UHGV virus genome: UHGV-0142349 | Direction: 5' to 3' (one strand) | DNA: 48,552 nucleotides | Source of the DNA: a virus | Shown here: positions 1 to 48,552 of the stretch, one piece after another | Position numbering within the stretch: the first letter of the stretch is position 1 | How the letters are laid out: the number at the start of each line of letters is the position of its first letter | Position numbers and translations under genes: made by a program | The notes under the pieces: model-generated | Database searches by the model: none | Seen by the model: the letters and a program-made list of their open reading frames with translations, nothing else | Told to the model about the DNA's origin: nothing

Positions 1-1
1 A

Positions 2-262
2 CATCCGGCCGGGAAATTATTCTGGGCTTTAACGGATGAAAGCAATAAAGAGCAACCGGACGTTATTCCTGTTTATGCTGACTCACCTGCGCCGGTAGTG
101 CCGGATGATGGTCGCGAAAAGTTCGAAGCACTTGTCAGGTTTCATGCGGGTGATAAAAACCATGAAACATTATTGCTTCGTGCCAACGAAGGTATGAATT
201 ACCAGGACCCGAATGTTGATCTGGCGTGGATATTCTGGAAGTCCAGTCGTGAGCATATATAA
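2..262 (+). CDS. 3' end of an upstream gene (partial, hypothetical)
   Basis: Open frame from window edge to TAA at 260-262; translation ends ...RANEGMNYQDPNVDLAWIFWKSSREHI; no recognisable family. Confidence 0.35.
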   Translation, partial: HPAGKLFWALTDESNKEQPDVIPVYADSPAPVVPDDGREKFEALVRFHAGDKNHETLLLRANEGMNYQDPNVDLAWIFWKSSREHI

Positions 263-602
263 GCTGTAGTGAGAAGCCATGCGATTACGAGCAGTATTCA
301 GATATTCAGAGCGGGTAATGAGGCACATACAACCGAAAACATGGCAGAAATTGGATTCTGTGGGAGTTAAGTTGGAGAAGATTACTCAACTTAAGCAGTG
401 GCATATCGGCGAATATTATGGAAGTCCTGGCCGGGATGTTCGTTTGGTAAAAAGTTGAGTATTGTTTTTTTATTGATCAATTAACCACGATTTGAAGGTT
501 TTTTTATGGGAAAACCTTGTTTTAGGTGGTAACTGGGTGTAGTGTTTCATTTAACGTAGTAAAACTGCGTTAAGCGATTACCGCGTAATTTGTTGCTTTA
601 TG

Positions 603-636
603 AAGCCCTGCCTTTTTCGGCGGGGCTTTTTTTTTA
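603..636 (+). terminator. rho-independent terminator immediately upstream of lysis genes
   Basis: GC-rich hairpin (gccctgcc / ggcggggc, one mismatch) followed by a run of 9 T. Confidence 0.55.
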
Positions 637-648
637 ACGAGGATTTCA

Positions 649-1044
649 ATGTCAGCAGAACCAATTTCCGGTACGGCCGTTGCTGCTGGTGGCCTGATGG
701 GTGCCAGTGTTTTTGGTATTGCAACTGGTATTGATTACGGCGTTGTATTCGGGGCATTTGCTGGCGCTGTTTTCTATGTTGCTACAGCGGTGAATATTAG
801 CCGTCTCAAGCTGATTGGCTATTTCTTTACATCGTTCATTGTTGGAGTGATTGGAGCGCCGTTAGTTGGCTCATTTCTTGCCAAATGGACCAGCTACAAC
901 GATCGTCCTCTGGATGCGCTTGGTGCGGTTATTGTGGCTGCATTGACAATTAAAATCCTCACGTTCGTAAACAGCCAGGATCTCGGTAGCATCTTTGGAA
1001 TGCTTTCCCGCTTACGTGGAGGGGGTTCAAATGGTAAGCAGTGA
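649..1044 (+). CDS. putative holin (multi-TMD small membrane protein)
   Basis: 131 aa with about 4 hydrophobic segments; first gene of a cluster followed by endolysin and spanins. Confidence 0.5.
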   Translation: MSAEPISGTAVAAGGLMGASVFGIATGIDYGVVFGAFAGAVFYVATAVNISRLKLIGYFFTSFIVGVIGAPLVGSFLAKWTSYNDRPLDALGAVIVAALTIKILTFVNSQDLGSIFGMLSRLRGGGSNGKQ

Positions 1045-1327
1045 CCCGTCAGCACTGATTAATGCGGTGCTTTGCACAGTAATAGTAATGGCGCTGATGT
1101 TTTATCGACGGAAAGACTCAAGGCATCGTCCATTTGTTTCCTTTCTGGCTTATATCTACGTCATTGTATACGCCAATGTTCCCTTCCGTTACGTGTTCGG
1201 TCTTTATCAAGAATCCCACTGGCTGGTGGTTATTGGAAATCTGATTATCTGCATCGTTGTTCTGTATTTCAGGGGCAATCTGGCGCGGATAGTTGACGCA
1301 TTAGGATTTAATCATGACCAAAGATGA
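1031..1327 (+). CDS. small membrane protein (holin/antiholin-like)
   Basis: ATG 1031 preceded by GGAGGGGG; two hydrophobic segments; overlaps stop of preceding gene; the six-frame track starts this ORF at 995. Confidence 0.4.
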   Translation: MVSSDPSALINAVLCTVIVMALMFYRRKDSRHRPFVSFLAYIYVIVYANVPFRYVFGLYQESHWLVVIGNLIICIVVLYFRGNLARIVDALGFNHDQR

Positions 1328-1856
1328 GATTTTTAACAGCATTCTTGGAAAAGAGGGCGGCTATGTGGATCACCCTGACGACAAGGGAGGCCCAACAAAG
1401 TGGGGCATTACTCAGAGCACTGCCCGTGCTCATGGATACCGTGGCGATATGCGCGATTTAACCCGCGAACAGGCACTGGAAATCCTTGAGGCTGATTACT
1501 GGTACGGACCACGCTTTGATCAGGTTGCCGCATTATCCTCTGATATTGCCGCAGAGCTGTGTGACACGGGGGTGAACATGGGGCCAACAGTGGCGTCAAA
1601 AATGCTTCAACGCTGGCTGAATGTGTTCAACCTGCGCGGGAAGCTGTATCCCGATTTGGATGCAGACGGACGAATCGGTCCACGTACCATTAATGCGCTG
1701 CGTGCTTATCTTGGGAATCGGGGAAAAGACGGCGAACGGGTGATGCTGACGTCGCTGAACTGTACGCAGGGCGAACGCTATCTGGAGTTGGCGGAGAAGC
1801 GCGAGGCTAATGAGTCGTTTGTCTACGGCTGGATGAAAGAGCGAGTGGTGGTATGA
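1314..1856 (+). CDS. endolysin, GH108-type lysozyme with C-terminal peptidoglycan-binding region
   Basis: N-terminal motif EGGYVDHPDDKGGPTKWGIT typical of glycoside hydrolase family 108 phage lysins. Confidence 0.8.
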   Translation: MTKDEIFNSILGKEGGYVDHPDDKGGPTKWGITQSTARAHGYRGDMRDLTREQALEILEADYWYGPRFDQVAALSSDIAAELCDTGVNMGPTVASKMLQRWLNVFNLRGKLYPDLDADGRIGPRTINALRAYLGNRGKDGERVMLTSLNCTQGERYLELAEKREANESFVYGWMKERVVV

Positions 1857-2131
1857 CTGGTTTGAAGGCCGTTTTGTCATTTATTGGCACAATTATATTG
1901 GTTGCATTCGGCGCGTTTGGTTTTGGTCGTATGAAGGGGCGAGAAAAGGCCGAAGATGAAGCTGAAAAGCAGCGCATTAATGAGAATGCAGCCGCCGTAA
2001 AAGCCACTGCGGAGCGGCGTATAGAAGTGACAAAAGAGGTGGGGAATGTACAGCAGAGTGTTAACCATATGGCTGATGACGATGTTGATCGCGAGCTGCG
2101 GGAGTCGTGGAAGCGTCCCGGTGGTGGTTGA
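1853..2131 (+). CDS. i-spanin (Rz-like)
   Basis: N-terminal TMD then charged coiled-coil-like region; immediately after endolysin; overlaps stop of previous gene. Confidence 0.55.
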   Translation: MTGLKAVLSFIGTIILVAFGAFGFGRMKGREKAEDEAEKQRINENAAAVKATAERRIEVTKEVGNVQQSVNHMADDDVDRELRESWKRPGGG

Positions 2132-2255
2132 TACCGCCTGTGATTGGGTAAAGCCCATCTACCTGACTGATCACGACATCGATGTTATGGACCGCCAGAC
2201 AAAGAAAGATATTCTGGCTCATAACAGGGCATGGGAAATCAACTGCCGAAAGTAA
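2046..2255 (+). CDS. o-spanin (Rz1-like outer-membrane lipoprotein)
   Basis: Starts inside the i-spanin gene in another frame; signal peptide with lipobox L-I-A-S-C. Confidence 0.55.
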   Translation: MYSRVLTIWLMTMLIASCGSRGSVPVVVDTACDWVKPIYLTDHDIDVMDRQTKKDILAHNRAWEINCRK

Positions 2256-2286
2256 TATATATTTCTATAATTATATAAATATATAG
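2253..2286. repeat. AT-rich near-palindromic motif copy (TATAATTATATAAAT core)
   Basis: Shares TATAATTATA core with 7 other copies (3407, 35479, 40528, 41236, 41307, 45065, 46280). Confidence 0.5.
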
Positions 2287-2424
2287 TTACAACATTCTAT
2301 GCGCTTTTCTCATGGGCGCACGCATCAACCATGTTTGTCTGATATGCCGCCGCGCCCAAAAATCCTGAATTTATTGGCTGGGATTTTCGTGCGCGGCGCC
2401 ACACCAGACAAACAAATCAAATAT

Positions 2425-2500
2425 GGCCCCTTAGCTCAGTGGTTAGAGCAGGCGACTCATAATCGCACGGTCATCGGTTCAAATCCGGTAGGGGCCACCA
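2425..2500 (+). tRNA. tRNA with CAU anticodon (elongator type; tRNA-Ile2/lysidine-like or Met)
   Basis: 76 nt cloverleaf: acceptor GGCCCCT/AGGGGCC, D-arm GCTC..GAGC, anticodon loop CTCATAA, T-loop TTCAAAT, 3' CCA; G1-C72 pair argues against initiator; 5' half recalled as close to enterobacterial ileX. Confidence 0.85.
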
Positions 2501-2819
2501 ATTCACTCTCACACATAAAGATAAGCGCGGTGGAGTTACTTCTTCGTGCTCATCTTTATGCTCATCTTTATGCGTGCCTGGTGCGCATTTCGGGCGAACG
2601 TGGGGCTAAGTTACAGGCAGGGCCTGTTATCCGCAAAGGGGTAAAAGCTGGAGCGGCACGGAACTGTAGCCGTGTTACCAAAACAGCGTTGTCGGGCGAT
2701 ATCCGGCACACAACAGGCAAGGGCATTAATCAGTCTGGTTAGTGCCCTTTTCGTTGTGTTTGCTGTAGAGCTGGCCAGCGTTATGACTGCCGGAGATAAG
2801 CGCCGGAGACACAACTAAC

Positions 2820-3407
2820 ATGGAGGCAATTGCATTGTTTAATCTGATTTATGCAGATCCCCCCTGGGAATACAAAGACAAGTGTAAGGATGGGAATCGT
2901 GGCGCTGGTTTTAAGTATCCAACGATGAAAGCTGAGGATATTGCTCGTATTCCTGTCTGGCAGCTTGCTAATCCTGAATCGTGTTTGTTGGCCATGTGGT
3001 GGGTTCCGACTCAGCCAGAAGAAGCGTTGCTGGTGGTGAAAGCATGGGGATTCAGGCTGATGACCATGAAGGGCTTCACATGGAACAAATGTGGTAGCCG
3101 ACAACCAGATAAGCTGGTGATGGGGATGGGGCATATGACTCGTGCAAACAGTGAAGATTGCTTGTTTGCGGTAAAAGGCAAACTGCCGACCCGCCTTGAT
3201 GCGGGGATCATTCAGTCGTTTACATCGCCTCGTCTGGAGCATTCTCGGAAGCCTGATGTGGTTCGTGACAAGCTGGTAAGGCTGTTAGGTGATGTTCCCC
3301 GTATTGAGCTGTTTGCTCGCGGTGATTTACCTGATGGCTGGCATGGCTGGGGCAACCAGTGCAATGGAGGTATCCAGTTGCATGATGCTCTCTGGCAAGT
3401 GGCATAG
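2820..3407 (+). CDS. MT-A70 family N6-adenine DNA methyltransferase
   Basis: Catalytic DPPW motif in IYADPPWEY context; size and layout typical of phage Dam-like MT-A70 enzymes. Confidence 0.75.
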   Translation: MEAIALFNLIYADPPWEYKDKCKDGNRGAGFKYPTMKAEDIARIPVWQLANPESCLLAMWWVPTQPEEALLVVKAWGFRLMTMKGFTWNKCGSRQPDKLVMGMGHMTRANSEDCLFAVKGKLPTRLDAGIIQSFTSPRLEHSRKPDVVRDKLVRLLGDVPRIELFARGDLPDGWHGWGNQCNGGIQLHDALWQVA

Positions 3408-3519
3408 AATTATATAATTATATATTTATATAAAAATTGCTTTACAGGTGGGAAAAAATTTCCTATGGTTATACCCGAAACCGAGCGATACCCGCCCTGG
3501 CTAAACCGGAGATAACCCG
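3407..3519 (+). promoter_or_regulatory. promoter-leader cassette copy A (AT-rich motif, -35 TTTACA, 17-bp spacer, -10 TATGGT, conserved 5' leader)
   Basis: Near-identical to 35479..35591 and 45065..45180; ends at ATG 3520; GGAGA Shine-Dalgarno. Confidence 0.6.
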
Positions 3520-3789
3520 ATGAAAGTACAAGACCGTGAAGTAGTAAAAAGCCTCCTGCAATACCTGACCTCAAAAAACCTGACGGGCAGCGTTGAGTTC
3601 CGTGAAGCGTTAAAACATTTCAACGTCACTACGGTTTATCGTTGGGAAAACAAACATTCTGAAAGACCGTATGTGGTGGATGTTTTTGCGCCTGATATTG
3701 AGTGCGGTTTTGAGCGCCATTCATTCAAAAAGAAACATTCCGCTGATGTTTTTTGTGAGGTTGTATGTGCGGCAGGAGATGATGAGTGA
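3520..3789 (+). CDS. hypothetical protein (cassette-driven)
   Basis: 89 aa ORF starting right after conserved leader with SD. Confidence 0.5.
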   Translation: MKVQDREVVKSLLQYLTSKNLTGSVEFREALKHFNVTTVYRWENKHSERPYVVDVFAPDIECGFERHSFKKKHSADVFCEVVCAAGDDE

Positions 3790-3986
3790 TGCGTATTTCC
3801 TTCAAACGTGCGACTGAGCAGCAACGCAAAGAGTTCCTGGCTGATGATGTTGCGGCCGTTTATGACCTCATGAAAGAGGTTGTGGAATCAGGGAACTACA
3901 CGGCGGCAAAGATGCTTAAACTGCAATTTTTGCTGGGCGACCTGAAATACAAATCCGAAGTTGTCGCCGGACGACGCGAGCATTAA
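3786..3986 (+). CDS. hypothetical protein
   Basis: 66 aa ORF, start overlaps stop of preceding gene (ATGA), followed by terminator. Confidence 0.4.
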   Translation: MMRISFKRATEQQRKEFLADDVAAVYDLMKEVVESGNYTAAKMLKLQFLLGDLKYKSEVVAGRREH

Positions 3987-4007
3987 ACCGTAACGATAAC
4001 GAACAAC

Positions 4008-4036
4008 GAGCCTCGGCAATTGCCGGGGCTTTTTTA
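4008..4036 (+). terminator. rho-independent terminator
   Basis: Hairpin agcctcggcaa/ttgccggggct followed by TTTTTT. Confidence 0.55.
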
Positions 4037-4060
4037 CATCCAGACAAAGGAGAACATGGG

Positions 4061-4360
4061 ATGCCTTCGACAAGCACCAAAAAAGAAATGGCGGCTAGTG
4101 ATGTGCTTTACGCGCTTTCGACTATATGTGACGGAGCAATGATGAGGATGAAAGTCCTCCATGAAGCATACGGAAAAAGTCACGATGAGGCAGCTAAAGA
4201 GTGCCTGAATGAGATTGTGGACTTCCTTGATAGCCATCGTTCAGTTATATCGCGTCAACCGACAGCGTCGTCCATCACGATTAGCGCACCGGTTATCAAT
4301 ATATCAGTAACTGCGGCGTGTAAATCAGCAGCGGAAGATGATCGTGCTTATGCCGAGTGA
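4061..4360 (+). CDS. hypothetical protein
   Basis: 99 aa ORF; no recognised family. Confidence 0.4.
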   Translation: MPSTSTKKEMAASDVLYALSTICDGAMMRMKVLHEAYGKSHDEAAKECLNEIVDFLDSHRSVISRQPTASSITISAPVINISVTAACKSAAEDDRAYAE

Positions 4361-4550
4361 TTTGTTCTGGTTTCCGCTTCCAATAAGAGATTTGTTGGTA
4401 TTTCTGGCTGGCGCTTACGTCTGGAGAAAAGCGAAAGACACCTCGTTATCTTTGAGGTTTGTCTTAGCTATATCGGTAGGAACCGCGCTGGGTACGGCGT
4501 ATCTCTTGATATTACTGGAGGTATTCATTGAAAAATGGATAGTTTCATGA
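4338..4550 (+). CDS. small membrane protein (2 predicted TMDs)
   Basis: 70 aa, two hydrophobic stretches. Confidence 0.4.
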   Translation: MIVLMPSDLFWFPLPIRDLLVFLAGAYVWRKAKDTSLSLRFVLAISVGTALGTAYLLILLEVFIEKWIVS

Positions 4551-4699
4551 ATGGTCTTTGCATTTTTCTGATGGTTGTGGCCGTGTGTTTTTGTATCTCG
4601 CTGGTGGTTATTGCTGGTGTCCTGTGGCGCATCTTAGTGGCGCAGAGAGCTTTTCGGCTTAAGCGGGAGCAAATGCGCCTTGATTTCTATCGAAAGTAA
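4547..4699 (+). CDS. small single-TMD protein (50 aa, not in ORF track)
   Basis: ATG 4547 overlaps stop of previous gene (ATGA coupling); MNGLCIFLMVVAVCFCISLVVIAGVLWRILVAQRAFRLKREQMRLDFYRK. Confidence 0.3.
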   Translation: MNGLCIFLMVVAVCFCISLVVIAGVLWRILVAQRAFRLKREQMRLDFYRK

Positions 4700-4706
4700 C
4701 TCTTAC

Positions 4707-4741
4707 AGCCTCGCGGTGTCGCGGGGCTTTTTATTTTCAGG
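4707..4741 (+). terminator. rho-independent terminator
   Basis: Hairpin cctcgcggtgtcgcgggg followed by T-run. Confidence 0.5.
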
Positions 4742-4748
4742 TGATGTT

Positions 4749-5159
4749 ATGGAAAAGAAAGAAGATAAACCGATTGCCATTGGTGCAGAGTCTGTTCCGT
4801 TTAAGTTTGAATTATCCCAACTGGTAACAATGCGTATCAGTGACGAATGGGGAGAAGTTCAAGCCCGTGCTCAGTATGCAAATGGCGAAAACCAGTATCT
4901 GATTCACTATCAGGCGGCTGATGGCCGTGCTACCACAGAGTGGTTCGGTGAGTCGATGCTGATTGCGATGGAGGATAAACGTCATCCTGGCTGCCCTGTT
5001 TTTGCCTGTATTGATTTGCCAGAAGGCGCGGTACTTGAAGACGACGAAGAAGAATGCTCATCTGATGGCGAACTTGTCATTACCGGAATCGTTGATGGTA
5101 AGCCGGAATACTCTCGTATTGAGGTAAATAACGGCTGCCTCCGTTTGATCCCTGCGTAA
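4749..5159 (+). CDS. hypothetical acidic protein
   Basis: Start moved to ATG 4749 downstream of terminator (ORF track starts 4680); 137 aa. Confidence 0.45.
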   Translation: MEKKEDKPIAIGAESVPFKFELSQLVTMRISDEWGEVQARAQYANGENQYLIHYQAADGRATTEWFGESMLIAMEDKRHPGCPVFACIDLPEGAVLEDDEEECSSDGELVITGIVDGKPEYSRIEVNNGCLRLIPA

Positions 5160-5394
5160 CGCATTACAGCAGCTCTTGTGCCTATCAGGGGCTGCGATAA
5201 TGCGCAAACCAAAGCTGCCTCATTAACTCCAGCTCGCTGTGGAGTTAATGCTGGTGGCTTTTTTATTTACAGGAAGGTGGGCGACCGCCGTCAGTTGCGA
5301 CCTGACGACAGTCATTCATACCCACAGGGTGCCGTGGATACAAACCGAGGCCCACTTGCTTGCACAAGCGAGGGGATTTTAGCGGATAAACGGC

Positions 5395-6018
5395 ATGACA
5401 AAACATCTTAATGTGGTTTCTTTACCACTTTCTGTGTTGATTGGTTATGAAAAGAACGCTCGCACACACTCCGTGGAGCAGGTAGATCAGATTGTTGCCA
5501 GCATACAGGAGTACGGATGGACTAATCCGATCCTGATAGACGAAAGCAACGTTGTAATTGCTGGTCATGGTCGAATTGCTGCGGCCACTCAGTTGGGGAT
5601 GGATGATGTTCCCTGCATTGTTCTGGAAGGGCTAACGGAGAATCAGAAGAAGGCATATCGTCTGGCCGACAACCGTATTCCGCTGAATGCTGGTTGGGAT
5701 GAAGAGTTGTTAAGCGCGGAGCTTGCAGATCTTGCGGCCGATGATTTTGCTCTGGACTCAATTGGTTTTACTCAGCGCGAACTGGATAACTTATTGAGTG
5801 CGGCGGTCTACGATGACACAGAAGGTATGGATATCCCATTTGAGAAGGATGAGGCCAAATCAGGCGTAAAAGTTCAGTACCTGTCATTTGGAGGTCATAA
5901 AATCCCGGCAACGGATGAGGAAGCGGATCGTTTTGACTGCGCGGTATCTCGTTATGTTGATGATAATGGCAGCTATATCGGATTTGTATCCGCATTGCTG
6001 GCAGGGGAGGTGTGCTGA
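5395..6018 (+). CDS. ParB-like nuclease domain protein (paralog 1)
   Basis: N-terminal ParB/Srx-like motifs (NARTHS.EQV, IAGHGRIAAA, KKAYRLADNR); paralogous to 8685..9275. Confidence 0.65.
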   Translation: MTKHLNVVSLPLSVLIGYEKNARTHSVEQVDQIVASIQEYGWTNPILIDESNVVIAGHGRIAAATQLGMDDVPCIVLEGLTENQKKAYRLADNRIPLNAGWDEELLSAELADLAADDFALDSIGFTQRELDNLLSAAVYDDTEGMDIPFEKDEAKSGVKVQYLSFGGHKIPATDEEADRFDCAVSRYVDDNGSYIGFVSALLAGEVC

Positions 6019-7391
6019 TGCTTCACCTGAATTACGACATAACGCACCTACGCGGCGCGGAATATAACCCGCGTTTTATCGGTGAGGATGATCTTGCGAG
6101 GCTGGCGGAAAGCGTCAGGGAGCTGGGGCTTGTGAAGCCATTGATAGTGCGCGGCGATTTGCTGGTGGCGGGACACCAAAGGACGAAGGCGCTACGTAAG
6201 TTGGGAATAACGCGTGCTGCGGTGTATGTGTTGCCCTGTGAAACGACGGTATACGACGAAGTACGGTTTAACCAACTGCATAACGGAACGGATTTTGACA
6301 GCGGAGATGAGCGTTGCAGGGTGTCCGGTCTGGAAGATAAGCATGGTTTTGTTCAGGTATCGGCAAGCCAGATCTCAGGCAATATGCGCGCGAAAATGGC
6401 ATATGTTCGAAAGAACATAGCGGAACTGGTTATCAAGTATGGTCCGTGGGGTGGTTGTGTTGCTACTCAGTCTGGCGAGGTTATTCACTGTGCTCAGTAT
6501 GCATTAGCAGCGAAGATGACGCGCACACCGCTAACGGTGTTTGTGATCCCTGATGTTGAGAAGGAAAAATACCAAAGTTATCTGAATAAAACTTATGGTG
6601 TATTTGAGTATTCTCATCTGGAGAAAACAACATACATCCAGACGTATGCGCAGCTTATGCGGTTGCGTAATGGTGGCAGCCTGAAATCAAACCTGTATGA
6701 GTCGTTGATCCTCCCGATCATTGCCAAGACGCCAAGAGGAATTGATTTTGGTTCGGGTCAGGGAGACTACGCGCGAATGCTCAGGGCAAAGGGATATAAC
6801 CTGCATGATCTTGAGCTTTTCCGCCGTAAGGGCGCTGGAAACACTCTGGATAGGACCGCAACAAACCGGATGATTGATACGCTGGTGGACGACTTAAAAA
6901 CGCGAGGGCGTTACGACTACGTGATTTGCGATAGCGTTTTGAACTCGGTCGATAGTGTCGAGGCTGAATGGTCCGTTCTGACGGTTCTGAAAGGGCTGTG
7001 TAAAGCTGGTGGGTCAATATTCTTTTCTGGCCGTAGCCGTGGAGAGCTGGAAACAGTCCTGAAGCAGACACAAGCGGCGAGTTCCAAAAGCCGGCTTTAT
7101 TTTATTGATCATAACGGTTTTACCGCGTTGTACCGGAAGGGGCACTGGTTTTACCAGAAGTTTCACTCTGATGAGGAAGTGAAGCAGTTGTGTCGTGTAC
7201 ATGGTTTCAGGATTAAGCGGTCAATATTCAACTGTAAGAGCTGGTATTTGCACGTCATTAACGATGATTCCCTTAGTTGGGCGAGTCTGGAGAAAGCTGT
7301 TCGTTTTGAGTTTGAGTTGCCGTTGCCTGGTGGTTCAACAATCGGACGATCTGATGATGTACTGGCGGCTTTCCGGCCGTTGATTAAGTAG
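6012..7391 (+). CDS. ParB-like N-terminal domain fused to class I SAM-dependent methyltransferase-like domain
   Basis: N-term LLVAGHQRTKALRKLG (ParB-like); C-term Rossmann motif I GIDFGSGQGDYA and DYVICDSVL acidic-loop motif. Confidence 0.6.
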   Translation: MLMLHLNYDITHLRGAEYNPRFIGEDDLARLAESVRELGLVKPLIVRGDLLVAGHQRTKALRKLGITRAAVYVLPCETTVYDEVRFNQLHNGTDFDSGDERCRVSGLEDKHGFVQVSASQISGNMRAKMAYVRKNIAELVIKYGPWGGCVATQSGEVIHCAQYALAAKMTRTPLTVFVIPDVEKEKYQSYLNKTYGVFEYSHLEKTTYIQTYAQLMRLRNGGSLKSNLYESLILPIIAKTPRGIDFGSGQGDYARMLRAKGYNLHDLELFRRKGAGNTLDRTATNRMIDTLVDDLKTRGRYDYVICDSVLNSVDSVEAEWSVLTVLKGLCKAGGSIFFSGRSRGELETVLKQTQAASSKSRLYFIDHNGFTALYRKGHWFYQKFHSDEEVKQLCRVHGFRIKRSIFNCKSWYLHVINDDSLSWASLEKAVRFEFELPLPGGSTIGRSDDVLAAFRPLIK

Positions 7392-7407
7392 TGTGTAGGA
7401 GGCGCTG

Positions 7408-8127
7408 GTGGCTGACAGAATTGAGATAAAGATGGATTTTTCTTCTCAGGATATTCAACGACAACTCCAGCGCCTTGAAGAACGCGAATTGCCGTTCGCA
7501 ATGGCGCTTGCGGCAACCAGAACGGCAAAGGCTTCTCAGGCTGCGATTAAGAATGAAATTAATCGGGTATTTGACAGGCCCACGCCGTGGATTCAGAACT
7601 CTACTTACGTTTTGGCCGCAAAGAAGAGTGATCCTACAGCCATTGTGTATGCTCGTGAATGGGGAGGAACGCCAGCCCCTGTAACGTTGACTCCGCAAAT
7701 CGAAGGTGGCCAACGACAGTACAAACGCTCAGAAGGGGCGCTAAGGGCTGGTGGATATTTGCCTAACGGCTGGCAGCTTGCTCCTGGTCCCGGCGCAAAG
7801 CTGGACAAATACGGGAATATTTCGCGGGGGCAATTACAGCAGGTCTTATCTGGCCTAAGAGTTCAGCGAGATGCGCATCAAAATCGCCGTCAGGGCAAGC
7901 CTACGGAGTTTTTTGTTGTTCGACCTGGTACAAGTAACCCGCTTCAACCAGGCGTCTGGCAGCGCGTTGGGCGGCGTCCTACGTTGATCCTTACGTTTAT
8001 CCAGCAACCTAACTATTCGCAGCGTCTTGATTGGCATGGCGTGGCGCTGCGTGCTGGTGAGGATGCGTTTGCTGATGAAGTCACAAAGGCTATTGATGAC
8101 ATTCTTTCTAAGACCTTCTCTCGTTAA
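7408..8127 (+). CDS. hypothetical protein
   Basis: 239 aa ORF; G/P/Q-rich; no family recognised. Confidence 0.45.
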   Translation: MADRIEIKMDFSSQDIQRQLQRLEERELPFAMALAATRTAKASQAAIKNEINRVFDRPTPWIQNSTYVLAAKKSDPTAIVYAREWGGTPAPVTLTPQIEGGQRQYKRSEGALRAGGYLPNGWQLAPGPGAKLDKYGNISRGQLQQVLSGLRVQRDAHQNRRQGKPTEFFVVRPGTSNPLQPGVWQRVGRRPTLILTFIQQPNYSQRLDWHGVALRAGEDAFADEVTKAIDDILSKTFSR

Positions 8128-8299
8128 TCATCGTGTGGTTGATGGTGTTGTTATGCAGAGTGTATTCACTGTGTTCTGTAGCGTCGCTCGCTGGCTGTCT
8201 GTGGGGGAGCACGAGCATCGTTTCATCGTCCGGCAGAATTGGGTCCTTCTGGCCAAAAGCGTTGGATGCGGGTCATTCGAACCCCGATGTTCGGCTAGC

Positions 8300-8680
8300 T
8301 AAACGTGAAAAAAGTTAGGTTAAAAGTTGCGGTAAAAGAAATTTACTCATCTCATTGAAAAATATCGGGAAAACGTGATTTTTTGCTGTATTTGTGCTGG
8401 TAAAAAGAAAGTAGAAAATTTTCTTTTAGATCATCAAGATACGCGCAGATCTTTAACCAATGTGATGTTGTTCTGATAAAAATCGTTATAAATCATGCAA
8501 ATACATCCAATCTTTTAACCAAAACACCATCTCAAGATCCTTTTTACTTATAAAAACTTAATAAAATCAGATGATTATGCTGGTTTGTGTGATTTTTTAT
8601 GAGTAAAAAGATCGTCATTTTTCTCTTTTAGTATCAATAAGTTAAACAGTTTTCTTTAACCTGTTGTGTTATGGCGGTTA
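8300..8680. promoter_or_regulatory. AT-rich non-coding region with direct repeats (candidate promoter / packaging cos-like region)
   Basis: About 380 bp without ORFs; imperfect direct repeats GTGATTTTTT..GTAAAAAG..TTCTTTTAG near 8384-8440 and 8588-8640; TCTTT(T)AACCAA repeated. Confidence 0.35.
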
Positions 8681-8684
8681 AAAA

Positions 8685-9275
8685 ATGGCTCTAAAAATCG
8701 AATATTTACCAGTCGGTAAGCTGCTCAGATACGCCAAAAATTCACGGACTCATTCAGATGAGCAAGTTGAACAGTTGGTGAACAGTATCCGTGAGTTCGG
8801 TTTCACTAATCCTGTGCTGATCGATGAAAAGAATGAACTGATTGCGGGGCATGGGCGGCTTGCAGCAGCCGAAATTCTGGAAATGGATAAAGTTCCAGCG
8901 ATTCGGTTGAGTAACCTTTCTGAAAAACAGAAGAAGGCTTACAGGATTGCAGATAACAAGCTGGCCTTAAATGCTGGCTGGGATATGCAGCTTCTGGCCG
9001 AAGAAGTCAAAGCGTTAATGGATGATGATTTTGATATTGATCTGCTTGGGTTTAATGATGCAGAGCTTGACGAAATGTTAAGCGATGAACAGCCGCAGGA
9101 AGAAGACGATAATTCTTCCCCTGTTGTTCAAATTAAGTACCTGGCTATTGATAAAGAACGTATTCCCGCGACGGATATGGAAATTGCATTGTTGCTGGAT
9201 GTTTATCGTCAGTACCACGACGCGCATGAAACGCATGAGGGATTTGTTCAGTATCTTGCTAATGGTTGCAAGTAA
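8685..9275 (+). CDS. ParB-like nuclease domain protein (paralog 2)
   Basis: NSRTHSDEQVEQLV, IAGHGRLAAA, KKAYRIADNKLALNAGWD; collinear with 5395..6018 product. Confidence 0.65.
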   Translation: MALKIEYLPVGKLLRYAKNSRTHSDEQVEQLVNSIREFGFTNPVLIDEKNELIAGHGRLAAAEILEMDKVPAIRLSNLSEKQKKAYRIADNKLALNAGWDMQLLAEEVKALMDDDFDIDLLGFNDAELDEMLSDEQPQEEDDNSSPVVQIKYLAIDKERIPATDMEIALLLDVYRQYHDAHETHEGFVQYLANGCK

Positions 9276-9826
9276 TGGCCATCGTCAGTAAGTCAGAGTT
9301 TGCCCGCCGAAAAGGTATTTCTCCGGCAATGGTTACGAAGCTCTGTCGTTCCGGTCGCATTCCAGTGCTGAAAAGCGGCAAGCTGGATTTTGATAAAGCT
9401 AGTGCGGCTTATGAAGCGAGCCGACAGGTTGGTCGTGAGGTATCTGCTGAAAATGGAAAAAGAGGGCATGGGATATCTTCGGAACAACCAGAGTTACCCG
9501 CTGATGATGCCGGATTAGCTGGTGGTACTTCCGGTGTTGCGGTGCAATTCAACAAGGCTAAGACCGCAGAAAAAATTTATCAGGCAAAGCTGAAACGCCT
9601 TGAATTTGAAGAAAAGGAAGGCTCTCTCATCGCTAAAGATGCGGTCAGGGATGATGCATTTCTGGCAGCTAATGAATTGCGTAGCCGCTTATTTAGTATT
9701 GCTCCAAGAGCAGCTCCCCGTTGTGAAGGCAAAACAGCCAGGGAGATCGAACGCATTATTGAAGACGAGATTAATTTTGCGCTTCAGGCGCTCCAGGAAT
9801 CCCGATTTATTAAGCAGGAAGAATAA
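9266..9826 (+). CDS. terminase small subunit (lambda Nu1-like)
   Basis: N-terminal HTH-like segment, directly upstream of gpA-like large terminase. Confidence 0.55.
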   Translation: MQVMAIVSKSEFARRKGISPAMVTKLCRSGRIPVLKSGKLDFDKASAAYEASRQVGREVSAENGKRGHGISSEQPELPADDAGLAGGTSGVAVQFNKAKTAEKIYQAKLKRLEFEEKEGSLIAKDAVRDDAFLAANELRSRLFSIAPRAAPRCEGKTAREIERIIEDEINFALQALQESRFIKQEE

Positions 9827-9831
9827 ACCTC

Positions 9832-11688
9832 ATGGGCGAAACAGTATGGAGCACCGCTTTTTTCCGTGCGCTTCGCCCTAAATCACGGCTAACTGTTTCC
9901 GAATGGGCTGATAAGTATCGTCATGTAGCGCCGGGAACGTCTCCAGAGCCAGGGCCGTGGCGTACAAGCCGAGTGCCATATTTGCGTGAACCAATGGATG
10001 TTATTGGTGACGCTGATACAGAAACAGTAGTGATGCAATGTAGCTCGCAAATTGGTAAATCCGAATTACAGCTAAATGTTATGGGTTACTTTGCAGATCA
10101 GGAGCCATCTCCTCAGTTGATGATTTATCCAACGGTAGAGGCGGCTGAGGCTTTTTCAAAAGAGCGTATTGATCCGACGTTCAAATATTCCCCTGGTTTG
10201 AAACACAAGCTGCATGAAGGGAAAGAGGGGCGCGGTGCAGCCAAAAAGTCCAGCACGACTATACGTATGAAGCATTACGCTGGTGGATATATAGCACTTG
10301 TTGGTGCTAATTCCCCAGCAGGTCTTGCATCCAGGCCAATTCGAATACTGTTAGCTGATGAGATTGATCGTTACGGTGTGACGCAGGAGGGCGACCCACT
10401 AAAACTAGGTATTCAGCGTACTACCAACTTTCATAATCGTAAGAAGGTTTTTGTTTCTACTCCTGTTTTGGAGGAAACGAGCAAAATCCACAAGTGGTTT
10501 AAGCTCTCCGATCAGCGTTACTACCATGTTCCTTGCCCATGTTGTGGCACCATGCAGGTGATGAAATGGTCGCAAGTCAGATGGGATAAGAGCGATTCAG
10601 GTGAGGCGTTACCGGAAACGGCCAGATATGAGTGCTGTGAGTGCGGCGGGATTATGCGCGGATCTGGTAAACCAGACGTTGATTGGTTGGCGAAGGGGGT
10701 ATGGATAGCTGAACATACTGGAGTTAAAGGTATTGTTGGTTTTCATATTAACAGTCTTTACTCCCCGTGGGTTGCATTGTCAGAGCTGGTTGAAGAATTT
10801 GCGGAAGCAACCAGAAACCGCGATAAAAATGGATTAATGGAGTTTATTAACCTTAAGCTGGGTGAGCCATGGAAAGAGGATGCTAAAGACGATATCGATC
10901 CTGAATACTTGTTGCAACGCAGAATAAGGTTTGAAGAGTTTTTACCAGATGATGTTTTATTGTTAAGTGCTGGTGTTGACGTACAGGACACGTATTTAGT
11001 TTGTGAATTGGTCGGTTGGGGAAAAGGTAAGGAGTCATGGGGGATAGAATATAAAATATTCCCAGGTGATCCCGCACAAGATGTTGTCTGGAAACAACTT
11101 GATGAATACTTACTCCGTAGCTGGTCATTCCGTGACGGTCGAAAATTACAGATTTCTTCCGTTTGTATTGACTCTGGTGGGCATTTTACGACAGAGGTAT
11201 ATCGCTTTACTAAGCCGAGAGAATCAAGGCGAATATACTCTATCAGGGGGCGTGGTGGGGTAGGTTTACCATTTATAGGAAAGCCAAGTAATAATAACCG
11301 TGTGGGTGCTATGTTGTTTAATTTGGGGGTTGATGATGGTAAAGGGACCATCATGGCAAGAATTAAACTACATGATCCTGGTCCTGGTTATATGCATTTC
11401 CCATTAGATTCTGACAGAGGATATGATACCGAATACTTTAAAGGATTATTATCAGAGAAGAAAATATTTGAATATAAAAATGGGCAGACAAAAGAAAAGT
11501 GGGTGAAAGTCTACGAGCGTAACGAGCCTCTTGATTGCCGTAACTATGCAACTGCCGCGATGGAAATTCTGAACCCTAATTTTAACTGGCTTGCCGAACA
11601 GGAAATGCGAGGTAATGTGTATGTGCAGAACTCGTCAGGTATACGTAGAAGACGCCGTAGAGTTATAAGTAAAGGCGTAACCATATAG
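9832..11688 (+). CDS. terminase large subunit (lambda gpA-like)
   Basis: 618 aa; N-terminal region resembles GpA terminases; position before gpW and portal. Confidence 0.85.
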   Translation: MGETVWSTAFFRALRPKSRLTVSEWADKYRHVAPGTSPEPGPWRTSRVPYLREPMDVIGDADTETVVMQCSSQIGKSELQLNVMGYFADQEPSPQLMIYPTVEAAEAFSKERIDPTFKYSPGLKHKLHEGKEGRGAAKKSSTTIRMKHYAGGYIALVGANSPAGLASRPIRILLADEIDRYGVTQEGDPLKLGIQRTTNFHNRKKVFVSTPVLEETSKIHKWFKLSDQRYYHVPCPCCGTMQVMKWSQVRWDKSDSGEALPETARYECCECGGIMRGSGKPDVDWLAKGVWIAEHTGVKGIVGFHINSLYSPWVALSELVEEFAEATRNRDKNGLMEFINLKLGEPWKEDAKDDIDPEYLLQRRIRFEEFLPDDVLLLSAGVDVQDTYLVCELVGWGKGKESWGIEYKIFPGDPAQDVVWKQLDEYLLRSWSFRDGRKLQISSVCIDSGGHFTTEVYRFTKPRESRRIYSIRGRGGVGLPFIGKPSNNNRVGAMLFNLGVDDGKGTIMARIKLHDPGPGYMHFPLDSDRGYDTEYFKGLLSEKKIFEYKNGQTKEKWVKVYERNEPLDCRNYATAAMEILNPNFNWLAEQEMRGNVYVQNSSGIRRRRRRVISKGVTI

Positions 11689-11699
11689 AGGAAATATAA

Positions 11700-11939
11700 A
11701 TGAACAATGAAGCATTTTCTCTGACTGAAGCCAGAGAGATGTTATCTGTCTGGCGGGAAGCATATCGCGCTATTGCTATTGGCGGTCAGTCATATAAATT
11801 TGGTACGCGGCAGTTAACTCGTGCGGATTTATCAGAAGTCAGAAAAGAGATGGATTACTGGCGTAATGAAGTAGAAAGATTATCAGCAGGTATACGCCGA
11901 GGCCCACGAATTAAACGAGTGGTGATAAGAGATTTATGA
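11700..11939 (+). CDS. head-tail joining protein (gpW-like)
   Basis: 79 aa between terminase and portal, as lambda W. Confidence 0.6.
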   Translation: MNNEAFSLTEAREMLSVWREAYRAIAIGGQSYKFGTRQLTRADLSEVRKEMDYWRNEVERLSAGIRRGPRIKRVVIRDL

Positions 11940-13510
11940 ATATTCTTGATCGAGTTATTGCGCCGTTTTCACCTCAGAGGGCATTAAATCGAGCTTTGGC
12001 AAGAAAACGGTTAGAAGCACTTGAAGGTATTAATAACCTTGGATATTCACGTCATGGTGCAAGCACTCATAAAAAATCATTAAGGGGTTGGTTTAGTAAA
12101 GCTGGTTCTCCTGATGATGATATTGTTAAAAATATAGATAAATTGCGTGAGCGTTCTCGTGATCTCTTCATGGGAAACCCGCTATCGGTTGGCGCAATAA
12201 AAACTATCAGGACAAACGTTGTTGGTTCCGGTTTAAAACTAAATGCGAACATTGATGCCGATTTCTTGGGGATGACGCAGGAAGAAGCGCGAGCATGGGA
12301 AAAGCATGTTGAGCGTGAGTTTAGATTATGGGCTGATTCTCCAAATTGTGATGCATCAAGAATGTGTACTTTTGGACAATTGCAATCATTGGTCCAAATA
12401 TCTGCGTTAACATCTGGCGATATATTTGCTGCGCTACCAGTTATTAAGCGTAAGGGTGTTATATATGATTTGTGCGTCTATTTAATTGAAGGTGATCGTG
12501 TTTGCAATCCAGAGGATCGTTTTATACCAAATCTTTACGGTGGCGTAGAGGTTGGTGAATTTAGCGAGCCTGTGGCGTACTGGGTTGCAAAACATCACCC
12601 AGCCGGGACTTCTGGTTTTGTAACCCGCAAGTGGGAACGTATTCCCGCATATGGGAGTAAAACAGGAAGAAGAAATATTCTGCATGTCATGCAGGATTTT
12701 GAAAGGCCTGGGCAACGCCGTGGCGTTCCTGTACTTGCTCCTGTTATTGAAGCATTGAAGCAGTTAGGACGATACACCGATGCTGAATTGGTTGCTGCGG
12801 TTGTGTCAGGGATGTTTACTGTCTTTATTAAAACAGACGCTCCTGATGGACCAGTCGGTGAATCGGGTATCCCTCAGTACGAGCAGATCGATAACCATGA
12901 TGATAACACCCAAGAAATGGGGAATGGCTCCATAGTAAGTTTGGGTGAAGGTGAGTCGATAGATACAGCAAATCCCGGGCGACCAAATACGGCATTTGAT
13001 GGTTTTGTTGTCGCCATATGCCGTCAAATTGGGGCTGCTTTAGAACTCCCTTACGAACTCTTGGTAAAGCATTTTACAGCAAGTTATAGCGCTAGCAGGG
13101 CCGCATTACTTGAAGCCTGGAAAATGTTCCGTATGCGACGTGACTGGATGGTTCAGTCATTTTGCCAACCGATCTATGAGGAATGGTTGGCCGAAGCCGT
13201 TGCTAAAGGTCGTGTTATTGCCCCTGGTTTTTTTTATGGGCCTGAATATCGCGCTGCATGGAGTGGCGCTCAATGGTATGGCCCATCACAAGGCCAATTA
13301 GATCCCCTTAAAGAAGTCAAAGCTGCAAAACTGCGTGTTGAGGAAACATTCTCTACCCGTGAAAAGGAAGCGGCTGAAATGTCAGGTCTTAACTGGGAAG
13401 AAACCGCACAAATTTGTGGCAGAGAAGAGAATGCTCGCCGTGAGTTGGGGCTGATTACGCCTCCTGTTTCTGAGGTAAATGAACAAAATATGGAGACAGA
13501 TGATGCCTAA
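11936..13510 (+). CDS. portal protein (lambda gpB family)
   Basis: 524 aa, position after W and before protease. Confidence 0.8.
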   Translation: MNILDRVIAPFSPQRALNRALARKRLEALEGINNLGYSRHGASTHKKSLRGWFSKAGSPDDDIVKNIDKLRERSRDLFMGNPLSVGAIKTIRTNVVGSGLKLNANIDADFLGMTQEEARAWEKHVEREFRLWADSPNCDASRMCTFGQLQSLVQISALTSGDIFAALPVIKRKGVIYDLCVYLIEGDRVCNPEDRFIPNLYGGVEVGEFSEPVAYWVAKHHPAGTSGFVTRKWERIPAYGSKTGRRNILHVMQDFERPGQRRGVPVLAPVIEALKQLGRYTDAELVAAVVSGMFTVFIKTDAPDGPVGESGIPQYEQIDNHDDNTQEMGNGSIVSLGEGESIDTANPGRPNTAFDGFVVAICRQIGAALELPYELLVKHFTASYSASRAALLEAWKMFRMRRDWMVQSFCQPIYEEWLAEAVAKGRVIAPGFFYGPEYRAAWSGAQWYGPSQGQLDPLKEVKAAKLRVEETFSTREKEAAEMSGLNWEETAQICGREENARRELGLITPPVSEVNEQNMETDDA

Positions 13511-14567
13511 TTGGTGGGAAATAAAAAATAGCACGGGTGAAGATGACTCTCCGGCTGAACTTTTAATCTACGGATATATTGGCGAATTTGATGAGGTTTC
13601 TTCTTCTGACATAGTTAATAAATTAAAGGATATATCATCAAATGCTATCAACGTAAAAATTAATAGTTATGGTGGTTCTGTTTTTACTGCTCAAGCTATT
13701 CTTTCTTCATTAAAACGTCATAAGGCTAATATTACTGTTTATATTGATGGTATTGCTGCATCGGCTGCAACCATTATTGCAATGGCAGGTGATAAAGTTG
13801 TTATCCCATCTAATGCTATGATGATGATCCATAATCCGTGGACATTTGCTGCTGGTGATGCGGATGAACTACGTGATATTGCTGAGATGATGGATAAGAT
13901 ACGAGATAGTATTTTATCTGCATATAAGGAGAAAACAGGGCTTTCTGAGGATAAATTAATTGAACTAATGGATCAGGAAACATGGCTAAATGCAGAAGAG
14001 GCTGTAGAGCTTGGATTTGCTGACGAAGTTGAAAAACCAATGCGCTTATCCGCTTCTATAAAGGAAGGGATGCTTTCGCTCAATGGAATAACTTTTGAAG
14101 CATCAAGGTTTTCAAAATTACCTGATTCGCTCGCAAAGTTGCCACAAAATAAAAATGAATTATCTACTGAATTAAATGAACAAAATGAGGACGATGTTGT
14201 GACTCTTGATGAATTAAAAAATAAACATCCAGAATTATACAATCAGGTTTTTAATGCTGGTAAAGACGAGGGCGTTAAATCAGAACGCGAGCGCATTGAA
14301 ACAATCGAGAATAGCGTAATTCCAGGTCATGACGACCTGGTTAAGAATGCAAAATTCAAAACGGGAATTTCTGCGGCTGAACTTGCTTTGGAAATTATGA
14401 ATGCAGAGCGAGCGCGTAACAAAAACTTTCTTAATCAACGGCAAGAAGACGCAAATGAGGTGAATGATTCAGTTGATGTTAATCAACCAGAAAACAACGG
14501 CGATAAACAAGCTGAAGTAGTAAAAAATGTTATTGGGTCAGTATTCAAAAACCGCGATAAAAATTAA
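13479..14567 (+). CDS. head maturation protease (ClpP/S49-like) with C-terminal scaffold-like region
   Basis: ClpP-like motifs INSYGGSVF and IDGIAASAATIIAMAGD; true start may be the internal Met at 13503. Confidence 0.75.
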   Translation: MNKIWRQMMPNWWEIKNSTGEDDSPAELLIYGYIGEFDEVSSSDIVNKLKDISSNAINVKINSYGGSVFTAQAILSSLKRHKANITVYIDGIAASAATIIAMAGDKVVIPSNAMMMIHNPWTFAAGDADELRDIAEMMDKIRDSILSAYKEKTGLSEDKLIELMDQETWLNAEEAVELGFADEVEKPMRLSASIKEGMLSLNGITFEASRFSKLPDSLAKLPQNKNELSTELNEQNEDDVVTLDELKNKHPELYNQVFNAGKDEGVKSERERIETIENSVIPGHDDLVKNAKFKTGISAAELALEIMNAERARNKNFLNQRQEDANEVNDSVDVNQPENNGDKQAEVVKNVIGSVFKNRDKN

Positions 14568-14576
14568 GGTGAGTTT

Positions 14577-14960
14577 ATGCGAGAGTCTTTTTCATTTGAA
14601 CCAGATAATCTGATTATTTCTGGTGGTATGCCAGCAATTACAACAAGTATTAAACTTGCCAGCGGTAAAGTAAATCGAGGTGAGTTGCTTGCTTTTGTCA
14701 GTATTGATCAGACAACAAATGTTGTCACTGTGGCACCAATAAATCTCTCTGGTGAGGGGGTGGCAAAAGAACCGTATTGTATCGCTCAACATAGTATTGA
14801 TGCGACTGATTCAGCGCAAGTTGGAACAGCATGGCTGACCGGAATGTTCAATGCACATGCGGTTATCCTTCCTGAATCAGCAAAGATTGCCGATGTATAT
14901 CTGGCTTGCCGGAAGGTTGGGATATTCCTTAATACCGCACAACAAAATCCATCTGCATAA
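14577..14960 (+). CDS. head decoration protein (gpD-like)
   Basis: 127 aa directly upstream of major capsid gene. Confidence 0.6.
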   Translation: MRESFSFEPDNLIISGGMPAITTSIKLASGKVNRGELLAFVSIDQTTNVVTVAPINLSGEGVAKEPYCIAQHSIDATDSAQVGTAWLTGMFNAHAVILPESAKIADVYLACRKVGIFLNTAQQNPSA

Positions 14961-14980
14961 TATAAAGAGGTCGTATTTTT

Positions 14981-16024
14981 ATGTCGAATATTGATATTTT
15001 TGAACGACGTACAATGCTTGAGCCTGTTATTCAGAATTTCAAGGCTCGTCGTTTTCTTCTTCGTACCTTTTTTCCTGGTGTTCAGACCTTTAATACAAAG
15101 AAAGTTGATCTGGATTTTGTTCGCGGTGGCCGTACTATGGCTCCGTTTGTTGGTAAAGGTTTTGGCTCAAAAACCGTTGAGCGACGCGGCTTTGTAACGA
15201 GAACTCTGGAGCCACCACTTGTTGCACCTGATTTGGTAACAACAGCCGAGCTGCTTTTAAACAGGCTTCCGGGTGAGAATATTTACAACGCAAAATCGCC
15301 AGCAGAACGAGCCGCCGCGCAATTAGGTAAAGATTTGCTTGAGCTTGATGAAATGGTTAACCGCCGTGAAGAATGGATGTGTGCACAAGTCTTGTTTACG
15401 GGGCAGGTTGATATTGTTGGTGAAGGAGTGGATGACACAGTTTATTTTTGGCCTGAAGAGGAAGGAGATAAACCATATCTTGAACTGACAGGTGATGATT
15501 TATGGAGCGCAGCAAAATCAGATCCGTTGGTCAATGTTCGCAACTGGAAACGTCGGGTATCACTAACTTCAGGTTTTACACCTCGTGTTGCCGTAATGGG
15601 CGCAAAAGTTGTTGATGCCTTCGTTAAAAATGAAGCAGTAACTAAATATCTTGATAATCGCCGAAAAGAGCTTGGGTATATTGAGCCTAAGGAGTTAGAA
15701 GAAGGCGTAACTCATTATGGCAATCTTGAAGGTGTCGATTTTTATGGTTACGACGAACTTATTCGCAATGATAAAACAGGAAAACCAGAACCATTAGTAC
15801 CGGAAGATAAGATCCTCTTTGGCTCTCCTGGTCGAGGAACGATGCTGTATGGTGCTGTAGAGCTTGTAGATGACGCCGAAAAGACTCTGACGATTGTTGA
15901 GTCGCCACGAGTTCCAGACACCTGGGTAACTCGTAAGCCGGCTGGCCGTTATGTTGCCATGAAGTCATCTCCACTGCCTAATCCTGGTGTGGCTGATGCC
16001 TATCTGGTGGCTAAGGTGGTTTAA
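14981..16024 (+). CDS. major capsid protein (lambda gpE-like)
   Basis: 347 aa, position after decoration protein. Confidence 0.8.
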   Translation: MSNIDIFERRTMLEPVIQNFKARRFLLRTFFPGVQTFNTKKVDLDFVRGGRTMAPFVGKGFGSKTVERRGFVTRTLEPPLVAPDLVTTAELLLNRLPGENIYNAKSPAERAAAQLGKDLLELDEMVNRREEWMCAQVLFTGQVDIVGEGVDDTVYFWPEEEGDKPYLELTGDDLWSAAKSDPLVNVRNWKRRVSLTSGFTPRVAVMGAKVVDAFVKNEAVTKYLDNRRKELGYIEPKELEEGVTHYGNLEGVDFYGYDELIRNDKTGKPEPLVPEDKILFGSPGRGTMLYGAVELVDDAEKTLTIVESPRVPDTWVTRKPAGRYVAMKSSPLPNPGVADAYLVAKVV

Positions 16025-16417
16025 ATGGCCAGACTGATTAAAAACATTGATACGATAAGCCACGGCTCGCTAAAAGCGGGCCGTTTGCTTAATGGGCTAA
16101 TGGATAACTCCAGAATTGCCGAACTGATTGCGTCAGGACATGCTATTGCCACCGAAGAGGATGGTGATTTGGCATCGGCTGGGGGCTATGATGCTGCTAA
16201 GTTAGCTTTTGAGCATGGATACGCATCTGCTGTTAATGATGCTGTGGACGCGGGGTTGATTACGCGAACGGAGGCGGGTAGCTGTGTATTCGAGGTTGAG
16301 TTTGAGGATGATGGCGGCAATGAGGAAATGGTTGCTGATGATTCATCTGAATCTGTAGCTACTTCTGATACCAGTAATGCGAAAAAATCAACGCAAAAAA
16401 AAGGTAATAATAAGTAA
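16025..16417 (+). CDS. hypothetical head-associated protein
   Basis: 130 aa, acidic C-terminus. Confidence 0.4.
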   Translation: MARLIKNIDTISHGSLKAGRLLNGLMDNSRIAELIASGHAIATEEDGDLASAGGYDAAKLAFEHGYASAVNDAVDAGLITRTEAGSCVFEVEFEDDGGNEEMVADDSSESVATSDTSNAKKSTQKKGNNK

Positions 16418-16761
16418 TGAACTCCTTCAAAGAGGTTATAGCGCAAGATATTTCTGCAATATTCCTCAATGAAAAAGAGTTTGCCGATACATATAACATA
16501 GACGGCAAGGATATCCTTGCCGTTATTGATACAGACCTTATTCATGAGCGTAATAAACGCTCATATGCTGAGTTTGCAGAGGGAATAAATCAGGGGCAAA
16601 TAATATTATTTGTTTCAAGAAAAGATTTTCCTGTTCTCCCTGTCAAAGACCAGTCAATGAAAATCAACGGTAAAAATTATATTGTTGATGAAGTATCAGA
16701 TAATGTTGGTGTATTGGAAATAACTCTCACTGTTAATACTAACAGAGGAATGCCGATTTGA
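16417..16761 (+). CDS. putative head-tail connector/completion protein
   Basis: Position between capsid and tail sheath genes. Confidence 0.35.
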   Translation: MNSFKEVIAQDISAIFLNEKEFADTYNIDGKDILAVIDTDLIHERNKRSYAEFAEGINQGQIILFVSRKDFPVLPVKDQSMKINGKNYIVDEVSDNVGVLEITLTVNTNRGMPI

Positions 16762-17243
16762 TTAATCTTTTGATAGATGCAATAAAAAATCGGTTGGAAC
16801 ATGAGGTTTTCCATGATTTATTAGTGCAGGGGCCTCCTTATGATGAAACAGATAGCGATATTAAATTGTTTGTTCCAACAATATTTAAAGGGTACTTGCC
16901 TCCTAAATCACAACCATCTCCAGATAAACCGCCAGAATTTCCTCATGTGATTATCAGACCCACGGAAGGAGGAATGCAGCCTGAAACGGATGAAGTTAAG
17001 GTTAAGTTTCTTCTAGGTGGTTTTTGTGAGGACCATACTGGATATGAATGGGTAATGGCTCTTCTTGAAAGGATGATGTTTCATTTTCAGGAGAAGCCTT
17101 TACTTGAAGAGAAATTTCTCTTTCAGGGTGATATCAGATGGCGAATGTTTGATGATCAACCATATCCATATTGGATAACGGAAGCAACTGGAACGTGGCT
17201 AGTATTAAAGCCTCAGAATATTCAGTCTCAGGAGTTTATCTAA
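16758..17243 (+). CDS. putative neck/tail completion protein
   Basis: 161 aa, overlapping start, structural operon context. Confidence 0.35.
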   Translation: MINLLIDAIKNRLEHEVFHDLLVQGPPYDETDSDIKLFVPTIFKGYLPPKSQPSPDKPPEFPHVIIRPTEGGMQPETDEVKVKFLLGGFCEDHTGYEWVMALLERMMFHFQEKPLLEEKFLFQGDIRWRMFDDQPYPYWITEATGTWLVLKPQNIQSQEFI

Positions 17244-17534
17244 ATGGCTAATAAGAAAAGTAGTAAAGAAGATATAGAAAAGAAGGAAGATGTTGCTCAA
17301 ACATTTGTATATATAGGACCAACAATCCCTCAACTCTCAATTTTGAAGCATAAACTATTTAAGAATGGCTTATCTCCAGAGTGTAAAAAATTAATATCAC
17401 ATATTCCTGGTGCAAAGTGTTTGTTTGTGGCAACCAGTGATTTTGCAGATGCAGAAAAAAGACTTTCTGATAAAACCAGTGTCGAGTATGTAATGTACTC
17501 TAGAGTTTCTTCTTCTATCATGGAGATTAAATAA
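17244..17534 (+). CDS. hypothetical structural-module protein
   Basis: 96 aa ORF upstream of sheath. Confidence 0.35.
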   Translation: MANKKSSKEDIEKKEDVAQTFVYIGPTIPQLSILKHKLFKNGLSPECKKLISHIPGAKCLFVATSDFADAEKRLSDKTSVEYVMYSRVSSSIMEIK

Positions 17535-18997
17535 TGGGATATCGCCACGGTATTTATATATCTGAGCTGGCTACATCTATAACTCCTCCAGTACAAGTTA
17601 GTGCTGGGTTGATTGTCGCATTTGGTACAGCTCCTGTTAATCAGTTAGAAGATCCAGCCTCAGCAGTAAATAAACCTATCATTGCTTATACATACGCAGA
17701 GGCCGTATCTAAAATAGGATATAGCACAAACTTCGAGAAATATACTTTAAGCGAAGTAATTAAAGTCGCATTTGGAATATATGGTGTTGCGCCAGTTGTA
17801 TTTATCAATGTGCTTGATCCAGCAAAGCATAAGAAAGACGTAACTGATGAGGTAGTAAAACTTTCTGGCGGGAAAGGTACGCTCTCTAACGATGGTGTCT
17901 TATATAAATCTGTTGTTGTGAAAAAAGCAGATGGTGATTCGCCAGGGTTAACGGTTGATACCGATTATGTGCTGGCGCTGGATGATAATGGCTATACGGT
18001 CATTACCGCTATTAGCGGAGGAAAAATTACCGAAAAAGACGCTACTCTTAAGGTTAGTTATACGCATCTTGATCCCGGTGCCGTAACTAAAAATGACATT
18101 ATCGGTGGTGTGGATTCCAACACTAAAGCCAATACAGGGCTTGAGTTACTGTCTGATGTGTATCCCCGCTTCAAGTTGGTTCCTGGACAAGTGATTGCGC
18201 CTGGATTTAGTTCTGATAGTGAAGTTGGTCAGCTAATGGCGGCTAAAGCCGCGTTGATTAGTGAATTGTTCAAAGCAGAAGCCATAACTGATGCACCGAC
18301 CGATAAATCTACTATCAGTGATTACTCGGCTGTTCCTGAATGGAAACAGAACAATAATCACATGGCCGCTAACCAGACAGTGTGCTGGCCGATGGTGAAA
18401 CTTGGTGACAATATTTACCATCACTCAACCCATTTAGCGGCCGCAACATGCTTGCTGGATAGTCAGTATGGTGATATTCCATCACGTTCTCCGTCAAATA
18501 TAAAACTACAGATGGACGGTGCTGTACGTAAAGATGGCAGTGAAGTATGGCTTAACATTAGCCAGGCAAACTACTTAAATGGTCAGGGGATTGTAACAAG
18601 CCTTAATTTTGATGGTTGGAAATCATGGGGAAACCGTAATGCTATTTATCCAACATCTACAGACCCCAAAGACGCATTTCGTGTTTGCCGACGTATGTTT
18701 AACTGGGTGGGTAATACGTTAATTCTTTCGCATTGGTCAAAAATAGACAATCCTGCAAACCGTCGATTAATTGAATCGATTGTTACAAGTGCGAATATTT
18801 GGCTTAACGGCCTCACAGGTAATCAGGATATTGCAGGTGGTGTTGTTACCTTTGATCAGTCTGAAAACACGATTACGTCATTGATGGACGGGATTGTTAA
18901 ATTCCATGTAAAAATGACACCATTCTCACCTGCCAGAGATATAGAGTTCGTCATGGAATATAATCCTGATTATCTGCTGAACTTGTTTTCTGAATAA
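17534..18997 (+). CDS. contractile tail sheath protein
   Basis: 487 aa followed by tube and frameshifted chaperone (P2 FI/Mu L-like layout). Confidence 0.8.
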   Translation: MGYRHGIYISELATSITPPVQVSAGLIVAFGTAPVNQLEDPASAVNKPIIAYTYAEAVSKIGYSTNFEKYTLSEVIKVAFGIYGVAPVVFINVLDPAKHKKDVTDEVVKLSGGKGTLSNDGVLYKSVVVKKADGDSPGLTVDTDYVLALDDNGYTVITAISGGKITEKDATLKVSYTHLDPGAVTKNDIIGGVDSNTKANTGLELLSDVYPRFKLVPGQVIAPGFSSDSEVGQLMAAKAALISELFKAEAITDAPTDKSTISDYSAVPEWKQNNNHMAANQTVCWPMVKLGDNIYHHSTHLAAATCLLDSQYGDIPSRSPSNIKLQMDGAVRKDGSEVWLNISQANYLNGQGIVTSLNFDGWKSWGNRNAIYPTSTDPKDAFRVCRRMFNWVGNTLILSHWSKIDNPANRRLIESIVTSANIWLNGLTGNQDIAGGVVTFDQSENTITSLMDGIVKFHVKMTPFSPARDIEFVMEYNPDYLLNLFSE

Positions 18998-19013
18998 ATA
19001 ATAGGAGGTTGCT

Positions 19014-19535
19014 TTGAGCAATCAAATTCCTGAGAGACTTATTAACTTTACAGTATACGGTGAGGGAAACCGTATTATCGGTGTTGCTGACGCAAAGCTG
19101 CCATCAATTGAGATGATGACAGAAACTGTTAGTGGTGCAGGTATCGCTGGAGAGCTTGAGAGCGGAACGCTGGGGCATTTCAAACCAATGACTGTCTCTC
19201 TTAAATGGCGAACTCTGACCTCTGCTGGTACAAAATTATTTCTATCCTCATCGCATCAGGTAGATTTTCGCGGTAGCCAGCAGGTTTATGATGCAGGAAC
19301 AGGAAAATATAAAACGGTTCCTATTCGGGCTTCAATGAAGCTAAACCCTAAAAAACTGGATTTAGGTTCGCTACAGGTGGCAAAGGCTACTGATTCAGAG
19401 AATGAATTTGAAGTTCTCTATATCAAATTATTTATTGATGGAAAAGAAGTCTTGGAAATTGATAAGTTGAACTTTATTTGTATCTTTGATGGTGAAGATA
19501 TATTAAAAAGCGTTCGTGATGATTTAGGTTTATAA
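19014..19535 (+). CDS. tail tube protein
   Basis: 173 aa directly after sheath (P2 FII-like). Confidence 0.75.
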   Translation: MSNQIPERLINFTVYGEGNRIIGVADAKLPSIEMMTETVSGAGIAGELESGTLGHFKPMTVSLKWRTLTSAGTKLFLSSSHQVDFRGSQQVYDAGTGKYKTVPIRASMKLNPKKLDLGSLQVAKATDSENEFEVLYIKLFIDGKEVLEIDKLNFICIFDGEDILKSVRDDLGL

Positions 19536-19544
19536 GGTGACAAA

Positions 19545-19826
19545 ATGGAAACCGTTAAATTAAGTAAAGAATATCGTTTTGAAGACTTTGAGCCGGTGAC
19601 TGAACTCAACCTTGATTTAGACAACCTAAAAGGCAGTGATATTTTAGAGGTATCGGACTTACTGCAATCTCAAGGGCATGTTTCAGTTCAAACATCACTT
19701 GATAATAAAGTCCATGCAGCCTTGGCTGCTCGCTGTATTGGCCGTCCAATAGAGTATCTGAATGGATTGCCAGCGAAAGACTTTGTTAAAGTTTGTCAAA
19801 AGGTACAGAATTTTTTGCTCTCGTAG
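19545..19826 (+). CDS. tail assembly chaperone (short form)
   Basis: 93 aa upstream of tape measure. Confidence 0.55.
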   Translation: METVKLSKEYRFEDFEPVTELNLDLDNLKGSDILEVSDLLQSQGHVSVQTSLDNKVHAALAARCIGRPIEYLNGLPAKDFVKVCQKVQNFLLS

Positions 19827-19975
19827 GTTTTGATGAGCAAAAACCTATTGATAAGCAAATAATGAGGGCCGCGAGTTCTCTATCTCAATCATCTCAATCA
19901 ACACCTATATCCTACTGGCTTTCGCTTCGGTTGAGGCGAATCGTCGCATGGATTGATGTGTTTAATGAGGATTAA
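19545..19975 (+). CDS. tail assembly chaperone long form via -1 programmed frameshift
   Basis: Slippery heptamer T_TTT_TTG at 19811..19817 in zero frame; -1 frame stays open to 19975. Confidence 0.5.
19811..19817 (+). other. putative -1 ribosomal frameshift slippery site (TTTTTTG)
   Basis: X_XXY_YYZ pattern 3 codons before the stop of the short chaperone ORF. Confidence 0.5.
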
Positions 19976-19980
19976 TACTA

Positions 19981-22773
19981 ATGGCCAGCAATAAGAACTT
20001 TAAGCTGGCTTTTGAAATTGGCGGCAAAGTTGCCGCCTCTCTCCCCAAAAGTTTTACTACAGCTAATCAGGCTGTTGCTAAATTAAATGCCGAGCTTGCT
20101 GGATTAACGAAAGAACATGGGGAAATTCAAAAGCTACAATCTGTAAAAGTAAAGGTTGGACAGACTGCCCTCGAATATCATAAAGCTGCCGCTCGCGTTG
20201 AAGAGTTACAGAAGCAAATAAAAAACACGGCCAATCCAACCAGAGCGATGCTTCGTGACTTTGAGAAGGCAAAAACACATTCATCGAATTTACGAGCATC
20301 ACTACGTTCTCAGCGTGAAGAACTGGCCGCTTTAAAGTCTGCCTATCAGGGAGCTGATACATCTGCCAGAGCTTTGGCCTCAAGAGAGAAAGAGCTTAAA
20401 GCCAGCATTGATCGTAATCGTGAGGCTCAGGTCCGTAGCGTTGAGCAGGTTAACCGCTACAGAACGGCTTTGGCTTTAGCCAGAGCAAATGTTCAGCAAG
20501 TGAAAAAACAGCAGGAGGAACTTAACCGGGCATTAGAAAAACAACGTATTGATAAAATTAACAGCTATAAAAATGCGTTGGCTGAAGCACGGAAAAATGT
20601 TCTTGCAGTAAAACGTGCTCAGGAGGAGTTAAACCGCGCGTTGGAAAGGCAGCGTGAATTGAAGCGAGAGCATCTTGGTGAGGCAAAGAGTCAACTTGTA
20701 AGGTCAGGATTACAAACTGGTGCTGTAGCGGCTGGTGCATTTGCTGCTGCTAACAATGCAGCAAATTTCAATCGTGAAAACAAAATGATTGGTCTTACGG
20801 CAGATATGAAGCCGGAAGAAGTTCAGGCGATGGGGCAGGCGATGCTTGTTACCGGAACGGCCACCAACCAGTTTGCATCTGATATTCAGGCCGCTCAGGG
20901 TTTTCTCGTCGCTGCTGGGCAGGATTATAAAGAGGCTCAGGCGAATCTACTAACTATTGGGCGAACAGCTACAGCTACTGGCTCTGATATCCTCGATGTC
21001 TCGAAAGCATCATTTACATTAAGTGACTCATTGAAGATTGATCCATCTCAAATGAAGTCTGCAATGGGGATTCTGGTTCAGGCAGGGAAAGAGGGAAACT
21101 TTGAATTTAAAGATATGGCCAAAAATCTTCCTGTGCTTGGTGCTCAGTTCCAGGCATTAAAAATGGGAGGTAAAGAAGCCGCCGCGACGATGGGGGCAGC
21201 TTTGCAGATAGCTCGCAAAGGTGCTGCAACTTCGGATGAGGCTGCTAATAATATGAACAACTTTTTGGCGAAAATACTTTCCCCTGAAACCCTAAAAAAA
21301 GCAAAGAAAAATTTCGGTGTAGATTTATATAAAATTGTCACAACAGCGCAGAAAAAAGGGAAGAATCCATTCGAAGCTGCAATGCATTCTGTCATGAAAA
21401 TGACTAAGAACGGAGATCAGAAGTTACTTGGTGAGCTATTTGGCGATATGCAGGTTCAGAACTTTGTTCGTCCGATGATTCAAAACTGGAAGGAATACCA
21501 GAGAATCAAAGCAACATCTCTTGGTGCTGGAAGTGCTGTTATTGACCGCGATTTTGCCAACATAACGAAAGACAATGCGGAGCGATTGAAACAATTACGT
21601 ATTCAGGCTAGCAATGCATCATTAAGTTTTGGTCAGGCCTTGCAACCTGCTTTGAATGCCGCGCTTAGTGTTTTGGTTCCGCTGATTACAAAAATTAGTG
21701 AATTTGTAGCTAACAACCCCAATTTTGTGTCTCAGATTGTGATGGCGGCAGGTGCGTTTCTAACCATGAAAAGTGTGGTTATAGCGTGTAGGGTAGCTAT
21801 GCTGGCTTTATCTGTAGCGACAAAGCTAACACCCTTCGGGTGGATTCAGATGGCTATATCTGCGCTGGTTGCCGCAGGAATATTGCTCTATCAGAACTGG
21901 GATAAGATCAGAGATTATGCTGTCAGAGTTTGGCCTTCTGTTAAGGAATATACAGTTAAATCGTTTGAAGCTATAAAAAACTTTATCTTAAACTTTGATC
22001 TCAATGGATGGATTATATCTATGTTTGGTAAAGCATGGGATTATCTTTCCAACATAAACTGGAGTTCGGCAGGAGTAAGAATTTACAGTACATTAATTAG
22101 TGCTTTTAAATGGATGTCTCCGCTTCCGTTCTTAATTAAAGCATTTAAACTTACAACAAATTACCTTTCTGGTATTAACTGGAGCGAAACAGGAAAGAAA
22201 ATCATAGATACACTGGTATCTGTTTTTATGCGTTTTTCACCAGTTGGACTCTTTATAAGAGCATTCCAATCTGTAACGGCTTATTTGTCTGGAATAAACT
22301 GGAGTGAGTCAGGCGCAAAAATAATTGAGACGTTAATCACTGGGATAAAATCAAAAGCAAATGCTTTAATTAATGAAGTGAAAGGCGTTTTTTCTTCTGT
22401 ACGTGAGTATTTACCGTTCTCTGACGCGAAAAAAGGTCCATTCTCACAGCTAACAAAGTCAGGTGGTGCAATAATGACTACTCTGGCATCAGGTGTTAGC
22501 AGGAATAACAGCTTACAGAATGCAATAGCAACCAAGTTCGGGCAATCAAATTTATCACCTCACGGGATATCTGCCGCCGGGACTTCTGGACCTCGCCAGA
22601 ACGTTAATGCTGTGACTGGTGGAATAACCTATTCACCTGTAATCAATCTTCCGGCTGGTTCACCAAAGGAAACTGAGGCGGCAGCTAAAAGAGCATTAGA
22701 TGCGGGATATTCTGATTTTGAGAAGAAATTGAGTGCTCATATGTTCCAACAACGGAGATTAAGTTTTGGATGA
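19981..22773 (+). CDS. tail tape measure protein
   Basis: 930 aa, coiled-coil N-terminal part, hydrophobic mid segments. Confidence 0.85.
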   Translation: MASNKNFKLAFEIGGKVAASLPKSFTTANQAVAKLNAELAGLTKEHGEIQKLQSVKVKVGQTALEYHKAAARVEELQKQIKNTANPTRAMLRDFEKAKTHSSNLRASLRSQREELAALKSAYQGADTSARALASREKELKASIDRNREAQVRSVEQVNRYRTALALARANVQQVKKQQEELNRALEKQRIDKINSYKNALAEARKNVLAVKRAQEELNRALERQRELKREHLGEAKSQLVRSGLQTGAVAAGAFAAANNAANFNRENKMIGLTADMKPEEVQAMGQAMLVTGTATNQFASDIQAAQGFLVAAGQDYKEAQANLLTIGRTATATGSDILDVSKASFTLSDSLKIDPSQMKSAMGILVQAGKEGNFEFKDMAKNLPVLGAQFQALKMGGKEAAATMGAALQIARKGAATSDEAANNMNNFLAKILSPETLKKAKKNFGVDLYKIVTTAQKKGKNPFEAAMHSVMKMTKNGDQKLLGELFGDMQVQNFVRPMIQNWKEYQRIKATSLGAGSAVIDRDFANITKDNAERLKQLRIQASNASLSFGQALQPALNAALSVLVPLITKISEFVANNPNFVSQIVMAAGAFLTMKSVVIACRVAMLALSVATKLTPFGWIQMAISALVAAGILLYQNWDKIRDYAVRVWPSVKEYTVKSFEAIKNFILNFDLNGWIISMFGKAWDYLSNINWSSAGVRIYSTLISAFKWMSPLPFLIKAFKLTTNYLSGINWSETGKKIIDTLVSVFMRFSPVGLFIRAFQSVTAYLSGINWSESGAKIIETLITGIKSKANALINEVKGVFSSVREYLPFSDAKKGPFSQLTKSGGAIMTTLASGVSRNNSLQNAIATKFGQSNLSPHGISAAGTSGPRQNVNAVTGGITYSPVINLPAGSPKETEAAAKRALDAGYSDFEKKLSAHMFQQRRLSFG

Positions 22774-22984
22774 TTATAGAACGGTTCAAGGGGACTCATG
22801 GGATAGTATCGCGTTAAAGTTGTATGGTAATGAGTACCTGTCTTATCTTCTTATTGATGCTAATACTGAGCACCGCTTTACGGTGCTTTTTTCTGCGGGA
22901 ATTATTCTTAAAGTTCCTGATGCTCCGGTTATGCCAATATCAGTAAACAATTTGCCTCCGTGGAGACGCAATAGTGTTACGTAA
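22766..22984 (+). CDS. tail protein X-like (small LysM-like tail protein)
   Basis: 72 aa between tape measure and gpD-like gene as in P2/R-pyocin clusters. Confidence 0.45.
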   Translation: MDDYRTVQGDSWDSIALKLYGNEYLSYLLIDANTEHRFTVLFSAGIILKVPDAPVMPISVNNLPPWRRNSVT

Positions 22985-23975
22985 AACGCTTTTTGATGTT
23001 ATATATCAGAATGTAAATATTACCGCTCATATGTCACCTGATGTTTTGTCAATGTCTTATACAGATAATGAAGATGGTCAGGTCGATGATATTTCTATTA
23101 TATTAAAAAATGATGATGGGAAATGGTCTGGAGACTGGACACCTAAAAAGGGTGATTTTATTGATTTGAGCTTTAAGCCTATAAATCAAATCGTCCTTGA
23201 GTGCGGGAAATTCCAGGTAGATGGCATAACTTGCTCTGGACCACCTTCTGTTGTTGAGGTGACTGCTGTTTCTGTTCCTGTTTCATCAGGCATTAGACGT
23301 GATTTAAAAAGTAATGCATGGGAAAAAACAACTCTTAAAGATATAGCAACCTCTATAGCTAAATTAGCTAACCTTGAACTGTTGTTTCTTATTGATGGTG
23401 ATAGTAATCCATATTATGCGCGTGAAGATCAAATGGAGGAAAGCGATTTAAAATTTCTCCATCGACTATGCCAGGATGAAGGGTTGTCGTTAAAGGTCAC
23501 TGATAGCCAATTAATAATATTTGCTCAAGAGATGTTTGAGCAAAAAGATCCTATCGCTACGCTTACGTTAGGTATTGATGAGATAATCAGATATAGCTTT
23601 AGCACACAATCTACAGATTTGTATAAAAGTTGCACGTGCAAATATCGCGTACCTAAAAAAAGAAAGTCGCTTTCGTATACTTGGGTAGATCCATCCGTAG
23701 AAGAAGGGTCGAATCTTAAGATAAGAAAACTGGTAGCTAATTTAGATGAAGCAAAACGTAAGGCAAAGGCTGCTTTGCGGCTTAAAAATAGATATCAAAA
23801 TACAGGATCTTTAGTATTGGTTGGAGACACCAGATTGGTAGCTGGTGTAACTATAAATCTGGACGGATTCGGTTCATTTTCTGGAAAATATCTTATATCG
23901 AAAGCTGTGCATTCAATTGGGGCTAGTGGTTATACCACCTCGATTGATGTCCGAAGAGTAATTAATGGGTATTAA
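22974..23975 (+). CDS. tail protein D-like (late control D family)
   Basis: 333 aa after tape measure. Confidence 0.55.
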   Translation: MLRKTLFDVIYQNVNITAHMSPDVLSMSYTDNEDGQVDDISIILKNDDGKWSGDWTPKKGDFIDLSFKPINQIVLECGKFQVDGITCSGPPSVVEVTAVSVPVSSGIRRDLKSNAWEKTTLKDIATSIAKLANLELLFLIDGDSNPYYAREDQMEESDLKFLHRLCQDEGLSLKVTDSQLIIFAQEMFEQKDPIATLTLGIDEIIRYSFSTQSTDLYKSCTCKYRVPKKRKSLSYTWVDPSVEEGSNLKIRKLVANLDEAKRKAKAALRLKNRYQNTGSLVLVGDTRLVAGVTINLDGFGSFSGKYLISKAVHSIGASGYTTSIDVRRVINGY

Positions 23976-23977
23976 TT

Positions 23978-24598
23978 ATGAATGATTTAGAAACATTATT
24001 ACGTCAGACTATAAGAGTTGGCGTTGTTTCTGATATTGATGATGGTGATGTTACAGCAAGAGTTACTTTCGATGATCAGGATAACGTCACTTCGGCAAAG
24101 TTATCAGTTATTGTGAAAAATACGGATAAGAATGCTGATTACTGGATGCCAGATATTGGTGAGCAAGTTTTGTGTATCTTTCATCCCGCAGGGCCGCAAC
24201 AAGGTTTTATTCTTGGTAGTTTTTATGATGAAACACAGAAGCCGCCATCTAATACTGTTAATAAACGCGTCATTAGATTTAATAACGGAACTCGTATTGA
24301 GGTAGACAGAGAATCTAATTTACTCCTTGTTGATGCTGTCGGAGATGTAACCGTTAAGGCTACAGGAACCGTAACTATTGATGCTCCAGAAACCATCATT
24401 ACCGGAAATGCTACAGTTGAAGGATTACTAACCTTCAAAGGTGGAATGAAAGGATCTTCTGCTGGAGGTGTTGCAGCTACAATTTCTGGGGATGTTAAGG
24501 TTGTTGGTGGTGATATAGATGTTGATGGGATTAAATCTAAAGGCCACCATCACACGGCTCAGGGGGAATACGCTCCGACAACGGAGGCTCAGGCATGA
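23978..24598 (+). CDS. baseplate spike/assembly protein V-like
   Basis: 206 aa; position ahead of W/J/I homologs. Confidence 0.6.
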   Translation: MNDLETLLRQTIRVGVVSDIDDGDVTARVTFDDQDNVTSAKLSVIVKNTDKNADYWMPDIGEQVLCIFHPAGPQQGFILGSFYDETQKPPSNTVNKRVIRFNNGTRIEVDRESNLLLVDAVGDVTVKATGTVTIDAPETIITGNATVEGLLTFKGGMKGSSAGGVAATISGDVKVVGGDIDVDGIKSKGHHHTAQGEYAPTTEAQA

Positions 24599-25062
24599 TT
24601 GTGGGTATGCTTGGTACAATGCCTTTTGTTGCCTCATCAATAGTGGTGAATACGTTCAACAATTTTAAAAGGACGTCAAAGCGTCGTGTAGCGCGCCATG
24701 ATGTTATTGGGCTTAAACCTGTTCTGGAGGATATAGGTCCAGATCTGGATGAAGTTAGTTTTAATATGCGGTTGGATACAACACTTGGCATTGTTCCATT
24801 GGCTGCGCTTTCATTACTTAGGACAATGCAATCAATTCAGGAAGTAAATCCTGTTGTAATTGGTATTCAGTATTTTGGTAATTTTATAATTACAGATATA
24901 GAGGAATCATGGACTTATTTCGGTCCAACTGGGAATCCACGAGTGATTATCGTCGGCATTAAATTACAGGAAGTCGGACAGACCTCTCTGAAAGAAGCAT
25001 TAGTTGATATTGCTGGCAATATAGAGTCAAAAACTAGAAGTGCGTTAGGTAAATTATTATGA
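24595..25062 (+). CDS. tail protein (gpU-like, tentative)
   Basis: 155 aa; weak resemblance to P2 gpU pattern. Confidence 0.35.
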   Translation: MIVGMLGTMPFVASSIVVNTFNNFKRTSKRRVARHDVIGLKPVLEDIGPDLDEVSFNMRLDTTLGIVPLAALSLLRTMQSIQEVNPVVIGIQYFGNFIITDIEESWTYFGPTGNPRVIIVGIKLQEVGQTSLKEALVDIAGNIESKTRSALGKLL

Positions 25063-25379
25063 ATAATACGTTTACCATATCATCACCTTCTTACTCGATT
25101 GATTGGTCGCCCAAAACAGTTGTAGAAGAAGTATTGCAAAATGTCTCTACTATTATTAATACTCAGATTGGCACTGTACCATATGCCAGAAAATTAGGAG
25201 TTAATTCAAGTCTTGTTGATAGCCCTAGCCCAATTTTTATTGCTACAGCAACACGAGAAATAATTCAAAAAATTAGTGAGTTTGAGCCTAGAGCGATTAT
25301 CCATTCTGTTACTTTTGAAAGAACGGACGTTTCTGATGGTTTTATTAGGCCAAAACTTGTGATAGGAGTTAGAGAATGA
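25059..25379 (+). CDS. baseplate wedge protein (gpW/gp25-like)
   Basis: 106 aa, position before J-like. Confidence 0.6.
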   Translation: MNNTFTISSPSYSIDWSPKTVVEEVLQNVSTIINTQIGTVPYARKLGVNSSLVDSPSPIFIATATREIIQKISEFEPRAIIHSVTFERTDVSDGFIRPKLVIGVRE

Positions 25380-26500
25380 CGTTGCCGCGCGGTGGTTTGC
25401 CAGATATTACTTTCGCAGATTCTAACCCGACTGATATAACAACTCGTTCAATCAGGGCTTTTGAGAGTATAACAGGTGAAACATTAGCACCTGCTGATCC
25501 ACGTAGATTATTCATCTTGTCATTGTGTGAGATTATTATACAGCAAAGAAAAGCTATCGATTTTTCTGCAAAACAAAACCTTCTTACATATGGTGGGGGT
25601 GAATATCTCGACCATATAGGCTATCTGACGGATACGCCTAGGCTGGAAGCTCAATCTGCCTTGACTACATTTGAGTTTAATCTGTCAACAAAATTATCGG
25701 GGATATATACAATACCTGCTGGCACTCAAATTTCAACTGGAAATAGTGTTATTTTCCAAACAGATGTTTTGTTGGAAATACCAGCTGGGAAAACAGTTGG
25801 TATAGTCTCAGGATATGCTGTTATACCTGGCTTATCGGGGAATGGATTTTTACCTGGGCAAATAAACGAGTTGGTGACTCCGTTGCCGTATGTTTCCAGC
25901 GTAAGGAATCTAACAACATCTAATTCTGGTGCTGATACAGAGTCAGATGATAATTATGCTGAAAGAATAAAACTGTCGCCGGAAAAACTGTCTACAGCAG
26001 GGCCGGAGGATTCTTATAAATATTGGACAAGAACAGCCAATCAGAATATAAAAGATGTGAATGTATATACACCATCGCCCGGAACTGTAGAAATCCGTTC
26101 TTTGTTAGAGAACGGGGATATACCTTCTGATGAACTATTAGAGCAGATAAATAGCGTTCTCTCTGCAACTAATATTCGACCATTCACAGATAAAGTTCTT
26201 GTTAAGAAACCAGAGAGCATTGAATACGATATAATAATTAAATACTGGATTAACTCATCGGACAAAAACAGAACAACGTTAATTCAAAGTGAGGTTGAGA
26301 AAGCTCTTGATGAGTATAAACAATGGCAACGTTCGGTTATGGGAAGAGATATAAATCCAGATGAAATTATTCAACGTTTAAAAAATGCCGGGGCTAAAAG
26401 ATTAGAAATATCAAGTCCTGTATTTACTGTAGTTGGAGAGACGCAGGTCGCCAGAGAGAGAAATATAAATTGCCAGTATGCGGGGTTAGAGGATGGCTGA
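25376..26500 (+). CDS. baseplate J-like protein
   Basis: 374 aa between W-like and I-like. Confidence 0.65.
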   Translation: MTLPRGGLPDITFADSNPTDITTRSIRAFESITGETLAPADPRRLFILSLCEIIIQQRKAIDFSAKQNLLTYGGGEYLDHIGYLTDTPRLEAQSALTTFEFNLSTKLSGIYTIPAGTQISTGNSVIFQTDVLLEIPAGKTVGIVSGYAVIPGLSGNGFLPGQINELVTPLPYVSSVRNLTTSNSGADTESDDNYAERIKLSPEKLSTAGPEDSYKYWTRTANQNIKDVNVYTPSPGTVEIRSLLENGDIPSDELLEQINSVLSATNIRPFTDKVLVKKPESIEYDIIIKYWINSSDKNRTTLIQSEVEKALDEYKQWQRSVMGRDINPDEIIQRLKNAGAKRLEISSPVFTVVGETQVARERNINCQYAGLEDG

Positions 26501-27074
26501 TATCTTTAATGTTAGCTTGTTGGATGTTTTACCTCCTAACTTAGCTAGAGATCCCAACGTGATAGCTATGTCGAAAGCTATTGATGATGAACTACAAGCA
26601 ATTAACAATTTAATATATAAGACAGAAATATATAGCGTTGTTGATAACCTGGACTCAGTTGTTCTCGATCATTTAGCTTGGCAATGGAATGCTGATACAT
26701 GGAGGGATAGTTGGCCTGTATCGTTAAAGCGTTCTGTTTTTAAATCAATAATACGAACAAAGCGAATAAAGGGTACAAGGGCAGCGGTTGAAGATGTAGT
26801 AAATAGCTTGGGTGGAGAGGTAAACATAACAGAATGGTTTGAAACATCACCACCTGGCGAACCATATACAGCCTCAATTGTTGCTTCGATTAACTCTTTT
26901 GATGGTGCCGTTCCTTCGAAAGAGATGTTGGAAGATACGTTAAGAAGTATCAAGAGCGCAAAGTCGGCAAGAACATTATTTACATTTTCGCAAGCAGCCA
27001 ATGTTTCTGGTGGTGTCGGTATTGTTGGTGCTTGTCAGCCTGTGTCTTATGTACGATTAATTGGCGAGTGCTAA
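26493..27074 (+). CDS. tail protein I-like (baseplate)
   Basis: 193 aa directly upstream of tail fiber gene. Confidence 0.55.
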   Translation: MADIFNVSLLDVLPPNLARDPNVIAMSKAIDDELQAINNLIYKTEIYSVVDNLDSVVLDHLAWQWNADTWRDSWPVSLKRSVFKSIIRTKRIKGTRAAVEDVVNSLGGEVNITEWFETSPPGEPYTASIVASINSFDGAVPSKEMLEDTLRSIKSAKSARTLFTFSQAANVSGGVGIVGACQPVSYVRLIGEC

Positions 27075-27104
27075 TTCGCAATTTGTTAATTCAAGGAATT
27101 AAGC

Positions 27105-29483
27105 GTGAGTAAATTATTATTTACGATGACTGACGCCGGGCGTCAGGAGCTGGTTAATGCCAACAAAACAGGAACAAATAAAGTTGAGATTGTTTCTGTT
27201 GGTTTAGGTAGTAGATATTATGTCACGTCAACTTCACAAACAAATATAACAAACGAAATAAAACGACTTACCACAATAGGTGGCAAAGTTGTTTCCCCTG
27301 ATACAATTCATGTAACAGCGAAGGATGATAGTAAAGATGAGTATGTTGTCCATACAATAGGATTGTATACGAATAAGGGTACGTTGTTTGCTGTATACTC
27401 ACAAGAACAAGCAATAATAAATAAAGCATCATCTACTATCGCTTTAATATCAAGTGATATAGCAATTAAAACTCTTGATACTAAAAATATTACATTTGGT
27501 GATATTGAGTTTATTAATCCTCCCGCGACCGAAACTGTTGTTGGGGTGGCAAGATTTGCTAATGAACAAGAAATTGATGCAGGTACAGATGATTCCCTTG
27601 CTGTTTCAGCAAAACGGCTTAAGCAAGCCATTGTGAAACATGAGCAATCACGTAATCATCCTGATGCAACTTTAACCTCAAAAGGTTTTGTTCAACTTAG
27701 CAGCGCCACCAATAGCACGTCTGAAACGCTTGCTGCGACGCCTAAGGCTGTTAAGGCAGCATATGACCTGGCTAATGGCAAATACACCGCACAGGACGCT
27801 ACCACAGCGCGAAAAGGGATTGTTCAGCTCAGTAGTGCCACCAACAGCACGTCTGAAACGCTAGCAGCAACACCAAAGGCTGTTAAGGCAGCGTATGATC
27901 TTGCGGCCGGAAAGGCTCCGTCCAATCACACGCATTCGTGGGAGCAGATAACAAATGTGCCTGTAGCTTCACTGACTGTAAGGGGAATAACTCAGCTCAG
28001 TAGTGCCACCAACAGCACGTCTGAAACACTGGCCGCGACATCGAAAGCTGTAAAGGTGGTAATGGATGAAACGAACAAGAAAGCGCCCCTGAACAGTCCG
28101 GCGCTGACCGGAACACCAACAACACCAACTGCGCCAAAAGGTACTAACAATACTCAGATCGCAAGCACGGCTTATGTTATGGCTGCGATCGCTGCCCTCG
28201 TGGACTCGTCGCCTGACGCGCTGAATACGCTGAACGAGCTGGCTGCGGCGTTGGGCAACGACCCGAATTTTGCGACCACCATGACTAACGCGCTTGCGGG
28301 TAAGCAACCGAAAGATGCCACCCTGACGGCGCTGGCCGGGCTTGCTACTACGGCAGACAGGTTTCCGTATTTTACGGGGAATGATGTCGCCAGCCTGGCA
28401 ACTCTGACAAAAGTCGGGCGGGATATTCTTGCGAAATCGACCGTTGCCGCCGTTATCGAATACCTCGGTTTACAGGAAACGGTAAACAAGGCTGGTAACG
28501 CCGTGCAAAAGACAGGCGATACCTTGTCCGGTGGACTTACTTTTGAAAACGACTCAATCCTTGCCTGGATTCGGAATACTGACTGGGCAAAGATTGGATT
28601 TAAAAATGATGCCGACAGCGACACTGATTCATACATGTGGTTTGAAACAGGCGACAACGGCAATGAATATTTCAAATGGAGAAGCAAACAAAGCACCACA
28701 ACAAAAGACCTGATGAATCTTAAATGGGATGCTTTGTATGTTCTTGTCAATGCCATTGTAAATGGCGAAGTCATATCAAAATCAGCAAACGGCCTACGTA
28801 TTGCTTATGGTAATTACGGATTCTTTATTCGTAATGATGGTTCAAATACATACTTCATGTTGACAAACTCCGGTGACAACATGGGGACTTATAACGGATT
28901 AAGGCCATTATGGATTAATAACGCTACTGGCGCTGTTTCGATGGGGCGTGGCCTTAATGTTTCAGGGGAGACACTTTCAGACCGTTTTGCTATTAACAGC
29001 AGTAATGGTATGTGGATTCAGATGCGCGATAACAACGCTATCTTTGGGAAAAATATAGTTAACACTGATAGCGCTCAGGCGTTGCTTCGCCAGAATCACG
29101 CCGACCGAAAGTTCATGATAGGTGGACTGGGGAACAAGCAATTTGGCATCTACATGATTAATAACTCAAGGACAGCCAATGGCACCGATGGTCAGGCGTA
29201 CATGGATAATAACGGGAACTGGCTTTGCGGCTCGCAAGTTATTCCCGGAAACTATGGCAATTTTGACTCCAGATATGTGAAAGATGTTCGACTTGGTTCA
29301 CAGCAATATTATGGAGTGAACAACTGGCAAACATGGAATTTCCAGTGCCCGTCAGGTCATGTATTGTCTGGTATTAATGTTCAGGATACAGGGTCCAACT
29401 CTGCCGATAATATAGCGGGCGTTTATTACAGACCCGTTCAAAAGTATATAAATGGCACCTGGTATAATGTAGCGAGCGTTTAA
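27105..29483 (+). CDS. tail fiber protein (constant N-terminal part plus invertible C-terminal part)
   Basis: 792 aa; three tandem copies of [19 protein letters not shown] motif; crossover repeat at 28462..28490 inside the gene. Confidence 0.8.
27688..28065 (+). repeat. three ~80-bp direct repeats inside tail fiber gene
   Basis: Repeated nucleotide blocks at about 27688-27772, 27820-27900, 27985-28065. Confidence 0.7.
28462..28490. repeat. left inverted repeat (crossover site) of invertible segment
   Basis: ACCTCGGTTTACAGGAAACGGTAAACAAG; reverse complement matches 31505..31533 with 2 mismatches. Confidence 0.75.
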
Positions 29484-29484
29484 T

Positions 29485-30012
29485 ATGATGCACTTAAAGA
29501 ACATAAAAGCGGGTAACGCTAAAACACTGGAACAGTATGAGTTAACAAAGAAACACGGAGTTATCTGGCTTTACTCTGAGGACGGAAAAAACTGGTATGA
29601 GGAAGTGAAAAACTTTCAGTCAGACACAATAAAGATTGTTTACGATGCAAATAATATTATTGTCGCCATCACTAAAGATGCCTCCACGCTTAACCCTGAA
29701 GGTTTTAGCGTCGTTGAGGTTCCAGATATTACAGCCAACCGCCGCGCTGATGATTCAGGAAAGTGGATGTTTAAGGATGGAGCTGTAGTTAAACGGATTT
29801 ATACGGCAGACGAACAGCAACAACAAGCCGAATCACAAAAGGCCGCATTGCTTTCCGAAGCTGAATCAGTCATCCAGCCGCTGGAACGCGCTGTCAGGCT
29901 GAATATGGCAACAGACGAGGAACGCACACGACTGGAAACATGGGAACGCTACAGTGTTCTGGTCAGCCGTGTGGATACGGCAAATCCTGAATGGCCACAA
30001 AAGCCTGAGTAA
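29485..30012 (+). CDS. tail fiber assembly protein (current orientation)
   Basis: 175 aa; paralog of 30041..30574 on opposite strand. Confidence 0.7.
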
Positions 30013-30018
30013 AAATTA

Positions 30019-30036
30019 AGGCCCGATATCGGGCCT
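30019..30036. terminator. bidirectional hairpin between convergent tail fiber assembly genes
   Basis: aggcccgatatcgggcct perfect palindrome. Confidence 0.45.
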
Positions 30037-30040
30037 TCTC

Positions 30041-30574
30041 TCATTCTGGTTGTTCGGGAAACGTTACTGGCAGGCTGGAGGTGTCTGTGGATTCGACTTT
30101 CTGCGCGTAGAGCATCCACTCGGTTAATTTTTGTTTATTCTCGTCGGAAATGATGCCCAGCCGTAGCTGTGAGTCCCATAGCTGGGTTTTATCCCTGACA
30201 AGTTGCAACAGGCTTTGCTTTTCATTCTCTGCCTGCTGCCTCTGTTCCTCCTCGGTATAAGTTCGCTTTATCACTACGCCATCTTTGAACATCCATTTAC
30301 CCGAAATATCAGCCCGGCGATTTGCTGTAATATCAGGTAATTCAACGACGCTTGCGCCTTCTGGATTAATTGCTGAAACATCCTTTTCAATACAAATAAT
30401 AACGCCGTTGTGGTCATAGACCATTTTCAACGTATCAGGCTGAAAGTTCTTTTGTTCCTCATACCAGTTTTCCCCATCCTCTGTATAAAGCCATTTGATG
30501 TTAAATTGTTTCGTTAGCTGGTATTGCTCTTTTGTTTTAGGGTTGCCAGCAGTAATATTTTTTAAGTGCATCAT
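30041..30574 (-). CDS. tail fiber assembly protein (alternative)
   Basis: 177 aa, same N-terminal MMHLKNI.AGN motif as 29485..30012 product. Confidence 0.7.
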   Translation of the reverse strand: MMHLKNITAGNPKTKEQYQLTKQFNIKWLYTEDGENWYEEQKNFQPDTLKMVYDHNGVIICIEKDVSAINPEGASVVELPDITANRRADISGKWMFKDGVVIKRTYTEEEQRQQAENEKQSLLQLVRDKTQLWDSQLRLGIISDENKQKLTEWMLYAQKVESTDTSSLPVTFPEQPE

Positions 30575-30576
30575 AA

Positions 30577-31524
30577 TTAAATACTCCCCGCGTTATACCA
30601 CGTTCCATTAATGCAATACTGAATTGGCCTTGCCTGAGTTGTATCAATTAATTCATCACGGTTTCCGTTAACTGACCCCGTAACGACATAACCTGACCTG
30701 TCAGACCAGCCGGGACCATTCCATGTCTGAACAGATGACAGACCGCCAAGACGAATACCTGTAATAAACCTTGAGTTACATTCTGCCTGCGTATATGCAC
30801 CAACATCTCCCGCTGATGGCTTACGTGTTGTGGTGTAAATTTCTGACCAGTCAGCTTCGAATCCGTAACCATCACGCGCTGAACGATAAAAAATACCGCC
30901 GTTCCTGTAATTCACACGGAACTGTACGGCAGGGCAACTCCCCGTATTCATATTGAAGTGGAGGATTAATGTCGATGCGCCACCAATATTTGCGTTATAG
31001 ACCCCGCTATTCCAGTTCCAGCCAACAGCTTTATCATTTCCGACAGTGCTTCCTGTTTGCCCTAAAGCAAATGCAGGCTGCTGGTTTTTCGTGTTGTAGT
31101 CTCGTCGCCAGCCAGGAGCATAAGCATCACCATGATTAATATAAGTGAATTGAGCGTTAGTGATTCCGCCACCGCTGGAAGTGCTCGGGGTGGTTACACG
31201 GATGGTCATGGCTCCTTTATTACCCATAACCTCAATAACGCAACCTGCAAGATGAATAGTTCCACAGCCAGTATCGGTAATAATTTTATTATTGCCGTAT
31301 GACCATGAACATTTGCACATCCAGTATGGGTGATTGAATGCCCCTTGAGAATCAAGCCATTCAATCAATTGTGCCGTTGTCCAGTTCCCTGCCCCTGTAC
31401 TAATAGCACTGTGAAAAGCACGACATGCACCAATATTTTTTGTGAAGGTATCTTTTCCAGGAATATCTGCGCCGTTCTGGTTTTTCTGTAATGCGCCAGA
31501 AGCCTTGTTTATCGTTTCCTGCAA
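30577..31524 (-). CDS. alternative tail fiber C-terminal segment
   Basis: N-terminus (M)QETINKASG parallels LQETVNKAG at crossover in the expressed fiber; likely continues into the right repeat with no own start. Confidence 0.65.
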   Translation of the reverse strand: MQETINKASGALQKNQNGADIPGKDTFTKNIGACRAFHSAISTGAGNWTTAQLIEWLDSQGAFNHPYWMCKCSWSYGNNKIITDTGCGTIHLAGCVIEVMGNKGAMTIRVTTPSTSSGGGITNAQFTYINHGDAYAPGWRRDYNTKNQQPAFALGQTGSTVGNDKAVGWNWNSGVYNANIGGASTLILHFNMNTGSCPAVQFRVNYRNGGIFYRSARDGYGFEADWSEIYTTTRKPSAGDVGAYTQAECNSRFITGIRLGGLSSVQTWNGPGWSDRSGYVVTGSVNGNRDELIDTTQARPIQYCINGTWYNAGSI

Positions 31525-31533
31525 ACCGAGGTT
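31505..31533. repeat. right inverted repeat (crossover site) of invertible segment
   Basis: CTTGTTTATCGTTTCCTGCAAACCGAGGT. Confidence 0.75.
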
Positions 31534-31605
31534 TTTGCGAATTGCCTCTGTGTCGTCTGAACGATATTTTTTCCCGCTTTTAGCAACAATCGCGGTTTAG
31601 AAAGT

Positions 31606-32160
31606 ATGCAATATGGTTATGCGAGGGTGTCAACTTTTGACCAGAATTTGGAATTACAACTGGAGGCGCTCAGGAGTTCAGGATGTGACCGGATTTTTGA
31701 AGATAAAATATCCGGTGCTAAATCAAAACGACCAGGGCTTGATAAGCTACTGAAGGTGTTACGGCCGGGCGATACGGTTATTGTCTGGAAGCTGGATCGA
31801 ATGGGGCGTTCTCTGATTCATCTTGTTGATTTACTTAACCATTTTTTATCAAACAACATTGAGTTTATTTCGATTACGGAAGGGATAAAAATTAGCACTT
31901 CAATTGGCCGCTTTGCCTACACGATGCTGAGTGCAGTCGCAGAGATGGAGCGGGAAAATATGATTGAAAGAACGCGTGCAGGATTGGCGGTGGCAAGGGC
32001 TAATGGCAGGATAGGAGGACGCCGCTCAAAATTGGCCCCAGAGCAATGGGAACAGATCGGAAGGCTTATTGCGAATGGTGTTTCACGTAAGCGGATAGCG
32101 ATTATCTTCGATGTTACCTTATCCACGCTTTACCGCAGGTTTCCGGCTGGGAATCATTGA
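31606..32160 (+). CDS. serine recombinase, DNA invertase (Gin/Hin/Pin/Cin family)
   Basis: N-terminal YARVSTFDQNLELQ with catalytic Ser; small size with C-terminal HTH; adjacent to invertible segment. Confidence 0.85.
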   Translation: MQYGYARVSTFDQNLELQLEALRSSGCDRIFEDKISGAKSKRPGLDKLLKVLRPGDTVIVWKLDRMGRSLIHLVDLLNHFLSNNIEFISITEGIKISTSIGRFAYTMLSAVAEMERENMIERTRAGLAVARANGRIGGRRSKLAPEQWEQIGRLIANGVSRKRIAIIFDVTLSTLYRRFPAGNH

Positions 32161-32341
32161 CTGGAGTTAGGCCAGTAGTATGATGCTCGCAAAACGAGAT
32201 CCAATTTAGATCCTTTTACTGGTGGATTATCGTTCGATCAGTGAGAGACTTCGTGCATGACCGAAAGTGTTGTGGTAGAGTTCTCTTAAAACCACGTAAC
32301 GTGGTTATGATTGTGGGTGTCTGGTTGGAAAGCGACCAGAT

Positions 32342-33319
32342 ATGGAAACAAAAAGCCCGCAGATAAATCTGCGGGCTTCTTGCGACATCCACGGAAAACC
32401 AACAATTAACCATGGGCGCCTCGACAACTCCCATTATACGTTGGTTTTCCGTGGACGCAAGAGCGAACATATGGATAGACCAATGCCGTCTCTACGTTCA
32501 GCTTACGTTTGTAATTTGTCGCCGGAGTTCCAGCCTCCAAAGCACCATACGCACAAGCTGCCGCTGGTGTTATCTGATGCTTTACAGCGCATTAATGGTC
32601 GTGATCTTACGTGTGAGGTTGCGTTCTACGTTAATCAACCGTCAGAGCGGAAACGCCGGATAAACGAGCATCGTCGTCGGGCGATTAATGCTGTGATTGC
32701 TGCGATTTTGCACCATGTAAACATCATTTCTAAGCGGGTTCTGGCCAGTGCTGAGGCGTTGGCTGATTTTTGCGGTCTGTCTACCGTATCCGAAGCTGGG
32801 AACAAGTCTATAACGCGCTGTACAAGGGCGTTGTCGCAACTGAAAGCGTTAGGTTTTATTGATTATGAACGTCGCTGGGATCGGGTGAATAAACAGTATT
32901 GGCCAGCGAAAATAGAGATTCGTGATCAACTGCTGGAAACCGTTGGTATTACTGAACAAGCATGGAGACGTGCGGTTAGCCAGAAACTTAATTACTTCAA
33001 TGCGAAGAATAGCGAACGGCTTAAAAAAGCGATAACGGAGGCTGATTATAAGCGTATTGTTATTCAGGAGCAGATGGAGAATGTATGGCGTCAGAGGAAG
33101 ACGGCCAGAGAGATAAAGGCAAAACAGAAAGCAGCGGAGAGAGCTGCGCGTCTTGTTCGGGAAAAGGGAGAGGCCGAACTTCGTCATCAAATCACTAGAG
33201 AGGTTAGCCAGGAATTTGCTGATGGCATGTATCCTGGAGCTGACCTTGCATATTTACGATCCCTCGTTGAGCAGCGTTATAACAGGTTAAGAAAGACTTG
33301 GAAATCACTCCAACATTAA
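32342..33319 (+). CDS. repA: plasmid replication initiator RepA (IncFII RepA1-like)
   Basis: Segment SITRCTRALSQLKALGFIDYE resembles IncFII RepA1; basic C-terminus; real start may be internal ATG 32471 downstream of leader stem-loops. Confidence 0.65.
   Translation: METKSPQINLRASCDIHGKPTINHGRLDNSHYTLVFRGRKSEHMDRPMPSLRSAYVCNLSPEFQPPKHHTHKLPLVLSDALQRINGRDLTCEVAFYVNQPSERKRRINEHRRRAINAVIAAILHHVNIISKRVLASAEALADFCGLSTVSEAGNKSITRCTRALSQLKALGFIDYERRWDRVNKQYWPAKIEIRDQLLETVGITEQAWRRAVSQKLNYFNAKNSERLKKAITEADYKRIVIQEQMENVWRQRKTAREIKAKQKAAERAARLVREKGEAELRHQITREVSQEFADGMYPGADLAYLRSLVEQRYNRLRKTWKSLQH
32346..32455 (-). ncRNA. putative CopA-like antisense RNA in repA leader
   Basis: On minus strand: 15-bp-stem hairpin (32389..32454) then hairpin 32355..32376 followed by TTTTTGTTT. 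Confidence 0.35.
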
Positions 33320-33439
33320 CCCACCTGAATGATGAATCCGGTTTTACCGGAGGATTATCTACGTCGCAATAAAATATCTGTTCAAAAAACAATCTAAATT
33401 AATTTTCTCTAAACCTGAACACAGCAAAAATATCGCCTT

Positions 33440-33600
33440 TACAGGCATCGGCTAATAAAGTTATCCACAGTTTTGATATGTATATGCAAATGGTTTTTTA
33501 TAATAGATGCACTAAACAAATAAATGCAAAATCACTTTCTTTTATTAAGACTTTCTTTATTTAACTTACGCAGGCTTTGCCTGTGAATATGTTCGCCCTT
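33440..33600. promoter_or_regulatory. putative replication origin (DnaA box TTATCCACA at 33461..33469 plus AT-rich tract)
   Basis: Perfect DnaA box about 140 bp downstream of repA stop, then about 120 bp AT-rich DNA. Confidence 0.5.
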
Positions 33601-33950
33601 GCAGCGAGCTAAAGCTCGCGCCGGTTCGAGTCGCTACGCTCAAATATACCTCCTCCGGCACTTGCCGGAGGCATGGAGCAGCCTGATCATCCTTTTCGAA
33701 ACGGCGCGTTTCGAACTATACAAAATCAATTTATATAAGGCCGAAATAAGGCCTACGGCCGGGCTTTGCAGGAGGAAGGGGCGAGCCTTATCAATAAACG
33801 TCGATAAATACGCACACAGTAGCCATCAGAACGCGATAAAACGTAAGAAACATCATGTCCTATTAGACATAGAAAACTTGTCTTATACGCAATGTAGTAA
33901 ATTTCTATTGCCACATAGGAAAAGATTTCCTACCATCGTAGATATAATAA

Positions 33951-34250
33951 ATGGAGATGGTTATGGATAAAGATACTGTTTTAAAAATGTTGAATCCGGC
34001 TTGTTTAAAAAAAGCGGATGAATGGGAATCTCCTACATGTGGAGAAGTTCGGGCAGTCATTGGCCTGACCGGAATGAGCGGCTCGCAGTTGGCCAAAAAA
34101 CTAGGCTTAAAAGATAGTCGCAATGTTCGCAACTGGCAGATGTTAAAGGAGTCCACATCCAGATCCAGCATTCCGTATGCAGCCTGGGCGCTGCTGTGTT
34201 ACTTCGCTGGGTTAGGGTTAATCTTCATTGATAACAAAACAGATGTTTGA
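33951..34250 (+). CDS. hypothetical HTH-containing protein
   Basis: 99 aa; GLTGMSGSQLAKKLGL resembles an HTH. Confidence 0.35.
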   Translation: MEMVMDKDTVLKMLNPACLKKADEWESPTCGEVRAVIGLTGMSGSQLAKKLGLKDSRNVRNWQMLKESTSRSSIPYAAWALLCYFAGLGLIFIDNKTDV

Positions 34251-34537
34251 AACATGCAAATATGAGGTTTGTTATGGAACTTGTACGCAAAACACGCAAA
34301 GAGTTCTTGGACCTGTATCGCATGGGAGCTTTCACTTGTGTTGTGGCTACCCAGGACGAAGTGACAAAAAGCTGGCGGCTTTTTGCTCTCAATAAAAAAG
34401 GGATTGCCGTTTTCATTGAAAAAGCCCGTGGTGGTATCCGCGAATGGGCGGGATTGAATTATGTGGCTGATTTTTGCGCAGCTATGGGGATTCGTCGCTG
34501 GGAAGTCCATATGCCAGGAGTAAAGTCACAAAAATAG
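34247..34537 (+). CDS. hypothetical protein
   Basis: 96 aa ORF overlapping stop of previous gene. Confidence 0.35.
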   Translation: MKHANMRFVMELVRKTRKEFLDLYRMGAFTCVVATQDEVTKSWRLFALNKKGIAVFIEKARGGIREWAGLNYVADFCAAMGIRRWEVHMPGVKSQK

Positions 34538-34781
34538 GGCTTTCGCGTCGAAAATGAGGCGAAACTGAAAACGAGATTTCATTAACAAATAAGCAACATA
34601 AAAAACGGTGGAAAACGCCCAGGAAAACATGATCTTTTGAGCGGATTTTTTAGATCCGACAATGAACGGTGATCCGGTGGTGCCGATAACGTCCATTATG
34701 TTAAATAGCCCCGTTTTTCTTGAAATTATAACTCACAGGTTATATAGTTAGTGATATAAACTACAGGTTATAGGATTGAGC

Positions 34782-35129
34782 ATGTGGACGGTACTTTTTA
34801 GCCAGCGATTTGACGACTGGCTAAATGAGCAAGAAGACGCTCTTCAGGAAAAGGTTTTGGCTGATTTGAAAAAGCTACAGGTTTACGGACCTGAGTTACC
34901 TAGGCCATATGCCGATACCGTAAAAGGTTCTCGGTACAAAAATATGAAAGAGCTTCGCGTTCAGTTTTCTGGCCGTCCGATAAGAGCCTTTTATGCGTTC
35001 GATCCGATTCGCCGGGCCATCGTTCTTTGTGCAGGAGACAAAAGTAACGATAAGCGGTTTTATGAAAAACTGGTGCGTATAGCTGAGGATGAGTTTGCAG
35101 CACATCTGAACACACTGGAGAGCAAGTAA
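34782..35129 (+). CDS. type II toxin, RelE/ParE superfamily (HigB/Gp49-like)
   Basis: Gp49-like pattern (ELR..., RAFYAFDPIRRAIVLCAGDK..RFY); precedes and overlaps an XRE-HTH gene; start at ATG 34782 (track uses TTG 34776). Confidence 0.65.
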   Translation: MWTVLFSQRFDDWLNEQEDALQEKVLADLKKLQVYGPELPRPYADTVKGSRYKNMKELRVQFSGRPIRAFYAFDPIRRAIVLCAGDKSNDKRFYEKLVRIAEDEFAAHLNTLESK

Positions 35130-35428
35130 TGAGAACATTAGATGAGGCGATTGCCAGCCGTTCACCGGAAAGCCAGGCGCGAATTAAAGAAATGGCAGAT
35201 GAGATGATTCTTGAGGTCGGCTTGCAGATGATGCGTGAAGAACTCCAGTTATCACAAAAACAGGTTGCTGAGGCGATGGGTATAAGCCAGCCAGCAGTAA
35301 CAAAGCTGGAGCAGCGCGGAAATGATTTAAAGCTGGCGACATTAAAGCGTTACGTTGAAGCTATGGGAGGCAAATTAAGCCTGGATGTTGAGCTTCCCAC
35401 AGGAAAACGAATAGCGTTTAACATCTGA
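35129..35428 (+). CDS. XRE-family HTH antitoxin (HigA-like)
   Basis: HTH LSQKQVAEAMGISQPAVTKLE; start overlaps toxin stop (TAATG). Confidence 0.65.
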   Translation: MRTLDEAIASRSPESQARIKEMADEMILEVGLQMMREELQLSQKQVAEAMGISQPAVTKLEQRGNDLKLATLKRYVEAMGGKLSLDVELPTGKRIAFNI

Positions 35429-35443
35429 TCAGAACGAATGATA

Positions 35444-35470
35444 AGCCCCTGTTGCAAAGGGGCTTTTTTG
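35444..35470 (+). terminator. rho-independent terminator
   Basis: agcccct-gttgcaa-aggggct then TTTTTT. Confidence 0.6.
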
Positions 35471-35478
35471 TGCTCACA

Positions 35479-35591
35479 GAATTATATAATTATAGATTTA
35501 TATAAAAAGTGCTTTACATGTGGGAAAAAATTTCCTAAGGTTATACCCGAAACCGAGCGATACCCGCCCTGGTTAAACCGGAGATAACCCG
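35479..35591 (+). promoter_or_regulatory. promoter-leader cassette copy B
   Basis: Near-identical to copies at 3407 and 45065; -35 TTTACA, -10 TAAGGT, conserved leader with GGAGA SD. Confidence 0.6.
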
Positions 35592-35972
35592 ATGAGCATG
35601 ATTAAAATCCGCAAAAACGCTTTCCTTAAAATTCAAACTATCCTGGCTGGTTCTGTTGGCGTGATTTGCCGTTCTTCCTCAAGCCGCATCGATGACTGCT
35701 ACGATGATGAGTATCGTGTGTCCTCATGCGATGAGGCTTTAACCTGGCTGAAGGAGAATCAGGAACGTGCCCAGGTATATCTGGAAACAGAGAACGGCAA
35801 TCAGATGCTGCGTATTAGCGGTCGTTATGGATTTGAAACTACATTCATGGCCTATTTTAATCAGGCTTACTTTGACAAGGAGTTGGCCTGGTACACTGAT
35901 CGCATGAGCAAAAGCGAGCCAGCCCCGATTACACCGCCGAACAATAAACCATTTTTATTCCTCGTTAAGTAA
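35592..35972 (+). CDS. hypothetical protein (cassette-driven)
   Basis: 126 aa ORF. Confidence 0.5.
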   Translation: MSMIKIRKNAFLKIQTILAGSVGVICRSSSSRIDDCYDDEYRVSSCDEALTWLKENQERAQVYLETENGNQMLRISGRYGFETTFMAYFNQAYFDKELAWYTDRMSKSEPAPITPPNNKPFLFLVK

Positions 35973-35979
35973 ACACAAT

Positions 35980-36008
35980 GCGCAAAGTGTCATTTTGACA
36001 CTTTGCGC
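35980..36008. repeat. perfect palindrome (13-bp arms, 3-bp spacer) GCGCAAAGTGTCA-TTT-TGACACTTTGCGC
   Basis: Seen directly; AAAGTGTCATTTTGA half also at 45010..45024. Confidence 0.6.
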
Positions 36009-36075
36009 GTGTTAATATAGGGGGCGTTTGAAGATAGATAACTTATTGTGGGGCAAGCCGATAACTTACATTGGG

Positions 36076-36501
36076 TTAGCTTGAATAGGTAGTTGGTATT
36101 TTGAGCATATGGCCAATCTCTTCGAGATGCTTAGATGGATTCTCCCCAGTCTTACCTTCATGTATTGACGCTATATAGTTCAAATTTTGAGCTGCCCCAA
36201 GAATCTCGGTGTCTGATGGAACAAGACGAAAGCCGATATGTAACTTTTTGATATAGAAAGGTAAAGTGGAATATTTCGCCATTAACTGTGCTGCGGAATC
36301 TTTTAGATCATGAATGATTTCTGGCTTTAAGTTCGAGCCAGGATTCACTATTTTTGCTTGGTTACACAATAACAGATTGGATATTTTCCCTAGTTGTTCC
36401 CTGAATGAAATGTAAGGCTCAATAGCTCCTTTGACGATGAGTTGGCCTAGAACAAAAACACTTACACCAGTGACCACGGTGACAAAAGCAGATGAACTCA
36501 T
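36076..36501 (-). CDS. hypothetical membrane-anchored protein
   Basis: 141 aa, N-terminal TMD; region looks AT-richer than flanks; divergent from HTH gene. Confidence 0.45.
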   Translation of the reverse strand: MSSSAFVTVVTGVSVFVLGQLIVKGAIEPYISFREQLGKISNLLLCNQAKIVNPGSNLKPEIIHDLKDSAAQLMAKYSTLPFYIKKLHIGFRLVPSDTEILGAAQNLNYIASIHEGKTGENPSKHLEEIGHMLKIPTTYSS

Positions 36502-36602
36502 TTTTTACCTAAAGCCTAAAGATTGGATTGTTAATACATCTTATTTTGTCGTGAGTGGCTATGTCTAATTTATTGAATATCTAGGGAAAGGTAGAGGATG
36601 TA

Positions 36603-36875
36603 ATGACGGGTTACGAATTGAAATTATGGCGTCGTGGGATGAACTGGACGCAGGAGCGAGCCGCCGAAGAGTTTGGGATATCGTTGGCTACATATAAGCG
36701 ATATGAGAAGGGGGTGCCGCCGAGGGTCATGGAGATGGCCATTCGCGTTCTGTCGTTTGACGATATGGTTAAGGATCTTTCACACCTTGATAAAGATGCG
36801 ATTCTGTTAAGGCTGCAAACCCTTGTATGGGAAAAGGTTAAAGTGTCGGCAGAATTGGAACAAGGGATCAAATGA
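36603..36875 (+). CDS. HTH (XRE-like) DNA-binding protein
   Basis: 90 aa; WTQERAAEEFGISLATYKRYEKG resembles an HTH. Confidence 0.45.
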   Translation: MTGYELKLWRRGMNWTQERAAEEFGISLATYKRYEKGVPPRVMEMAIRVLSFDDMVKDLSHLDKDAILLRLQTLVWEKVKVSAELEQGIK

Positions 36876-36923
36876 TCCTTTACGGATCGTTTTATGGTGG
36901 TGTAATGTAAGCGCCAGAAAGAC

Positions 36924-36948
36924 AAAAACCGCCTTGCCGGGCGGTTTT
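36924..36948. terminator. bidirectional rho-independent terminator
   Basis: aaaaccgcc-ttgccg-ggcggtttt (A-run before, T-run after). Confidence 0.55.
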
Positions 36949-37484
36949 CAGTCTGAAATTTAAATCTTGCTTGGTAGGCTGGATTTAAAAAGACACCTCT
37001 TGATTGGGGCGGCTTTCTTGCGTCTAAAGATAATCAAATCTTTTTGCGCCTGCAACCCCTTTTTTACTGGTGCTCATTTCAGACTCACGCTCGCGTCGTT
37101 GTCTTTGCCACTTCGTTGGGTTCGGTGTTTTTGGGCGAAGTGGCGCGCGGGTATGCGTACAAGGGGAAAGTGTGCTGACGCAAGCTAGGAACAGCGATCT
37201 AAACTAAGTCGAGTCTGAGAAAGGCAGGAGTGCGACAACTCGCCTGTGCTCTATGAGCAGAAGAAGGTATATCAGACGACCAATGGCATGATTGTGGGCC
37301 ACAGGGCGCACACGGCGGCGAAGCATTGGAAACGATGTGGAGCTATCTGGTGGCATGAGTTCCGGTACTCGATCTCGAGCTTTTTTGATGCTTTTGAGAA
37401 GGGGCCGGAACTCCGGTAAAGGGCACCCTGTATGGGGGGAGGGGGGGTTGTGTCTGAAGGGTGGTTATCGGTTATGGTGGAATT

Positions 37485-37673
37485 ATGATGCGTAGAAAAG
37501 CGAGTTTGCTGCAAGCTATTGGGTCCATTATTTCTTTGTTTCCGGCAGTTGATCATTTTCGTCATATGGCGACACGTTCCAGTATGGAGTTGGCGCGTGA
37601 CGCTGACGCTATTCGAAAGGATTTTCAGAAAGTCTCTGGTGTTGATAAGAGAGAAAAGAGTAAGGGGCCGTAG
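37485..37673 (+). CDS. possible small protein (62 aa), low confidence
   Basis: ATG 37485 with GGTGGA upstream; ends before hairpin 37661..37676. Confidence 0.25.
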   Translation: MMRRKASLLQAIGSIISLFPAVDHFRHMATRSSMELARDADAIRKDFQKVSGVDKREKSKGP

Positions 37674-37683
37674 CCCCTTGTAG

Positions 37684-38952
37684 TTATGGTCTGCTTTTCT
37701 GTGCCAGCTTATCAGCACATGTTTTTATCAGATCCTGTAGTGTCCTGGCTGGCAGGTTTGCATCCAGAACGCTGAGTATGCTGTTGTGATCAGCCTGGTC
37801 GACTACTTTGCCTGTCGGTGGTAGTAGCTTGAGCTGAGGATTCAGGTCCTCGTCAAAGCTGATAAGTGCTCTGGCGTTCCTGAGCAGATCAAGAAGTAAG
37901 GCTGATATCACATTTTCCTGAGTCATTGCTGGCAGACTTAGCGCCGCTTTAGTTTTCTCCGTCGCCTTGTCAAACTCTTTGATTAGTGTCTTGCGGTAGT
38001 TCGGTTCCGTTAATAGCCGATTATGCTCTGTTGCCGCGCGGATAATCGTTTTTTCTTGGTACAGTCGTTTAGCCAGATCACGCTCGTACTGTGTTTTTAA
38101 CACGCTGCTGATAGCGTTAAAGGCTTCAATGTAGGCCAGCTTGATATCTTTTACGCCTGGACCGTCGATGCTCTCCATGAGCAAGGTAAATCCGTCTTTT
38201 GTCATGCGATAGATTGTTATTTCGCGGTCGCTTCCTTCCAACGGTCGTTGCTCTTTAAAGAAATGACGCGCCGCAGCTGTGCGAGGAATGCGTAACGCAT
38301 CGATGGCCATAACGATGGAATTGTTTGTGGTGCTGAATGCCTGGGCAACATCGGCCGAGGTTGTGAGTGGCTCGTTATTGCACACCTTAATGTAAAACAT
38401 CGGTTTGGCGTTGAGCGTATCGACAACCTCACGAGCATTGTTTGGCGAGACGGTTACGGTCGCGGCCGTTTGCGCGTTCTGGTTGAAGTAGCAGTCTTCC
38501 AGCCGTTCGAACACATCCCACGCTTGGTTAGTTTCAAGCATTTTGGCGTGACGTGCAGCCCCGCGTTCTGTCCAGAGAATGAGGGAGCGAACGTTACGGG
38601 CGATTTTCACAGAGTGACTTTTAGTTACCTTGTGGTTAACAGAGTAGTTTAAAACTACTCTGTGCTCGTCGCTCTCTCTTTTAGAGGGGGCGTCATTAAC
38701 TGAATCTCTTAAAGAGTTTTTGTTCTTCACATCATTATCTTGAGTCACTTTGTGCTTTAACTCTCGAAGTTCGTTACCTTCAATTTTGAAGTAGTGCTTA
38801 CCTTCAATGAAGCGTTCCTTATTCTCATGATGATTTTGTCGAATGCGTACAGGAGATACGCCGTAAAGCTGTGCCAGTAACTCGGTAGTAATGACAGGGA
38901 TTTGGTTATGCAGGATAGGCTGTAGGGTGTTAACGGTCGGAAGCGTTTTCAT
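37684..38952 (-). CDS. antirepressor (KilA-N/ORF6N-like N-domain, Ant-like)
   Basis: 422 aa; N-terminal ITTELLAQLYGVSPVRIRQNHHENKERFIEGKHYFKIEGNELRELK resembles ORF6N/KilA-N. Confidence 0.65.
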   Translation of the reverse strand: MKTLPTVNTLQPILHNQIPVITTELLAQLYGVSPVRIRQNHHENKERFIEGKHYFKIEGNELRELKHKVTQDNDVKNKNSLRDSVNDAPSKRESDEHRVVLNYSVNHKVTKSHSVKIARNVRSLILWTERGAARHAKMLETNQAWDVFERLEDCYFNQNAQTAATVTVSPNNAREVVDTLNAKPMFYIKVCNNEPLTTSADVAQAFSTTNNSIVMAIDALRIPRTAAARHFFKEQRPLEGSDREITIYRMTKDGFTLLMESIDGPGVKDIKLAYIEAFNAISSVLKTQYERDLAKRLYQEKTIIRAATEHNRLLTEPNYRKTLIKEFDKATEKTKAALSLPAMTQENVISALLLDLLRNARALISFDEDLNPQLKLLPPTGKVVDQADHNSILSVLDANLPARTLQDLIKTCADKLAQKSRP

Positions 38953-39176
38953 TTTGCACCTCCCATAACTACTTTGGTTACGAGGGAGATTTTTGCGTCA
39001 GAAACAGCGTTATCGTTGCTGGCGATGCGCATAGCTTCGCGCTCGATGATTTCAGCCAGGCGGAATTTATCGGCGTATGAGGCTTTCTTGAGAAGGATCT
39101 TTACGAGGTTGACGTAATAGTCATGGGGTAGGTTTGTCATTGTGATATCTCCAGTATATGGAACTATCACCGCCAT
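38949..39176 (-). CDS. small protein upstream of antirepressor (possible regulator)
   Basis: 75 aa overlapping ant start; start may be internal Met. Confidence 0.35.
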   Translation of the reverse strand: MAVIVPYTGDITMTNLPHDYYVNLVKILLKKASYADKFRLAEIIEREAMRIASNDNAVSDAKISLVTKVVMGGAK

Positions 39177-39435
39177 TCGAGGCTAATCAAATGGTGGTGA
39201 GCCGTACAGGGTTAGCCTTACCGGACACAATGACGAACCGGCGCGGATTTCTCCGCCCCTGTACGACCCACCATAATTTGGGCGTAACAGTGCTCTACGC
39301 ATAAAAAAACCGCTAACGCGGTATGCGCCATCGTGTTATTCAGGAGGCTAATCCCGACCGTAGATTTTGCTACGGCTCGGAAAGTGTCCACCAATGGCGC
39401 ATTCATGTCAATACGGCGGGATTTTAACAGAGACA

Positions 39436-39448
39436 ACCACATAGCGTG
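39436..39448. promoter_or_regulatory. operator-like site CCACATAGCGTGG upstream of ant operon
   Basis: Matches CCACAT-N3-GTGG motif seen in repressor/cro intergenic region. Confidence 0.45.
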
Positions 39449-39473
39449 GGTTTATTGGTAGGCAGAAACAAAA

Positions 39474-39498
39474 AAACCGCCCTATTGAGGACGGTTCT
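39474..39498 (-). terminator. minus-strand rho-independent terminator
   Basis: Hairpin accgccct/aggacggt with A7 before on + strand (T-run after on minus). Confidence 0.45.
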
Positions 39499-39893
39499 TT
39501 CGTGCTGATCGGATTCGCGGTCCTTTCAGCATTACGTTGTTGTATAAACAACCACGCAAGCACAAGCAGCAAATTGATTTTACTCAAAAGGTAATAATAG
39601 TCCACTATTATACATCAAAAAATTGTGGTTCTTGTTGTGTCAGCAAACTCACAGATTGTGGGTAGGTTACTGATTTTGTGAAAATAAACTGTTTTTTTCG
39701 TTTAATTTCTTTCCTATTACTAATCTTAAAATAATCGTAAAATACCTGTGGACCTTCCCGCCGATTCGCACCCGGGCACCGACTTTAGGGGAGGATTTCC
39801 TGTTGCCGTACATGCAAGCACAAGCAGCCGTGCTTGCTCTCGCGTTGTTTTCGTCGGTGGGGATGCCGTGAAACGGCCTGTAAGGGCCATACA

Positions 39894-40016
39894 ATGAAAA
39901 AATACTGTATGTGTATTTTTATCGTTGTTACTGGAGCTTTGTTTACGCCACATGGGGAGGGTTGGAAGATTACTGATAACGCTCTGAATGTGACGATAAA
40001 CATTAGCAGCAAGTAG
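39894..40016 (+). CDS. small hydrophobic protein (40 aa), candidate type I toxin-like peptide
   Basis: MKKYCMCIFIVVTGALFTPHGEGWKITDNALNVTINISSK; followed by terminator at 40022..40045. Confidence 0.3.
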   Translation: MKKYCMCIFIVVTGALFTPHGEGWKITDNALNVTINISSK

Positions 40017-40021
40017 CGATT

Positions 40022-40045
40022 AGGCCCCTTCGGGGGCCTTTTTTA
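40022..40045 (+). terminator. rho-independent terminator
   Basis: ggcccc-ttcg-ggggcc then TTTTTT. Confidence 0.65.
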
Positions 40046-40054
40046 TGGTTGAAT

Positions 40055-40237
40055 TTAAACGCTGGAGCGCATTAAGCCTTTCAGAACTGCTTCACGTACC
40101 CATTCTGGTCTGGTGGATAGCAGGGCAAATAAGCGGCCAGCTTGCAGCCGTTTGAGGTCGGTTAGACGAGTTTTCAGTAACCGTGTATATTGTTGTTCGG
40201 ACATAACAAATTCCCCTTGTTGTGTCGCGACGGCCAA
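40055..40237 (-). CDS. hypothetical protein
   Basis: 60 aa ORF downstream of parG-like gene. Confidence 0.3.
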   Translation of the reverse strand: MAVATQQGEFVMSEQQYTRLLKTRLTDLKRLQAGRLFALLSTRPEWVREAVLKGLMRSSV

Positions 40238-40266
40238 CAGTTGGCGCTGGAGGCCGTCACCTTCTC

Positions 40267-40515
40267 TTACTTCTGGTTGTATTGAGCCTTGAGTAACTCA
40301 AAAGATTTTGTCAGCACTTCTTTCAATGACATATCCATTGAGCTGGCGAACGTTTTGTACTCGCGTTTAAATTCAGGGTCGACGTTAAACGCCATTTGTG
40401 CCCCACCTGATTTGGTTCTGGCTGGCGTTTCAGTCGGGTCGAAAACCTGCGGTTGTTCGATCGATGGCGGTACGCCTTTGCTGTTCTTCTTTGGTGGTTT
40501 TGATGGTGCGGCCAT
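40267..40515 (-). CDS. partition protein, ParG-like (ribbon-helix-helix centromere-binding)
   Basis: 82 aa, basic flexible N-terminus, directly downstream of ParA-like ATPase gene (type Ib layout). Confidence 0.5.
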   Translation of the reverse strand: MAAPSKPPKKNSKGVPPSIEQPQVFDPTETPARTKSGGAQMAFNVDPEFKREYKTFASSMDMSLKEVLTKSFELLKAQYNQK

Positions 40516-40527
40516 GTGTATCCCCTC

Positions 40528-40563
40528 TTATATAAATCTATAAAACTATAATTATATATTACG
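40528..40563. repeat. AT-rich near-palindromic motif copy
   Basis: TTATATAAATCTATAAAACTATAATTATATATTAC. Confidence 0.5.
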
Positions 40564-41212
40564 CGGCAGTAGTCAGAGCCTCAAGCTGGTTGATAATCCC
40601 CTGAATAACGTCGTCTGCCTTTTTGCGTGGCGCAACGTATGAGCATTCAATGAGGCTTAAGCCCTTATCCTGAGCTTTGCTCAGAGCTGGCTTGTGGGGA
40701 ATGTACTTATCGACAACAAAGTATGGCGTATTAGCCAGGTACTCTTGGGCTTCAATGTAGTCGGCTTCGTTTTCAGCCGCGCCTGAGAACACCATGCAAA
40801 TTTTCTTGATTGGCACACCCTTTTTAACGATGCCATGAGCTGTGTTAACGGTGGTTTCCAGGTCATCGGTAGAGAATCTGGTTGGCAAAATAACCATATC
40901 CAGAAATTCAGAGAGCTTCGGTACTGATTCAGATGCGTAGGCACCGCCATCGACGATAACCAGGTCGTATACTTCTGATTCGATGATTTTCTGGACTTGT
41001 GATGGCGTGCCGCACGGCTGCGCCGCGATTGCAGGTTCGATATTGTTGGCCATTCTGCGTTGTACCCAACGCGTTACCGTTCCGTTAAGCACATCCATAT
41101 CGATCAGGCATACATTCCAGCCGGCCTTTGCATAAGCAACTGCTAAAGCACGGGCAATTGTTGATTTGGTTACGCCGCCTTTTCCGTTGAAAATACCTAC
41201 AGAGATAGTCAT
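40559..41212 (-). CDS. partition ATPase ParA (small ParA/ParF-like, Walker type)
   Basis: Deviant Walker A GKGGVTKST; start at ATG 41212 (SD GGAG upstream) rather than track start 41227. Confidence 0.7.
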   Translation of the reverse strand: MTISVGIFNGKGGVTKSTIARALAVAYAKAGWNVCLIDMDVLNGTVTRWVQRRMANNIEPAIAAQPCGTPSQVQKIIESEVYDLVIVDGGAYASESVPKLSEFLDMVILPTRFSTDDLETTVNTAHGIVKKGVPIKKICMVFSGAAENEADYIEAQEYLANTPYFVVDKYIPHKPALSKAQDKGLSLIECSYVAPRKKADDVIQGIINQLEALTTAA

Positions 41213-41235
41213 TTGTCGAGACTCCATGTGTTTGG

Positions 41236-41340
41236 TTATATAATTATATAAATCTATATTTATAGAACGAGGTAAGCATAACCAACTTTTTGGCGGATGA
41301 AAAGCGTTTTATATAATTATATAAATCTATAATCATATAA
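41236..41340. repeat. two direct copies of AT-rich motif upstream of parA (candidate centromere/operator)
   Basis: TTATATAATTATATAAATCTATA at 41236-41258 and 41308-41330. Confidence 0.55.
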
Positions 41341-41362
41341 GCGGGCGTTAGCCCGCTTTCAG

Positions 41363-41737
41363 TCAGAGGTCAGCTATCGTTGATATCAGTTGATTTGCTA
41401 GCTGTCGCTGTTTACGTGAGAGTGTTAGAGCAGCTTCTGAGCGGTCGCTAAGAGGGGTGTTTTCATCAAGAATCATGAGGCATACAGAAATAATAGCCCT
41501 GTTATATGCCATCAATGGCTGGCACAGCTTCGATACCGCTGGCACATCGTATTGTAAGGCCGTTTTGAGGCAGACTTTTTGTTCTGATGCCAGATGAAGG
41601 ATAGATTCTATCCAGTCGATATCTTTTTCATTATCAATGATTTGGCATAACATACACTCAATCGCTATGTTCAACGCTTGGATTTCGATTCCAGCAGTGA
41701 TCAGAGTTTCGTTTTTATTGGCTGTATGTAATTCCAT
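41363..41737 (-). CDS. hypothetical protein
   Basis: 124 aa ORF between repressor and parA. Confidence 0.4.
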   Translation of the reverse strand: MELHTANKNETLITAGIEIQALNIAIECMLCQIIDNEKDIDWIESILHLASEQKVCLKTALQYDVPAVSKLCQPLMAYNRAIISVCLMILDENTPLSDRSEAALTLSRKQRQLANQLISTIADL

Positions 41738-41773
41738 GCGTAGCCTCTTTTATACTTTTACATGTTGTCAAAA

Positions 41774-41792
41774 CCACAAAATGTGGTTTTTT
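41774..41792. promoter_or_regulatory. palindrome AAACCACAAAATGTGGTTT (operator-like and/or bidirectional terminator)
   Basis: Perfect inverted repeat flanked by A/T runs; shares CCACA..TGTGG core with sites at 42524-42641 and 39436. Confidence 0.45.
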
Positions 41793-41829
41793 TGAGCGTA
41801 GAAATGCACGGCTTTCGCCGTGCTGTGTA

Positions 41830-42486
41830 TCATAACCAGTTGACAACACTAACTACGCGGCCAAGAACTTTATAACGCTTAAATTCCTCGTTATTCAGAT
41901 GCTTAGTGTTCATTTCAGCATCCCTTTCGGTTGACAGCATAACAGCATTGTCACCCGGTATGACTCTACAGTGCCTCAAAACAACCAGGCCATTTCTGTC
42001 TTCAAGGGCATAGATCCCCTCATGAATCTCTGTATCGTCTGTATCAATCAGGACTTGGGAGCCAGGGGATATTGTTGGTGACATTAACTCATCGTTGCTC
42101 TGGAGAACTGACAGAGACGATGGGTTGATGTTCTTGCTTCGTAGAATCTCCTGTTCTATCGCCAGCACTGGCTTTTCTCCGGCGTGCGATGCTATGTCAT
42201 TTTTTATAGCTACAAGCCCAGGAATAACAGGAGCGTTAGTATTCTGGGGTGGGAACGGGTTATCTGTTAAGCACGCGATATAAGGCGCTGATGCTTTCAG
42301 GGCGTGCGCGATTTTCTTGATGGCAGGTATAGATGGTTGTCTTAATCCGGCCTCATAGTTCTGCAAGGTGCTTAAGCCTATTCCAGTGACTTGCTGGAGA
42401 TCTCCGGCAGTCATGCCGGATTGTTTCCGTAGAGTCTGAATGCGCAGACCTATTTCTTTCTTGATGTTCTCGTCGTTGCTTTTCAT
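41830..42486 (-). CDS. CI-like repressor (N-terminal HTH, C-terminal S24/LexA-like peptidase domain)
   Basis: HTH in the N-terminal part and an S24-like C-terminal domain; divergent from Cro-like gene. Confidence 0.75.
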   Translation of the reverse strand: MKSNDENIKKEIGLRIQTLRKQSGMTAGDLQQVTGIGLSTLQNYEAGLRQPSIPAIKKIAHALKASAPYIACLTDNPFPPQNTNAPVIPGLVAIKNDIASHAGEKPVLAIEQEILRSKNINPSSLSVLQSNDELMSPTISPGSQVLIDTDDTEIHEGIYALEDRNGLVVLRHCRVIPGDNAVMLSTERDAEMNTKHLNNEEFKRYKVLGRVVSVVNWL

Positions 42487-42523
42487 GTCTCATCAATCGT
42501 GAATGGTGGGTTATTTATACATT

Positions 42524-42641
42524 ACCACATTTAGTGGTTTTCACATGGTAAGACGAGAGGTGGACCACAAATAGAAGGTTATTTTTTGTTTCGCCCATTG
42601 AAAAACTCACGATATGTGGTTTTAATACCACATATCGTGGT
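42524..42641. promoter_or_regulatory. operator region with inverted-repeat sites (CCACAT-N3-GTGG type)
   Basis: ACCACATTTAGTGGT (42524-42538); CACGATATGTGG (42608-42619) and CCACATATCGTGG (42628-42640) form a larger palindrome. Confidence 0.55.
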
Positions 42642-42660
42642 TTTAACTGGAGTTCGTTAA

Positions 42661-43155
42661 ATGACCTTTCAGGAGTGGGTTGACGAAAATGGAGGCCAAA
42701 TTGGTGTTGCCAGAAAGTTTGGCTTTACGTCATCACTGATTGGTGCCTGGTATCGCTTCGAGAGATTCCCTCGTGCGGATAACCTGACGCTGCTGGTGGC
42801 GTATTCGGAAGGCCGGATTAACGTCCAGCAATGGGCGGCAGATTTTGCCGAACGTCAGCGCCAGCGTAGCGATGGCACATCGGTTCGGCAGAACAAGATC
42901 AAAGGGAACCTCCCTGTTAACTGCTTATCAAGGCTGAAAGCGGTTTTCTCTGAGCTGGGGATGCCTGCGGAGCGTTGCAATCTACGCGGTCCGCGATTCA
43001 TTGCTCGCTGGAAACACTCACACGTAACCGTTTCAGAGGTTCGTGATGCGATTACCGTGCTGGAGCTTAAGAATAAAGATTCCAGCGATATCGAGCTGAT
43101 TCATAAGGAGATTAGCAACGCCCGGCGTTCAGCACTTGGGAGGCTTGAGGAATGA
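42661..43155 (+). CDS. Cro/YdaS-like HTH regulator (first gene of rightward early operon)
   Basis: ENGGQIGVARKFGFTSSLIGAWYR resembles Cro/YdaS-type HTH; divergent from repressor. Confidence 0.4.
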   Translation: MTFQEWVDENGGQIGVARKFGFTSSLIGAWYRFERFPRADNLTLLVAYSEGRINVQQWAADFAERQRQRSDGTSVRQNKIKGNLPVNCLSRLKAVFSELGMPAERCNLRGPRFIARWKHSHVTVSEVRDAITVLELKNKDSSDIELIHKEISNARRSALGRLEE

Positions 43156-43667
43156 TGATTCTGGCCTTCTTTGGTGATAATCACCAGATTCAATCGCAGG
43201 TGGTGCACTACCTTGATCAAACGATTAAAGGATTTGTTATCGATCATATTGATAACGATAGCAAACATCTATCTGTAGATCAGAAAATTGGACGTGTGCA
43301 GCGACTGGTTGCCAGCCGTAACAGACGTGACACCGTCACAGTAGTCACGGGGATAACGGAGGTCATGGAGTACCAGATGTTGCTGCATCGTGGAGCTGTT
43401 TTCTGCGTTCTTCCTGGCATTCTGCCAGCAATTCTTGCTCGTGGTTTTGTCCCTATTGATGAGTCGTTTTTATATGTAACCCCAAGCCGTTCCCTTCTGG
43501 ATACGGAGGCGAAGCGTCGCATTTATATGATGCCGGACGAGGCATTTTCTGAATGTTACCGCCGTGAAATGAGGTTGGGTAAACGAGAAGTGTCTGTTGT
43601 TCGTGATGGCAGGTTTTTAAGAAGCCGCACGGTGAAAAGCACCAGAAATGACGGGGGCCATCAATGA
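43152..43667 (+). CDS. hypothetical protein
   Basis: 171 aa ORF with overlapping start. Confidence 0.4.
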   Translation: MMILAFFGDNHQIQSQVVHYLDQTIKGFVIDHIDNDSKHLSVDQKIGRVQRLVASRNRRDTVTVVTGITEVMEYQMLLHRGAVFCVLPGILPAILARGFVPIDESFLYVTPSRSLLDTEAKRRIYMMPDEAFSECYRREMRLGKREVSVVRDGRFLRSRTVKSTRNDGGHQ

Positions 43668-43897
43668 GTAGTTATGTTCGCGGTGCTGCGATGCATTGCC
43701 AGAATCCCCAATTCTGGCGCTTTCTGACCAGTAAAACAGGGAAGAACGTTTCAAACAGTTCTGAGGCCTCTGTGATTCTGCGTGAGTTTTGCGGGATCTC
43801 ATCCCGTAAAGAGCTGGCAAAGAACTACGCGGCCAGAAGCATGTATGTCCAGTTAATCAACGAGTTCAACCTCTTTATCAATGGTAAGGGGCGCTGA
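43664..43897 (+). CDS. hypothetical protein
   Basis: 77 aa. Confidence 0.3.
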   Translation: MSSYVRGAAMHCQNPQFWRFLTSKTGKNVSNSSEASVILREFCGISSRKELAKNYAARSMYVQLINEFNLFINGKGR

Positions 43898-44301
43898 TGA
43901 ACGGACGTACACCAACGAAGAAAGAGAAACTTTATATACAAGCGGTGCTCACTCACGTGGGTTGCATAGCTTGCATTATTGATGGCCGTGAAATTGAGAA
44001 TCCAGAGCTGTGGACGGAGCTACATCACGATCCTGATTACGGCAGCGTTGATGAGAATTGCCACTTCCATAGCTTTGGGTTGTGCGCACCACATCATCGC
44101 GGTGTTGTGCCTGGTGGTGGGCGCGTGCCTCCGCATATTGCCGTTCGTCACCCTCCCCTGAGTAATTGTGCTCGCTTTGTTGAGCGTTATGGCACCGATG
44201 AATTTTTGTGTGCGCAGACGTGGGAGCTGTTGCCGCAGTCAGTTAAAGACGAAATTGGGTTTGATCTTAGTCTTGGTGAAGTACCAGGGGATACCAAATG
44301 A
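43897..44301 (+). CDS. Cys/His-rich putative zinc-binding nuclease-like protein (NinG/Ref-like, tentative)
   Basis: Pattern HVGCIACI..HHDPDYG..NCHFHSFGLCAPHHRG. Confidence 0.35.
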   Translation: MNGRTPTKKEKLYIQAVLTHVGCIACIIDGREIENPELWTELHHDPDYGSVDENCHFHSFGLCAPHHRGVVPGGGRVPPHIAVRHPPLSNCARFVERYGTDEFLCAQTWELLPQSVKDEIGFDLSLGEVPGDTK

Positions 44302-44630
44302 GATATACCGGCTTTCGCAAACCAGCGACCAGGAAAAGCAAATACGGCAATAAAAAAACGGTTGTCGATGATATCGCTTTTGATAGCAAAAAAGAGGCTG
44401 ATTACTACTGCGAACTGAAGCTACTGAGAAAAGCTGGCCGCGTTGTGACGTTTCTTATGCAGGTGCCTTTTAATCTGCCAGGTGGTGTCGTTTATAAACT
44501 TGATTTCATGGTGTTTTATGACGATGGGACGATTGATTGTGTCGACACTAAAGGTGTGCGAACAGACGTCTACATCATGAAGAAAAAGCAGGTAGAGGCG
44601 CTTTATCCCGTCACGATACGGGAGATCTGA
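44298..44630 (+). CDS. DUF1064-like protein (phage nin-region family)
   Basis: YGNKKTVVDDIAFDSKKEADYYCELKLLRKAG and VDTKGVRTDVY match the family signature as I recall it. Confidence 0.6.
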   Translation: MRYTGFRKPATRKSKYGNKKTVVDDIAFDSKKEADYYCELKLLRKAGRVVTFLMQVPFNLPGGVVYKLDFMVFYDDGTIDCVDTKGVRTDVYIMKKKQVEALYPVTIREI

Positions 44631-44633
44631 ACA

Positions 44634-45011
44634 GTGAGACGCGATCTGGATAGCTTGTTTGAGCTATGGGCGCTGTGGGTGCGCAATGGCTGCAACGCCC
44701 GTAGCGGTTTCGCGTCGATGTTAGAAATGATGATGGTTACGCGTTGCCAGTTTACCGGAGGGGGCGGCGCACCAAATGACTCACTGGAAACCAGTATCGA
44801 GGGAGCGGTGACGGCCCTCACGGTAGTTGATGAGACTGCGGCGCTGGTTGTCCGAATTGAATACGGGGCGTGGGAGATTCGGGGCCTCGACATAAATGCA
44901 CCGCATATTGATAAAGCCCACGCCCTTTCTCTTAGTCTCAGACAGTATCGCCGGAAGCTGGCAAAAGCCAGGGCGTATGTTGTCGACTATTTGAAAAAGC
45001 GAAGAGAGTGA
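44634..45011 (+). CDS. hypothetical protein, possibly antitermination Q-like (low confidence)
   Basis: N-terminal LxxWxxW pattern and position after DUF1064 gene. Confidence 0.25.
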   Translation: MRRDLDSLFELWALWVRNGCNARSGFASMLEMMMVTRCQFTGGGGAPNDSLETSIEGAVTALTVVDETAALVVRIEYGAWEIRGLDINAPHIDKAHALSLSLRQYRRKLAKARAYVVDYLKKRRE

Positions 45012-45064
45012 AAGTGTCATTTTGAGCTGTTTTGATGGTGTGTAGACATCGGGAACATCGAAAA

Positions 45065-45180
45065 TCTATAAATATATAATTATAGATTTATATAAAAAGT
45101 GCTTTACAGGTGGGAAAAAATTTCCTAAGGTTATACCCGAAACCGAGCGATACCCGCCCTGGTTAAACCGGAGAAATCTG
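45065..45180 (+). promoter_or_regulatory. promoter-leader cassette copy C
   Basis: AT-rich palindrome, -35 TTTACA, -10 TAAGGT, conserved leader; diverges only in last 7 nt before ATG. Confidence 0.6.
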
Positions 45181-46248
45181 ATGAATAAACAAGTAATTAT
45201 TTCTGACTGGATCAACAACCCTAACAGCCTGTTAAGCACTGATACTGGCTACCTATTACGCCATGTTAATGGTCGTATGGTCAAAAGCGATGAGCACGAA
45301 ACCTTTTTCTTTGTTGAAGACGATGGGCGCATCTATGAGGATGGTTACTCTTATGAAGCCCAAACTGGTTGTATCCCTGCGGAGCTGGTGGACGTAACAG
45401 AAGATCTGCGCAAAGCATGGCTTGAACAGCAGCAGCGCGGAGATGATTACGTAAACACCTATCAGGAACGCCAGAACGCGCGTCTTGCCCGATATATTGC
45501 TCGTGCAGAAAAAGCCAGAAAAGAAGGTGCGGTAGCGCATAAGCGAGCGCATGACCTGTTGGATGTGATCCCGTTAGGCCAGCCGATTTTAGTTGACCAT
45601 TATAGCGCGAAAGGCCATCGCCGCCGTTTGTCTAAAGCTGATGCGTTATTCAGAAAAGCGTTTGTTGAATGCGAAAGTAAAGCATCACACTACGAGAGCA
45701 AAGCCGCAGGTGTTGGTCGTAATGGAATTTCGTCTGATGATCCTGATGCGCTATTTAAGTTGCTTCGTAAGCTGCAAGGCTGCATGAAGTCACACGTCAA
45801 AATGAAGGCCGCAAATAAGGCCATTCGCAAATACAAAAAAGACCAATTACAGCAGCTTTCTGCATTAATCGATCTCAGGTTTACAGAAAGCGAAGCCAAA
45901 GAGTTACTGGCCGGAGATTTCTGTGGGCACATCGGATTCCCTTCATACGCACTGAGCAACAATAAGGCCGAAATCAAACGACTACAGAGCCGTATTAAGG
46001 AGCTTGAATCGGTCAAGTCTGTAACAGGAGCACAGCGCGAAGAATACGACGGCTTTTCTATGGAGATAGATCCAGAGGATAACCGCATCCTGTTTTATTT
46101 CCCTGGCAAACCAGAGGCAAACATTCGTTCGCTGCTTAAATCACGCGCCTTTAAGTGGAGTCCAACCCGTAATGCATGGGTTCGTAAGATTACTCCAAAC
46201 GCCCTGGCTGATGCCCGATATCTGAAAGAATCGCTATTGAAAGCCTGA
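45181..46248 (+). CDS. hypothetical protein (cassette-driven, 355 aa)
   Basis: ORF begins right after conserved leader; no family recognised. Confidence 0.5.
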   Translation: MNKQVIISDWINNPNSLLSTDTGYLLRHVNGRMVKSDEHETFFFVEDDGRIYEDGYSYEAQTGCIPAELVDVTEDLRKAWLEQQQRGDDYVNTYQERQNARLARYIARAEKARKEGAVAHKRAHDLLDVIPLGQPILVDHYSAKGHRRRLSKADALFRKAFVECESKASHYESKAAGVGRNGISSDDPDALFKLLRKLQGCMKSHVKMKAANKAIRKYKKDQLQQLSALIDLRFTESEAKELLAGDFCGHIGFPSYALSNNKAEIKRLQSRIKELESVKSVTGAQREEYDGFSMEIDPEDNRILFYFPGKPEANIRSLLKSRAFKWSPTRNAWVRKITPNALADARYLKESLLKA

Positions 46249-46257
46249 CAGTAAGCC

Positions 46258-46281
46258 TACGGCGGGATGTCTCCCGCCGTA
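46258..46281 (+). terminator. hairpin terminator
   Basis: tacggcgggatgtctcccgccgta. Confidence 0.45.
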
Positions 46282-46312
46282 TATAGAATTATATATTTAT
46301 ATAAATGTATAA
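46280..46312. repeat. AT-rich near-palindromic motif copy
   Basis: TATATAGAATTATATATTTATATAAATGTATAA. Confidence 0.5.
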
Positions 46313-46325
46313 GGACGCCTCGACA

Positions 46326-46607
46326 ATGAAACGCAAAATTATTAACCCCCAAGATGTGATTAATTTCCTGACCGATCACCCATGTTCAAAAGTGGACGTA
46401 ATCGCGGAGCACATTGGTGTGTCGCAGAACTCTATGCGTTGCAGACTGAGAAGCATGGTTGCCGAAGGACAGATAACAACCAGGAAAATAAATGGTTGCC
46501 TGTACTACTCCGCTAAACCGGAATTGCCATTTGGCATGAATCCTAACTCCATGTTGTTTAACACCTTATTAGCCAAAGTTAAGCCGTTGAGAGGGGCTGT
46601 GGCATGA
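46326..46607 (+). CDS. hypothetical protein
   Basis: Start ATG 46326 chosen over track start 46305, which lies in the AT-rich motif. Confidence 0.4.
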   Translation: MKRKIINPQDVINFLTDHPCSKVDVIAEHIGVSQNSMRCRLRSMVAEGQITTRKINGCLYYSAKPELPFGMNPNSMLFNTLLAKVKPLRGAVA

Positions 46608-46969
46608 GCATCAAAACCCATACCGGAATAATCATTACCAATGATGGTGAGAAAAGAGTGAAGTTGCGCGAAACGCCGACAACCTGGTGTGTTGGTCCGA
46701 AAGAAACATATCGCAAGGAAGATGGCCGTCGTTGTGGGGCACCACTTTCCCGCCGTCGCCTCCTTTTAAGCACGATAAAACCTATCGGGCAGTTTGAGCA
46801 ACCAACGACTCCGGTAACGAAGATTTCAGACAAGAGTCTGGCAAACCTGATCGCTGATGCGGACAAGGTACTGGAGAGGAACACCCCAGTAGCCAATGAG
46901 GAATGGTGGCAGGATTTCCGAGCCGCAATGCTAGAGCTTCAGGAACGTCGTCGGGAGGAGTTGAAGTGA
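46604..46969 (+). CDS. hypothetical protein
   Basis: 121 aa, overlapping start. Confidence 0.4.
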   Translation: MSIKTHTGIIITNDGEKRVKLRETPTTWCVGPKETYRKEDGRRCGAPLSRRRLLLSTIKPIGQFEQPTTPVTKISDKSLANLIADADKVLERNTPVANEEWWQDFRAAMLELQERRREELK

Positions 46970-47157
46970 GCAAGAAAAATGCCGGATGGGTCAGGCCAAT
47001 GAAGGCGAATAAACATCATTATTTTAATGAAGATGAAGTAACCAGCATTTGCGGCCGTTGGATGTATTTTGGTGATTACCGTGAGCCAGACACTTTTGAG
47101 AGTCCTGATGATTGCGTGTCTTGTCGCCGGAAATTGAACAAGGTGGCTTCTAAATGA
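46966..47157 (+). CDS. small Cys-containing protein (putative zinc ribbon)
   Basis: GTG 46966 with GGAGG upstream; CGRW..CVSCRR. Confidence 0.35.
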   Translation: MSKKNAGWVRPMKANKHHYFNEDEVTSICGRWMYFGDYREPDTFESPDDCVSCRRKLNKVASK

Positions 47158-47771
47158 AAGAACGTGGTGTTGTTTTTAATGACGATATGGTTAGGGCCAT
47201 CCTCGAAGGAAGGAAGACGCAGACTCGCCGACCTGTAAAAAATGTCAGGGCCGATAACTGCCTGGTTATCCGTAAACCGACAAAGAAACGCAATGGTGTC
47301 TATACCCACGTTATGGATGCACCTGAACATGGTTTATGCCCGTTCGGTAACGTTGGTGATCGCATATGGGTCCGTGAAACATTCAACGCTTTTTGGCTGG
47401 ATAACGATGTCATTCAGGAAATCAAAGATGGTGTCTCTCTGGCTTCTGAACTGTGTGATTACAAGGCTGATTACTCAGATAGTAGCAAGCCAGCTGAGGG
47501 CTGGACCCCGTCGATTCACATGCCACGTTGGGCCAGCCGCATTCTGTTGGAAATAACCGACGTGCGTGTGGAACGGCTGCATGACATGAGCGAGGCAGAT
47601 GCTAAAGCTGAAGGCGCATCTCCGGCGACGTACAAAATTACACCGCCGGAAGCTGTTTATCGTGTTGGCTTTGGTGATATCTGGCGCGGTATTTACGGGC
47701 AAGAGAACTGGCTATCTAACCCGTGGGTATGGGTAATTGAGTTTAAGCGTATTCAGGAGGGCAACCAGTGA
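47154..47771 (+). CDS. conserved phage protein (ASCH/PUA-like, tentative)
   Basis: N-terminal MVRAILEGRKTQTRRP resembles ASCH GxKTxExR motif. Confidence 0.4.
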   Translation: MKERGVVFNDDMVRAILEGRKTQTRRPVKNVRADNCLVIRKPTKKRNGVYTHVMDAPEHGLCPFGNVGDRIWVRETFNAFWLDNDVIQEIKDGVSLASELCDYKADYSDSSKPAEGWTPSIHMPRWASRILLEITDVRVERLHDMSEADAKAEGASPATYKITPPEAVYRVGFGDIWRGIYGQENWLSNPWVWVIEFKRIQEGNQ

Positions 47772-48331
47772 GTAACCAATGGCGACCAGATATTTGCCCT
47801 ATAACCGGACGTGCATTTTTCATGTGGATTGAGCATCCGGAATTGGGAAATGTACCGACGTACGGTGGCCCATTAGACAGTTACACCATTCCAACAAAGG
47901 ACGGTGACGGTGAGTTTTCATGTGAGCGTTACGATCATGATTTCGGCGGTTGGGTAGAAAGCGAATGTCTTGGGTTATATCTGATTGATGATAAAGAGCA
48001 ATGCAGAGTCTACGAACTGGAGGAACGCGTTAAGGAGCTGGAAGCGCGGGAAATAAAACCAGCCAAAGGTGAAGTTCTTGTCGTTGTATCTGGTTTTACT
48101 GGTTGCGGAAAAAGCGCCATTGCCGGGGAAATAGAAATTGCGATGAAGGCTATTGGTGTACCGGTTCAGTGGACTAATGGCGATGCAGAAAAGCGCATGA
48201 CTGGTGCTGACTGGCTGACAGCAATTGAGATGTACAAACCAACTGTGCGCATCGTGGAAGTTAATGTGCCACGCGTCGCTGGCATTCGCATCAAAGGAGA
48301 CGCAGGAGAGCAAAACGATGAAAAACCGTAA
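47768..48331 (+). CDS. hypothetical protein with P-loop (Walker A) motif
   Basis: GFTGCGKS Walker A-like motif in C-terminal half. Confidence 0.4.
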   Translation: MSNQWRPDICPITGRAFFMWIEHPELGNVPTYGGPLDSYTIPTKDGDGEFSCERYDHDFGGWVESECLGLYLIDDKEQCRVYELEERVKELEAREIKPAKGEVLVVVSGFTGCGKSAIAGEIEIAMKAIGVPVQWTNGDAEKRMTGADWLTAIEMYKPTVRIVEVNVPRVAGIRIKGDAGEQNDEKP

Positions 48332-48509
48332 GGCAAAGATGCTGATAGCAAAGCCCGGGCAGCGTATCCGTATCTCAAATCGGCTTGTTATTTACTATAG
48401 ATATCTGGGTTTTAGGGGGTGTTCCTCTATTCGTTTTTACGGTGTCTGGCGGAGCAGAAGCGCGGCGCAAAACCGCTGGAAAAACCACTTGCGCACTAAA
48501 GGAGAGTGA
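48318..48509 (+). CDS. hypothetical small basic protein
   Basis: ATG 48318 overlapping previous stop; 63 aa. Confidence 0.25.
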   Translation: MKNRKAKMLIAKPGQRIRISNRLVIYYRYLGFRGCSSIRFYGVWRSRSAAQNRWKNHLRTKGE

Positions 48510-48510
48510 T

Positions 48511-48552
48511 ATGGCGTTAACACACCGCGAACTCTGTCAGATTGCGTACAAG
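48511..48552 (+). CDS. 5' end of a gene (partial)
   Basis: ATG 48511 preceded by AAGGAGAG; open to window edge. Confidence 0.3.
   Translation, partial: MALTHRELCQIAYK

What the first reader, a model, noticed from the sequence alone, without database searches (positions are those of the whole stretch)
32346..33600. IncFII-type replicon in a phage backbone: RepA, CopA-like antisense leader, DnaA box origin
The 32342..33319 product resembles IncFII RepA1. Its leader holds a 15-bp-stem hairpin (32389..32454) and a second hairpin (32355..32376) that reads as a terminator on the minus strand, the arrangement expected for CopA/CopT copy-number control. A perfect DnaA box TTATCCACA (33461..33469) and AT-rich tract follow about 140 bp after the repA stop. 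With parA/parG and higBA and no integrase, this argues for plasmid-like maintenance of the prophage. The true RepA start is ambiguous (32342, 32471 or 32483).
Basis: partly seen in the sequence, partly recalled or inferred. Interest (0 to 1): 0.6.

Follow-up and report, generated by a model that had tools for sequence, protein, structure and literature searches.

The report
Plasmid replicon that maintains a phage
This 48.5-kb tailed-phage genome carries a working-looking plasmid replication module (a RepA initiator, a probable antisense-RNA copy-number control and a DnaA-box origin) that explains why the phage is always found as a free plasmid in E. coli. The module is a distant, undescribed cousin of the classical IncFII replicon, not a member of it.

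Summary
Window 32150-33800 holds a complete theta-type replicon, and the window is a whole circular phage-plasmid.

- **Distribution.** Near-identical copies occur in 71 of 5426 complete E. coli genomes, always on 46-52 kb plasmids and never on a chromosome. They also occur in three Yersinia pestis myophages.
- **RepA.** It belongs to the broad IncFII/IncL-M RepA family (Pfam, NF040977). It fails the strict IncFII model. It most likely starts at 32483 or 32471, not 32342.
- **Origin.** It is confirmed by comparison. In relatives down to 60% RepA identity, six features keep their order and spacing: a post-stop hairpin, an A-rich motif, a DnaA box at +132 to +145, three ATGCA boxes, an AT-rich tract, and covarying hairpins.
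- **Leader hairpins.** They are real and covary, but there is no CopA match, no tap and no copB.
- **Antisense RNA.** A conserved minus-strand promoter (TTGCGT-16-TATAAT) sits inside the large hairpin. It predicts an 81-89 nt antisense RNA made of a 5' tail, a stem-loop with a hypervariable (TTG)n apical loop, and a terminator.

The RNA, how it represses repA, and origin firing are all inferred, not shown. This is a new variant of a known kind, of moderate interest.

The parts
32157..32184 (+). Candidate repA (sense) promoter, TTGACT-16-TATGAT. The predicted transcription start is near 32191, giving a leader of about 290 nt.
   Evidence: The promoter scan scores it 10 of 12. Both hexamers are conserved in the Salmonella relative. 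Only the -10 is conserved in L136. It is a prediction only.
32198..32213 (.). Two direct GATCC repeats (Dam sites) 11 bp apart, just downstream of the predicted sense transcription start.
   Evidence: Both repeats are conserved in the window, Salmonella and L136 while the flanks diverge. Their role is unknown. An operator or methylation-sensitive control is speculation.
32250..32320 (.). Conserved leader block of unknown role. It contains a small hairpin, AACCACG-TAA-CGTGGTT, at 32290-32306.
   Evidence: It is more conserved than its flanks in relatives at 77-80% identity. The overlapping 41-aa ORF has an in-frame stop in L136, so the block is not coding (read directly from the L136 row of the alignment).
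32346..32376 (-). Intrinsic terminator of the predicted antisense RNA (stem-loop II). The stem-loop is 32355-32376 and the U-tail is 32354-32346.
   Evidence: Fold. Across 10 haplotypes, 13 of 13 pairs are 100% paired. Three pairs change on both sides and none is broken. Slid controls give 42-62% paired.
32377..32462 (+). Large hairpin of the repA leader. Outer stem 32377-83 with 32456-62, 16-bp stem 32388-32403 with 32440-32455, and a 36-nt loop.
   Evidence: L136 carries two compensatory double changes. Type B relatives have an unrelated stem sequence around the same loop motif.
32433..32460 (-). Predicted antisense-RNA promoter. The -35 is TTGCGT (32460-32455), the 16-nt spacer is the 3' arm of the hairpin, and the -10 is TATAAT (32438-32433).
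   Evidence: The block TTCGC(T)CTTGC.T-N16/18-TATAAT-N-GGAGTTGTCGAGGC is conserved in two leader types whose stems are otherwise unrelated. The transcription start was not determined.
32346..32429 (-). Predicted antisense RNA of about 81-84 nt. It has a 9-nt 5' tail (AGUUGUCGA), stem-loop I, then stem-loop II (the terminator) and a U-tail.
   Evidence: The same tail, SL I, SL II architecture is predicted for all 14 type A and type B haplotypes. There is no Rfam family match.
32398..32409 (.). Hypervariable segment forming the apical loop of predicted stem-loop I. Alleles include (TTG)2-4 and small indels.
   Evidence: It is the only indel hotspot in 1.65 kb among 9 near-identical copies. At least 8 alleles occur in type A1 and 6 at the equivalent position in type B.
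32483..33319 (+). repA, a 278-aa initiator of the IncFII/IncL-M RepA superfamily. An alternative in-frame start at 32471 adds 4 aa and is preceded by AAGAG.
   Evidence: Pfam PF02387 at E=1.3e-43. NF040977 at 232 bits against a cut-off of 70, and TIGR03474 at 79 against 447. Relatives are 274-283 aa. Only the 32483 ATG is conserved in frame in Salmonella and L136.
33337..33395 (+). Spacer between repA and the origin, resembling the IncFII CIS region. It has a hairpin TCCGG-TTTTA-CCGGA (33337-33351) followed by GG, and an A-rich motif CAAAAAACAATCT (33383-33395).
   Evidence: The hairpin plus GGAGG and the TATAAAAAAC-type motif occur at the same places in all relatives and in a classical IncFII plasmid. 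The 13-mer is identical to pEC404/03-3, E=0.02. The function is inferred from R1/R100.
33461..33469 (+). DnaA box TTATCCACA at the left edge of the origin.
   Evidence: It is the only one in the window. It lies at +142 after the stop. Relatives have it at +132 to +145 (TTATTCACA in Salmonella, TTATCCACT in L005, lost in L007), and classical IncFII has it at +176.
33470..33570 (.). Origin core. Three ATGCA boxes (33484-88, 33507-11, 33524-28) sit inside invariant blocks (TATGCAAATGGTTTT; ATGCAAAATCACT). An AT-rich tract follows, with a tandem ACTTTCTTT(T)ATT(T)AA repeat.
   Evidence: The blocks are invariant or nearly so across 7 loci down to 60% RepA identity. GC is 25%. RepA binding and DNA unwinding here are inferred.
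33571..33628 (.). Right edge of the origin. It holds hairpin A (33571-33583), an inverted DnaA-box-like TGTGAATAT (33582-33590), and hairpin B GCGAGC-TAAA-GCTCGC (33604-33619) within the conserved CCCTTGCAGCG...CGCGCCGGTTCG.
   Evidence: Hairpin B's 3-bp core takes 4 forms (AGC/GCT, GAC/GTC, GCG/CGC, ACG/CGT) and is Watson-Crick in all 7 haplotypes. Hairpin A takes 3 compensated forms. L007 has a perfect inverted box, TGTGGATAA.
33652..33715 (.). Two further GC-rich hairpins, CCTCCGGC-ACTT-GCCGGAGG (33652-33671) and TTCGAAAC-GGCGC-GTTTCGAA (33695-33715).
   Evidence: They are conserved in Salmonella and L136. A different hairpin, CCCGGC-AWAG-CCGGG, replaces them in type B. Their role is unknown. 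A priming signal is speculation.

Best explanation
Window 32150-33800 is the plasmid-maintenance replicon of a 48.5-kb temperate myophage that lives as a free circular plasmid.

**Initiator and origin.** RepA is a cis-acting-type initiator of the IncFII/I-complex/IncL-M superfamily. It is translated from 32483, or from 32471 in this lineage. It is proposed to act on the origin directly downstream. That origin comprises a post-stop hairpin and A-rich spacer, one DnaA box, three ATGCA boxes as likely RepA sites, an AT-rich unwinding tract, an inverted DnaA-like box, and structured DNA. This is the layout of oriR in R1/R100.

**Proposed copy-number control.** Control would come from a constitutively made antisense RNA of about 81-89 nt.
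- It is transcribed from a promoter embedded in the large leader hairpin (-35 at 32460-55, -10 at 32438-33).
- It ends at the 32355-76 terminator.
- Its stem-loop I carries a hypervariable apical loop, which probably kisses the complementary part of the leader hairpin loop.
- Full pairing then lowers RepA synthesis.
- Loop variation, including (TTG)n slippage, would set specificity, that is incompatibility.

**Shown here.** Family membership, conservation and covariation of the elements, and exclusive plasmid location of the element.

**Inferred.** That the RNA exists, where it starts, how it represses repA, RepA binding sites, and origin firing.
For: **Replicon identity**
- Pfam PF02387 at E=1.3e-43 and NF040977 at 232 bits against a cut-off of 70.

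**Extrachromosomal state**
- 82 places in 71 of 5426 complete E. coli genomes, all on plasmids.
- 59 PLSDB plasmids of 46-52 kb, including the ATCC 25922 plasmid.
- The phage backbone is co-distributed: 72 genomes, 76 plasmid places and 1 chromosomal place.
- The window's ends are contiguous in circular relatives.
- The same genome was deposited as infectious Yersinia phages.
- No integrase was found.

**Origin**
- Ordered, spaced elements are conserved down to 60% RepA identity and are collinear with a classical IncFII plasmid.
- The hairpins covary.
- GC is 25%.
- R1's oriR uses the same 9-mer, with RepA bound next to it (PMC5883639).

**Antisense control**
- The fold has z = -8.8.
- The terminator has 3 compensated pairs and none broken.
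- The stem is compensated in L136 and replaced outright in type B.
- TTGC.T-N16/18-TATAAT is conserved in both leader types.
- The predicted RNA architecture is the same in 14 haplotypes.
- The hypervariable segment maps to the stem-loop I apex in both types.
Against: - No transcript data exist, so the promoter is only a consensus match. Its -35 is 3 of 6, and the automatic scan did not list it.
- The minus strand folds the whole hairpin somewhat better than the sense strand, with more G.U pairs. That would suit a longer antisense RNA holding the whole hairpin.
- The one concrete repression mechanism I tested was not better than shuffled controls and showed no cognate specificity. In it, the released 3' arm pairs with the start codons.
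- There is no strong Shine-Dalgarno sequence before 32483.
- In Salmonella and L136 a better-placed AUG opens an out-of-frame upstream ORF of unknown relevance.
- The DnaA box alone is within chance, and one relative (L007) lacks it.
- Autonomous replication of this fragment has not been tested.
Confidence: 0.72

Rival explanations
1. The antisense RNA is about 115-120 nt and contains the whole large hairpin plus the terminator. It would be transcribed from a promoter upstream of the hairpin, on the minus strand around 32465-32500. The conserved loop would act as an RNA loop, not as a promoter.
For: The minus strand folds the complete hairpin more stably than the sense strand in nearly all haplotypes, with 2-5 G.U pairs against 0-1. 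A weak TAGAGA-17-TATGTT match can be read upstream in the window by eye.
Against: - That upstream match is not conserved in Salmonella, L136 or type B (sequences).
- It does not explain why a perfect TATAAT with TTGC.T at 16-18 nt is conserved in both leader types.
- Under this model the hypervariable segment falls in the loop in type A but mid-stem in type B. Under the internal-promoter model it is the apex of stem-loop I in both.
- G.U counts rest on few independent events, and one (Salmonella) points the other way.
Confidence: 0.17
2. There is no regulatory antisense RNA. The small hairpin is a bidirectional terminator or attenuator after the invertase gene. The large hairpin acts only in cis, as a leader structure affecting repA translation or mRNA stability, or as a DNA cruciform or operator.
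For: On the + strand the small hairpin is followed by TTCTT, 190 nt after the invertase stop. No RNA family match was found. No transcript evidence is available.
Against: - The long uninterrupted U-run is on the minus strand, where the only thing to terminate is transcription entering from within the repA leader.
- Promoter-like hexamers face that terminator and are conserved.
- The arms covary while the loop is conserved, which argues against a double-stranded protein site on the arms.
- A hypervariable loop in otherwise near-identical copies is what specificity determinants of antisense systems look like.
Confidence: 0.09
3. The repA region is a passenger or remnant. The element would be maintained another way, either integrated or by a different replicon in the window.
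For: One of 77 backbone matches in E. coli lies on a chromosome (not examined). A DUF3560 protein at 45181-46248 has a weak, partial primase-like PHROG hit.
Against: - No chromosomal copy of the repA region exists in 5426 genomes.
- RepA is 100% conserved in a cluster of 525 sequences.
- No other initiator was recognised.
- There is no integrase.
- The replicon and the backbone are co-distributed, 71 against 72 genomes.
Confidence: 0.02

Closest known systems
IncFII basic replicon of R1/R100 (copB-copA/tap-repA-CIS-oriR)
   Same: - The initiator is in the same Pfam/NCBIfam superfamily and has the same size (278-282 aa against 285 aa).
- The origin lies just downstream of repA, after a hairpin and an A-rich spacer.
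- A single consensus DnaA box, TTATCCACA, sits at the origin edge, followed by presumed RepA sites and an AT-rich tract.
- The short motifs are collinear (PMC5883639).
- A countertranscript gene lies inside the repA leader and ends in a terminator hairpin.
   Different: - RepA fails the IncFII equivalog model, 79 bits against 447, and is only about 31-40% identical over part of its length.
- There is no CopA (RF00042) match, while the control plasmid scores 106 bits.
- There is no tap leader peptide and no copB. The upstream gene is a phage tail-fibre invertase.
- The predicted RNA has a different fold, and its promoter is embedded in the target hairpin.
I-complex replicons (IncB pMU720, IncI1 ColIb-P9: RNAI/Inc RNA, leader peptide, activating pseudoknot)
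   Same: - The RepA superfamily and the repA-spacer-origin layout are the same.
- A relative with 63% identical RepA and the same origin core (L005) carries an Rfam PK-repBA pseudoknot directly upstream of repA, so this RepA clade borders the I-complex.
   Different: The window has no PK-repBA match even at E<=10. It has no leader peptide ending at the repA start and no I-complex-type single stem-loop RNAI.
Phage-plasmids P1/P7, SSU5, N15, D6
   Same: - It is a temperate tailed phage kept as a low-copy plasmid, with its own replicon, a ParA-type partition ATPase and a toxin-antitoxin pair.
- It has P1/P7-like C4 antisense immunity RNA upstream of an ant-like gene, and an invertible P1-like tail-fibre segment.
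   Different: - The replicon type differs. P1 uses an iteron RepA and N15 a primase-type RepA (from my own knowledge).
- A protein search (tblastn) of 50,697 phage records found an IncFII-family RepA like this one only in the three Yersinia phages of this same lineage.
- This 46-52 kb element was not found described, under the accession numbers and phage names I searched, in any held paper. The phage-plasmid papers I read were consulted about other groups (pSLy3, which is a 114-kb SSU5-like element, and P1/SSU5/N15/D6).

Membership tests
IncFII RepA protein superfamily (Pfam PF02387; NCBIfam NF040977 RepA_IncFII_LM) | Full-length match above the curated cut-off | tested here: met
   PF02387 at E=1.3e-43, 149.8 bits against 22.9. 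NF040977 at 232.2 bits against 70, covering profile positions 1-266.
IncFII RepA proper (TIGR03474 equivalog; R1/R100 RepA1) | Score above the equivalog cut-off | tested here: not met
   79.3 bits against a cut-off of 446.9. The classical IncFII control RepA scores 581.5. tblastn identity to IncFII RepA is 31-40% over 29-45% of the query.
CopA/CopT control (IncFII) | Antisense RNA matching Rfam CopA (RF00042) | tested here: not met
   No hit at gathering threshold or at E<=10. The positive control pEC404/03-3 scores 106.3 bits.
CopA/CopT control (IncFII) | tap leader peptide translationally coupled to repA | tested here: not met
   No conserved small ORF ends at the repA start. The ATG in the hairpin loop (32412) is absent in type B. 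The upstream AUG is in frame in the window but out of frame in Salmonella and L136.
CopA/CopT control (IncFII) | copB (repA2) repressor gene upstream of the leader | tested here: not met
   The upstream gene is a serine DNA invertase. The only small ORF (32241-32366) has an in-frame stop in L136 (read directly from the L136 row of the alignment).
CopA/CopT control (IncFII) | A countertranscript is actually made from the repA leader and lowers RepA synthesis | not testable with these tools
   Only predicted, from a conserved promoter-like site, a covarying terminator and a common fold.
IncFII/I-complex type origin | Origin immediately downstream of repA, with a DnaA box next to conserved initiator-site-like repeats and an AT-rich tract | tested here: met
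   The ordered elements are conserved in 7 loci and collinear with a classical IncFII plasmid. GC is 25%. Origin activity itself was not tested.
I-complex control (PK-repBA, RF01089) | Pseudoknot-forming leader matching the Rfam model | tested here: not met
   Absent from the window at E<=10. Present in relative L005 at 49.3 bits against 45.
Phage-plasmid | A complete phage gene set together with a plasmid replicon and partition genes, extrachromosomal in hosts, with virions known | tested here: met
   Terminase, portal, capsid, baseplate and tail fibres are present, with RepA and ParA. All E. coli copies are on plasmids. It was deposited as Yersinia phages isolated on Y. pestis EV76. The virion evidence is record metadata only.
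ParA/ParG type Ib partition | ParG-like ribbon-helix-helix adaptor encoded after parA | tested here: inconclusive
   ParA matches CbiA/ParA models. The 82-aa ORF 40267-40515 has no Pfam hit and matches only phrog_6024, of unknown function.
HigBA-type toxin-antitoxin | Gp49/HigB-like toxin followed by an HTH antitoxin | tested here: met
   PF05973 at E=5.7e-23 for 34776-35129, and HTH_3 at E=3.9e-10 for 35129-35428. Activity was not tested.

The most novel reading that the evidence does not exclude
The leader encodes a previously undescribed antisense copy-control module, unrelated to CopA or I-complex RNAI.
- Its promoter is built into the very hairpin it targets: the hairpin's 3' arm is the promoter spacer, and the -10 sits in the loop.
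- Its specificity loop diversifies rapidly, partly through (TTG)n slippage.
- That would generate incompatibility variants, letting related phage-plasmids co-reside or superinfect.
- The same RepA/origin clade has swapped control modules at least three times: this module, this module plus a truncated RepA paralogue, and an I-complex pseudoknot.
Probability: 0.35. Interest if true: 0.6.

Novelty: new variant of a known kind. Interest (0 to 1): 0.42.

Why it matters
- **It is common but effectively untyped.**
  - It is present in about 1.3% of complete E. coli genomes, including the quality-control strain ATCC 25922. It also occurs in Salmonella, E. fergusonii, E. albertii and Klebsiella, and in phages that infect Y. 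pestis.
  - PLSDB lists no replicon type for these plasmids. The phage records call RepA hypothetical, and PHROGs files it under unknown function.
  - A paper that deposited fragments of the same phage did not recognise a plasmid stage.
- **It adds an initiator class to phage-plasmids.** Phage-plasmids would be known to use an IncFII/I-complex-class initiator.
- **It gives a typing marker.** Both repA and the hypervariable loop could serve.
- **It gives a tractable model.** The module is compact enough to study how antisense control modules are exchanged and diversify on one initiator/origin chassis.

Tried and rejected
1. **Start at 32342.** Rejected. Salmonella has a 4-nt deletion in the hairpin that breaks the long ORF, and relatives are 274-283 aa.
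2. **Leader peptide from the ATG in the hairpin loop (32412, 83 aa).** Rejected. It diverges as an overlapping frame would, and the ATG is missing in type B.
3. **A copB-like 41-aa ORF (32241-32366).** Rejected. It has an in-frame stop in L136 and mostly non-synonymous differences.
4. **RBS-sequestration switch.** In this idea the antisense RNA takes the 5' arm, and the freed 3' arm pairs with both candidate AUGs.
   - The minimum-energy folds show this pairing in every haplotype.
   - Duplex energies are no better than shuffles, with 37 to 749 of 1000 shuffles at least as good, and there is no cognate specificity.
   - It is not supported and is kept only as an idea.
5. **Strand assignment from G.U pairs.** Inconclusive.
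6. **Sequence similarity of the GC-rich hairpins to the region downstream of oriR in a classical IncFII plasmid.** None was found beyond short motifs, so a 'priming signal' remains speculation.
7. **Motif scan of one-genome-per-species contigs.** No hits.
8. **A 14-mer scan of viral contigs.** Mostly chance hits, and only about 7 were real.
9. **Literature searches by accession, phage name and topic.**
   - No description of this replicon was found.
   - pSLy3 turned out to be a 114-kb SSU5-like element, not this one.
   - The preprint that deposited vB_EcoM-613R2/473R2 noted only ParB-like genes.
Full report
**What the window is**

The 1.5 kb around the finding is 98.6-98.8% identical to three 49-kb circular Yersinia phage genomes, vB_YpM_39/41/44, isolated on Y. 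pestis EV76. In those records RepA is annotated as a hypothetical protein.

It is also 97-99.5% identical to 59 plasmids of 46-52 kb from E. coli, E. fergusonii, E. albertii and K. aerogenes. One of them is the 48,488-bp plasmid of E. coli ATCC 25922.

In 5426 complete E. coli genomes the region occurs in 71, at 82 places, all on plasmids and none on a chromosome. The terminase-portal segment has almost the same distribution: 72 genomes, 76 plasmid places and 1 chromosomal place.

The last 700 and first 700 bases of the window lie side by side in related circular plasmids. About 80-85% of the whole window aligns at 96-99% identity to the Yersinia phages.

The window is therefore one complete circular phage-plasmid with no chromosomal flanks. 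Its gene content is:
- lambda-type terminase, portal, ClpP protease and capsid E;
- contractile-tail baseplate genes and P1-like tail fibres;
- a serine invertase;
- a CI-like repressor, an Ant-like protein and a ParA ATPase;
- a HigB/Gp49-like toxin with an HTH antitoxin.

No tyrosine integrase was found among the ORFs scanned.

**RepA**

The long ORF 32342-33319 matches Pfam IncFII_repA at E=1.3e-43, but only from residue 52.

The start can be placed by comparison.
- A Salmonella Weltevreden plasmid whose RepA is 85% identical has a 4-nt deletion inside the large hairpin. That deletion destroys the long ORF, and its RepA is annotated at 277 aa.
- Relatives at 60-86% identity are 274-283 aa.
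- Only the ATG at 32483 (MPSLRS) is conserved in frame in Salmonella and L136.
- The ATG at 32471 lies 7 nt after AAGAG and is in frame in this lineage. The homologous AUG is out of frame in both relatives.

Family placement is as follows.
- NF040977 RepA_IncFII_LM scores 232 bits against a cut-off of 70.
- The IncFII equivalog TIGR03474 scores 79 bits against 447. A classical IncFII RepA scores 581 on the same model.
- tblastn identity to IncFII RepA is 31-40% over part of the protein.

So the protein is a member of the IncFII/I-complex/IncL-M superfamily, not IncFII proper. PHROGs holds the family as phrog_7060, 'unknown function'. Among 50,697 phage records, only the three Yersinia phages encode a relative. 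PLSDB gives no replicon type for these plasmids.

**The origin**

The perfect DnaA box at 33461-33469 is unique in the window. By itself it is within chance, since 0.44 are expected. What makes it convincing is comparison.

Downstream of repA, all relatives down to 60% RepA identity share the same elements in the same order:
1. a hairpin followed by GGAGG just after the stop;
2. a TATAAAAAAC-type A-rich motif;
3. a DnaA box at +132 to +145 (TTATTCACA in Salmonella, TTATCCACT in L005, lost in L007);
4. invariant blocks containing three ATGCA boxes;
5. an AT-rich tract, 25% GC here;
6. a small hairpin;
7. an inverted DnaA-like box, perfect (TGTGGATAA) in L007;
8. a hairpin within the conserved CCCTTGCAGCG...CGCGCCGGTTCG.

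The variable 3-bp core of that last hairpin takes four different forms and is Watson-Crick in all seven haplotypes.

A classical IncFII plasmid (pEC404/03-3) has the same order: post-stop CCGG hairpin, the identical 13-mer CAAAAAACAATCT, then a DnaA box at +176. In R1 the same 9-mer marks the edge of the 188-bp oriR, with RepA binding next to it (PMC5883639).

I infer, but have not shown, that the ATGCA blocks are RepA sites and that the AT-rich tract unwinds. The covarying hairpins may be a priming signal like the R1 G-site (my own knowledge). No sequence similarity supports that.

**The leader**

Both hairpins exist. The minus strand of 32335-32475 folds at -70.7 kcal/mol with z = -8.8.

Rfam finds no CopA, no PK-repBA and no other convincing family, even at E<=10. 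The IncFII control gives CopA at 106 bits.

Relatives give three kinds of evidence that the structures are selected.

1. *The terminator.* All 13 pairs are 100% paired in 10 haplotypes. Three pairs change on both sides and none is broken.

2. *The large hairpin.* L136 has two compensated double changes. A second leader type ('type B', RepA 60% identical) has an entirely different stem of 19-21 bp around the same loop motif.

3. *A conserved promoter-like block.* Read on the minus strand, the block shared by both types is TTCGC(T)CTTGC.T, then 16 or 18 nt, then TATAAT, then N-GGAGTTGTCGAGGC. This is a -35-like TTGC.T and a perfect -10 at proper spacing, facing the terminator.
   - In the window the -35 is at 32460-32455.
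   - The spacer is the hairpin's 3' arm.
   - The -10 is at 32438-32433, inside the loop.

Starting about 7 nt downstream gives an RNA of 81-89 nt. In all 14 haplotypes of both types it folds the same way: a 9-nt 5' tail, stem-loop I, then stem-loop II (the terminator) and a U-tail.

**A hypervariable loop**

Among nine copies that differ at about 45 scattered sites in 1.65 kb, all the indels and ten variable columns fall within 32398-32409.

With metagenomic copies added, at least eight alleles are seen there, including (TTG)2, (TTG)3 and (TTG)4. Six alleles occur at the equivalent position in type B.

Under the internal-promoter model this segment is the apex of stem-loop I in both types. 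That is where specificity (incompatibility) determinants sit in known antisense systems. Under the alternative model, in which the whole hairpin is in the RNA, it falls in the loop in type A and in mid-stem in type B.

This, together with the conserved hexamers, is why I prefer the internal promoter. The longer RNA is not excluded, because the minus strand folds the full hairpin slightly better and has more G.U pairs.

**How repression would work**

This is the weakest part. There is no tap-like peptide, no copB and no pseudoknot match.

Minimum-energy folds suggested a switch. With the 5' arm occupied by the antisense RNA, the 3' arm pairs with both candidate start codons. However, duplex energies are no better than shuffles, and non-cognate arms pair as well as cognate ones. 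I therefore do not claim this mechanism.

Repression by duplex formation, through cleavage, destabilisation or remodelling of the leader, is inferred by analogy with other antisense-controlled replicons.

**Relatives show module swapping**

- L005 has a RepA 63% identical and the same origin core, in a conjugative-plasmid context. It has an I-complex-type PK-repBA pseudoknot upstream of repA.
- Type B loci place a 158-162 aa truncated RepA paralogue between the same control element and repA. It is 30% identical to RepA residues 11-134. Its stop overlaps the repA start as ATGA.

One initiator/origin chassis is therefore combined with at least three leader architectures.

**Literature**

Searches by accession, phage name and topic found no description of this replicon. 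The preprint that deposited partial genomes of the same phage (vB_EcoM-613R2/473R2) noted only ParB-like genes. It stated that these do not necessarily indicate a plasmid stage. The pSLy3 group turned out to be a 114-kb SSU5-like element unrelated to this one.

**Verdict**

It is wrong or unproven in the details:
- the replicon is not IncFII proper;
- the RNA is not CopA;
- there is no tap and no copB;
- the start is not 32342;
- the RNA probably holds only half the hairpin;
- parG is unverified.

It is a new variant of a known kind and of moderate interest. It is mainly useful as an unrecognised, fairly common phage-plasmid replicon with an unusual and diversifying control element.

Noticed in passing
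window 39190-39376 (minus strand) and 37684-38952 (minus strand): Rfam C4 antisense RNA (70.8 bits) and isrK (65.7 bits) lie directly upstream of a 422-aa ORF6N/Rha (Ant-like) protein. This is the layout of a P1/P7-type c4-ant secondary immunity system, and it sits alongside a CI-like HTH/S24 repressor at 41830-42486.
   Followed up: partly
window 39748-40044 (+): A full-length ryfA RNA match (143.5 bits) lies between the partition genes and the C4/ant region. It overlaps a small ORF (39834-40016). It may be a type I toxin-antitoxin-like addiction module on the plasmid.
   Followed up: no
window 2425-2497 (+): A phage-borne tRNA with anticodon CAU (67 bits). The Yersinia phage record annotates it as tRNA-Met.
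   Followed up: no
L004 2516-3004; L007 2528-3004; L008 1236-1712: In relatives with 60% identical RepA, a 158-162 aa truncated RepA paralogue sits between the antisense control element and repA. It is 30% identical to RepA aa 11-134 and scores 46 bits on NF040977. Its stop overlaps the repA start as ATGA. It may be a regulator or a long 'leader' gene.
   Followed up: partly
L005 2869-2989: A relative with 63% identical RepA and the same origin core carries an I-complex PK-repBA pseudoknot (RF01089, 49.3 bits) instead of the hairpin/antisense module. Control regions have therefore been exchanged on one RepA/origin chassis.
   Followed up: partly
window 32198-32213: Two GATCC (Dam) sites 11 bp apart, just after the predicted repA promoter, are conserved in relatives at 77-80% identity. 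They may be an operator or a methylation-sensitive element.
   Followed up: no
window 32250-32320: A strongly conserved non-coding block in the repA leader, including the hairpin AACCACG-TAA-CGTGGTT (32290-32306). No function has been assigned.
   Followed up: partly
window 32119-32127: A near-consensus DnaA box, TTATCCACG, lies inside the invertase gene about 30 nt upstream of the predicted repA promoter. It is not conserved in the Salmonella relative.
   Followed up: partly
window 5395-9275: Three ParB_N-domain proteins lie next to the terminase genes (5395-6018; 6012-7391, fused to a methyltransferase; 8685-9275). They are more likely linked to packaging or DNA modification than to partition. 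A published preprint took such genes as ambiguous evidence for a plasmid stage.
   Followed up: no
window 29485-32160: An invertible tail-fibre segment with two alternative fibre C-termini and assembly genes in opposite orientation lies next to a Hin/Cin-type invertase. It is about 95% identical to the phage P1 tail-fibre region. The repA promoter abuts the end of the invertase gene.
   Followed up: partly
E. coli complete genomes: One of 77 matches to the terminase-portal segment lies on a chromosome, whereas the repA region is never chromosomal. This could be an integrated relative with a different maintenance module, or an assembly issue.
   Followed up: no

Follow-up and report, generated by a model that had tools for sequence, protein, structure and literature searches.

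A hairpin cluster beside an IncFII-family origin on a phage-plasmid as a probable leading-strand initiation zone

Which function is served by a cluster of GC-rich palindromes that lies directly beside the replication origin of a phage-plasmid? The cluster was noticed in a sequence-only reading of the window (the whole stretch of viral DNA analysed here, 48,552 nucleotides), which described several short hairpins just past an AT-rich origin region, regarded an overlapping 123-aa ORF as spurious and named single-strand initiation (primosome) signals or protein-binding sites as possible roles. Comparison with related replicons suggests that the cluster most likely tells the host primase where the leading strand starts. 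On balance we favour the view that leading-strand synthesis is initiated within positions 33569-33795, as part of a theta origin of the IncFII family (R1/R100 type) on a phage-plasmid. The signal is of a known kind, the G-site region of the IncFII family, in a new carrier, a phage-plasmid.

The replicon to which the cluster belongs is defined by three features to its left:
32471-33319, plus strand: repA, replication initiator of the IncFII RepA family (Pfam PF02387, E = 7.9e-44), annotated as RepA in RefSeq relatives.
33461-33469, plus strand: DnaA box TTATCCACA, left end of the origin and only perfect DnaA box in the 48.5-kb window.
33470-33568, no strand assigned: candidate RepA boxes in the form of ATGCAAA-type repeats, and an AT-rich region (GC 0.36) that presumably serves as unwinding element.

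The combination expected of an IncFII-family theta replicon, a PF02387 RepA whose gene is followed by a DnaA box and AT-rich DNA, was thus found, and the layout of the origin is that of R100 and ColIb-P9, where the same DnaA box lies downstream of repA. This agrees with the position assigned to the cluster before, just past an AT-rich origin. An antisense-RNA-like structure was observed upstream of the window repA. The segment 33470-33568 is nearly invariant between the window and a 75%-identical Salmonella relative; its putative roles in RepA binding and unwinding are assigned by analogy to the R1 and IncB origins. The carrier corresponds to non-mobilizable E. coli plasmids of ~48 kb (59 near-identical records), and because the same replicon was also deposited as the Yersinia myophages vB_YpM_39/41/44, it is a phage-plasmid.

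Within 33604-33760, four hairpins were identified, three of them perfect (7-9 bp in the stem) and the other a weaker one built on GGCC. All four palindromes quoted earlier were located in the sequence, the fourth having GGCC stems of only 4 bp. Together with a further hairpin to the left and a motif to the right, the locus contains:
33569-33585, minus strand: hairpin 0, CGCAGGC TTT GCCTGTG, where the AT-rich region ends on the right, with hairpins at the same position across the family.
33594-33628, minus strand: block 1, CGCCCTTGCAG-[hairpin 1, 33604-33619]-GCCGGTTCG, at least 90% conserved in 56 aligned replicons.
33604-33619: hairpin 1, GCGAGCTAAAGCTCGC = GCGAGCT-AA-AGCTCGC, 7-bp stem and 2-nt loop.
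33599-33970, plus strand: 123-aa ORF with TTG start, spurious.
33631-33641, no strand assigned: conserved spacer block TCGCTACGCTC, found in window-type relatives (Salmonella, Pantoea, Serratia, Erwinia).
33647-33671, minus strand: TACCTCC lead and hairpin 2, homologous to 'TACCTCCC + hairpin' elsewhere.
33652-33671, minus strand: hairpin 2, full 9-bp stem CCTCCGGCA ct TGCCGGAGG; the part quoted earlier, CTCCGGCACTTGCCGGAG, spans 33653-33670.
33695-33715, no strand assigned: hairpin 3, TTCGAAACGGCGCGTTTCGAA = TTCGAAACG gcg CGTTTCGAA, 9-bp stem and 3-nt loop, lineage-specific.
33739-33760, no strand assigned: hairpin 4, GGCCGAAATAAGGCCTACGGCC, GGCC..GGCC-TAC-GGCC, with only 4-bp GGCC stems, weak alone and lineage-specific.
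33761-33795, minus strand: block 2, G-site-type primase start, 5'-CCTCCTGCAAAGCCC-3' at 33775 to 33761, with a predicted start at T33770.

The cluster at 33604-33760 is non-random and non-coding. When perfect hairpins (stem of at least 7 bp, loop of 2-8 nt) were counted per 200 bp, 33590-33790 contained three, compared with a mean of 0.12 in dinucleotide shuffles, none of which reached three or more (0/2000). Only one denser 200-bp stretch exists elsewhere in the window, at ~41140-41430; it is an AT-rich operator-like repeat and differs in nature from the cluster. Secondary-structure prediction, proposed earlier as a check, showed that the minus strand of 33560-33800 folds better than its shuffles (z = -2.7), and hairpins 2 and 3 taken alone gave z values of about -4 (hairpin 3 DNA fold, z = -4.0). 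An Rfam scan of 31500-35500 gave no matching family in the cluster.

Hairpins 0, 1 and 2 belong to a family-wide module that includes block 1, a near-invariant stretch of 35 nt. In a pattern scan restricted to one genome per species, block 1 was found in 57 distinct Enterobacterales loci, including Y. pestis pCD1, and wherever a RepA match was found it was located downstream of repA and on the repA strand. It lies 286-292 nt past repA genes of the window type and 384-400 nt past those whose product is 75-80% identical to R100 RepA1. A plasmid BLAST with 33560-33830 returned 222 records matching some part of the query (E <= 0.01), and in records from other lineages than that of the window hardly more than block 1 was matched; distant IncFII plasmids of Pantoea and Serratia have only CCGCCCTTGCAG-hairpin-GCCGGTTCG in common with the window. 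Matches to the block 1 pattern in high-GC genomes (Streptomyces, Solirubrobacterales and others) lacked the CCGCCCTT flank and a RepA and were discarded as chance. The 56 replicons that conserve block 1 have very different RepA proteins. Since block 1 is conserved across RepA proteins only 28-40% identical, its conservation suggests that it is read by a host factor rather than by RepA.

The stems of the module change in sequence and keep their pairing. In the 75%-identical Salmonella plasmid all four stems are kept and the loops are changed, and hairpin 1 carries a compensatory change (GCGGAC..GTCCGC). In the 56-sequence alignment, one pair of the hairpin 1 stem is GC in 34 and AU in 19 sequences and the next pair is AU in 37, GC in 10 and CG in 8; both partners differ in 37 cells, and the observed covariation score was reached in 0/500 shuffles. 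RNAalifold further predicted an extension of this stem into the conserved flanks, with a compensatory change from G-C to A-T in the Pantoea lineage. Hairpin 2 occurs with 34 distinct stems and 385 Watson-Crick cells, and 'TACCTCCC + hairpin' is present in all IncFII-family origins, including R100 and ColIb-P9. At the position of hairpin 0 a hairpin is found in all lineages with differing sequences, for example GCCTGCCC tgt GGACAGGC, or CTGTCC TGT GGACAG in R100. Block 1 and hairpin 2 are together common to dozens of Enterobacterales IncFII-type replicons, always downstream of repA and on the same strand. R100 has kept hairpins 0 and 2 and shows a gap at the place of block 1 and hairpin 1; block 1 is dispensable in R100, which replicates without it. 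In lineages other than the window type, a small hairpin takes the place of the spacer at 33631-33641. Two further candidates around block 1 were rejected: a promoter at the conserved GATAATG ahead of it, which has no -35 box and for which plus-strand RNA is excluded by A·C mismatches, and a long-range TCGCCC/GGGCGA pairing of the block 1 flank with the block 2 flank, which is not kept in the relative L128.

The positions that deviate from Watson-Crick pairing indicate which strand folds. Read on the plus strand, the deviating positions of hairpin 2 comprise 51 A·C versus 6 G·T, both mismatches of hairpin 1 are A·C, and so are most of those in hairpin 0. An A·C on the plus strand is a G·T wobble on the minus strand. 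The mismatches occur at different stem positions in different lineages, in ~20 distinct stem variants versus 3. Because the non-Watson-Crick positions are overwhelmingly A·C on the plus and G·T on the minus strand, the variation indicates that hairpins 0-2 are selected as single-stranded nucleic acid on the minus strand. Duplex protein sites and plus-strand RNA are thereby excluded for these three hairpins. Two of the four palindromes quoted before thus fall into a family-wide module whose covariation and wobble speak for a fold of one strand, which favours the single-strand initiation reading offered earlier.

The same evidence weighs on the possibility that the palindromes are duplex-DNA sites for dimeric proteins, either an operator of the downstream gene or sites at which RepA or a host factor limits unwinding of the origin. 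Hairpin 3 would suit such a role: its perfect 9-3-9 palindrome is what an operator bound by a dimer should look like (a 9-bp inverted repeat with a 3-bp spacer whose arms are invariant in three lineage variants). Block 1, moreover, has flanks in which the sequence itself is conserved and not just the pairing. A small helix-turn-helix-like protein of 95 aa, encoded just downstream, is a candidate binder for an operator. However, hairpins 0, 1 and 2 vary freely in sequence with their pairing kept, the opposite of what is expected of an operator, and strand-asymmetric mismatches would be meaningless for duplex DNA. These hairpins are also conserved beside unrelated downstream genes and with RepA proteins only 28-40% identical, and the likely operator of the downstream gene is another palindrome, at 33916-33932, inside its promoter. 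We therefore regard duplex sites as an improbable explanation.

Hairpins 3 and 4 were found in three window-type lineages only, too few variants to show covariation, and searching viral contigs by RepA added no further variant to these three. The hairpin 3 stem is invariant and its loop variable in the three window-type variants, and it is absent from more distant relatives; its palindrome fits a hairpin and a duplex site alike. For hairpin 4, the window-type relatives L127 and L128 preserve AGGCCT(A/T)CGGCC and differ in the loop. Both hairpins could serve as duplex protein-binding sites.

The prediction of a primase start rests on block 2, a motif that was not among the palindromes quoted earlier and is the strongest primase-start motif of the locus (33761-33775). 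On the minus strand, 33775 to 33761 carry the G4-type start context CCTNCTGC(A/T)AAGCC with a template 5'-CTG-3'. Comparison with known ssi and G-site signals, as had been suggested, gave 14/15 identical positions with the primer start region of alpha3 and St-1, which read ...CCCTCCTGCTAAGCCC, and 10/10 with CTGCAAAGCC of G4; the chance expectation of such matches in the whole window is 0.06. In the G4 record the start of the complementary-strand primer is annotated at the CTG of ...CCCTACTGCAAAGCC; the start is annotated in G4 only and was taken at the same place in alpha3 and St-1. On the plus strand block 2 reads GGGCTTTGCAGGAGGAAGGGGCGAGCCTTATCAAT, the motif being followed by a G-rich run and TATCAAT (33789-33795), and the predicted primer, pppAGGAGGAAGGGG..., would be extended rightwards.

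The same block is present in plasmids. R100 (L004:40386-40430) and ColIb-P9 (L129:2197-2241) carry GGTATGG(T/C)(C/T)T(G/A)GCAGGGCTGGGGATGGG...CTATCAAT, and the same core was found in ~27 other IncFII-family loci, 165-590 nt to the right of block 1, with a search pattern that partly imposes the motif reported. Anchored at the CTG, the shared template motif is (C-rich)CC-CTG-C(T/A)AAGCC in the phages, the window, R100, ColIb-P9 and the ~27 other loci. The R100/ColIb-P9 block is presumably the mapped primase G site. For R1, leading-strand priming reportedly needs no protein but primase and takes place at a G site ~400 bp past oriR, and plasmid and phage G sites are said to share limited homology near the primer start. 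In R100, the CTG of the block lies 362 bp past the 188-bp minimal oriR counted from the DnaA box. An alternative start in R100 at CAGTAC (L004:40266), considered for the likeness of TACTG to G4, was dropped in favour of the much better CCCTGC(C/T)A(G/A)(A/G)CC block (R100 L004:40386-40410, ColIb-P9 2199-2226). A BLAST of G4oric against phages returned close G4 relatives only, and in a metagenome scan with the pattern CGGTTCGN{2,6}TCGCTNNGCTC the matches listed were chance ones only, none with block 1.

The likeness to the R1/R100/ColIb-P9 G site thus extends from a PF02387 RepA and a matching placement (side and strand) with respect to repA, DnaA box and AT-rich region to a core of GGCTT(A/T)GCAGG, a G-rich run and (C)TATCAAT in R100 and ColIb-P9 (template CC-CTG-C(T/A)AAGCC) and a purine-rich predicted primer that points away from repA. 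In contrast to R100, block 2 of the window is only ~170 nt from block 1 (~385 nt in R100), and it has neither the AGCGGGTTAT flank on the left nor the AACCGGCTNCGCCGG hairpin on the right that are seen in the R100 type. The R100 copy has three stem-loops 5' of its CTG, whereas the window has no significant ones there (minus strand 33755-33960 no more structured than shuffles, z = -0.15); its hairpin cluster, with hairpins 3 and 4, lies on the other, 3' side of the block 2 CTG. On a larger scale, the window shares with IncFII origins (R1/R100 oriR, pCD1/pYV, IncI1/IncB) the order repA, post-repA hairpin, DnaA box, repeated initiator boxes, AT-rich region, hairpin 0, (block 1/hairpin 1), TACCTCC-hairpin 2 and G-site block. 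It differs in a RepA that has only 40% identity with R100 RepA1 in the core, in initiator boxes of the ATGCAAA type, in having the block 1/hairpin 1 that R100 lost, and in its carrier, a 48.5-kb phage-plasmid.

With the complementary-strand origins of G4, alpha3 and St-1 (G4oric), the window shares the CTG start, the flanks CCT(N)CTGC(A/T)AAGCC and a C-rich tract 5' of the CTG. According to PMC6783573, priming in G4 begins at the T of a CTG, and three stem-loops on the 5' side of this CTG keep regions free of SSB. The window likewise has three stable hairpins on the same strand, which lie 5' of the start, as in G4, if the CTG of block 1 is taken as reference. This CTG (5'-CTG-3', minus strand, 33604 to 33602) abuts the 3' end of hairpin 1 and has hairpins 1, 2 and 3 on its 5' side within 115 nt, a G4-like geometry, and a second CTGCAAGG is present at 33604 to 33597. 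Known G sites have a pyrimidine-rich start context that is absent from block 1, and the primer predicted for block 1 would not be purine-rich. In G4, stem-loop I directly adjoins the 5' side of the best-matching CTG; in the window, no more than a 4-bp AAGG/CCTT remnant is found at this place. The window also represents a duplex plasmid origin exposed by helicase instead of a packaged single-stranded genome.

From these likenesses we infer replication direction, primase use, priming start site and a role in SSB phasing for the window as follows. By analogy to R1, RepA and DnaA would open up the AT-rich DNA to the immediate right of the DnaA box, and DnaB would unwind rightwards, away from repA, so that the displaced minus strand becomes single-stranded. 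The minus strand is presumably the leading-strand template, as in R1. Hairpins would then form on this strand, 0, 1 and 2 as in the whole family and 3 and 4 specifically in this lineage, and might keep SSB away from the primase entry site or phase it, as at the G4 origin. Because of the identity of block 2 with the G4/alpha3/St-1 start regions and the R100/ColIb-P9 block, DnaG is predicted to start the leading-strand primer at T33770 in the CTG of CCTCCTGCAAAGCCC, and pppAGGAGGAAGG... would be extended rightwards. Block 1, hairpin 1 and the abutting CTG would make up another single-strand element, one that is conserved far more strongly and that a host protein probably recognises; this element may provide an alternative or auxiliary site for priming or loading. 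The strand assignment is compatible with the GC skew: on the plus strand it is +0.125 overall, with G>C in all 2-kb bins of the 48.5 kb but one (30-32 kb, with tail-fibre genes on the minus strand). This fits unidirectional rightward replication, with gene orientation as a confounding factor.

A more far-reaching suggestion, which we put forward tentatively and hold to be less than probable, is that block 1 with hairpins 0 and 2 constitutes an unrecognised single-stranded DNA element of most IncFII-family origins that a host replication protein reads in a sequence-specific manner on the displaced leading-strand template. It could be a second primase entry site, with the start T as a bulge, or a positioning signal for helicase or primosome. 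Such an element could have been overlooked since the model plasmid R100, and probably R1 too, deleted block 1.

Given that block 1 lacks the pyrimidine-rich context of a G site, another host protein could read it, and stable hairpins selected on one DNA strand beside the unwinding region would also suit a primosome assembly site of the phiX174 type (PriA/n'), at which PriA loads DnaB and primase on the displaced strand. The phiX174 n'/PAS and the RSF1010 ssiA/ssiB sites are indeed comparable as hairpin-dependent single-strand initiation signals adjoining plasmid origins. Sites for n' have a consensus of the AAGCGG type, and this motif is absent from both strands of 33300-34000. Block 2, in turn, closely matches primase start sites. 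In R1-type replicons, DnaB is loaded at the origin by RepA, DnaA and DnaC, so that a PriA site would not be needed. For the phiX174 and RSF1010 signals the reader is PriA or the plasmid primase RepB', not DnaG alone, and a RepB'-type primase is not encoded in the origin region of the window. The RSF1010 ssi sites are described in PMC8567376 as paired inverted repeats of 40 nt within oriV. A PriA-dependent site at the cluster is therefore unlikely in our judgement.

Alternatively, the hairpins could act in RNA, as terminators or insulators that shield the origin from transcription or as part of a small RNA. The tolerance of G·T on the minus strand would fit a leftward RNA equally well, and a consensus scan marked hairpin 2 on the minus strand as terminator-like. 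However, no promoter-like site was found on the minus strand of 33250-34050, the ORFs annotated by PGAP in relatives from the cluster to ~36 kb are all oriented rightwards, and the A·C mismatches exclude an RNA from the plus strand. A GC-rich hairpin directly followed by a T-run, as in an intrinsic terminator, was not found: no T-run follows hairpin 0 or hairpin 1 on the minus strand, that of hairpin 2 is marginal, and relatives have GAGGTA... after this stem. No Rfam family matched either. A leftward RNA is unlikely because a minus-strand promoter and, apart from the marginal case of hairpin 2, T-runs are lacking, and we give a function in RNA very little weight. Lastly, the notion that 33599-33970 encodes a 123-aa protein and the palindromes are incidental can draw on the existence of a 123-codon frame that begins with TTG, but it is almost certainly wrong, as the product has no match in Pfam, no CDS over the cluster is annotated in RefSeq (PGAP) or phage records, 1-nt indels interrupt the frame in the Salmonella homologue, only 64 aa and 43 aa remain of it in relatives, and conservation tracks stems and motifs, not codons. 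The ORF had rightly been called spurious, and the supported gene named earlier as grounds for abandoning the replication reading was looked for and not found.

The preferred reading, a leading-strand initiation zone of the IncFII family, places the leading-strand start signal for a widespread group of ~48-kb phage-plasmids of E. coli and Salmonella that were also isolated as Yersinia phages, and would be of use for the annotation of minimal replicons, the building of vectors and the design of curing tools. The strand-asymmetric wobble (A·C versus G·T) shows which strand of an origin folds and thereby offers a cheap computational readout of replication polarity. Block 1 is conserved far above the classical G site, together with very different initiators, and is missing in the textbook plasmid R100. 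If its proposed role is true, IncFII-type origins would possess a second priming or loading signal that is recognised by the host.

The replicon, with repA at 32471-33319 on the plus strand, lies among the following features:

30577-31524, strand opposite to the invertase that it adjoins: tail-fibre-like ORF.
31606-32160: Hin/Cin-type serine invertase, assigned by its Resolvase and HTH_7 domains.
32335-32470, minus strand (opposite to repA): exceptionally stable fold directly upstream of repA.
33337-33351: hairpin TCCGGT-TTT-ACCGGA, beginning 18 nt past the repA stop.
33908-33936: predicted sigma-70 promoter (TTGCCA, 17 nt, TACCAT) serving the small ORF at 33963-34250.
33963-34250 and 34274-34537: two small conserved ORFs that separate the toxin-antitoxin pair from the origin.
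34776-35428: RelE/ParE(HigB)-type toxin and HTH antitoxin, some 1 kb past the origin, assigned from the annotation of relatives.

In the fold upstream of repA, a 20-bp stem-loop precedes a GC hairpin that carries a T-run, and RNA folding of the minus strand gave -70.3 kcal/mol (z = -9.4). When this stretch was searched against Rfam, no family covered the structure, the sole match being a sub-threshold hit to Thr_leader (31.9 bits). The element resembles an antisense RNA of the CopA/Inc type that would control the repA leader. The hairpin past the repA stop is also kept, with an altered loop, in the 75%-identical Salmonella relative, and its position is that of the CIS/terminator element in the repA-origin interval of R1 and IncI/IncB plasmids. 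As the Hin/Cin-type invertase adjoins an opposite-strand tail-fibre-like ORF, an invertible host-range segment (30577-32160) immediately adjoining the plasmid replicon is suggested.

To the right of the origin, the palindrome TAGGAAA-AGA-TTTCCTA (33916-33932) sits between the hexamers of the predicted promoter and is kept in the Salmonella relative; it is probably an autoregulatory operator of the 33963-34250 ORF. Neither this ORF nor its neighbor gave a match in a Pfam search. Elsewhere, two AT-rich direct repeats of 32 nt each (TTATATAATTATATAAATCTATA...) with a spacing of 73 bp were observed at 41236-41340. They are packed with overlapping palindromes, look operator-like and form the sole site in the window that exceeds the 33604-33760 cluster in short hairpins.

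Plus-strand GC skew over the whole window was +0.125 overall and positive in almost all 2-kb bins, with no sign switch across them. One-signed skew is as expected for unidirectional replication, a reading confounded by most genes sharing the same direction.

Within the cluster, block 1 and hairpin 1 were compared across IncFII-family replicons (56-sequence alignment A3). In R100 (L004, 39996-40121) about 50 nt containing both are missing, and hairpin 0 is joined straight to hairpin 2 via ...ACAGATATG|CACCTCCC, whereas the stretch is present in nearly all other IncFII-family replicons. By this comparison, made with R100, the absence appears to be a deletion in the lineage of that model plasmid. 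Block 1 and the adjacent TCGCT..GCTC spacer (query 35-82 of the BLAST stretch 33560-33830) also recur at 84% identity in the plasmid hits H104-H125. These comprise numerous mobilizable plasmids, about 43.6 kb in size, that come from clinical Enterobacterales (Klebsiella, Enterobacter and Citrobacter), so that the spread of the module reaches well past phage-plasmids.

Follow-up and report, generated by a model that had tools for sequence, protein, structure and literature searches.

The locus described here lies in the viral genome UHGV-0142349, a stretch of 48,552 nt which is called the window throughout and which, as judged from its genes and its relatives, is a phage-plasmid of Escherichia coli of about 48.5 kb. 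Two genes are divergent at this locus, orf141 on the minus strand, which encodes a predicted membrane protein of 141 aa, and a gene for a helix-turn-helix (HTH) protein of 90 aa on the plus strand. Both open reading frames are where the original prediction had placed them; it had read the two together as one AT-rich, horizontally acquired module of the exclusion or abortive-infection type. The features of the locus are as follows.

35475-35595, plus strand: 121-nt promoter and leader module with a dispersed AT-rich motif, preceding orf126
35980-36008: perfect palindrome, 13+3+13 (13-nt arms, 3-nt loop), a backbone feature
36019-36602: indel cassette of 584 bp, which contains orf141, both its non-coding flanks and a new ribosome-binding region for the HTH gene
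36076-36501, minus strand: orf141, 141 aa, with an N-terminal transmembrane (TM) helix at about residues 5-23 and then a four-helix bundle (phrog_7512)
36538-36567, minus strand: candidate sigma-70 promoter for orf141, TAGACA-18-TAAGAT, from a consensus scan; inside the cassette, 37 nt upstream of the ATG
36603-36875, plus strand: 90-aa Xre-type HTH regulator (PF01381, phrog_6962)
36923-36950: intrinsic terminator-like hairpin with flanking A and T runs, closing the plus-strand gene block; backbone

The region was matched at 98-99% identity by circular E. coli plasmids of 46-57 kb and by the Yersinia pestis phages vB_YpM_39, 41 and 44. In the matching plasmid and phage records there are repA, a HigB/RelE-type toxin gene with an HTH antitoxin gene, and an antirepressor-like gene of the Rha/ORF6N type. 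Directly upstream of this antirepressor gene the window encodes a C4 antisense RNA of the P1/P7 type together with C4 targets, and its tail genes include a segment that can invert. It is this combination of repA, toxin-antitoxin (TA) pair, antirepressor, C4 RNA and invertible tail genes by which the element is classified as a phage-plasmid. Membership of the pSLy3 group was considered and rejected: this group falls within the SSU5 supergroup, and the phage-plasmids of that supergroup have about double the size of this element of about 48 kb. The features of the element outside the slot are listed below.

27680-28072: 93-nt unit in three diverged copies (67-100% identity), within a 792-aa ORF at 27105-29483
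29479-32160: invertible host-range segment
29479-29645 and 30414-30580: inverted repeats of 71-80 nt, in the invertible segment
29485-30012 (plus) and 30041-30574 (minus): two opposed tail-fibre assembly genes, in the invertible segment
30577-31524, minus strand: alternative tail-fibre C-terminal gene, in the invertible segment
31606-32160: Gin/Cin-type serine invertase, in the invertible segment
34776-35428, plus strand: type II TA pair, HigB/RelE-type toxin (PF05973 Gp49, E 6e-23) and HTH antitoxin (PF01381), with a 1-base overlap
37684-38952, minus strand: ORF6N+Rha antirepressor-like gene, 422 aa
39190-39389 (minus) and 39748-40044 (plus): Rfam matches to C4 antisense RNA (70.8 bits), isrK, a1/b1 C4 targets and ryfA (143 bits)

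The TA pair sits two genes upstream of the slot which holds the cassette, and TA pairs also adjoin relatives of orf141 on other plasmids and in the phage-plasmid D6. The Rfam-matched C4 region is a P1/P7-type ImmI module and lies upstream of a 75-aa ORF and the 422-aa antirepressor-like gene. The latter is a single intact ORF in the window (compare 5186-6328 of locus L001), and the annotation of p48 and pGPT24-02-C gives a shorter Rha gene and an ORF6N pseudogene at this place. The 93-nt repeats of the 792-aa ORF are probably a repeated domain of a tail-fibre protein.

The variable part of the locus was delimited by aligning the alleles of the window, p48, pGPT24-02-C and Yersinia phage vB_YpM_41, in which identity runs up to position 36018 and resumes at the ATG of the HTH gene at 36603. 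Between these two points the window and p48 have the 584-bp allele with orf141, which stands in place of the 17-bp spacer tgtgcgaggagggtgct of pGPT24-02-C, the ATCC 25922 plasmid and most other relatives. The short spacer contains the Shine-Dalgarno sequence of the HTH gene, and in the cassette allele this ribosome-binding region is supplied by the cassette. Across 72 E. coli plasmids of this backbone, otherwise 98-99% identical, the cassette was present in 13 and the other 59 were without orf141; the 13 genomes cover the whole query, whereas the rest are shorter by 567 bp and align to it in two parts (record spans of 1801 versus 1234 bp). PLSDB has about 59 relatives of the backbone, and 12 of these carry the cassette. 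The Yersinia phages have a third allele of the slot, where the 17-bp spacer is followed by a 318-bp element placed exactly at the HTH start codon, which is thereby parted from its Shine-Dalgarno sequence; orf141 is absent from the three sequenced isolates vB_YpM_39/41/44. This element (positions 3539-3856 of locus L003, vB_YpM_41, OR545054.1) is MITE-like: its terminal inverted repeats are 38 nt long and 92% complementary, and the target duplication reads GCTAT(G). No direct repeats were found at the junctions of the cassette, so its entry looks like a recombinational swap and not like a transposition. Parsimony and GC content, the two grounds on which a direction was assigned, suggest a gain of the cassette and not a replacement.

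From these alignments the variable unit is orf141 with its two non-coding flanks alone. The HTH gene, the palindrome and the terminator-like hairpin are present in all alleles and therefore belong to the backbone. The palindrome and the hairpin had been predicted to bracket the acquired module; both exist, but they are found equally in the relatives without orf141 and so mark no boundary of it. The idea of a horizontally acquired, moron-like module can be kept for the orf141 cassette, by its occurrence in 13 of the 72 plasmids and by its relatives in exclusion-gene and moron slots, and has to be given up for the HTH gene. A gene present between conserved flanks and absent in close relatives is what is called a moron, and the orf141 cassette is distributed in this way; that orf141 taken alone is a moron we regard as very probable on these comparisons.

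The base composition of the region was computed since the pair had been said to be AT-richer than its flanks. This was confirmed for orf141 (39.4% GC) and for the 101-bp divergent spacer at 36502-36602 (31.7%), but not for the HTH gene, whose 48.0% lies above the mean of the window (44.5%). Taken as one stretch, the cassette has 38.8% GC, 1.3 sd under that mean; ranked among all 583-bp windows it stands at the 14th percentile, and of 83 non-overlapping windows 11 have a GC content as low or lower. Composition alone is therefore not more than chance would give, and it was dropped as a sign of foreign origin, although it had been offered as a marker of the acquired segment.

The palindrome lies 8 nt past the stop codon of orf126 and 67 nt past that of orf141, so placed that it may serve as a terminator or attenuator for both genes; the short allele and the Yersinia phage have it too. 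Two other readings of the palindrome were rejected: one of several operators of the HTH protein, since there is no second copy within the window, and a sigma-70 promoter overlapping it, since by eye a TTGACA hexamer is present with no -10 at usable spacing. The hairpin at 36923-36950 looks like a bidirectional terminator. The cassette holds one promoter-like site, and the hairpin downstream of orf141 belongs to the backbone. The consensus scan found 2 promoter-like sites in the region versus 3.6 expected from shuffling, so the promoter of orf141 is given as a candidate only; promoter and terminator scans around three orf141 homologues likewise gave counts not above the shuffled expectation.

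The HTH protein was recognised by PF01381 with 29.2 bits, above the Pfam gathering threshold of 23, as had been predicted. Its first 50-66 residues are 46-53% identical to genes annotated as transcriptional regulators in Klebsiella, Erwinia and Serratia phages, its match to RstR is weak, and it shows weak similarity to MqsA- and HipB-type antitoxins, all three being under the NCBIfam cut-offs for RstR, MqsA and HipB. The gene is followed by the same downstream sequence in all alleles, so that it is assigned to the backbone. A homologue stands alone in the Serratia marcescens plasmid pSM22 (NC_015972.3; positions 3512-3757 of locus L048), divergent from a plasmid recA-umuD-umuC operon, which hints that this regulator family moves independently. 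The loss of contact between start codon and Shine-Dalgarno sequence in the Yersinia phage isolates suggests that lytic growth may not need the HTH protein.

It could be argued that orf141 and the HTH gene were acquired together as a two-gene module, either regulator and effector or a TA-like pair, for the genes are divergent around a common 101-bp spacer and the HTH protein has its weak likeness to MqsA- and HipB-type antitoxins. But the flanks of the HTH gene are unchanged in the Yersinia phages and in the relatives that lack orf141 (59 of 72), the homologue in pSM22 is alone, and in about 16 contexts no HTH gene is conserved beside the homologues of orf141. A type II TA pair in particular is contradicted by the divergent order of the genes and by the occurrence of each without the other in relatives. 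A joint module is for these reasons very improbable, and the divergent pair which was predicted as the unit is better described as one backbone gene and one inserted gene: the HTH protein is, on this comparative evidence, a backbone regulator which is unrelated to orf141 and is not its partner.

The transcriptional setting of the slot is given by the 121-nt module at 35475-35595. This module occurs in three copies, 87-95% identical up to the ATG (3403-3523, 35475-35595 and 45065-45185), and its AT-rich core TATAATTATA(G/T)ATTTATATAA was found at eight loci in the window versus 0.01 expected by chance. The sites, listed here, are mostly directly upstream of gene starts, including those of a parA-like gene and a DUF3560 gene.

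2255-2291: AT-rich motif site
3405-3433: AT-rich motif site
35482-35505: AT-rich motif site
40528-40556: AT-rich motif site
41236-41267: AT-rich motif site
41309-41337: AT-rich motif site
45064-45095: AT-rich motif site
46284-46304: AT-rich motif site

The leader of the module folds better than its shuffled versions (z = -2.7), and no Rfam family matched it. By its position the module at 35475-35595 is the predicted driver of the orf126 unit, and orf141 is inserted backwards into this unit, which would be part of an element-wide regulon. Any read-through to the HTH gene in the cassette allele would be antisense to orf141.

The orf141 protein was predicted to have a single N-terminal transmembrane segment, and the Kyte-Doolittle scan agrees: the best 19-residue window starts at residue 5, the next-best value elsewhere is 0.47, and no second hydrophobic helix was seen. 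The AlphaFold model (pLDDT 79, pTM 0.73) consists of the TM helix and a four-helix bundle. For the topology, 69 family members were compared. The tail before the TM helix has a median of 4 residues with a mean of 0.16 Lys/Arg, the 15 residues after the helix hold 2.4 Lys/Arg on average, and this bias is present in 68 of the 69 members. The well-established positive-inside rule would put the N-terminal tail outside and leave the bundle in the cytoplasm, and it predicts that there is no cleavable signal peptide. We infer that orf141 is an inner-membrane protein with one N-terminal helix, a tail of about 4 residues that faces outwards and, on the cytoplasmic side, a four-helix bundle of about 115 residues.

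The TM helix is also the best-conserved segment of the family, with a column entropy of 1.77 versus 2.0-2.6 for the helices of the bundle. Nearly invariant within it are T8, G12, V13, F16 and Q20, and elsewhere P29, L45, P95, N108, L133 and Y139; no catalytic-looking motif was seen in the conservation of the family. A helix conserved to this extent is therefore probably not a passive anchor, and it probably makes a specific contact within the membrane, through self-association or with a partner.

A word-indexed search gave 37 enterobacterial homologues of orf141, all annotated as hypothetical, and the full profile search extended the family to 694 clusters at 50% identity, nearly all of 135-155 aa; narrower family alignments used in a locus search added few further loci. 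Outside the Enterobacterales the named relatives are in Pseudoalteromonas, Chromohalobacter, Acidobacteriota MAGs and one Margulisiibacteriota MAG. Lower GC and the lack of an annotated function could be taken to mean that orf141 is a chance or decaying reading frame in an AT-rich spacer, but length and architecture are kept across the family down to about 25% identity, dN/dS against orf109 of the phage-plasmid D6 is 0.20, by which the sequences show purifying selection, and the AlphaFold model is confident. The probability of a chance frame is in our view negligible.

The remote homology and structure searches that had been proposed for this protein led to no described family. There was no Pfam match for the orf141 protein at E<=0.1, nor for the 69 aligned relatives at E<=0.01; no NCBIfam model matched the protein of the window; and PADLOC-DB 2.0.0 gave no match to it at E<=1, the 69 relatives giving single scattered hits only, at E>=0.0045. 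PHROGs returned phrog_7512 alone, which is labelled as of unknown function, the structure search with the model gave generic bundle matches only, and no characterised member of the family was found in the literature. The sole marginal match, to a Mediator subunit (E 0.008, profile against sequences of solved structures), was judged to be a coiled-helix artefact.

The relatives of orf141 are solitary genes in accessory slots of prophages, satellite-like elements, plasmids and phage-plasmids, and no conserved partner gene was seen in about 16 independent contexts. In PLSDB 345 plasmids match orf141, of which 263 are conjugative, and the DNA of these matches is similar in the coding sequence only, which means that no fixed flanks travel with the gene. 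On Salmonella plasmids the relative directly adjoins a Phd-ParE or an Abi_2 gene; in Serratia it is near genes for RdgC, a Dam-type methylase and umuDC-like proteins; on ColV-type IncF virulence plasmids it is beside the iron-uptake genes sitABCD and IS1; and an IncX1 plasmid has it as well. A search of 50,697 sequenced phages found the gene in the temperate D6 only, where it is between humD and phd-doc.

Distant relatives occupy recognised exclusion or moron slots of prophages. At least 4 different lambdoid prophage backbones have the gene on the opposite strand, flanked by the replication genes and by NinB/RusA/Q. Two Chromohalobacter P2-like prophages have it, again on the opposite strand, with tail-fibre genes on one side and the sheath gene on the other. 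This place is the Z-region, which in P2 holds the exclusion gene fun(Z) in reverse orientation and is one of three regions where foreign genes are common in P2-like phages (PMC3091744). Integrase-proximal slots hold it in a prophage, a P2-like element and a satellite-like element which has capsid, small terminase and integrase genes. One relative is two genes away from a ThsA-Macro gene, one is in a setting without an obvious mobile-element signature, and some are in chromosomal settings which appear non-mobile.

These contexts bear on what the protein may do. One possibility is that orf141 is lysogenic-conversion or plasmid cargo which alters the membrane physiology of the host, for instance its tolerance of stress, its envelope homeostasis or a fitness related to virulence. 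IncF ColV-type virulence plasmids commonly have the gene beside sitABCD, some members are in chromosomal, apparently non-phage settings, and no defence family matches it. Against this stand the recurrent placement of relatives in exclusion-gene slots (the P2 Z-region, the lambdoid nin region and integrase-proximal sites of satellites) and their position directly beside Abi_2 and TA genes. Such slots also hold other cargo, so that the argument from the slots is a statistical one, and the copies on conjugative virulence plasmids and at non-mobile chromosomal sites leave some room for a role in host physiology. We consider this role unlikely, though it deserves to be kept in view.

A further alternative is that orf141 acts on other mobile elements or on host defences, for example by plasmid entry exclusion or by inhibiting a membrane-associated defence system. 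The share of conjugative plasmids among the PLSDB matches (263 of 345) and the neighbouring genes of maintenance or leading-region type (umuDC-like, RdgC, Dam methylase) agree with it. The gene, however, is also present in integrated prophages and in a phage-plasmid without conjugation genes, and its reverse orientation in early operons suggests expression in the lysogen and not on entry, which makes this alternative improbable.

The best overall explanation, to which we would give an even chance, is that the orf141 cassette is a moron and probably encodes a membrane exclusion or defence factor expressed in the lysogen. An optional, self-contained cassette would have been swapped, in reverse orientation, into a variable slot between the backbone genes orf126 and HTH, its protein would be made in the lysogenic (plasmid) state, and it would act at the inner membrane to guard its carrier from other phages. 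The statement that orf141 is made in the lysogen and protects its carrier from other phages at the inner membrane follows from location and architecture, and we hold it as a serious possibility that falls somewhat short of even. Protection could come by a block of DNA entry or of conduit formation (Sie-like), or by a failure of the membrane triggered on infection, for example through infection-triggered oligomerisation (Abi-like). In the model the cytoplasmic bundle and the conserved Gly/Gln helix would fit the two mechanisms equally, interference with a phage conduit or host partner on one side and oligomerisation on the other. The defence reading has against it that a cytoplasmic bundle differs from the classical injection blockers, which face the periplasm. 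No similarity of orf141 to known exclusion or defence proteins was found in Pfam, PHROGs and PADLOC or in comparison with HK97 gp15 and P2 Fun(Z).

The feature is in itself of an ordinary kind, a moron in a phage-plasmid which happens to be a member of a large undescribed family of membrane proteins. As judged from its sequence and its surroundings, orf141 is a reasonable candidate for a new single-gene exclusion or defence function. Going further, the whole family may tentatively be proposed as a new and widespread single-gene anti-phage system of prophages, satellites, plasmids and phage-plasmids, in Gammaproteobacteria and beyond, in which a cytoplasmic four-helix bundle is anchored by a TM helix with conserved Gly and Gln, and this helix would block the DNA-entry conduit of the phage at the inner membrane or form a lethal pore upon infection.

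A family of about 700 clusters (50% identity) without a Pfam, NCBIfam or PADLOC entry is a gap in annotation, and the family recurs in the exclusion-gene slots of P2-like and lambdoid prophages and is carried by hundreds of E. coli plasmids of clinical origin. A direct test is possible with plasmids that are nearly isogenic apart from the 584-bp cassette and with the Yersinia phages which lack it. If orf141 protects, it would be a very small single-gene addition to the defence repertoire and would help to explain the competition among phage-plasmids; if it does not, it would be an ordinary accessory gene.

Among the known systems, lactococcal Sie2009 and Ltp of Streptococcus TP-J34 have their working domain outside the membrane, whereas the bundle of orf141 is predicted to be cytoplasmic. 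Both are small, N-terminally anchored prophage proteins which block DNA injection (PMC10883804); orf141 is like them in its size and N-terminal anchor and unlike them in that their hosts are Gram-positive. SieA of P22 is a single gene for a prophage-expressed inner-membrane protein of about 160 aa, which is sufficient alone and has a conserved motif on the cytoplasmic side (PMC10883804). It is like orf141 in kind, as a single-gene inner-membrane protein, but it has three predicted TM helices against one, its motif FxRYPxEAxxFNK (PMC10883804) is absent from the orf141 sequence, and no profile in Pfam or PHROGs links the two. P2 fun(Z) occupies the same slot as the Chromohalobacter relatives, on the strand opposite to the tail genes (PMC3091744), but Fun(Z) is a protein of 528 aa versus 141 aa and the hhalign probability is 0.2%. 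The HTH protein of the locus is similar to the small phage regulators of the Xre/Cro type in its HTH_3 domain and in its weak match to RstR of CTXphi.

HK97 gp15 is a small predicted inner-membrane protein which is made by the prophage, needs no second protein and blocks DNA entry (PMC10883804). With 62 aa versus 141 aa and an hhalign probability of 1% it has no sequence relationship to orf141, and of the classical traits of a moron a difference in composition and a private promoter are weak or unproven for orf141. The likeness is in the arrangement: gp15 and the 'reverse moron' gp23 are, in the same way as orf141, extra genes between conserved neighbours in near-identical genomes, and lambdoid morons can be reverse-oriented with a hairpin downstream, as orf141 is.

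Follow-up and report, generated by a model that had tools for sequence, protein, structure and literature searches.

The DNA considered here, referred to as the window, is a stretch of 48,552 nt (UHGV-0142349) that represents a ~48.5-kb myovirus-type phage-plasmid of E. coli. Its family comprises 62 PLSDB plasmids, 72 E. coli genomes (72 of the 5,426 complete ones, ~1.3%) and three Yersinia phages; a literature search retrieved no paper about these Yersinia phages, nor any describing a ColE1-like origin for phage-plasmids of Enterobacteria. Phage-plasmids spread resistance and virulence genes. IncFII repA, with a DnaA box 140 nt downstream, is the sole recognisable replication gene in the window, which leaves a second, lytic origin unaccounted for. 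The GC skew is positive over the entire window and is uninformative as an origin indicator. The locus of interest, a conserved block downstream of an HTH gene (Table 1), adjoins an RNA-rich immunity region (C4, isrK, ryfA): it is located directly downstream of C4/icd/ant, convergent with ant and not co-transcribed with it. Scanning the whole window at the Rfam 15 gathering scores identifies only ryfA, C4, tRNA and isrK, all of them outside the block.

Table 1. Features at the conserved block and its borders (positions in the window; a dot marks a feature without strand)
Feature	Position	Strand	Remark
HTH gene	36603-36875		upstream neighbour of the block
GATC-rich overlapping palindromes GGATCAAATGATCC, GATCCTTTACGGATC	36865..36888	.	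over the -35 region; three Dam sites
Predicted sigma-70 promoter	36879..36906	+	TTTACG, 16-nt spacer, TGgTGTAAT (extended -10)
Structured non-coding RNA	36913..37460	+	~548 nt; read as RNA II-like pre-primer
Candidate antisense RNA, RNA I-like	36920..37021	-	~100 nt, complementary to the 5' end of the + RNA
Hairpin AAAACCGCC-cggcaa-GGCGGTTTT, then U-run	36923..36950	-	terminator scan
Weak candidate antisense promoter	37027..37055	-	TTGCAG, 17-nt spacer, TATCTT; read from sequence
Helix 10 hairpin	37107..37144	+	five pairs changed on both sides
Invariant hairpin with GGGG (37163-37166)	37154..37182	+	237 nt after the 5' hairpin
Helix 19, small hairpin	37323..37338	+	covariation
Helix 20, large hairpin	37357..37413	+	21 pairs, 17 invariant
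G6AG7 tract	37434..37447	+	proposed R-loop / hybrid G-quadruplex nucleation site and priming point
Variable cargo slot	37461..37661	+	outside the element; here 62-aa ORF 37485-37673
Bidirectional terminator	37662..37692	both	after the ant stop; terminator scan

The segment 36876-37460 is non-coding and is the best-conserved DNA of its neighbourhood, with 87.5% identity between E. coli and Salmonella as compared to 70-76% for the flanking genes. A first reading of the letters alone (the sequence-only reading) had seen no convincing coding potential in 36950-37480, and the annotation of relatives, the broken ORFs, the substitution pattern and the family searches all agree with it. Across the 62 plasmid records these positions are free of annotated genes, frameshifts or stops interrupt the ORFs of 73, 44, 57, 67 and 148 amino acids in the Salmonella or L023 relatives, and no ORF inside the stretch has a match in Pfam or PHROGs. 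The sole ORF intact in all lineages, 50 residues long on the minus strand (37204-37356), lacks both a coding signature and a ribosome-binding site: its substitutions are distributed 7/4/7 over the codon positions, with 10 non-synonymous versus 3 synonymous codons. When structure is set against coding frame in the relatives, a check that the same reading had proposed, hairpins are conserved and ORFs are broken.

The element itself begins upstream of the interval 36950-37480, at the promoter-like site at 36879-36906. As delimited by comparison of its relatives, the element is a discrete block with sharp borders, extending from this site (predicted TSS ~36913) to ~37460. Homology breaks at 37460 in many relatives, ~12 nt beyond the G6AG7 tract, which by this comparison marks the sharp right-hand end of the conserved block. 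Beyond this border, relatives hold different cargo or run directly into the ant terminator: the slot is occupied by a 211-aa membrane-anchored ORF in L007-type relatives and is empty in L004, L041 and L042, where the terminator directly follows the G tract (within ~10 nt in some relatives). In relatives, the possible 62-aa ORF at 37485..37673 bears the annotation hypothetical protein, yet several lineages lack it; judged by this distribution, it is variable cargo and not a part of the element.

All 62 plasmids bearing the block are non-mobilizable phage-plasmids of 32-94 kb, and the terminase gene of the family is found on a similar number, 60. None of these 62 PLSDB matches places the block on a small plasmid or apart from the phage backbone. 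In E. coli ATCC 25922, plasmid NZ_CP009073.1 has a copy at ~17,060-17,870. A metagenome scan with an invariant 20-mer yielded 15 contigs, all of the same family and some with informative variants; none of the short ones is circular, and no circular mini-contig with the block was found. Since the block always travels with the phage backbone and mini-replicons are lacking, nature gives no evidence for its autonomous replication.

The structured ncRNA that the sequence-only reading had listed as a candidate is supported by covariation, by the retention of hairpins and by wobble changes on the + strand. Eight base pairs have changed on both sides yet are still paired, a count reached in 0 of 500 shuffles. 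In the symmetric hairpins (helices 10, 19 and 20), ~13-15 wobble-preserving changes fit the + strand and 1-2 the minus strand; because of this large excess, the comparative analysis places the RNA on the + strand. The consensus fold computed with RNAalifold is more stable on the + strand (-186 kcal/mol) than on the minus strand (-141). On this comparative evidence, the seemingly “empty” 0.55 kb is a conserved, folded non-coding RNA.

Helix 10 covaries strongly. The hairpin at 37107-37144 is maintained by three or four different sequences, its arms being GCCACTTCG/CGAAGTGGC, GCTGTCTCG/CGAGATAGC, GCTTCTCCG/CGGACGGGC and GCTGTCTCG/CGAGGTAGC among the lineages. Metagenome copies add new arm variants, and in one natural variant, L042, a clean 50-nt deletion removes this hairpin. 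The following hairpin (37154-37182) sits in a 37-nt block that is invariant across all lineages. In helix 19, GCATTG/CGATGT is replaced by GTGCTG/CGGCGC, and by GCGTAG/CGGCGC in L038. Two of its pairs differ on both sides and another three on a single side, and every one stays paired in the 13-sequence alignment (A4); L038, which lies outside this alignment, displays one A.G mismatch. Helix 20 pairs 37357-37380 with 37390-37413 and is conserved in all lineages, its one-sided changes converting A-U, U.G or G.U into other standard pairs, all of them valid on the + strand.

The 9-bp outer stem gagttccgg/ccggaactc described earlier is real and corresponds to the base of helix 20. Its end had been placed correctly, but its start, given as 37348, was off by 9 nt: the arms are 37357-37365 and 37405-37413. 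The inner hairpin first noted inside this stem is not conserved among relatives; a UCUCGAG/UUUUGAGA pairing is kept in its place, via G.U to A-U changes. The fold predicted from the window sequence alone retains 48% of the variant pairs, versus ~40% in shifted controls. The variants therefore weakly support this window-only fold; it is individual hairpins, and only some of them, that are proven, not the global fold. The covariance-model scan that had been suggested as a check returned no Rfam family at its gathering score in this region and only a sub-threshold RNAI. A permissive scan of the region (E up to 10) yields nothing other than this weak RNAI match and evident chance matches, and scanning the relatives adds nothing further.

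The promoter at 36879-36906 is the best + strand promoter-like site in 36800-37500 and provides the predicted TSS of the long + strand RNA. Its -35 (TTTACG) and -10 hexamers are invariant in all lineages; a stricter promoter scanner called no promoter in the region, this site included. The -10 hexamer is located 22 nt before the CCGCC stem; in the four ColE1-type plasmids and the single Vibrio plasmid compared, this distance is 20-21 nt. The overlapping palindromes form the only place in the 48.5-kb window with three GATC within 25 nt, and neither recurs elsewhere in the window. They may constitute an operator or a methylation control site; RNA II promoters of ColE1-type and Vibrio plasmids harbor one to four GATC.

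The left-hand hairpin had been reported as a terminator at 36924..36948. It is real, but it spans 36923-36950 and its T-run is on the minus strand. The + strand has no more than TTTT after it, which makes it chiefly a terminator for the minus strand. This hairpin matches ~1,570 mostly small plasmids over 24-35 nt, at ~88-96% identity. In all four ColE1-type plasmids checked (L003, L025, L026 and L027, whose RNAI score 62-75 bits), the 3' end of the Rfam RNAI coincides with it on the same strand. The “terminator” is read as part of a candidate antisense RNA resembling RNA I of ColE1: the hairpin is predicted to be both the terminator of this antisense RNA and the first stem-loop of the + RNA.

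The candidate antisense RNA folds at -30.9 kcal/mol (z = -4.2) into three stem-loops over ~100-107 nt. Six lineages keep this architecture, with changes concentrated apically in stem-loops 1 and 2, and the peak variability of the whole block is found in stem-loop 2, where 15 of 30 columns are variable. The hexamers of its weak candidate promoter match the consensus at 3/6 and 4/6 positions, below the thresholds of both scanners. They are unchanged in all lineages, within a nearly invariant segment (37010-37055) that has one or two variable columns per 30 nt. Rfam RNAI (RF00106) reaches 18.1 bits at minus 36922-36995, where 47 is the gathering score, and the alignment lacks one stem-loop. Conversely, a covariance model built from the candidate antisense RNAs scores true RNA I genes at 21-24 bits. 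The terminator hairpin alone gives 21.9 bits, nearly all of this score, and hence the hairpin shared with ColE1 RNA I could be convergent. PAGEV (RF03037) has no match in 36700-37800 at E up to 10. The weak antisense promoter, the sub-threshold RNAI and the missing PAGEV match were counted against an RNA-primed origin.

The G6AG7 tract, noted as unusual from the start, is real; its position is 37434-37447 and not 37435-37449. It is unique in the window, where 0.08 occurrences are expected by chance, and is unchanged in nearly all copies, with a few G6AG8 and one metagenome copy with an internal T. The tract, GGGGGGAGGGGGGGTTGTG, is near-identical to human mtDNA CSB II, GGGGGAGGGGGGGTTTG (PMC4176368). 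A site of the CSB II type was defined as G5-6AG7 with T-rich sequence after it, lying in the non-template strand where a transcript ends or primes. Taken alone the G tract is non-specific: in IMG/VR it matches more than 120 contigs, many at contig ends, and none of them shares the block. A ColE1-like alpha/beta/gamma switch was also considered and is speculation only, the duplex of the G tract with the upstream C4U6 being no stronger than in shuffles (p ~0.11). In nascent-chain folds, C4 (37056-37059) pairs with G4 (37006-37009), inside the antisense target, and the full-length fold re-pairs C4U6 with the G tract.

The best explanation of the block is a ColE1-style, self-contained replication-origin module that is RNA-primed and antisense-controlled, a reading to which we assign a probability of roughly 0.45. 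The phage-plasmid would then probably possess a second, RNA-primed replication origin, the window also carrying, besides this candidate, an IncFII RepA/oriR replicon whose oriR is at ~33,400-33,600. Host RNA polymerase would start at ~36913 from the TTTACG-16-TGgTGTAAT promoter embedded in the three Dam sites, yielding a folded pre-primer of ~548 nt. Once the G6AG7 tract (37434-37447) is transcribed, the G-rich RNA would stay on its C-rich template, and together with the displaced G-rich strand it may fold into a hybrid RNA:DNA G-quadruplex like that of CSB II. RNase H would presumably trim the persistent R-loop, and a host polymerase would extend it to the right, into the variable region. In the opposite direction, a minus-strand antisense RNA of ~100 nt with three stem-loops, ending at the hairpin 36950-36923, would block priming by base-pairing to the pre-primer at its 5' end; specificity (incompatibility) would be set by the variable loops in stem-loops 1 and 2. 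In this scheme both transcripts and their ends, R-loop formation, priming and antisense control are inferred, and the origin would serve lytic growth or plasmid maintenance. A further-reaching version combines a third, sequence-unrelated family of RNA I/RNA II-type origins, lodged in an Enterobacteria tailed phage-plasmid beside a RepA replicon, a CSB II-like G6AG7 switch that represents convergence between a virus and human mitochondria, and a lytic or run-away origin under antisense and Dam control; in this full form the proposal is tentative, possible rather than probable.

A serious rival, judged possible rather than probable, is a structured regulatory ncRNA of ~550-600 nt whose function is other than priming, for example lysis-lysogeny or superinfection control beside the C4/icd/ant immunity region, or an anti-defence or decoy RNA. 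Such an RNA would start at the same promoter and stop at the G tract or at the next terminator, its level being controlled by the short antisense RNA. The structure, conservation and border evidence applies to it equally. The Rho-independent terminator found right after the G tract in L004, L041 and L042 would delimit a discrete RNA, and this terminator, ~10 nt past the tract in some relatives, was counted against the origin reading as fitting a discrete ncRNA equally well. The neighbourhood is rich in RNAs of the immunity region (C4, isrK, ryfA), homology to known RNA-primed origins does not go past one hairpin, and a RepA/oriR replicon is already present, an observation likewise counted against an origin. 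However, a regulatory role leaves the ColE1-like spacing, the ~550-nt length, the positions of the G runs and the CSB II-like tract unexplained; it has no nameable target, and the Rfam scan at E up to 10 provides no family for it save the weak RNAI and chance matches.

Less probable, indeed improbable, is a long structured 3' UTR or insulator, that is, a folded tail produced when transcription of the HTH gene (36603-36875) runs past its weak hairpin, which would buffer the ant operon opposite and have no RNA function of its own. With only four T after the hairpin on the + strand, read-through from the HTH gene is likely, and the block does part convergent transcription units, with terminators on both sides. 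Yet such a tail need not exceed the surrounding genes in conservation, nor does it call for compensatory changes, an invariant 37-nt core or a G tract, and a conserved promoter-like site is located between the HTH stop and the hairpin. Furthermore, an HTH-anchored search of viral and genome collections retrieved distant HTH homologues in Serratia and Providencia, and the block is absent downstream of them.

A resolution site and a decayed gene, both of them candidates of the sequence-only reading, are unlikely. The first belongs with the very improbable DNA-level sites (multimer resolution, recombination, packaging or single-strand initiation), in which the hairpins would act in DNA. The hairpins might arise in single-stranded DNA as well, cargo recombination has a hot spot at the right border, and ATGCGTACAA at 37153-37162 resembles the XerC arm of cer. 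This arm has no XerD partner: a pattern made of a XerC arm, a 6-8 bp spacer and the XerD arm TTATGKTAAAY, with up to three mismatches, has no match in the block with either a 6- or an 8-bp spacer, and its only match in the window is a better, dif-like site 2.3 kb away (34680-34706). A search for Xer sites of the dif/cer/psi type thus gave 0 matches in the block. The terminase genes, and thus the likely cos site, are ~26 kb away, and a 550-nt fold, strand-specific wobble pairs and a framing promoter and terminator fit RNA better. As for a decayed protein-coding gene, several ORFs of 44-148 aa in the window copy and the intact minus-strand 50-aa ORF might suggest it, but it can hardly be upheld against the frameshifts and stops of the other ORFs in relatives, the lack of codon-position bias, ribosome-binding site and synonymous excess (10 non-synonymous versus 3) in the 50-aa one, the absence of any Pfam or PHROGs family match, the compensatory base changes and a conservation above that of real genes nearby.

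Should the ColE1-style origin be correct, a 0.55-kb block would explain the lytic replication of the family with host enzymes alone, and the few known RNA-primed replicons (ColE1, MRB, mycobacteriophage prophages) would be joined by a new lineage. Vectors could then draw on a small new module for origin and incompatibility, and the G-quadruplex/R-loop priming switch, up to now studied at mitochondrial CSB II, would gain a model in bacteria that is open to genetics. Even if it is no origin, it is an unannotated, conserved structured RNA of ~550 nt present in ~1.3% of complete E. coli genomes.

Among phages, the lytic replicon of P1 (kilA-repL/oriL) lies directly downstream of immI (c4-icd-ant), and its origin needs transcription. 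The block shares with it the position directly downstream of C4/icd/ant, but is convergent with ant and has no RepL homologue; a search of the phage collection revealed nothing similar to P1. At the T4 origins ori(uvsY) and ori(34), a promoter-derived persistent R-loop serves as the primer.

One of the closest counterparts is ColE1, in which the RNA II promoter is 550 bp from the origin and RNA I is ~110 nt long (PMC5043065). From the predicted TSS at 36913 to the end of the block at 37460 there are 547 nt, versus these 550 bp. The G runs are co-linear as well: counted from the 5' hairpin, they are found at +237 and +508 in the block versus +250 and +480/497 in L003, L026 and L027. More precisely, the G6 run of ColE1-type plasmids is at +250/+251 from the corresponding hairpin, and the G6AG7 tract covers 508-521 nt after it, the origin-proximal G6 run of ColE1-type plasmids being at 480-497 nt. 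The RNA I terminator hairpin has a near-identical equivalent here, which agrees in strand and in its placement with respect to the promoter; complementary to the 5' end of the + RNA, an antisense RNA of ~100 nt and three stem-loops is predicted; GATC sites occur at the promoter, and no initiator gene is attached to the block. Unlike ColE1, the RNA body has no sequence similarity, a search for RNA II body homology by blastn with 7-nt words and by nhmmer giving nothing co-linear past the first ~50 nt. The block has no Rop gene, its origin-proximal tract is G6AG7 where that of ColE1 is G6CGGAG, and it resides in a 48-kb tailed-phage genome with a RepA replicon, not in a small plasmid.

MRB plasmids are independent RNA I/RNA II replicons without Rep protein, unrelated in sequence to ColE1, in which differences in the RNA I loop set compatibility (PMC3035462). 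Their RNA I, of 68 nt with two stem-loops, is unlike the candidate in the block, and they are known only in Vibrionaceae (e.g., pB1067). No sequence homology to ColE1 or MRB replicons was found beyond the hairpin and the promoter geometry. The Vibrio plasmid L028 displays the same hairpin, a TTGAGA/TAATCT promoter and three GATC sites, together with a PAGEV RNA (120 bits) and G-rich tracts at +290 and +562. Extrachromosomal mycobacteriophage prophages need for their replication a non-coding region that is transcribed, and this region suffices for it (PMC7157519). They are plasmid prophages with RNA-based, non-RepA origins, but their hosts are Actinobacteria and they lack the RepA that is present here.

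Human mtDNA CSB II, finally, forms a hybrid RNA:DNA G-quadruplex and an R-loop with the non-template strand, which stops transcription and yields the mtDNA primer, an effect also seen with T7 RNA polymerase (PMC4176368, PMC3488243). Nearly the same motif is found in the block, also on the non-template strand, but CSB II belongs to an unrelated organelle system with a single-subunit RNA polymerase, and the resemblance would be convergent.

The 48.5 kb window represents an entire or almost entire phage-plasmid. The region carrying the non-coding block discussed here (36876-37460) shares 98-99% identity with three Yersinia myophages (vB_YpM_39, 41 and 44) and is just as similar to 59 non-mobilizable plasmids of Escherichia and Klebsiella aerogenes, almost all 46-52 kb long. 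Copies at ~87.5% identity are found on three Salmonella plasmids, and 72 of the 5,426 complete genomes of E. coli contain the block. All 62 family plasmids have it, a number close to that of plasmids with the family's terminase gene. Homology to relatives is continuous from the stop codon of the HTH gene (36875) to ~37460, where the alignment breaks abruptly ~12 nt after the G6AG7 tract. The HTH_3 protein encoded directly upstream has homologues (34-44% identity) on several thousand conjugative plasmids (3,780 PLSDB records); the module is absent downstream of those of Serratia and Providencia. On the other side, the slot between the module and the ant stop contains cargo that differs by lineage. 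E. coli-type and Salmonella-type copies of the block share 87.5% identity, against only 68-76% for repA, ant, parA and the toxin-antitoxin genes (up to 82.5% in one segment). Non-coding DNA that has changed less than the genes around it must be functional. The block is an unannotated, core, structured RNA module of ~550 nt.

Features of the phage-plasmid and of related copies (positions in the window unless a locus is named; family gene content from the RefSeq annotation of one member)
Feature	Position	Strand	Remarks
tRNA	2425-2497
repA	32342-33319		IncFII family; sole replication gene (RefSeq, one member)
DnaA box	33461-33469		TTATCCACA, perfect; 140 nt downstream of repA
AT-rich repeats	33524-33564		short
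dif/psi-like Xer site candidate	34680-34706	+	GTGCCGATAACGTCCATTATGTTAAAT; 2 mismatches to pattern, 0.08 chance matches expected
HTH_3 protein	36603-36875		90 aa
Left hairpin	36923-36950		T-run on minus strand
Helix 10	37107-37144
Helix 19	37323-37338
9-bp outer stem (base of helix 20)	37357-37365 / 37405-37413
G6AG7 tract	37434-37447
Cargo slot	37461-37683		in window, 62-aa ORF, weak match to PHROG 26284
Cargo, L007-type E. coli copies	L007 3909-4544		211-aa membrane-anchored ORF, N-terminal hydrophobic segment
Cargo, Salmonella salamae			other DNA
Cargo, copies L004, L041, L042	L004 3510-3526		none; bidirectional ant terminator directly next
Immunity region, RNA-rich part	39190-40044		C4, isrK and ryfA RNAs; the immunity region also has icd/ant
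C4 antisense RNA	39190-39278	-
isrK	39303-39376	-
ryfA RNA	39748-40044	+	full-length, 143 bits
Tail genes			P2-like
Terminase genes			lambda-like
Tail-fibre segment			invertible
ParA and HigBA

Folding energies and covariation place a structured RNA on the + strand. In RNAalifold, this strand folds much better than the minus strand (-186 against -141 kcal/mol), and eight pairs of the 13-sequence alignment are altered on both sides and still paired, a number reached in 0/500 shuffles (mean of 3.1 double-changed pairs). Helix 10 occurs with four differing arm sequences, all of which keep the pairing, and helix 19 with three; in the metagenome copy L042 (251-755), a clean 50-nt deletion removes helix 10. 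Helices 10, 19 and 20 are able to form on either strand; nearly all of their one-sided changes are transitions preserving G.U or U.G on the + strand, the same transitions being C.A mismatches on the minus strand, and ~13-15 wobble-keeping changes fit the + strand versus 1-2 the opposite one. Individual hairpins are claimed here and a global fold is not, since the variants lend only weak support to a fold computed from the window sequence by itself (48% of their pairs are retained, vs ~40% in shifted controls). The feature is real and more interesting than was visible in the sequence-only reading. Its left hairpin, outer stem and G tract all exist, at corrected positions, the hairpin with its T-run on the minus strand. 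Its candidate structured RNA is supported by the strand difference and the covarying hairpins, and structure rather than a coding frame is what relatives conserve, every longer ORF being interrupted in Salmonella or L023 copies. The covariance-model scan that it called for returned no Rfam family match. Among metagenome variants, L047 (2421-2953, a low-coverage contig) has a 22-nt internal deletion, and L038 (488-1042) is a mosaic of E. coli-type and Salmonella-type sequence, pointing to recombination inside the block.

At its 5' end, the block resembles a ColE1 control region. Matches of 24-35 nt to the left hairpin (~88-96% identity) occur in roughly 1,570 mostly small plasmids. In the ColE1-type plasmids examined (4/4), Rfam RNAI (62-75 bits, minus strand) has its 3' end exactly at this hairpin, and in a fifth, Vibrio plasmid, the same hairpin is followed by PAGEV RNA. 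The ~100 nt of minus strand upstream of the terminator are predicted to fold into three stem-loops (z = -4.2), a fold kept in all six lineages compared. Within the block, variability peaks in the apical part of stem-loop 2 (15 of 30 columns); in replicons under antisense control, such differences between loops determine specificity (PMC3035462). The best promoter-like site of the + strand within 700 nt, TTTACG-16-TGgTGTAAT, has its -10 hexamer 22 nt before the stem, as compared to 20-21 nt in five real RNA-based replicons, and like theirs it is surrounded by GATC sites; the triple GATC cluster at the site is the only one in the window. The candidate antisense promoter is weak.

In their layout, the body and 3' end are co-linear with ColE1. 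The predicted start (36913) lies 547 nt from the end of conservation (37460); in ColE1, the RNA II promoter is 550 bp from the origin and RNA I is ~110 nt long (PMC5043065). Counted from the shared hairpin, ColE1-type plasmids exhibit G6 runs at +250 and +480/497; in the window, G6AG7 is at +508, and a GGGG that is invariant, as is the hairpin around it, is at +237. The persistent hybrid of ColE1 is reportedly nucleated by G-rich RNA around -265 and C-rich template around -20 (Masukata and Tomizawa, Cell 1990). The G tract and its tail, GGGGGGAGGGGGGGTTGTG, are almost identical to human mitochondrial CSB II, GGGGGAGGGGGGGTTTG, whose non-template strand engages in an RNA:DNA hybrid G-quadruplex and R-loop that halts transcription and gives a replication primer (PMC4176368, PMC3488243). 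To note, TGGGGGGAGGGGGGGT is found in more than 120 viral contigs (IMG/VR loci L050-L166), often a few dozen bases from the contig end; these matches are probably poly-G sequencing artefacts, and none of the contigs shares the module.

These likenesses suggest, with a probability of about 0.45, that the block is an RNA-primed, antisense-controlled origin, which could be the lytic origin otherwise missing from the family. The phage-plasmid has no recognisable helicase, primase, polymerase or lytic initiator. repA, the DnaA box and the AT-rich repeats look like an R1-type oriR (32342-33600); an IncFII repA with a DnaA box just downstream would place the plasmid origin ~3.5 kb left of the block. 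MOB-suite gives the family's plasmids no replicon type. The structural data are equally compatible with a regulatory RNA that has some other role. A terminator after the G tract in some lineages and the RepA replicon already present speak for this reading, but it leaves many ColE1-like coincidences unexplained. The resemblance has its limits: sequence similarity to ColE1 RNA II is absent past the hairpin and ~20 nt, Rfam RNAI scores only 18 bits in the block against 62-75 in true ColE1-type plasmids, and a covariance model of the candidate antisense RNAs gives true RNA I genes 21-24 bits, almost all via the terminator. A possible ColE1-like conformational switch can be drawn: the first partner of C4 (37056-37059) would be G4 (37006-37009), which is part of the antisense target, and the G tract would replace it later. 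This second pairing is no better than in shuffles. The block is never found outside the phage-plasmid backbone, hence nature offers no proof of autonomous replication. Because of these limits, the block is not filed as a ColE1 family member.

The conservation and covariation are left unexplained if the block is a 3' UTR or insulator. An Xer or other DNA site, proposed earlier as a recombination or resolution site, is not supported here; the dif-like candidate elsewhere in the window probably serves the plasmid prophage for multimer resolution. A loose GATC cluster (34631-34671) adjoins that candidate. A degraded gene is excluded for practical purposes: no gene is annotated in the stretch in 62/62 plasmid records, its ORFs have no match in Pfam or PHROGs, and the only one staying open (50 aa, minus strand) shows codon-position substitutions of 7/4/7, with 10 non-synonymous versus 3 synonymous changed codons.

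The block is proposed to work like the ColE1 origin, as do the sequence-unrelated MRB plasmids (PMC3035462). In the Vibrio plasmid mentioned above, V. vulnificus p93U204 (690-1400), the same RNA I-type hairpin lies between a three-GATC promoter and PAGEV RNA (RF03037, 120 bits), with G-rich tracts at +290 and +562, an arrangement suggesting that the pre-primer of MRB-like replicons includes PAGEV. A ColE1-style mode of action may also apply to the RNA-based origins of plasmid prophages among the mycobacteriophages. If confirmed, the block would represent a new lineage of a known replicon kind, with a priming tract convergent with the mitochondrial one.

Follow-up and report, generated by a model that had tools for sequence, protein, structure and literature searches.

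The DNA analysed here, called the window below (48,552 nucleotides of UHGV virus genome UHGV-0142349), very probably carries a complete timPR-family type I toxin-antitoxin module in the interval 39470-40045, on a phage-plasmid of ~48 kb. The kind of system is already known as timP/TimR; what we describe is a phage-plasmid-borne, previously unannotated copy. Homology to timPR was established by computation on sequence for both RNAs and for the peptide, and from the literature on the Salmonella homologue the plasmid copy would be expected to be toxic, to be repressed at the level of translation and to use the same pseudoknot mechanism. The first-pass annotation had proposed a divergent type I pair, in which a minus-strand sRNA faces the leader of a small ORF. 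This is the timP/TimR architecture, as indicated by the Rfam match and the TimR alignment, by pairing positions identical to those in K-12 and by co-variation of seed and target in relatives. The absence of a large ORF from 39177-40050 was likewise borne out, as only mechanical ORFs of at most 75 aa are found there; most RefSeq relatives have nothing annotated in this interval.

The timP-like mRNA and its peptide

The plus strand at 39748-40044 scores 143.5 bits with the ryfA family (Rfam RF00126; gathering score 80), covering model positions 1-296 of 296, and relatives score 134-167 bits. The matched RNA aligns end to end with the annotated ryfA of K-12, and the ryfA RNA is known as the mRNA of the toxin timP in the characterised type I system timPR (PMC7667032, PMC11228461). 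The putative timP mRNA (39748..40044, plus strand) consists of a 146-nt structured 5'UTR, the toxin ORF and a terminator. The intrinsic terminator (40022..40045, plus strand), which had been predicted downstream of the ORF, was recovered by a scan as a stem at 40022-40039 with a T-run after it, and is the same as the 3' hairpin of the Rfam model. The probable -10 box of the timP promoter is readable in the sequence as TAAAAT at 39738..39743 (plus strand), 5-7 nt ahead of the RNA start; GTAAnAT at this box is constant in all relatives, in which the flanking intergenic DNA is divergent.

Conservation of the leader was scored by computation on 8 homologous sequences. Stem-loop SL2 (39814-39837, plus strand) is 98% paired in these homologues and shows compensatory changes. 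The translation-activating pseudoknot of timP, formed by site 1 of SL1 and site 3 of SL3 (PMC11228461, PMC13000454), has predicted counterparts in CACCGAC at 39777..39783 (plus strand) and GTCGGTG at the apex of SL3 (39853..39859, plus strand). All 7 bp of this helix are paired in 8/8 homologues, two pairs being changed on both sides, and the helix was recovered unprompted by RNAalifold. The site 2-site 4 element (PMC13000454) is represented by GCCGT at 39805..39809 (plus strand), which could pair with site 4 (39873-39877, plus strand) and so open SL4; the 5-bp helix is 100% paired in 8 sequences, with one-sided changes only. SL4 itself, GGCCT-GTAA-GGGCC (39875-39888, plus strand), is predicted to sequester the Shine-Dalgarno (SD) sequence AAGGG, read from the sequence at 39882-39886; it is 100% paired in 8 sequences and carries a compensatory C-G to U-A change in three. 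A pairing of site 1 with site 2, said to stabilise the inactive conformation (PMC13000454), may correspond to a weak, unscored 4-bp interaction seen by eye (GGCA 39775-78/UGCC 39804-07, or CGAC/GUUG). An upstream ORF in the leader (ATG 39812) was rejected as a functional element, its start being ACG in most relatives and the Salmonella uORF being dispensable (PMC11228461).

The predicted 40-aa ORF with a hydrophobic N-terminal half is present at 39894..40016 (plus strand, stop codon included), which places it at +147 to +269 of the mRNA; the Salmonella timP ORF begins at +145 (PMC7667032). Its product, MKKYCMCIFIVVTGALFTPHGEGWKITDNALNVTINISSK, reaches Kyte-Doolittle 9-residue means of up to 2.9 over residues 3-17. 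The ORF is intact in all 18 phage-type copies; the size expected of a timP ORF is about 38-41 codons. On the NCBIfam model NF040796 (toxic_TimP) the peptide aligns over 1-40 of 40 positions with E 7e-5 and 23 bits, below the curated cut-off of 45 bits, while K-12 TimP scores 86.8 bits; pairwise BLASTP against K-12 TimP gives 36% identity (E 4e-8). Because of the score of 23 bits against a cut-off of 45, we regard the peptide as a divergent TimP relative and not as a member by the NCBI threshold. Pfam has no model for it, and its entries in nr are 'hypothetical protein' only. An N-terminal motif, MK..C.C(I/V)L(I/V)V(S/T)GAL, is common to the peptide and the experimentally translated TimP (PMC7667032). 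The C-terminal half (PHGEGWK...NVTINISSK) is unlike chromosomal TimP, so the activity of the peptide could differ.

The low NCBIfam score bears on an alternative reading that we consider improbable, namely that the ryfA-like RNA is a non-coding regulatory sRNA and its 40-aa ORF is incidental. Phenotypes of RyfA in uropathogenic and avian pathogenic E. coli are described as sRNA effects in several studies (PMC8205139, PMC10664665, PMC13188913), and much of the similarity of the ORF among close relatives is seen in the nucleotides, for which RNA structure could be the cause. Against this, the ORF and its SD sequence are intact and at the same position in every homologue examined, including the divergent copies L041 and L063, and the motif common to translated TimP again points to a coding function. 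Between L041 and L063 the ORF has 15.5 synonymous and 5.5 non-synonymous differences (pN/pS 0.11), and the values obtained against divergent phage copies are 0.11-0.56; as the ORF is mostly nucleotide-identical among the 48-kb relatives, this evidence of selection comes from just two divergent copies. Finally, the antisense RNA described in the next section, dedicated and cognate and with a seed that co-varies, is of the kind that a toxin gene requires.

The TimR-like RNA and its pairing with the leader

We identified the minus-strand RNA from ~39570 to ~39470 as a TimR homologue by sequence comparison: 72 columns are identical between the annotated K-12 timR (b4811, 100 nt) and the sRNA of the window, which agree in length and are in the same 5' register. 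The TimR-like sRNA (39470..39570, minus strand, ~101 nt, ends inferred) consists of a 5' seed (39570-39553), a core hairpin and a terminator. Its fold has a z of -5.5, and nine copies retain the core hairpin and terminator, with 6 compensatory pairs among them. With nhmmer, TimR scores 82-104 bits in close copies of the 48-kb family, and L041 and L063 have partial matches of 37-47 bits. A TimR family is absent from Rfam; the matches of the sRNA to RNAI (26.7 bits vs 47) and to the Phe leader are sub-threshold and were treated as chance. The terminator (stem ~39500-39477, seven U at 39476-39470, minus strand) was missed by a simple scan and is seen in the RNA fold as a predicted 3' hairpin of 16 bp. 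Both minus-strand terminators predicted in the first-pass annotation are confirmed on the sequence; the other one, at 39304-39323, lies outside timPR and ends the IsrK-like RNA considered below.

The probable TimR promoter (39577..39604, minus strand) has a -35 box TGGACT at 39604-39599, a 16-nt spacer and a -10 box TAAAAT at 39582-39577. It was found by a promoter scan of the window; in L002-L007, L063 and L041 the seed is immediately preceded by the same arrangement. This promoter places the sRNA 5' end at ~39570 and the seed at the very 5' end. The minus-strand TATAAT pointed out earlier is readable at 39612-39607, but is probably not the TimR promoter because a 12-nt deletion has removed it from two close relatives that retain the sRNA, L003 and L006.

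As had been noted, the 15-mer GCAAGCACAAGCAGC is repeated; the window as a whole contains exactly two copies, at 39556-39570 and at 39814-39828, the latter one position from the coordinate first given. The second copy was correctly assigned to a leader hairpin, formed by GCAAGCAC / GUGCUUGC at 39814-39837. The repeat extends to 18 nt (39553-39570 and 39811-39828) with one C/T difference, which gives a G-U pair in the duplex. Exact direct repeats of 15 nt were absent from 500 shuffles of the 951-nt region, the maximum being 14 nt. Two further candidates, a third weak copy of the 15-mer (39998-40012, 80%) and a 17-nt imperfect repeat D3 (39658-74 / 39961-77, 82%), were judged to be chance.

Pairing was computed between nt 1-24 of the sRNA and the first 150 nt of the mRNA, since RNAduplex on full-length RNAs returned meaningless long-range structures. 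The predicted duplex has 18 bp, joins sRNA nt 1-18 (39570-39553) with mRNA nt 64-81 and has a dG of -35.9 kcal/mol, which was equalled by none of 1000 seed shuffles. The K-12 cognate duplex (mRNA nt 64-82 with sRNA nt 1-19) has -36.2 kcal/mol and was reached by 0/1000 shuffles. The predicted TimR-binding site (39811..39828, plus strand) occupies the 5' arm and loop of SL2 and ends 66 nt before the AUG; the published TimR site is also within SL2 (PMC11228461), and a divergent upstream sRNA with ~18 nt of 5' complementarity to the timP 5'UTR is the published criterion for the system (PMC7667032).

Six distinct seed/target sequences were found in relatives, and pairing is kept in all of them. Within the 48-kb family the seed variants are AAGCAGC, AAGCGGC and AAACAGC, with both copies changed, and further variants are present in L063, L041 and the chromosomal types. 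Each timP pairs best with its own TimR, except for cross-reaction among the three close 48-kb variants. The plasmid and K-12 chromosomal pairs are predicted not to cross-pair in either direction (~-19 vs -36 kcal/mol for cognate pairs); for the timP leader of the window, the value computed with K-12 TimR is -19.3 kcal/mol.

Genomic neighbourhood and distribution of the locus

The element is a ~48-kb myovirus-type phage-plasmid with a RepA/ParA replicon. Of 5,426 complete E. coli genomes, 72 contain the region, and the terminase of the element is present in 72 as well. The module is carried by the 48-kb plasmid of E. coli ATCC 25922, where it is at about 12.5-14.0 kb of NZ_CP037450.1, by plasmids of E. 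fergusonii, E. albertii and Klebsiella aerogenes and by three isolated Yersinia phages. It is present in essentially every member of the ~48-kb phage-plasmid family, in which it is located between the immI immunity operon and the partition gene parA. The element also carries a type II toxin-antitoxin system of the RelE/ParE type. The name 'pSLy3-like' was discarded for the element, as pSLy3 belongs, according to the literature, to the SSU5 supergroup of ~100 kb.

A scan of species-representative genome contigs with an alignment of the phage-type TimP peptide gave no confirmed relative; a DNA-pattern scan of the same contigs matched the chromosomal ryfA of Escherichia, Shigella and Citrobacter, gave mostly chance GC-rich matches and revealed no new phage-type copy. 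Two pattern scans of IMG/VR returned the same nine true loci, and megablast of the L041 and L063 modules against PLSDB plasmids returned nothing.

On the left edge of the interval we identified an IsrK-like RNA, the a1/b1 leader of the immI operon (39303..39376, minus strand; RF01394, 65.7 bits vs a gathering score of 50), with a scanned terminator at 39322-39309 followed by a T-run, and a P1-type immI C4 antisense RNA (39190..39278, minus strand; RF01695, 70.8 bits vs a gathering score of 45). The L041 stretch homologous to the IsrK-like RNA is also matched by RF03163, 'a1, b1 targets of C4'. Downstream of C4 are an icd-like gene (38949-39176) and ant (37684-38952), the product of which has ORF6N and Phage_pRha domains. 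The repeat GAGGCTAATC occurs at 39179-88 and 39344-53, and the C4 target repeats are explained by IsrK and the icd RBS. The IsrK-like RNA and C4 constitute P1-type immI control of icd/ant, a module separate from timPR. The earlier suggestion of antisense control of the adjacent ant also holds true, but for this neighbouring module (39190-39376) and not for the timPR interval.

Given this proximity, the minus-strand RNA at 39470-39570 might instead be a leader, an attenuator or an extra antisense RNA of the IsrK-C4-icd-ant circuit, its match to the timP leader being secondary. The RNA shares its strand with the IsrK-like RNA and C4, which follow ~90 nt downstream, transcription past the terminator of the RNA would run into the immI operon, and timPR adjoins immI in three independent arrangements. 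We nevertheless regard this explanation as very improbable. The RNA is ended by a strong terminator, the 16-bp predicted hairpin with its seven-U run, and in L001, L004 and L005 an insertion of ~0.7 kb immediately beyond the TimR terminator, carrying a convergent HTH gene, parts the sRNA from the IsrK promoter. In L041 the whole timR-timP pair is on the other side of ant, which leaves it with no transcriptional link to C4. Moreover, chromosomal TimR homologues exist without any immI operon, and the C4 target repeats have their explanation within the immI module. The least probable explanation, by a slight degree, is an inactive remnant of a chromosomal ryfA-like sequence with the 15-nt repeat as a leftover: nearly all public records lack an annotation of the locus and nr knows the peptide as 'hypothetical protein' only, but seed and target have changed jointly at least four times within the phage lineage with 12-21 bp of pairing kept, the -10 boxes, leader helices, ORF and terminators are intact in relatives whose intergenic DNA between genes has diverged beyond reliable alignment, and complete E. 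coli genomes with the region are as numerous as those with the terminase of the element.

Proposed function and comparison with known systems

By homology with Salmonella, the timPR module of the phage-plasmid would work as follows. Transcription of the plus strand from ~39748 would yield the ~297-nt timP (ryfA) mRNA, whose 146-nt leader would fold into four stem-loops with the SD sequence of the toxin ORF locked in SL4. Translation would be switched on by the 7-bp site 1-site 3 pseudoknot and by site 2-site 4 pairing that opens SL4. The divergent minus-strand gene would produce the ~101-nt TimR-like sRNA, and the single-stranded 5' end of this sRNA would pair over 18 bp with SL2 (5' arm and loop, 39811-28), at a point that precedes the RBS by more than 60 nt. 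Such pairing would be expected to prevent the active pseudoknotted form and thereby to block toxin synthesis; on loss of TimR, the small hydrophobic peptide would be made and could damage the inner membrane. In Salmonella the homologous peptide is toxic when overexpressed, its translation is repressed by TimR, and TimR is reportedly less stable than the timP mRNA (PMC7667032); an antitoxin RNA that decays faster than the toxin mRNA is what post-segregational killing of the hok/sok type needs.

The presence of the module in essentially every family member, between immI and parA, suggests from context that it may help the lineage to retain the phage-plasmid through post-segregational killing, a tentative proposal to which we give slightly less than an even chance. 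The RelE/ParE-type system already on the element means that a maintenance role of timPR is not required, and the killing-based model is weakened by the growth that native TimP levels still allow after timR deletion in Salmonella (PMC7667032). We put forward a further, more speculative proposal, which we consider rather unlikely as a whole: phage-plasmids could have adopted a mobile branch of timPR for use in addiction or competition, with a lineage-specific seed/SL2 'address' that insulates it from the host chromosomal timPR and from distant phage-plasmid lineages, and its repeated placement beside immI may reflect a functional link, such as toxin release on loss or displacement of the prophage. 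If true, this would be the first biological role for a timPR system, and the seed and pseudoknot variants that occur in nature would form a panel for tests of the structural switch.

The phage-plasmid copy reveals no new kind of system. The timPR locus has so far been described as chromosomal and part of the enterobacterial core genome, and its copy on a phage-plasmid provides a mobile-element setting for a direct test of the classical maintenance or exclusion role. The module also explains ~600 bp of 'empty' intergenic DNA in widely sequenced plasmids; it is missed by annotation pipelines because the peptide is below the NCBIfam cut-off and Rfam lacks a TimR model. The published mechanism gains support from compensatory changes that occur naturally in the TimR seed, in SL4 and in the pseudoknot.

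The closest known system is timP/TimR of Enterobacteriaceae (ryfA/STnc2070; RyfA1/RyfB1 in Shigella). Common to both are a ~300-nt RF00126 mRNA with a small ORF near +145 and a hydrophobic, signal-peptide-like N-terminus; a divergent ~100-nt sRNA whose 5' end enters a ~18-bp duplex at SL2, >60 nt upstream of the RBS; and the SD in SL4, the site 1-3 pseudoknot, the site 2-4 helix and the TimR core hairpin and terminator. The present locus differs in being carried on a phage-plasmid and not at the chromosomal sseA-sseB locus, in a gene spacing of 178 nt compared with 400 nt in K-12, in a seed/target sequence different from that of K-12, and in a C-terminal half that defines a distinct subfamily, PHGEGWKITDNALNVTINISSK, below the NCBIfam TimP cut-off.

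Other parallels are found in tisB/istR-1, shoB/ohsC, zor/orz and dinQ/agrB. These pairs have the same divergent layout, a short block of complementarity that is a direct repeat in the DNA and an antitoxin that binds the 5'UTR away from the RBS, as here, but no sequence homology to the present locus. According to the literature these four depend on processing of the mRNA or on a standby site; in timP a structural switch based on a pseudoknot operates with no processing (PMC11228461). The P1/P7 immI operon (C4 antisense RNA, icd, ant) and Gifsy-1 IsrK are the counterparts of the stretch 39190-39376, which matches Rfam C4 and isrK and, as in P1 immI, precedes icd-like and ant genes. This neighbouring module is distinct from timPR, has a promoter and a terminator of its own and takes up only the left edge of the interval. 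The hok/sok system (parB locus of plasmid R1) is unrelated in sequence. There, Sok is a cis-encoded RNA overlapping the hok/mok leader, and hok depends on 3' processing and on the coupled frame mok. The hok/sok pair is likewise a type I system of an extrachromosomal replicon, has a small membrane toxin and adjoins partition functions; its toxin translation is under the control of mRNA folding and an antisense RNA, and the pair serves as the model for the maintenance role proposed here, the killing function of the present locus being a putative one.

A timP (ryfA)-type mRNA and its TimP-like ORF

The Rfam scan of the whole window gave four matches above gathering score. The ryfA family (RF00126) matches 39748-40044 on the plus strand over the full model (143.5 bits, threshold 80); the others are a C4 antisense RNA (RF01695, 39190-39278, minus), isrK (RF01394, 39303-39376, minus) and a tRNA (2425-2497, plus), which has anticodon CAU and is annotated as tRNA-Ile in the near-identical plasmid pMB9880_3. 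The ryfA RNA, for long catalogued as an sRNA without coding function, is now recognised as the messenger for TimP, a toxic protein of 38 aa in the inner membrane, and the timP ORF starts at +145 of the Salmonella RNA, compared with +147 in the window (PMC7667032). The 40-aa ORF of the first-pass annotation is present at 39894-40016 (plus strand, MKKYCMCIFIVVTGALFTPHGEGWKITDNALNVTINISSK), as is the strong plus-strand terminator behind it (40022-40045, terminator scan).

The window peptide aligns over its full length with the NCBIfam model NF040796 (toxic_TimP; E 7e-5), at 23 bits against the 45 required by the curated cut-off, and is 36% identical to K-12 TimP (E 4e-8). The two share an N-terminal MK..C.C(I/V)L(I/V)V(S/T)GAL motif, whereas the C-terminal half of the window peptide (PHGEGWKITDNALNVTINISSK) represents a distinct subtype, which is also present in two divergent phage-type copies, L041 and L063. 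The ORFs of these two copies differ by 15.5 synonymous and 5.5 non-synonymous changes (pN/pS 0.11), and their pN/pS against the window ORF is 0.31-0.56; in this small sample, the values are consistent with a translated peptide under selection. A 19-codon uORF (39812-39871, plus strand) that overlaps the TimR site is particular to the window; most relatives have ACG in place of its ATG at 39812, so it is not conserved.

Two small minus-strand ORFs, 40055-40237 (60 aa) and 40267-40515 (82 aa), precede parA (40559-41227) and converge on the timP terminator, which may act bidirectionally. Some relatives have part of the former annotated as a hypothetical protein of 49 aa; the latter, which has no Pfam match, could be a ParG/ParB-like partner of ParA.

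A TimR-like sRNA and its pairing with the timP leader

In E. coli K-12, the antisense sRNA gene timR (b4811, 100 nt) is annotated divergently from ryfA/timP, and it aligns with the minus strand of the window from 39570 to about 39468 (72 identical columns). The two RNAs agree in length, terminator and 5' register (GCUG...). Both minus-strand terminators described at first pass are present, and one of them ends this RNA (stem at ~39500-39477, seven U at 39476-39470); it was missed by a simple terminator scan and appeared as the 3' hairpin of the folded RNA. Among nine phage-borne and chromosomal copies, the central hairpin (CUGnAAGGnCCGCGAAnCnnAnCAG) and the terminator are kept, with compensatory changes at six pairs, and the first ~25 nt are variable. 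The window TimR has a fold z of -5.5, with its first ~11 nt essentially unpaired. Rfam contains no TimR family.

A candidate minus-strand promoter (-35 TGGACT, 39604-39599; -10 TAAAAT, 39582-39577) lies directly upstream, at a constant distance from the seed, the TimR 5' end, in all relatives including L041 and L063. Its position places the TimR 5' end at ~39570, where the complementary block begins. The minus-strand TATAAT proposed earlier does exist, at 39612-39607; it was rejected as the TimR promoter since it is deleted in the close relatives L003 and L006.

The whole 48.5-kb window has exactly two copies of the 15-mer GCAAGCACAAGCAGC, one at 39556-39570 and one at 39814-39828, the second copy being one base away from where the first-pass annotation had put it. 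If one C/T difference is allowed, the repeat is 18 nt long, and an exact direct repeat of 15 nt was found in 0 of 500 shuffles of the 951-nt region. Pairing was computed for sRNA nt 1-24 with mRNA nt 1-150. For the window pair, the result is an 18-bp helix (mRNA nt 64-81, sRNA nt 1-18, -35.9 kcal/mol) composed of 15 Watson-Crick pairs, one G-U and two further Watson-Crick pairs, and for the K-12 pair a 19-bp helix (mRNA nt 64-82, sRNA nt 1-19, -36.2 kcal/mol); shuffled seeds average -21 kcal/mol, and 0/1000 reach the observed values. The target comprises the 5' arm and loop of stem-loop 2 (SL2) of the leader, as in Salmonella probing data (PMC11228461), and ends 66 nt before the AUG.

Three seed variants occur in the 48-kb family, AAGCAGC (window), AAGCGGC (L002) and AAACAGC (L003-L007 and the Yersinia phage L001), each change being carried by both repeat copies; one additional A-to-G change on the mRNA side gives a G-U pair. 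L063 (GCACAAGUAAGC) and L041 (GCACUAACCUG) differ again at this position, as do the chromosomal types (K-12, Shigella/E. ruysiae, Citrobacter), and in every case the sRNA encoded upstream of the same copy matches. In an all-against-all matrix, cognate pairs reach -31.7 to -39.6 kcal/mol, and there is cross-reaction among the three closely related 48-kb variants (-31 to -35.5 kcal/mol). By these computations, the TimR-timP pairing in the window is real and specific. Energies are weaker for window TimR against chromosomal timP leaders (-19.4 for K-12 to -27.5 kcal/mol) and for chromosomal TimRs against the window leader (about -19 to -21 kcal/mol), and the plasmid module is thus predicted to be insulated from a K-12-type timPR of the host.

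Between its timR and ryfA, K-12 carries another TimR-like copy, which is unannotated (L008 2676-2777, minus; record ~2653675-2653776). The seed of this copy, GCUGAGACGCGCUUGC, does not match K-12 timP (-24.6 kcal/mol) but fits the leaders of timP in Shigella flexneri and E. ruysiae (-33.6 to -35.9 kcal/mol); the copy may have belonged to a sibling ryfA and persist as an orphan antitoxin.

Leader pairing was counted on a structure that combines the published models with the Rfam consensus, using a small alignment of eight homologues (window, four 48-kb-family variants, L063, L041 and K-12), five rows of which are closely related. Over all elements, 96.3% of cells are paired, against 39-54% with partners slid by 1-3 columns, and there are four compensatory pairs in total. 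Unaided, RNAalifold recovers from the eight homologues a 7-bp helix, CACCGAC (39777-83) with GUCGGUG (39853-59), which in the modelled leader is the pseudoknot of site 1 with site 3 that timP needs in order to be translated (PMC11228461); it is 100% paired, with two pairs altered on both sides. SL2 is 98% paired with one pair altered on both sides, and SL4, whose loop and 3' arm contain the SD (AAGGG, 39882-86), is 100% paired with C-G replaced by U-A in three sequences. The site 2-site 4 helix defined in PMC13000454 (GCCGU 39805-09, ACGGC 39873-77) is 100% paired with one-sided changes only, and the inactive site 1-site 2 pairing can be drawn as 4 bp at most. The predicted pairings show compatibility with the published switch structure, short of proof. 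The divergent type I toxin-antitoxin reading made at first pass is supported by the ryfA match, the K-12 timR alignment and the co-varying pairing.

By homology, the published timPR mechanism most likely applies to the window copy. The timP mRNA would be transcribed constitutively, be born in an inactive fold and then refold to the pseudoknotted active form, freeing the SD; TimR would pair with SL2 of the active form, preventing the pseudoknot and blocking translation.

Module boundaries and the immI neighbour

The timPR module is discrete. In L001 and in the plasmids of ATCC 25922 (L004) and O145 (L005), an insertion of ~0.7 kb separates the TimR terminator from the IsrK promoter region. The inserted segment carries a ~175-190-aa HTH_3/XRE-family gene, found in about a third of relatives (L004:1076-1603; L005:909-1481; L001:4492-5064), that converges on TimR, the TimR terminator serving both genes. 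The insertion point corresponds to ~39455-39465 of the window, which lacks this gene; the gene could have an additional immunity function or be a moron. L063 retains the gene order of the window. The more distant phage-plasmid L041 (ParA 53% identical) has its timR-timP pair downstream of ant, not upstream of IsrK.

The region 39190-39376 is a P1-type immI control region, with an IsrK-like RNA followed by C4, an icd-like ORF and Ant (ORF6N and Phage_pRha domains). The other minus-strand terminator (39322-39309 plus T-run, 39304-39323, terminator scan) belongs to this module, as does a 10-nt repeat, GAGGCTAATC, at 39179-88 and 39344-53. The L041 stretch equivalent to the IsrK-like RNA is also matched by RF03163 (a1, b1 targets of C4). 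Antisense control of ant, the alternative raised earlier, is thus correct for the adjacent C4/IsrK module and not for timPR.

Within C4 (39278-39190, minus), GUCAUUGUG is complementary to CACAAUGAC (39226-39234 and 39126-39134), a stretch that covers the probable start codon of icd (GGAGAUAUCACAAUGACA, AUG ~39140, minus strand). C4 AGGCUAA is also complementary to UUAGCCU, repeated directly upstream of icd and within the IsrK-like RNA. Read from the sequence and repeat table, these complementarities would correspond to the a/b target logic of P1 immI.

Distribution, possible role and relation to known timPR systems

The 681-nt timPR region is 99.9% identical in pMB9880_3, a 48.9-kb circular E. 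coli plasmid with phage genes (terminase, portal, capsid, tail sheath and tube, baseplate, holins, endolysin) and plasmid-type genes (RepA, ParA, RelE/ParE-type TA, LexA-like HTH plus S24 repressor). Among 5,426 complete E. coli genomes, 72 carry it, as many as carry the terminase, and 76 of 77 places are on 39-94-kb plasmids; further copies are on plasmids of E. fergusonii, E. albertii and Klebsiella aerogenes, on nine IMG/VR contigs and in three phages of Yersinia pestis. Terminase identity is 99% or more across all 72 genomes that carry this gene, whereas identity of the timPR region falls to 80-90% in 26 of them, its divergence being focused on the seed and the ~170 nt between the two promoters. 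The ~130 nt at 39605-39737, between the TimR and timP promoters, form the most divergent stretch of the locus, with no reliable alignment among relatives; repeated (A/G)ATTGTGG motifs at about 39621-27 and 39654-61 could be operator sites.

Post-segregational killing or stabilisation is the leading, if tentative, idea for the role on the phage-plasmid, because the element is a low-copy RepA/ParA replicon, timPR is as prevalent as the terminase, and TimR is reported as less stable than timP mRNA in Salmonella (PMC7667032). Caution is needed because the element has an extra type II TA and native TimP levels give a mild phenotype in Salmonella (PMC7667032). Alternatively, timPR may exclude competitors or act in abortive infection. 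A RelE/ParE (HigB2-like) toxin with an HTH antitoxin is located at 31594-32240 of pMB9880_3 and 52-698 of L001, and the host element therefore carries both type II and type I TA modules.

Most RefSeq records have no annotation at the timPR region, and the nr entry for the window peptide reads "hypothetical protein". In the literature searched, no article connects phages or phage-plasmids with ryfA/timPR, and mobile copies go unmentioned in the primary papers on timPR. Since timPR is already known and well studied, the window system is not categorically new; what is new is its setting on a mobile element, a divergent subtype of the toxin that annotation misses, a natural set of seed and structure variants, and the repeated adjacency of timPR to immI.
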